A stretch of 20,000 nucleotides of DNA from an uncultured virus (IMG/VR IMGVR_UViG_3300047539_000147) (IMGVR_UViG_3300047539_000147); one strand, 5' to 3'; shown: positions 1 through 20,000, counted from the stretch's first letter. The notes: generated by a model from the sequence alone, not told the origin. Made by a program: numbers and translations.

Positions 1-900
1 GTTTCCCCAGCCGCCCGGCACGCCGTTATCGGTCTTGCGCCAGCAGAACGTGTCTACGAATCGCCAGCCCCACTGCCGCCGGTGCGCGATGACGAGGTCC
101 ATCACGTACAGATCGCGTTCCCCGTCGTCGGCGTGCTCCTTGATGTTGAGGAAGTAGGAGCCATCGGGCGCCAGAATCGATTCGACTCCAGCCGCGACCG
201 CGCCGAACCACGCGACGTACTCATCCGGACGAACCGGCTTGAAGCCGCTCGATGCGTCGTACTCGCGCTGCGTCGCGTAGGGCGGCGAGGTCACGACCAC
301 GTTGGCCAGCGCATCGGCGAACAGAACGCGAACGGTTCCCCCGTCGCGGCAGTCGCCGCAGATCAGGCGGTGGGCTCCGATCAACCACACGTCGCCGGGC
401 TGGGTTACCGGCTGGGCTGGCGGTTCGGGGACCTCGTCGGTCACATCCTCCGGCGGCGCGTCGCCGTCTTCGAGCAGCGCCTCCAGTTCCTCGTCGCTGA
501 AGCCAATGAGCGCGAGGTCCGTGCCGTCTGTTTCGAGTTCGCGCAATTCGCTGGCGAGCATTTTCTCGTCCCATCCGGCATTCATCGCGAGCTTGTTGTC
601 CGCGAGGATGTATGCCCGCCGCTGCGTCTCGCTGAGGTGGTCCAGCACCACCACCGGCACCTCCGCGAGGCCCAATTTGCGAGCAGCCAGGAGACGACCG
701 TGGCCGGCAATGATCCCATCCATCGAGTCAACCAGGATCGGATTGGTGAAGCCGAACTCCAAGATGGACGCCGCGATCTGCGCTATCTGTTCGGCAGAGT
801 GCGTGCGCGCGTTCCTGGCGTACGGCACCAGCCGGTCGGTCGGCCAGATCTCGATTCGCCGCGCCATCGCGGGCGTTATCGTTGCCGGAAGTGTCGCCAT
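1..900 (-). CDS. ParB/Srx N-terminal domain fused to a DNA methyltransferase (phage-type), 3' end outside the window
   Basis: Manual translation from ATG at 900 (absent from the ORF track because it has no stop in the window): MATLPATITPAMARRIEIWPTDRLVPYARNARTHSAEQIAQIAASILEFGFTNPILVD...IIAGHGRLLAARKLGL...AYILADNKLA (ParB-like), then GDVWLIGAHRLICGD and catalytic motif VVTSPPY. Confidence 0.92.
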   Translation of the reverse strand, partial: MATLPATITPAMARRIEIWPTDRLVPYARNARTHSAEQIAQIAASILEFGFTNPILVDSMDGIIAGHGRLLAARKLGLAEVPVVVLDHLSETQRRAYILADNKLAMNAGWDEKMLASELRELETDGTDLALIGFSDEELEALLEDGDAPPEDVTDEVPEPPAQPVTQPGDVWLIGAHRLICGDCRDGGTVRVLFADALANVVVTSPPYATQREYDASSGFKPVRPDEYVAWFGAVAAGVESILAPDGSYFLNIKEHADDGERDLYVMDLVIAHRRQWGWRFVDTFCWRKTDNGVPGGWGN

Positions 901-1257
901 TGGGTTTGAACAACTACAGAAGCCGCGTGTCAATCGCCAGGAAGTCCAACGTTGGACATTCGCCCTGGCTTGCGCCGGAATCGGCCACCCTTTCGCGCCC
1001 CGGTGCCCCGTGTCGCGCCGTCTGGCTCCGGGTTGGCCGGTTGGTCCACCCGCCGCCTCGGGCGCGCCCTGGCCGCCACTGACCGCTGACCACCTGACCG
1101 CCCCTTTTTGCGCCTGTCGCTAGCGAATTGCGCTACTCTTCAACGCGCCGCCGCCGGTCGCCGGGAAGTACCTATGGCTTTAACGGGCGGCTGGGAGTTC
1201 CGTGCAACCGCCCCGCGAGCGCGAGCGATGTACCGCCCGCCGACCTGCGTCTGGCTT

Positions 1258-1594
1258 TCATGCGACGCGGCAATCCTTGACACTTGCAAGAAGACGCCGC
1301 GCGTGATCACGGGCGTGCCATCATCGTCGCGCCGGTCCAAGCGCCGGTGCTTCCAGCAACGGCGACCGCTGGCGAGATTCTCGGGGAAACTGTACCGCGT
1401 CCCAGACGGGGCGTGTGCCGGTACCGGGCTGCTTCCGTCTTCCGGCCGCAGCCAGATCGCCCTCAAGTGTGTTTGCGCCCGTATGACGGCTTCACGTACC
1501 CGCCTTCGATCAAACGCCTCGCGGCTTCGAGTGAGCGAAACCCGAGCGAGGTTCCGTCGGGCGCATAGTAGGGAATTTGGATTTCACGCTGCAT
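1258..1594 (-). CDS. Small hypothetical phage-element protein, apparently frameshifted (near 1467 and near 1280)
   Basis: MQREIQIPYYAPDGTSLGFRSLEAARRLIEGGYVKPSYGRK (ORF 1463..1711) joins LRAIWLRPEDGSSPV...GTRYSFPENL...RGVFLQV (ORF 1140..1466). A further shift gives KDCRVA-stop at 1258. Confidence 0.5.
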
Positions 1595-1760
1595 CTGGGC
1601 ACACTCCGGGCACGGCACGGAAGGGATGGAGTTTTTCGAGAGTCCCGTCTCTCGTCTTCGGGTGCCTTCGGAGGATGCGCTTCGCGCCAGCCAGCAGAAC
1701 GGCTTCGACACTATATACGCACGGCGGGCTGATTCTGTCTCACGGCCTCGGTCGCATCAT

Positions 1761-1890
1761 CACGCGGTTCACTGGGTTCACGCGGTTGCGCCTAATTTGT
1801 TTATAGATTCAAAACCGGTCCAGAATGTTCTTTCTCCCGCGTGAATACAAAATAGAGCCAACCGCGTTAACCGCGTGAACTCCGTGAACC
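1761..1890. repeat. Two inverted arrays of 9-bp iterons (CACGCGGTT) flanking an AT-rich spacer; candidate replication origin
   Basis: CACGCGGTT 1761-1769, CACTGGGTT 1770-1778, CACGCGGTT 1779-1787. Inverted copies AACCGCGTT 1860-1868, AACCGCGTG 1869-1877, AACTCCGTG 1878-1886. AT-rich 1791-1859. Directly after the primase stop codon. Confidence 0.75.
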
Positions 1891-3947
1891 TACTTGAGGT
1901 CTTCCGCGATTGAGCCAATCCCCACGTAACACCATGACAGCCTGCCATTTATGGTCCTCTGGCGCTTCTCAACTGTTGGCCGCAACTGGGCGATGGCGCG
2001 GCCGAGGGCCGTCTTGCTTACGGTTGGCCGGCCTTTCGCCACGCAGTCCTGGTTGTAGTCCTGCCAAAGCCGGTCGGCGGGGATCACGCATCGGGTTCGA
2101 GCACCGTATTGCGGTCGAGCCACACGGCGACGGGATCAGTCGTTTGCCGGAATTCGTCCATGGCGCGCCGTATGGATTCGCTCTCACTGAGCCCGTGGCC
2201 GCGGATCGCTTTGAGGGCTTCGAGGGCCTTGTTCAACACGCCGCTGAGTTCGGTGGGATCGGCCAACATCGCGTCCAACTGGTCGCGAGGGAGTGTGCCC
2301 GGATCGCCCGCGTGAAATGTTCGCTCGAAGGGAACGACCACCCACCGGCGGAAGAACGCCGACGATGCGTCCTGGCTCTTGGGCGGGTGGTTGGCCGAAA
2401 AGATCAGCCGCGCGAACGGCACGAATTCGAAGGACTCCTCGAACTTCCGCTCGGCCAGCAGGGCATCGCCGCCGGTGATCGCCTTGAAGATCGACGTGCT
2501 GGAAAGGTCCTCGCTGGGCAAGTCGGGGCAGATGTTCGCAAGTCTACCGACAAGGCGCGCGACCGAGAAGCGGTCGTTCTCCAGCCGGTGAAGACTGATG
2601 GCCGCCACATTCTGCCGGCCAATAAACGCCAGCACGGCACGCAGGTAGGTGGATTTTCCGTTCGCGCCGTCGCCCGTCAGCAGGACAGCCTTCTGAATCG
2701 AAGTATCCGGCGTCGCCAGCCATGCCGGGATCTCCCACGCGATGGCCTCCGAATCGCCGGGAAATACCTCGCCGATGAACTTGTCCCACAGCTGGACACC
2801 GCGCGCGGGTCGAACTTCACGGGCAAGCTGAACCGGCGATAGGAAATCGGGTGAGTGTGGTGAGAGCGCACGGGTGTTGACGTCCAGCAGGCCATTCAGC
2901 ACGTTGACGACATCCACCTTGGGCCGTTCCCACAGCCGCGGGGCATCGACCTCGATGTATTTCACCACCTCCTCGGCCTTGTGGCTGCTCCATTTTGAGG
3001 ACAGCCGCATGCGCTCCAGAAGCTGTTTCACCTGCTGACGAACAAAGGGGGCGCCATCCGAGTGGTAGTTGCCGCCGCGGAAGATGTACAGCCGCCCGCC
3101 GACGTCCTGGGCAAATCGGTGCCGACCTGAGATCAGTTCGGCAATCTGGTAAACGCTGATCTCGTCATCGTCTGCGGGTTTCTCGAAGTCGGCGGCTTCC
3201 ACCAACTCCCAGACTTTCTCCGGGCCCACCTTCGCCAGCAGGTCGTCGATTCCTTTTCCCTGAGCGATGTCCCAGGTGATGAACGCAACCTCCGCGCCGC
3301 GGGTTCGCAACTCTCTCGCCAAGAGGCTTCTCGCGACTTCAACCTGCTCGTTTTTTTCCGCATCCGCGTCAAAAGCGATGATCACGCGGCGGCCTTCCCA
3401 AACAACGATGTCGAGGTCGGGGATCACGCCTTTGACGTCGCGCCGGTCGCCGTTCGGCCCGGTCGTCTTGCCTACCGTGCCACGCCAGTTCCAAACGCCT
3501 CCCAACCCGATCGGCAAGAATCGGGGTGCGATTGAGTCGTGATTGGCGAGACGCCACAGCGCGAGGGTCTTGAATTCGCCCTCGGTCACGATCACCGGTG
3601 TAGCAACCGCCTTCACCAAGTCCAGGGAAATGCCTGGCACGAAGTAGATCATGTTCCTTCGGCCCGGCGGCGACAAATACTTCCCGCGCTCCCTTGGTTT
3701 GCCGTCCTTGTACTCTATTTCGGGGTGGTCGCGGCGCAGGCGCCACTCACGAATGCGGGATTCACCCGGCAGGAAGTATGGGATCGCCAGTCCCTCATAC
3801 GAAGCATGATCCTGCCGGCCAACGAGGGAACGCCCCGTGCCGGAATCGACGCGCCGGATTTTGGCTGCTGCGGCAAGTTCGCGGTCAATCCATCGCCCCG
3901 CGAGACTCGCGTAGTCCGCATCCGTGAGTGCGGTCCGGTTCCCTCAT
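1890..3947 (-). CDS. Phage/plasmid P4-family primase-helicase (DUF3854-like TOPRIM + D5_N + SF3 helicase + C-terminal winged helix), with apparent frameshifts
   Basis: TOPRIM-type VIVTEGEFKTLAL...IIAFDAD. Walker A LLTGDGANGKST. SF3 motifs FKAITGGD, LIFSANHPP, AFFRRWVVVPF. The frame stays open upstream of 3676 to about 3943. The C-terminus continues in ORF 1890..2123 (VIPADRLWQDY...TALGRAI). Compensating shifts near 2790-2825. Confidence 0.88.
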
Positions 3948-4490
3948 TCACTGGTGGAGGTCCGTTCGCTGTCGCATGCATGATCACGCCCCGACGGGGA
4001 TAAGCCCGCCTCTGTGAACGCTGCCCGGAGCCGCCAGATGGCGCGATAGACGGTCGCGCGGGAAACACCGAGGCATTGGGTGGTCTCTATGGCCGAGTGT
4101 CCGATCAAGCAAAGCGCCACGTTCCGGTCGAACGGGGACAGGCCTGCCAAGACCCGAGAGACATCCGCCCGTAGGTCGGTGAGGATGTTCGGCGCTGCCA
4201 GCCCGAGGAGATTCTCAATCGGCTCTTCCCGGAATTGGCCGGACCGCTCCGAGCGCATCGCGCGCACCAGCGATGTCATCCTGTTGGCGACAACTCGTTC
4301 CGAGAACGTGCGCCAACTCCCGCGCCGCGGATCATATGCTTGGCGTTTCCGCCACAGTTCAAGGAGAGCTTCCTGTTCCAGGTCGCGGCGGGAGTCGGTC
4401 GGCAGCCCATACAAGGTCACTATCGTTGCCGCGCGCACGGCGGCAAGACGACTCGTGCGGAAAGGACTGCTCGAAAACGCTGTCAACCAC
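3944..4490 (-). CDS. Sigma-70/ECF-like RNA polymerase sigma factor-like protein
   Basis: Region-2-like RRDLEQEALLELWRKRQAYDPRRGSWRTFSERVVANR and region-4 HTH LSPFDRNVALCLIGHSAIETTQCLGVSRATVYRAI. Start uncertain (TTG 4486, or GTG 4490 with a frameshift). Confidence 0.8.
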
Positions 4491-4833
4491 AGCGGCCTCC
4501 GTTGGCGTTCGGGCGGTGCTCGATTTCCATGGAAAACGGGAGGCCGTGCCGCAATTCGAGACAGCGAATTTCGCCCGCGTCTACGGCGCGCACGTACTCG
4601 AAGAACTCCGCCATCTGGGTTTTCAACTCGAAGTCCCCGAGAGGAGGCGTGTTCCCCGCCGTGTCCACGGAACCGAACTTGACGCCGCGCACTGTTGTGG
4701 GCCAGGGATCAAGTACCAGCTCACCGCGTTCGATCCGCAGAGACTCAAACCGGCCAAAACCAACATCATGCATCTCGTGCAGGAACCGGCGTTCGGACGC
4801 TGACAGGTCGTGCGTCGAAGTAGGTCTGTTCAT
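4483..4833 (-). CDS. Hypothetical protein (116 aa) preceding the sigma-like gene
   Basis: ATG 4833 preceded by GAGGTGG. MNRPTSTHDLSASERRFLHEMHDVGFGRFESLRIERGELVLDP...LELRHGLPFSMEIE. Stop overlaps the next gene's start. Confidence 0.75.
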   Translation of the reverse strand: MNRPTSTHDLSASERRFLHEMHDVGFGRFESLRIERGELVLDPWPTTVRGVKFGSVDTAGNTPPLGDFELKTQMAEFFEYVRAVDAGEIRCLELRHGLPFSMEIEHRPNANGGRCG

Positions 4834-5003
4834 CGCACCACCTCTTGCGGAGCCGGACTGAGAGCCTTGTTCTCGGCAAACCAGGCGACGAGGTCGCAAC
4901 GCCCCTGGGCGTCCTGCGCCCGCTTGTAACACGGGCGCAGCCGCGATCCGCGTTCGACGCCCGGAAGCGTGTTGTTTTTCTTGTAGCGCCGTTCCCGTTC
5001 CAC
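4830..5003 (-). CDS. Possible 57-aa hypothetical protein
   Basis: GTG 5003 to TGA 4830 (MERERRYKKNNTLPG...QEVVR). Its stop forms an ATGA overlap with the next gene. No recognisable motif. Confidence 0.3.
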   Translation of the reverse strand: MERERRYKKNNTLPGVERGSRLRPCYKRAQDAQGRCDLVAWFAENKALSPAPQEVVR

Positions 5004-5044
5004 GATTGCAGATTAGGCTGTTATGCGAAGAGTGTGTTGTCAGC

Positions 5045-5136
5045 GGACGGCGGCTGGACGCTGGATGGGCTTACTAAGCGTGGCTGAATCGAGCCAACTG
5101 GCGAGGAAATTTATTTCGCTGGACGTTCGCTGGACG
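5045..5136. promoter_or_regulatory. Two pairs of 11-bp-periodic direct repeats (core GGACG) upstream of the replication operon; candidate operator/activator sites
   Basis: Perfect tandem TTCGCTGGACG at 5115-5125 and 5126-5136. GGACG at 5045-5049 and 5056-5060 (GCTGGACG 5053-5060). GCTGGATG 5060-5067. Confidence 0.5.
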
Positions 5137-5776
5137 CAAGTTCCTGTATGACGCCCTTCACGTCCTGGAGCCTATACAGGTACTTTGGCTCCCTGGGACG
5201 GCGATCATCCTGCTTCTTCCAGCCGTCCAGTTTGTGCTCCCGATACCTGTCCAGTCTCTTACGCAGCGCCTCCCTGCCGACGCTGAAGGATTCAGCAAGG
5301 CGGACATGGGTGTACCACCCTTGCTCGTCGAGCGTAACAATCGACGCGCTCGATGCAGAGGCATCGCGGAGGCCGGCATCTCCAGAACCATCCCTCAGAT
5401 TCGAGACCTCCTGCCACTTCTCGCCGCGTCGGTAGGCCGTGATGATCTGGATCGTCCTATCCGTGAGCGGACGATCACAACTCGTGCATCGGTATTCGTC
5501 GTCTTCATCCAGCGCTTCCTGGTATTCCGACCGAAGCGCCGCCATTTGACAGTACGGGCACTCGATCATTTCAACGCGGCGGAGCACTCCCTCCTGCGCG
5601 AACATATCGAGGGCCGAGCGCATCTGATTCGGATCGATGTTCAGGAAGCTGGCCAGGTCATCAGGTCGGATAACCTCCGCCGTTCCCATCGCCCTCAATT
5701 GGGAATCGAGTTGCTCGAAGACACTCGCGAGGTCCGGGTGTTGTTCAGCTAAGCGCGCGCACTCTGTGAAGAACAT
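5111..5776 (-). CDS. Hypothetical protein: winged-helix-like N-terminus, C4 zinc ribbon, linker, C-terminal HTH-like domain
   Basis: 221-aa intact ORF with GAGG before the ATG. IRPDDLASFLNIDPNQMRSALDMFAQEGVLRR (wHTH-like), CPYC...CTSC, and WYTHVRLAESFSVGREALRKRLDRYR (HTH-like). Confidence 0.8.
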   Translation of the reverse strand: MFFTECARLAEQHPDLASVFEQLDSQLRAMGTAEVIRPDDLASFLNIDPNQMRSALDMFAQEGVLRRVEMIECPYCQMAALRSEYQEALDEDDEYRCTSCDRPLTDRTIQIITAYRRGEKWQEVSNLRDGSGDAGLRDASASSASIVTLDEQGWYTHVRLAESFSVGREALRKRLDRYREHKLDGWKKQDDRRPREPKYLYRLQDVKGVIQELASSERPAK

Positions 5777-6803
5777 ACCTCACCACGTCCTCGGTGTTCG
5801 GCGTTGGAAAGTTGACGCGCGACTTCGCGCCCACGATGATCACGTGGACGTCGCCCGTCAGGGGGTTGGTGGCAGGCCCGGTTTCTTGACCGCCGCCAGC
5901 CAGTAGAAGTTGCCTAGGTGGCCGACGCTGTTCTTCCGCACGCTATCCATCGCATCATCGATGAACGCCTCGCCGAGCACCGAGGTCCCGTGGGCTCGGG
6001 CTGCGTGCCGAGACCCGCCTGCCTCGCAGCGACCGATAGTCGATTCCGTGAGAACGCGCCTCGGCCTGACCATTCTTCTCGATCTCGTGAAGCTTGGCGG
6101 ATCACCGGACGGAGATCGACTGCACCGAACTGCTTGATGTCGAGCCATGGCTTGACGAGCTGAAAGAACTGCTCAGCGAGTTCTCGTAGTCTCCGTCCTC
6201 TTGTAGCTGGGTAATCTGGAGCATCGCGACGTTAGCGTTCAAGTCCCACTCGAAGGCCGCGAGCGTGCGCGTCAGGTGGTGCATGTAGGCCTTGAGGGTA
6301 ATCCTCTCGCCGCTTTCTGTTTCCTTCTCTTCGTCGTGCTCAGGCGTTCGCTCGGTGTATTCCCGCTTCTCAACGGCCGTGACGCGCAACCTTCCATCCG
6401 CATGCGTGACGGACGACAGCGTGAGCTTCTCCGGGAGGATTAACGGAAGCCTGGCGTTGAAGAGCTTTCCGAGACGGTGTTGCTTCAGGAGACCCACACG
6501 TGATCGGGGTCTTTCCACGCCTGTACATCGTTCCGAGGACCGCTGGTAGAGGAAAACATGCTGTTTCCCCCACGGGGCCACGGAGTCGAGGAAATCCACC
6601 AGCTGCTCGTATGTGAGGTCGCCCTCATCGAGAGCCTCTTGAATCCTCTCGCGCAGGTCCTCCTTCGTGCCGGACTTGGGTAGTTCGACCTCCTTCAGGA
6701 AATCCTGAATGTGCGACTTCCTGAGGGCTAACACGAAATCGATCAGCGCCTGTTGTTCTTCGGCACTATAGTCAGGCGGACCGAGCAGTTTAATCGATTC
6801 CAT
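5745..6803 (-). CDS. Hypothetical protein (~350 aa) with N-terminal SAP-like DNA-binding motif; several apparent frameshifts
   Basis: ATG 6803. LRKSHIQDFLKEVELPKSGTKEDLRERIQEAL fits the SAP consensus. Protein-like sequence continues across shifts (LAEQFFQLVKPWLDI / KLHEIEKNGQAEARSHGIDY / SVLGEAFIDDAMDSV..GNFYWL / GDVHVIIVGAKSRVNFPTPNTEDVVRYVLHRVRALS-stop at 5745) and overlaps the next gene by 32 bp. Confidence 0.7.
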
Positions 6804-7379
6804 AACCCGTCCCGTCACAGTGCTGGTTGAACAGCGACCGCTTTTCCTGGAAACGAATCCGCCGGGATACCAGGCCACGCTTCGCGGTGGCGAAGCGAGG
6901 AAAGAATGGTCGAGGAACATCAACCTCTTGGCCGATAGGCGGCCTCGTTGCTGAAATCAGCGAACGACTTCGCGCACGGCTGGCACATGCGTGGGCATGA
7001 CCCGACCGCCAGCAGTATTCAGGCTGATTAACAGCGCGATTTCTGGATTCGCTCGGGGGTGCACAAGACTCCCTCAGCGGTTTGGCCAACGACTGCTGCG
7101 CCACAAGCCTCGGGCTGTAGTGATCTGGCATATAAATCCAGCCCCCTTCGCAAGAGAGATCCACGCTGAATTCGGAATGCCCGATCTGGCCCGAGCCTCC
7201 CCGTCCAACGGGTACAAGGGCTCTCTTTGATTCATGGTACCAAACAACAGGATGCACTGTAATTGTTTTACCTCCTGTCCGGATGCCGCATTTCGGGCGT
7301 GCCGACGCCAAGTGAAGCGAATCGCAAGACTTGGGAGGGCGATACGAGATAGAATCAGCCATTGGAGCTCATCTAGACG

Positions 7380-9910
7380 ATGGCGCGCGCACCGAAGAAG
7401 ACCACATCCGAAAAAAAGCCGATCGAGCAGTACGAGCACAAGGGCAAGAAGCGGCTGAACAATCCGCCTGTCGGCCTGGTGACGCCGGAGACGGACAACG
7501 AGGAGCCGAAGAAGACGTATCGCTACGACCCTCACCTGGACCCTCAATTGATCTGGGCCGGCAAGAATGAGCGCACGTCGTTTGAAGTGCCGTCGATTTC
7601 GCTGCACGTCCACGAGCGTATCGACCCGCGCACGATTGTCGAGGCAGTCAAGAGGAAAAACGGCGGCCCGCAAATGTCGCTGTTTCAGAATCCCGCCGAA
7701 AACCCTCCCCTCCGCGAGGCGGTCGAGTTTTATAAACACAAGCACAATTGGTCAAACAGGCTGATCGCGGGCGACAGCTTGCTGGTGATGAACTCCCTGC
7801 TGGAAAAGGAGGGAATGGCGGGGCAGGTGCAAATGGTGTACTTCGACCCGCCGTACGGAATTACATACGGGTCCAACTTTCAGCCGTTTGTCCGGAGTAA
7901 AGAGGTCAAAGACAAGGACGAGGATCTGACCGCAGAGCCGGAGATGGTCAAGGCCTTCCGTGATACCTGGGAACTCGGTCTGCACTCGTATCTGACGTAC
8001 CTGCGGGACCGGCTCCGCTTAGCCCACGAACTATTGTCGGATTCTGGTTCGGTCTTCGTACAGATAAGCACAGAGAATCTCGAATACGTATCCCTGATTC
8101 TCGACGAGATTTTTAAACCAACTAACAAGGTGGAGTTGATTTCTTTCAGAAAAAAGACAATGCCACTTGGGGGTACTCTGCTGGAGGGCAACTGCGACTA
8201 CCTGCTGTGGTACGCAAAAGACAAATCACTAGTGAAGTATAGGAAGGTGTTTCAACCAAGCCTTGTCGAGGGAGACTCGCACTGGAACTACGTTGAACTC
8301 AAGGACGGTGTGCGGCGCCAACTCACGCGAGAAGAGATTAATAATCACAGTCTGCTTCCGCCTGGAAGCGATGTGTACCAGTTGATTGGCCTTTACCCGA
8401 CCGGCACTTTTGACACAGGAATCTACGATTTCAAACTGGATGGAGTGACTTATAAGCTGCCGCCCGGCAAGTGTTGGAAGACCCCAATCGAAAGCATGCG
8501 GCGGCTGGCGGCGGCTCGGCGTCTACAACCTTATGATGCCGGCAAAACGCTTCGCTATGTTTTGAAGCATTCAGATTACCCGGTGACCCCGCTCGGCAAT
8601 GTCTGGCAGGACACATCGGCTCCTCCCGACAAGCGATATGTCGTTCAGACCTCTAACATCGTCATTCAGCGGTGCTTGCTGATGACTACGGACCCCGGCG
8701 ACCTCGTAATTGACCCGACTTGCGGAGGTGGCACAACAGCTTTCGTTGCCGAGCAGTGGGGGAGGAGGTGGGTTACCTGCGATACGTCGCGCGTTTCGGT
8801 TGCAATCGCGAGGGAGCGGCTTATGGCGGCTGTCTTCGAATACTACGAATTGGCGCACGCAGACGAAGGAGTGAGTAGCGGCTTCAAATACAGGTCGGCG
8901 GCTCACACTACTCTGAAATCAATTGCCAACAATGAGCCACCAGGACAGGAAATCCTCTATGACGATCCCGTTCGAGACAAGAAGAGGGTTAGGGTAACTG
9001 GGCCATTCACCGTCGAAGCCGTCCCCGCACCCGTTGTTCGCTCCCTCGATGAAGCAGACGCGAGCATTGATCCCATGCCAGCCGATGCCTCGGTGGCCCG
9101 TACTGGCGCAACCGCGCGTGACCGGGACTGGCGGGACGAGTTGCTGCGCACTGGCATCCGGGGCAGATCTGGTCAGACTATCGAGTTCACCCGCGTCGAG
9201 CCTTTGCCGGCGACCCGCTGGCTCCATGCCGACGCTGAGACCAAAGAAGGACTTGCCGCAGCGCGTCGTGGTTTCATTCGGTCCCGAGCACGCGCCCATG
9301 GAGCAGCGCCAAGTCGAACTGGCCATTGAAGAAGCCGGGAAGCTGGTGCCGAGGCCGAAGATGATCGTCTTCGCCGCGTTCCAATTCGACCCGGAAGCGG
9401 CGAAGGACATCGACGAACTGAATTGGCCGGGAGTGACGCTGCTCAAGGCGCAGATGAACGCGGACCTGCTCACGGAAGACCTGAAGAAGAAGCGCGCCAG
9501 CAACGAGAGCTTCTGGCTCATCGGCCAGCCGGACATCGAGGTCCAACCCATCGGCGATGGTGAGGATAAGGGCAAGTATCGGATCACGGTCAATGGCTTC
9601 GATTACTACAACACCAAGAACGGCAAGATCGATTCCGGCGGCACCGAGAAGATCGCCATGTGGATGCTCGATCCCGACTACGATGGCCGCAGCCTCTTCC
9701 CTCGCCAGGTGTTCTTTCCCAATGGCCGGCGAGGATGATGGCTGGGCGAAGCTGGCCAAGAACCTGCGGGCTGAGATCGATCCAGATCTGATCGAGGCGT
9801 ACCGCGGGACAACATCGCTGCCGTTCGCTGCCGGCGCAAACAAGCGCGCCGCTGTGAAGATCATCGATGACCGGGGCATCGAGAGCCTCCGGATTGTAGA
9901 CCTGGAGTAA
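7380..9910 (+). CDS. mod: Type III restriction-modification methyltransferase subunit (beta-class N6-adenine MTase), two apparent +1 frameshifts (~9250, ~9720)
   Basis: NRLIAGDSLLVMNSLL, catalytic YFDPPYG, SAM-binding VIDPTCGGGTT, RVTGPFTVEAVP. C-terminus continues in ORFs 9034..9738 and 9557..9910 (KIIDDRGIESL). Directly upstream of res. Confidence 0.93.
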
Positions 9911-9913
9911 TTG

Positions 9914-12900
9914 ATGCCGTCCGGCACAATCGACCAACTCATCGTCAACTCGCCCTACAGGGAGCCAGAGCAGCACTGGAGCTACGAGCGCGAGTCACGC
10001 TCATTCACGCTGAAACCCGGACGCAGGCCGGCGGGCTACGTGACGGCGACACCTGGCGCGAAGACCTTCGACGATCCAGGCATCTTTCGCGAACTGCCCC
10101 TGGTGAATCAAATCCGGCCGCGCGTGAAGGCATGGCGGGAGGCAGACCACCCAGGTGTCTCCGGCGTCACCAAGAAGCTGCTTTCGCACTGGCACGATGT
10201 CGAGCAGCGGAACGGGCGGCGCTTCTTTTTCTGCCAGCTTGAAGCTATGGAGACCCTGGTCTGGCTGACTGAGGCGGCGGCGTCGGAGCGCGTCGGCATC
10301 AATATCCCCGGCGACGGCGGGACCTTCACCAGGATCTGCACCAAGATGGCCACCGGCTCTGGCAAGACCATCGTGATGTCGATGGTGGTAGCCTGGCACG
10401 TTCTCAACAAGGTTGCTTACCCGCAGGATAAACGCTTCTCAAAGAACGTCTTCATTGTCGCGCCGGGCTTGACCGTAAAGAGCCGTCTTGGAGTGCTCGT
10501 GCCAGGCTCTGCGGACAACTACTACGACCTGTTCAACATTGTGCCCATGGGCCTGCACGACCAGATGCGGCAGGGCAAGGTAATGATCCGTAACTGGCAC
10601 ACGCTGATGCCGCTCGATCCGGATGCCGGGCCCAAAGTGATTAGAAAAGGTCCGGAGAGCGATGAAGCGTTCACCAGGCGCACCATGGAGGACTTGGCCA
10701 GCGCTCAGAATCTGCTCGTCATAAATGATGAAGCTCACCACGCCTGGCGCGTCCCGCCAAAGCTGTCAGCCCAGGATTTCGGAAAGCAGGAATTGGAGGA
10801 GGCCACGCTGTGGATCGGAGGCCTGGACCGCATCCATAAGACGCGCGGTATCCTTTCCTGCTATGACCTGACCGCCACGCCGTTCGCGCCCACGGGAAAG
10901 AAGAGCGACGAGGAGACCTTGTTCGGTTGGATTGCCAGCGATTTCGGTCTGAATGATGCGATTGAATCGGGTTTGGTAAAGACGCCACGTGTCGTGGTCC
11001 GTGATGATGGGACGCTGACGAAGGATTACAAATCGCGCCTTTACCACATCTACATGGACGACGAGGTTCGCGATGACCTCAACCGCAAAGCGGAGCCACA
11101 CGAACCGCTGCCTGACCTTGTCCAGAACGCCTACTACCTGCTCGGCAAGGATTGGCTGGAAACCTCGAAGCGCTGGTCGGAGGCGGGGTTCAAGGTGCCG
11201 CCGGTGATGATCACCGTGGCGAACCGGACGGAAACTTCGTCACGTATCAAATACGCATTTGACCGCGGCAAGATTCGTATCGATGAATTGTGCGTGCCGG
11301 AGAAGACGCTGCAGATCGACTCAAGGGTCCTGGACAAAGCGGAGGCCCGCGAAGAGGCGCCCGAGATCGCAACAGACATTCGCAGAACCCGCCGAGGAGG
11401 AGGACAACGGCCAGCCCGCTGCAAAGGTATCGAAAAAGGACCAATTCGAACTGCTGCGGCGTATCGTGGGTAGCGTCGGCCAAGCGGGTCAGCCCGGCGA
11501 GCAGATCCAGAATGTGATCTCGGTCGGCATGCTTTCTGAGGGCTGGGACGCGAAAACCGTAACGCACATCATGGGGCTGCGCGCGTTTACGAGCCAACTA
11601 TTGTGCGAGCAGGTGGTGGGGCGCGGATTGCGGCGAACGTCCTACGACGTGAATCCCGAGACCGGTTTGTTCGAGCCGGAATACGTCAACATCTTTGGCG
11701 TACCGTTCACCTTCCTGCCGCATGAGGGTGGCGAGGGCGCGCCGCCACCGCCGCCGCCTCCGAAGACGGAGATCAAGCCCCTGTCGGAGCGGGTCGCGTT
11801 CGAGCTCACGTGGCCGAACATCGTGCGCATCGATCACGAGTTCCGGCCGAAGCTCACGCTCAACACGGCTCTGGTGAAACCGCTGCTCATCGATGCCGCC
11901 GAAACACGGACTATCGCCGAGCTGGCACCTATCGTCGAGGGCAAACCAGAGATCCGAATGGTGAGCGAGATCAACCTGCAAGAGTTGGGGCAGAAGTTCC
12001 GGATGCAGCGCATCATTTTCGAGACGGCGCGCGACATCTTCGACCAGATGCGGCCCACCTGGAAGGGCAGCCGAGAAGCCCTGCTTGCGCAGTTGATTCG
12101 GCTGGTGGAGCGATTCCTCGCGAGTGGCAAGATTGACATCACGCCGCCCCTGTTTACCCAGGACCCATTGCGGCGGCGCATTGTGCTCACGCTCAACATG
12201 AATCGCATCGTGCAGCACATTTGGGAAGCGATCCGATTCGAGAACACCCAAGCACTGGCGTTGGTATTCGACACGGAGCATCCGATCCGGAGCACGGGCG
12301 ACATGCGTTCGTGGTACACGGGCCGGCCATGCGAAATGACATCGCGGTCCCACATCAACTTCTGCGTGTACGACAGCACCTGGGAGGCATCGGAATCGTA
12401 CGTATTCGACAAGAACCCGAACGTGTCGGCGTGGGTGAAGAACGACCATCTTGGCTTCGACGTGCTGTACGTGTTCAAGGGCGTCGTCAAGAAATATCGC
12501 CCGGACTTTTTGGTCCGGTTGAACGCGGGAACCATGCTCGTGCTCGAGGTGAAAGGCCAGGACTCACCCGAGAACCGCACCAAGCGGGAATTCCTGGCCG
12601 AGTGGGTACGTGCCGTCAACGAAAATGGCGGGTTCGGGCGATGGGAGTCGGACGTTTCATTCCACGTCAAGGACATCGAGGGCATTCTTGCCCGCCACTC
12701 ATCCGCATCCGTGGTGATCGGCCCAGGCAAATCGGCGTCGATTGAAGCTCTCCAACGGCTATCCGCCCACCTTTCCATTTCGAATCAGGACATTGCCCGC
12801 CTGCTTCACGCGTCCGCCGAAATGATCGTGCATTGGGAGTCGGGCGAGACTGTGATGCCGCCTGAAATGGAGGTGGCAGTTACGGCTGCGGACACTGCGC

Positions 12901-13061
12901 TGCGGCGGATTCTTGCGATCTTCCGGCCCGAGCGACTTCGGGATGTCATCCGGCAGAGAGTGGAGCTATTCCATGGACGCTCCGCCCTTGATTTGATTTT
13001 GGAGGGCCGCATAGAGGAAGTAGCAGACCTCTATGTCGCGGCATTCGCGTATCAGGGATGA
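9914..13061 (+). CDS. res: Type III restriction endonuclease subunit (SF2 helicase + PD-(D/E)XK nuclease) with C-terminal Xre-HTH/MbcA-ParS-like antitoxin extension; apparent frameshift ~11380
   Basis: FFCQLEA, Walker A KMATGSGKT, INDEAHH, LTATP, VGMLSEGWD, QVVGRGLRR, nuclease YRPDFLV...LEVKG. After DIEGILARHS the frame continues ~116 aa: LSISNQDIARLLHASAEMIVHWESG (Xre HTH) and LFHGRSALDLILEGRIEEVADL (antitoxin C-terminal motif). Confidence 0.9.
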
Positions 13062-13600
13062 AGGCGACTGTTTACCACAATCATCTGCCGATCTACCGGG
13101 TCGTGAGGCGCGGCTGGCCCGATCCCATCGACACGGCGTTCTCGCAATCTCCCAAGGTGGACAACCGATGGAATACGGTTGATTTTCCGGCGCTCTACTG
13201 TTGCTGCTCGGAGGCCGTTGCGAGCGCCATTGTGAGAGACATCTTTCGCATCACCGGAGCCACCCTCGCTGATCTCCTCGAAACCGCTTATCCGCAACTG
13301 GTAGAGATCCAGTGGCAGGGGGAACCCGTCGACATGACCGCCGAATCCGCGATTGTGTTGGCTGGCTTTTCGCCTGACTACCCCGATGGCGCGAATCACA
13401 GCCAGACTCAAATCGTTGCCATCAGTTGGCACGCCGTCGGTGCCTCAGGCGTTTTGTGTCGAAGTGCCTCGATGGCTCGCCTGGGGTTCAACGGTTGGAG
13501 CGGTGACCATGCGGCGTGGAGCGAGCTTGCCATATACACGGAGAACTGCGCTACGAAGCCGAACGTGCTGAATCGCCGGGATGACCTGGGCTGGCTGTAG
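13058..13600 (+). CDS. RES-domain protein (putative NAD+-consuming toxin of the Xre-RES/MbcT/ParT class)
   Basis: 180 aa, ATGA overlap with the upstream gene. IYRVVR, DNRWN, PALYC, TQIVA..W, GVLCRSA, ELAIY follow the order of RES-family motifs. Confidence 0.85.
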   Translation: MKATVYHNHLPIYRVVRRGWPDPIDTAFSQSPKVDNRWNTVDFPALYCCCSEAVASAIVRDIFRITGATLADLLETAYPQLVEIQWQGEPVDMTAESAIVLAGFSPDYPDGANHSQTQIVAISWHAVGASGVLCRSASMARLGFNGWSGDHAAWSELAIYTENCATKPNVLNRRDDLGWL

Positions 13601-14057
13601 TCGCAGCCCCTTGTCCTGTTTCCATTCTGCCTCGCGGAGCCGATACAGGGCGAGCTTTCTTCAAATCCATCCATGTTCGCCTTTGATTGTCCCAGAGCAC
13701 GATCTTTGTGAGCGCTCGGACTGCTGTTTCGGCGGTAGCGGGCGTTCTGATCGGCAGCCCCTCCCCACTCAAGATCTCCTCTTGAATCTCTGGCGCGAGG
13801 AGCAGGAGATTCATAATCTGCGTGAGCCGGGCGCGCGACACGTACCCCAACCGAGCGATGTCCGCGTAGTCGTGCACTTCGCCGCGGTTGACCATGTCCT
13901 GGAACTTGACGGCGAGAGCCATCAATCGAGCGATTCGCGGGATGCGTGGCGGGTCGGGCACCTTGGGCACAGCCGGGCTGCGGTGCCAGCCACCCTTGCG
14001 GCCCTTCGCCGGTACGATGGTGATTTCGACCTGAAGTGTCCCGTCGTCGATACTCAT
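13551..14057 (-). CDS. Serine recombinase-associated HTH-like accessory protein
   Basis: RIARLMALAVKFQDMVNRGEVHDYADIARLGYVSRARLTQIMNLLLLAPEIQEEIL...WDNQRRTW. ATGA-coupled to the recombinase. The last ~30 aa look non-conserved and overlap the RES gene. Confidence 0.8.
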   Translation of the reverse strand: MSIDDGTLQVEITIVPAKGRKGGWHRSPAVPKVPDPPRIPRIARLMALAVKFQDMVNRGEVHDYADIARLGYVSRARLTQIMNLLLLAPEIQEEILSGEGLPIRTPATAETAVRALTKIVLWDNQRRTWMDLKKARPVSAPRGRMETGQGAATTASPGHPGDSARSAS

Positions 14058-15592
14058 CGGACTGCCTCCTTCTGAACCAGTTCCTTCACGCCGGCCGATT
14101 TGAAGCTCACCGTGACCTTGCCAGTGCGGCCGTCGTAGCCGACCTTCTCCACCAGTTGGCGCAGGAGGTTCCGCTGCTCATCAAGGTTCATGGCCTTCCA
14201 CACGTCCTCGAAGGACTCCATCGTGCGGCGCAACTCCTTCTCGTCGATCCGCTGCTTCTCACGCCGCAGAATCTCCTTGCGAAGCTCCTCTGCGCGCGTT
14301 TCCCCTGCTGCGAGTTGCTCCCGGATCTCGGCCAACCGGGCAGCCTCCGGGTTTCGAATCCGTGCGATCTGCGACTTCAGATTCTTGACGCGACCGTTCG
14401 TCGTGTTCAGTTCCTCGCGCAAACCGGTAATCATCTCCGCGAGCTGCTGCCGCGCCAAGCGCGCGGTCTCAGCAAGCACGTCTGGCTGCACGCCGACGCG
14501 CCGTATACTCTCGACAACCGCGTCCTCAACGGACGGCGCGGACACTGCGCGCGAGGTGCAGTAGCCTTCGAGTTTCTGCTGAGACCGGTAGCAGACGTAG
14601 TAGCGGTAGCGCCTCTCCTTGTTGGCCGAGTACGTCGAGTACATGCCGGAGCCGCAGCAGGAGCAGTAGATCAGCCCACGCAGCAGAGCATCGAATTTGA
14701 CGCGATGGGCGTTGCCCGGTGTCCACGCGTTCTCTTTGAGGCGCTTCTGGGCCATGTCGAAGGTCTGCTGGTCGATAACGGCTTCGTGCTCTCCGGGGAA
14801 GATTTCATCGCCCACCTTCACCTGCCCCGTGTAGAGGACGTTGCCGAGCAGTTTGTAGATGTGGCACCGGCGTAGCGCGCTGCCGCCGTAGAGCTTTCCG
14901 TCCTGTGTGGTCCATTGCTTGTTGCGCCACCCCAGCTTGTCGAATCGTTGGACAATCTCCAGAACCGGCGTTCCTTCCAGATAGAGGCGGAACATCTCTC
15001 GGATGCGCTCAGCCTCCTCGGGATTGACGGCCAACTTCCCGGCGCGCGAGTCGAGGTCGTAGCCCAGGAGGATGTGCCCACCGGTCCACTTGCCCTTCTT
15101 CCGCGCCGCCACCTGCTTGTCGCGCGTGCGCTCCGAAATGATCTCGCGCTCGAACTGGGCGAAGGATAGCAGGATATTCAGCGTCAGGCGGCCCAGTGAA
15201 GAGTTCGTGTTGAACTGCTGCGTGACGGAGACGAAGCAGACGCCGCGCTTCTCGAACAACTCCATCATCTTGGAGAAGTCGATCAGTGAACGGCTCAGGC
15301 GATCAACCTTGTAGACGACTACGCAGTCGATCTTGCCGGCTTCGATATCGGCCAGCAGTTGTTTCACGCCGGGCCGTTCGATGTTCGCGCCTGTGTATCC
15401 GCCGTCGCTGTACTGGGTGGGCACCAGGGTCCAGCCGTCGTGCTTCTGGCTGAGGATGTACGCCTCGGCCGCCTCGCGCTGGGCGTCGAGCGAGTTGAAT
15501 TCCTGGTTCAGGCCCTCCTCCGTCGACTTCCGCGTGTAGATCGCGCATCGGACGGGTTTTGGCGCGGTCGTGCCGTTACTGGTGGCTGCCAT
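14054..15592 (-). CDS. Large serine recombinase (resolvase + recombinase + zinc-ribbon domains)
   Basis: RCAIYTRKS (catalytic Ser), SLDAQR, YSDGGYTG, VVVYKVDRLSRS, FAQFEREIISERT, LGY, GEHEAVID, LLRGLIYCSCCG...YRYYVC, then coiled coil. ATG 15592 with GGAGG RBS. Confidence 0.96.
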   Translation of the reverse strand: MAATSNGTTAPKPVRCAIYTRKSTEEGLNQEFNSLDAQREAAEAYILSQKHDGWTLVPTQYSDGGYTGANIERPGVKQLLADIEAGKIDCVVVYKVDRLSRSLIDFSKMMELFEKRGVCFVSVTQQFNTNSSLGRLTLNILLSFAQFEREIISERTRDKQVAARKKGKWTGGHILLGYDLDSRAGKLAVNPEEAERIREMFRLYLEGTPVLEIVQRFDKLGWRNKQWTTQDGKLYGGSALRRCHIYKLLGNVLYTGQVKVGDEIFPGEHEAVIDQQTFDMAQKRLKENAWTPGNAHRVKFDALLRGLIYCSCCGSGMYSTYSANKERRYRYYVCYRSQQKLEGYCTSRAVSAPSVEDAVVESIRRVGVQPDVLAETARLARQQLAEMITGLREELNTTNGRVKNLKSQIARIRNPEAARLAEIREQLAAGETRAEELRKEILRREKQRIDEKELRRTMESFEDVWKAMNLDEQRNLLRQLVEKVGYDGRTGKVTVSFKSAGVKELVQKEAVR

Positions 15593-16109
15593 GTTTCCTC
15601 CCCGGCTTGCCGCCAAGCCCGAAGAACGCGAACCCGTTCCACGGCGTGCCGGTAGCCTGGCGCACGGCGGAACTCAGGGAACGGTGGATCTGGCCACCGC
15701 ACTCGAAGCCGTCCTCCCGAACGCGAACGACGACATCCTTACCCCGGTAGCGTCGCACCAGTTCGGTGCCGGGCATCGGGAGCCGCGGGTCCTCGGTCGG
15801 CGCGACGCGCGTCTCAAGCGTGCGGCTCTCGTCCAGATCCACTTTCAAAAAGTTTTTGGGTGCCCGAATGCGGAGGTCAGCGTCGTCGGCGATCTCCAGT
15901 GCGCGGCGGCGCGCGCGTTCCGAGAGGCCGCCGTAAGCGTTCGCCTGCATGCGCCAGGCGATTCGCCGGAAGAGGAACTGTTTGTGATTCGACCGGCTCG
16001 ATTCGCTGAAGACATCACGGTACTTGTCCTTAAGCTGCCCGACGGTCATGTGGCGCAAGGCCTCGATCTCTTCCCGCAGGCCCGTTGATCTATTGGTCTC
16101 TGTTTTCAT
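15576..16109 (-). CDS. DUF2924 domain protein
   Basis: RRIAWRMQANAYGGLS, PMPGTELVRRYRG, SLSSAVRQATGTPWNGFAFFGL. Located directly upstream of a large serine recombinase, the usual position for this family. Confidence 0.9.
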   Translation of the reverse strand: MKTETNRSTGLREEIEALRHMTVGQLKDKYRDVFSESSRSNHKQFLFRRIAWRMQANAYGGLSERARRRALEIADDADLRIRAPKNFLKVDLDESRTLETRVAPTEDPRLPMPGTELVRRYRGKDVVVRVREDGFECGGQIHRSLSSAVRQATGTPWNGFAFFGLGGKPGRKHGSHQ

Positions 16110-16113
16110 AGTG

Positions 16114-16263
16114 TTAACCAGCAGTCACATGAGGGCGGGAATTCTCGGCACAGTCAACTTCCTTCCGGAGAGGTTCGGGGAAGCGCAGGCGCACGTAGGC
16201 GGTCGCAAGAATGGCGGCGACCTGGTGTACGGCCTCGGCGCGATCAGCATCGCGGTCGTTCAT
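16114..16263 (-). CDS. Small (49 aa) hypothetical protein upstream of DUF2924
   Basis: AAGGAG RBS then ATG 16263: MNDRDADRAEAVHQVAAILATAYVRLRFPEPLRKEVDCAENSRPHVTAG-stop, ending 4 bp before the DUF2924 start. Below the ORF-track length cutoff. Confidence 0.55.
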   Translation of the reverse strand: MNDRDADRAEAVHQVAAILATAYVRLRFPEPLRKEVDCAENSRPHVTAG

Positions 16264-16432
16264 GAGCGGTCTCCTTGGAGGCCACCCACGACGATGTCCG
16301 CTTCGCGGTCGAGCGCCGTCTGGTGGGATTATCGACGCGGTCTGTTTCCGCGTCCGTTCACTATATACGCAGGGAACGTGGAAGATGTCTCACTCGGGGG
16401 CGGCGATTTCGCGCGGGCGTTAACAAACGCGG

Positions 16433-16559
16433 AAAGACGGAACCAGAGACGGGGAGACGGGGCGCAGAGAGGGAGTGGAACCGGGCAGGACTCGGCGGGC
16501 CAACCGTCGTGGGCTCGAACCGAGAGACGAACGGAGACCGGAAGTTCTTCGAAAGACTA
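16433..16559 (+). repeat. Cluster of short purine-rich direct repeats (RRAGACG) beside the attachment site
   Basis: AAAGACGG 16433, AGAGACGG 16445, GGAGACGG 16453, CAGAGAGG 16465, AGAGACGA 16523, GGAGACCG 16533, AAAGACTA 16552. Confidence 0.5.
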
Positions 16560-16622
16560 CGCCGACGCGCAGGGACGATGCCGTCAACCAACGGGCACCC
16601 AAATCAGTGGAGGGAAAGGATT

Positions 16623-16670
16623 TGGCTCCTCAGGTAGGACTCGAACTTCCTACCCATTGGTTCACAGCGG
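16623..16670 (-). other. tRNA 3'-end fragment (tRNA-Asn-like), probable att site; not a functional tRNA
   Basis: Minus strand reads ...CCGCTGTGAACCAATGGGTAGGAA-GTTCGAGTCCTACCTGAGGAGCCA: intact T-loop, 3' T-stem, acceptor strand and CCA. The 5' T-stem and anticodon arm are degenerate and there is no D-arm or 5' acceptor strand. The Asn assignment is from recalled similarity. Confidence 0.75.
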
Positions 16671-16870
16671 AGAGATAACCCCATTGTTTTCAGTAAGCCG
16701 TTCGTGCAGCGTTGTCGTCTGCAATCCTGTCAGGCCCTATTCGGGTCTCGTTTGACGCGCGGAGTGCAGCCTCAGCGCGGTTTTTTCGTCGCCTCGTCCT
16801 GCACAGGCGCACGACCGCCCTCGATGCGCCTGCAGGCGGGCACTCCCGCGCAGGTTCGCCACCCGCGCAC

Positions 16871-17317
16871 GTTACGTTCGCTCCCACCAGACTGACGTTT
16901 GCAAACCAAACAGTCAACACCATCAATCCGGCTCAGAACGCCACGCTGACCAACAGCGGCCTCGGGCTTCTCACGATTCGGGAGTATCGCGGCGTCCGGC
17001 CCCTTCGCTCAGACGAATACCTGCGGCGCAACTCTGATCTCCGGCGCGAGTTGCACGATCAGCGTCACTTTCACTCCGAACACGACCGGCAAGGGCGGCG
17101 CGGCCGTAAGCATCACGGCCGTCTCCGTCGCCGGCGCAAATGCCGGGGACTTCGCTCAAACCAACACCTGCGGCACAAGCCTAGCGTCGGGAGCAAGCTG
17201 CTTCATCACGGTCACCTTCGCACCGTCGGCAAGGGCAAGCGGACAGCCGACATCTCGGTCACAAATAACGGCGGCGGCAGCCCGCAGAAGGTATCGCTAA
17301 GCGGGACGGGGACCTGA
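16871..17317 (+). pseudogene. C-terminal fragment of an Ig-like repeat (choice-of-anchor D/ASH-type) surface protein
   Basis: LTFANQTV...ATLTNSG, then in a shifted frame FAQTNTCGATLISGASCTISVTFTP and DFAQTNTCGTSLASGASCFITVTFAP, ending GGSPQKVSLSGTGT-stop. No start or signal peptide; the first repeat is cut short. Confidence 0.8.
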
Positions 17318-17510
17318 CAACACGCGTGTCCGGCGGACCTATCGGAGCGGATTGCGCGTCCGTGAGTCCCCTCCAGATCCTGCACGACCAAGCGTACGAA
17401 TCGCTTCTAGCAGCGCCACGCCGGGGGGTTAGCGCGGTTTCGCTTGATGTCCCCACCCCCCTGAGGTAAGGTCCAAATGGCTACCGATATTGCCCAATAA
17501 GAGGTTCTAA

Positions 17511-17896
17511 ATGAACGAGTTAACCGTAGTTGACAGAGCAACGGAATGGCGGCGGATGAAGTCCCTGGTTTTGGACAGCGTCAGCTCGCCGATTACCAAA
17601 AGGGTCTACAACATGGCCCTGGACGAGTTCTTCTCCGATGGTACGACGCCAGGAGCCGCGGCCCGGCTTCACCAAAGCCACGCGTTAGCGCCTGGCGCGT
17701 ATCGCTGGAGGAGCGCAAGCTGGGGTCGTCGTCGATCATCGTCCGCATGTCGGCGATCCGCAAGCTGGCGGTGGAGGCGACCGACAACGGCCTGCTGGCG
17801 CCCGAACTGGCCGCCGGCATCCAGCGCGTGAAGAGTGCAAAGTCCATCGGCGTGCGCATGCCGGCAACTGGCTCTCGCTCAGAAGCAAGCCCATGA
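17511..17896 (+). pseudogene. N-terminal fragment of a tyrosine recombinase/integrase (core-binding domain only)
   Basis: GAGG RBS; LVLDSVSSPITKRVYNMALDEF / SAWRVSLEERKLGSSSIIVRMSAIRKLAVEATDNGLL...RVKSAKSIGVR / GNWLS across frameshifts. No catalytic R-H-R-Y domain follows. Confidence 0.75.
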
Positions 17897-18004
17897 GAGC
17901 ACACGCTGGTCGCATTCGCCGATCTGCTTCTGTATGAAGTCGTGAGGGACAACGGCCTGCCTGATTCAAACAGCATAGCCATGCTATATTGAAGAACACT
18001 CCGG

Positions 18005-18340
18005 CTACCTGGCGAAAGTGTTACTGAGCGACCCGAGCGCGTTCGCGGATCCACTGAGAGTGATATCGTAGCTGGCGTATGTGGTGGCCGCCGTCGGTCC
18101 GCTCGACGTGTTGGTGCTGTCCAGCCGGAAGCCAATGGCAGTCAAGCTGCTGCCAATCGGCACCGCGGAAAACTGCGACGCTGCGAGCTGAAATTGAAAT
18201 GTGATGGCGGCGTCCGAGAACGGGCCGTTCACATAGCTGGGGCTCTCTGTGCTCGTGTAGGCATTTGGGACAACTATGGTCCCGGCGGTCGCCGGGAGGA
18301 TTGTGGAAATTGCAAGCAAAGCGATTCGTAATTTCGACAA
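18005..18340 (-). pseudogene. Secreted protein, probably truncated (PEP-CTERM-like N-terminal region)
   Basis: GGGGAGG RBS and TTG 18340. Signal peptide MSKLRIALLAISTILPATA followed by a Ser/Thr-rich beta-type domain (FQFQLAASQF, LTAIGFRLD). Stops at 111 aa with no sorting signal. Confidence 0.55.
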
Positions 18341-18620
18341 TTGAATGACCCTCCCCGGATCAGATTTACATGCGGGTGGTCGGCGCGGCCGGGAAAAACC
18401 AGCCGACATCAGGGCGTACTACGTTGCGATTCCCGGGCTCAGTTGGCAGAACATCGTGGTGGGCGATCCGCTGTGCAAGCCGAGGTAGCCCACGCACTCA
18501 ATGCTTGTGGGTAGACGGGCCAGACCCCTACCGTGTCAAGGTAGCGTTCCGATCCCGCTCTGTTTCGATGCGCCGAAATGCCTCGCGCGGCGCGGATTGG
18601 GCCGATTAGATAAGCCGCGC

Positions 18621-18656
18621 AAAGAGAAAGCCCGCCGCGGCGAGTGCCGGGCGGGC
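18621..18656 (-). terminator. Intrinsic terminator downstream of the DUF3489 gene
   Basis: Plus strand AAAGAGAAA-GCCCGCC(G)CGGC-GAGT-GCCG-GGCGGGC: an 11-bp GC stem with one bulge, followed on the minus strand by TTTCTCTTT, 20 bp after the stop at 18677. Confidence 0.7.
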
Positions 18657-18676
18657 CGAAGGGCGGATGTCCGAAA

Positions 18677-19168
18677 TTAATTGATGCGGTAAGTGCGCTC
18701 ACCTCCAACGGGCTTGAAGGATTCCACGGCGTATCCGGCCTTTTTCATCGCGCCCGCCATGAACCCGCGCACCGTGTGCTTCTGCCATCCCATGCTCTGC
18801 ATAATCTCCGAGAGCGTGGCGCCGTTCTTGCGTTGCAGCATGGCCACCACCTGCGCCGTCTTGCTGCCTGGGCGTGCGGCGGGGATCTCGGGCACCGGAG
18901 CAGACTTCTTGGCCGTGGGCGCTTTCTTGGCGGTGGTGGCCTTCTTGCCGGCCTTCCCCTTGGCGGGCGCGCCCTGGGCCGCCCGTGCGCCACCCTTGGC
19001 CGGGCGGGCGGCTTGGGCCTTGGCAGGCGGCGCCGGCTGCGCCAGCGCGCCGAGTCCCTGAATGCGCTCCCAGATGCGGCGCGCGGCGGCCTTGTGGTCC
19101 TGGAACTTCTTGACGGACTGTACGCCCGGCAGGCTGCTCCAGATCGCGACCAGCCGCTTGGCCGGCCA
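18677..19168 (-). pseudogene. DUF3489 domain protein, 5'-truncated
   Basis: WPAKRLVAIWSSLPG...Ala/Lys-rich linker...RPGSKTAQVVAMLQRKNGATLSEIMQSMGWQKHTVRGFMAG...RTYRI. Upstream of 19168 the ORF is only the antisense of the MTase fragment. Confidence 0.85.
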
Positions 19169-19977
19169 TCGACGATGCCGAATTGTTGCGATTGCTTGCC
19201 GAAACAAGCTGCCCCCGAGGGATGCACCGACCCCGATGCGGCGCCCCCAGTACCACCGCTGCCCGTCTCCCTGCCCGGCGATCGGTGGATCTTGGGAGAG
19301 CATCGCCTGCTCTGTGGGGATGCCGCCCAGCGGGCAGACCTGGACACCGTGCTGGCCGGCGAACCATCCCGCATGGTGTTCACGGACCCGCCTTACAATG
19401 TCGCCTATGAGGGCAAGACGAGCCGCAAACTGCGCCTCGCAAACGATGCCCTGGGCGGCCAGTTCCAGGAATTCCTGCGGCAGGCCTGCACTCAACTGAT
19501 GGAAGTTTGCCGCGGCGCCATCTACATTTGCATGTCCTCGGCGGAGTTGCACACCCTGCACCAAGCCTTCACCGCTGCCGGCGGGCACTGGTCCACGTTC
19601 CTGATCTGGGGCAAGAACCATTTCACGCTGGGCCGCGCGGACTATCAGCGCCAATACGAACCGATTCTGTACGGCTGGCCCCAGGGAGCGGAGCACTACT
19701 GGTGCGGTGCCCGCGACCAGAGCGACTTGTGGTGCGTGGCGCGTCCGGTGGCCAATCGAGAGCACCCCACCATGAAGCCGGTGGAGTTGGTGGAACGTGC
19801 CGTACAAAACAGCAGCCAAGTGGGAGACATAGTGCTGGACCCGTTCGCGGGTTCGGGGACCACGCTGATTGCCTGCGAACGCCTGAAACGGCTGCGCGCC
19901 TGATCGAGTTGGATGCCCGCTACGCGGATGTGATCTGCCAGCGATGGGAACAGTTTTGCGGGCGGCCGGCGGTTTAG
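19159..19977 (+). pseudogene. Phage-type N6-adenine DNA methyltransferase, 5'-truncated (ParB domain missing), frameshift near 19895
   Basis: IDDAELLRLLAE / PEGCTDPDAAP...GDRWILGEHRLLCGD, MVFTDPPYNV, HPTMKPVELV, VLDPFAGSGTTLIACE / ARLIELDARYADVICQRW-stop at 19977. No start codon or RBS context for the conserved part. Confidence 0.85.
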
Positions 19978-20000
19978 TACTCTGCGTTGATACCACTGCT

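Follow-up and report, generated by a model that had tools for sequence, protein, structure and literature searches.

A type III restriction subunit with a C-terminal MbcA-type antitoxin domain, coupled to a putative RES toxin, in peat-soil bacteria

The analysed sequence, a stretch of 20,000 nucleotides catalogued as an uncultured virus (IMGVR_UViG_3300047539_000147; hereafter the window), carries a type III restriction-modification (R-M) gene pair, mod and res, followed by a gene for a RES-domain protein. The features of the locus and its surroundings are listed below.

2084..4932, minus strand: element core beyond a cargo slot, with a D5-type primase-helicase, a sigma-70-like gene and a small gene (Pfam; same order in the sister locus L060)
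7110..7270, no strand: non-coding segment, left edge of the cargo slot (blastn match to L060 7041-7269 at 74%, also to the related locus L001; L060 carries other cargo)
7380..9910, plus strand: type III mod, N6-adenine methyltransferase (Pfam N6_N4_Mtase; PADLOC MTase_III, E=1e-129), in three frames here (two one-base insertions)
9914..12701, plus strand: Res body, helicase/ATPase and PD-(D/E)xK nuclease of the BPTD_3080 family (NCBIfam NF046055, Pfam ResIII), with one extra base at ~11379-11382
12702..12749, plus strand: in-frame linker of 16 codons, without a Shine-Dalgarno (SD) sequence before GTG 12711/12714; other tail fusions have a similar linker before the tail
12750..13061, plus strand: Xre/MbcA-type antitoxin domain, helix-turn-helix (HTH) and toxin-binding C-terminus, fused to Res (profile MbcA 6fkg_C, E=0.01; model of a family member; co-fold)
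13058..13600, plus strand: RES-domain putative toxin, 180 aa (Pfam RES, E=1.6e-10, 41.6 bits, cut-off 23.2; profile MbcT, E=5e-5)
13551..14057, minus strand: small conserved element gene, right edge of the cargo slot (98% in L001 and L010; adjoins the recombinase in 6/6 loci of the viral collection)
14054..15616, minus strand: large serine recombinase (Pfam Resolvase, Recombinase, Zn_ribbon_recom)
15576..16109, minus strand: DUF2924 protein of the element (Pfam DUF2924)

The res frame (11259-13061) passes the end of the nuclease domain (..DIEGILARHS), continues as a tail of 116 residues and stops at TGA 13059-13061, which overlaps the RES start codon ATG 13058 (ATGA). GTG 12711 and GTG 12714 lie in the res frame while TGA 12715 does not. 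This arrangement, described in a first-pass annotation of the window, was confirmed by indel-free contigs, by L001, in which the fusion is intact at 90% DNA identity, and by the database protein P0034. The window assembly contains three one-base insertions, two in mod (~9248-9251, ~9715-9722) and one in res (~11379-11382), and thereby splits mod over three frames and res over two. Contigs from four public metagenome runs of peat and permafrost, which belong to four studies and the best of which may be the source of the window itself, have one base fewer at each of the three breaks. They cover the junction bins and contain no indel after 11382; one of them (run X2, record 15) extends over 11863-12970 and differs from the window by 4 substitutions and no gap. 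Alignment of the window with L001 produced single-base gaps only at 9248, 9722 and 11382, and P0034 equals the two res frames of the window, across the break, at 489+559 = 1048 of 1048 residues. As other assemblies do not contain the extra bases and P0034 matches throughout, the three breaks are errors or private changes of the window assembly, and the Res-antitoxin fusion is genuine. The presence of these three errors in mod and res might suggest that the fusion, too, was created by an indel, at 12690-12714, an outcome that the first-pass annotation had itself named as fatal to its reading. Such an artefact, to which practically no weight can be given, is already refuted by the independent assemblies: the junction is free of indels in all four runs, in the gap-free spanning contig, in L001 and in six full-length proteins of 1048 aa. 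Elsewhere the window is likewise indel-rich, and an integrase-like gene at ~17.5-18.1 kb (17511-18135) also appears to be split across frames.

The order of mod and res, and the SF2 helicase and PD-(D/E)xK motifs of Res, are those of type III R-M systems and are intact in L001. There, mod encodes an uninterrupted protein of 852 aa with a central target-recognition region different from that of the window, a divergence as would be expected of a working system. The match of Res to NF046055 is full-length and above the cut-off (1097 bits, residues 7-928 of P0019); a literature search on the name BPTD_3080 returned no paper. Walker A, DEAH, motif VI and the nuclease motifs were intact in 9/9 Res alleles checked. 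With a dN/dS of 0.06-0.08 relative to L001, Res is under strong purifying selection with all its helicase and nuclease motifs kept. The pair thus shares with NF046055 relatives the mod-res order, the helicase/nuclease motifs and a variable Mod recognition region. It differs in the length of Res: in 118 of the 119 relatives measured, the protein stops 23-68 residues past the last conserved G-x-W motif, whereas the fused Res runs 141 residues beyond it. Conservation of the fused protein is lowest in the linker, which is of low complexity (81-94% versus 94-98% in Res).

The first-pass annotation had read the tail as an Xre HTH followed by an MbcA/ParS-like toxin-binding end. Pfam searches with the tail alone remained below cut-off (Xre-like-HTH, E=0.015) or gave no match (Xre_MbcA_ParS_C), and the identification therefore relies on profile and fold matches. 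A confident model of P0023, a member of the family with 55% identity in the tail, had as its top four fold matches NatR, MbcA, VPA0769 and the Pseudomonas putida Xre antitoxin, with Z scores of 13.2, 11.1, 9.9 and 6.8, respectively. On this basis the tail is an MbcA/NatR-type antitoxin.

Assignment of the downstream gene to RES toxins of the MbcT kind was supported: MbcT was its best PDB profile match, while the NCBIfam ParT model stayed below its cut-off. The profiles of RES and tail hence match two proteins, MbcT and MbcA, that are partners in a single complex. R14, R37 and Y47 of RES are invariant in 18/18 rows; R37 and Y47 align to MbcT R47 and Y58, and R14 fits MbcT R27 by position only, within one residue and outside the aligned stretch. 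E69 of MbcT has no counterpart. According to the MbcT study, R27, R47 and Y58 are essential for toxicity and E69 is partly dispensable, E69A keeping limited activity; MbcA is described there as neutralising the toxin with its last ten residues (PMC6436930), which would leave its N-terminus free for fusion. The RES protein of the window would be toxic through NAD+ consumption.

When tail and RES were co-folded, as the first-pass annotation had proposed, the score was 0.90, compared with 0.00 for the best of three controls; runs agreed in 100% of contacts at a pLDDT of 93. The mark applied is reached by 116/157 solved pairs and 2/215 mismatched pairs. Contacts join tail residues 100-110 to RES residues 14-17 and 47-49, including R14 and Y47, and the antitoxin C-terminus is thus predicted to sit in the RES pocket. 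Because similar complexes have already been solved, the score may reflect likeness rather than binding. Values of dN/dS were 0.23 for RES and 0.13-0.38 for the tail, the upper value (0.38, versus L001) resting on 15 changes, and both parts remain under purifying selection. In 5/6 pairs of fused alleles the toxin-binding end was at least as conserved as the HTH, which is the faster-changing half.

In these respects the locus corresponds to RES-Xre type II toxin-antitoxin (TA) systems (MbcT-MbcA, NatT-NatR, P. putida RES-Xre, V. parahaemolyticus VPA0770-VPA0769): an Xre/MbcA-fold antitoxin, recognised by profile and fold, lies directly upstream of RES, the key toxin residues are shared, and the same C-terminal plug of the toxin pocket is predicted. 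It differs in that the antitoxin forms the C-terminal domain of a restriction subunit of 1048 aa, in the missing counterpart of MbcT E69 and in the regulatory DNA. Rather than being small, stand-alone and autoregulating, the antitoxin is joined to Res, and the internal GTG codons lack an SD sequence. Pairing with the anti-SD amounts to -5.6 and -5.9 kcal/mol for mod and res versus +1.9 kcal/mol before GTG 12711/12714, although a scan for SD sequences cannot exclude an internal start at these codons. GTG 12714 is not conserved; GTG 12711 is kept in L001. In the closest unfused relatives a TATACT box lies 8 bases 5' of the ATG, whereas the junction has no such box. No sigma-70 promoter was found in window positions 6900-13800.

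A conserved palindrome, TGTGCCAC-N4-GTGGCACA, was found just upstream of unfused antitoxin genes in 11/68 loci (e.g., L005:7930-7949) and is likely the operator of the RES-Xre family, so the HTH of the family probably binds DNA. It is conceivable on these grounds that the tail serves mainly as a fused, controller-like repressor of the mod-res promoter. This is highly improbable: the operator had 0 matches in the window at 3 mismatches and is absent also from L001, a test weakened by its absence from the two closest unfused relatives, and it is the HTH that changes faster. Locus L005 additionally contains two tandem RES genes behind one antitoxin (L005:8333-9770).

The mod-res-tail-RES block occupies the defence-cargo slot of a DUF2924-serine-recombinase integrative element. 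In a sister element, L060, whose recombinase is 90% identical, this slot includes genes for an LmuB-like ATPase and a methyltransferase, and other sister elements contain BREX, or Hma and Septu. The L060 cargo (L060:10927-15880) consists of the LmuB-like ATPase gene, two further genes and a type II methyltransferase gene, possibly a Lamassu/ABC-three-component variant. Divergent from mod, two cargo genes in the window (5111-6923, minus strand) code for a SAP-domain protein, the end of which looks truncated or frameshifted, and a zinc-ribbon/HTH protein. Two ParB/N6-N4 methyltransferase-type genes and DUF3489 flank the element (1-933, 18644-19996), which suggests that related elements are nested or arranged in tandem.

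The fused protein heads a 90%-identity cluster of 23 members, of which 15 are listed. These comprise six full-length fusions, three partial fusions, three unfused Res proteins (934-936 aa) and three short tail fragments. The fusion is thus present in 9/15 listed members, in four distinct alleles whose Res bodies are 95-97% identical; fused and unfused Res are not separated on the tree. No frameshift or stop restores a separate antitoxin in any of the nine fused sequences. Between the window and L001, dS was 0.18-0.43 in Res and 0.08-0.10 in tail and RES. This excess in Res indicates that the join survived allele exchange; P0040 and P0019 are 97% identical in Res and 82% in the tail. Parts have thus been exchanged between alleles while the Res-tail join was kept.

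Beyond this cluster the fusion did not turn up in the collections searched. Among the best 120 of 3777 matched Res clusters it is the only one to cover the tail, and only 1/22 tail loci has a Res fusion. In a related order, 15 of 401 genomes contained 17 Res places, none of them fused. RES relatives occurred in 16/401 genomes, never with a Res-fused antitoxin; in the 10 close ones the antitoxin is invariably upstream and in no case part of a Res. A phylum-wide sample searched with the tail profile yielded 1/401 genomes, a weak search in which 12 candidates were scored per genome. The viral collection contained two unfused Res but no relative of RES or of the tail, and the plasmid collection had no tail match. 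The match L022 was false, being another protein. Within these searches the fusion is confined to one lineage; in relatives the antitoxin is as a rule a protein of its own or follows another N-domain. Other genomes with the same fusion, which the first-pass annotation had proposed to look for, do exist in the form of L001 and the four alleles, albeit within one 90%-identity cluster that includes unfused Res; as fused and separate states both occur, homologues do not always encode the antitoxin separately. The fusion is found in peat-soil bacteria, and the genomes with the closest unfused pairs suggest that the host is probably an acidobacterium.

Most of the antitoxin family, 97 of 146 members with a near-full domain, has a common N-terminal domain of ~150 aa; 18/146 have fewer than 40 residues before the antitoxin domain. 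The tail of the window belongs to a clade of 13 rows (support 100/99) that lacks this N-domain. Instead, the clade is carried by (i) Res; (ii) a Ser/Thr kinase; (iii) an ECF sigma factor; (iv) a membrane protein; (v) a Mod stub; (vi) a short leader. TIR fusions occur in more distant branches. The Mod stub (P0003) joins the 28 first residues of Mod (68% identical) to the tail, as expected if mod-res had been deleted in frame with the antitoxin keeping the mod start. RES follows the sigma factor fusion (L003). In the membrane protein fusion (L002) the tail lacks its last residues, and no RES is present in the 140 bases available downstream. The kinase has no clear DFG motif, and the sigma factor is just under its model cut-off (124.9 versus 126.15), with small deletions; these two proteins (P0020, P0022) are possible decoys or decaying carriers. 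Two short clade proteins, P0001 and P0002, may be stand-alone antitoxins. The simplest account of this pattern would be that the clade has no evident start of its own and borrows one from its upstream neighbour, which a C-terminal plug would render harmless to the antitoxin. An insertion of cargo between a TA promoter and the antitoxin was not supported, as Res and sigma fusions have no common upstream sequence.

The ~150-aa N-domain of the wider family (P0023, P0024, L021:9557-10333, L025, L026, L029) is helical, folds confidently and is possibly a sensor domain. Its fold search gave weak sigma-region-2-like matches (Z 4.8-6.4). A HEPN-like identity was dismissed: the motif is absent from the 63-row consensus, and the Atlas returned only unnamed matches below 0.8. 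Another, unrelated N-terminal fusion is represented by a protein of 440 aa (L059:4205-5527), the C-terminus of which resembles the antitoxin and the gene of which immediately precedes a RES gene. Five loci (L011, L012, L013, L018, L019) have orphan antitoxin homologues without a RES match in the locus, followed by a conserved gene on the opposite strand.

PrrC-EcoprrI and Ronin resemble the proposed arrangement, a toxic effector kept silent by a restriction complex as a possible second line of defence. They rely on type I complexes that sequester an anticodon nuclease or a membrane peptide through non-covalent contact, and their triggering has been shown. The present locus instead places a type II antitoxin, distinct from the effector, in one polypeptide with a type III Res, and any triggering is putative. 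The effector is genetically tied to the R-M locus, both covalently and by translational coupling. The near-constant association with an R-M system expected of a guardian's effector family does not apply to RES, judging from the 401 genomes and the 22 tail loci. EcoR22I is likewise type III and linked to cell death upon anti-restriction by Ocr, and has no known death domain (10.1101/2023.04.06.535777), whereas a distinct, predicted NAD+ toxin is encoded here. In CapRel an antitoxin is also joined to another domain in one chain; that chain fuses toxin and antitoxin, while here the antitoxin sits on a third protein and the toxin is separate.

The candidate toxin-guarded R-M system of the first-pass annotation stands as regards the fusion and its defence-cargo setting. 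In its strict form, a phage anti-restriction protein would bind or remodel Mod-Res, pull the tail from RES and cause abortive loss of NAD+. The covalent link is kept across four Res alleles despite the higher divergence of Res at silent sites, the slot has matches to defence systems in sister elements, and there are precedents in PrrC and PARIS (PMC12707154, 10.1101/2024.01.29.577857) as well as in Ronin and EcoR22I (10.1101/2023.04.06.535777). Yet such a dedicated guard is unlikely in view of its restriction to one lineage, of relatives with separate antitoxins and unfused Res in the same cluster, of a variable, low-complexity linker that makes a poor allosteric coupler, and of the attachment of the same tail clade to several unrelated proteins, two of them apparently degenerate. 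In a wider version, one MbcA-type antitoxin clade would have shed its own N-domain and become attached, time and again, to the C-terminal end of proteins of defence (type III Res) and signalling (kinase, ECF sigma), with TIR proteins as carriers in distant branches, each carrier being a guarded target or decoy that frees an NAD+-destroying toxin when phage degrades or remodels it. We consider this portable tripwire doubtful; if true, it would be a bacterial parallel to integrated decoys.

At the other extreme, a lost stop codon or recombination may simply have joined neighbours in a crowded slot, leaving Res and the TA pair independent, or the stable fusion may keep RES permanently off. A neutral passenger of this kind would explain the narrow distribution, the mixing of fused and unfused Res on the tree, the choice of abundant gene types as partners with a kinase and a sigma factor of doubtful integrity, and the truncated tail without RES in L002. 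It is nevertheless a minority option, as tail and RES are under purifying selection, the toxin-binding end is no less conserved than the HTH in most fused pairs, and in none of the nine fused sequences is the antitoxin split off by a frameshift or stop.

The reading to which we give a probability of about 0.5 is that a captured antitoxin without an evident start of its own ties silence of the toxin to synthesis and survival of Res, i.e., addiction plus a generic backup. An intact type III-like Mod-Res system would have captured, as the C-terminal domain of Res, an MbcA-type antitoxin from a clade that has lost the family N-domain and takes its start from whichever gene lies upstream. The free C-terminus of Res-tail is predicted to plug the NAD+ pocket of the co-translated RES, and the toxin would remain silent only if Res is translated to its last codon and survives. 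If the element were lost, res cut short or Res eliminated in the course of an infection, RES would be left free to consume NAD+. Addiction would keep the restriction module intact, and a generic second line of defence would be its by-product. The fusion in four alleles, the signs of selection, the predicted co-fold, the lack of SD sequences at the internal GTGs, the clade without N-domain and P0003 speak for addiction, with the absence of an internal start and release on loss of Res as presumed links. P0003 also counts against it by showing that restriction can be discarded, together with the three unfused Res alleles in the same cluster, as do the GTG 12711 kept in L001, the possibly stand-alone P0001 and P0002 and the missing E69 match. 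The large Res may, moreover, be more stable than a normal antitoxin. Because translation of RES is coupled to the stop of the fusion, a nonsense mutation in res would lower the production of new toxin as well, and addiction is thereby weakened unless RES outlives Res.

Searches of literature listings and abstracts revealed no description of a Res-antitoxin fusion, in agreement with the first-pass annotation. What seems new here is that an antitoxin is built covalently into a type III Res, and that one antitoxin clade has changed its N-terminal partner again and again; the parts themselves are of known kinds. Known R-M guardians hold their toxin non-covalently on type I complexes, whereas here gene fusion has made a standard TA pair part of a type III enzyme. 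Loss of Res should unleash the RES toxin, be it as an anti-virus tripwire or as the safeguard of a self-keeping gene block. Because fused and unfused alleles of the same enzyme both occur in nature, they can readily be compared to ask whether TA pairs protect neighbouring defence genes through addiction or through the sensing of an attack, and the fusion illustrates how a guard system could evolve in a single step.
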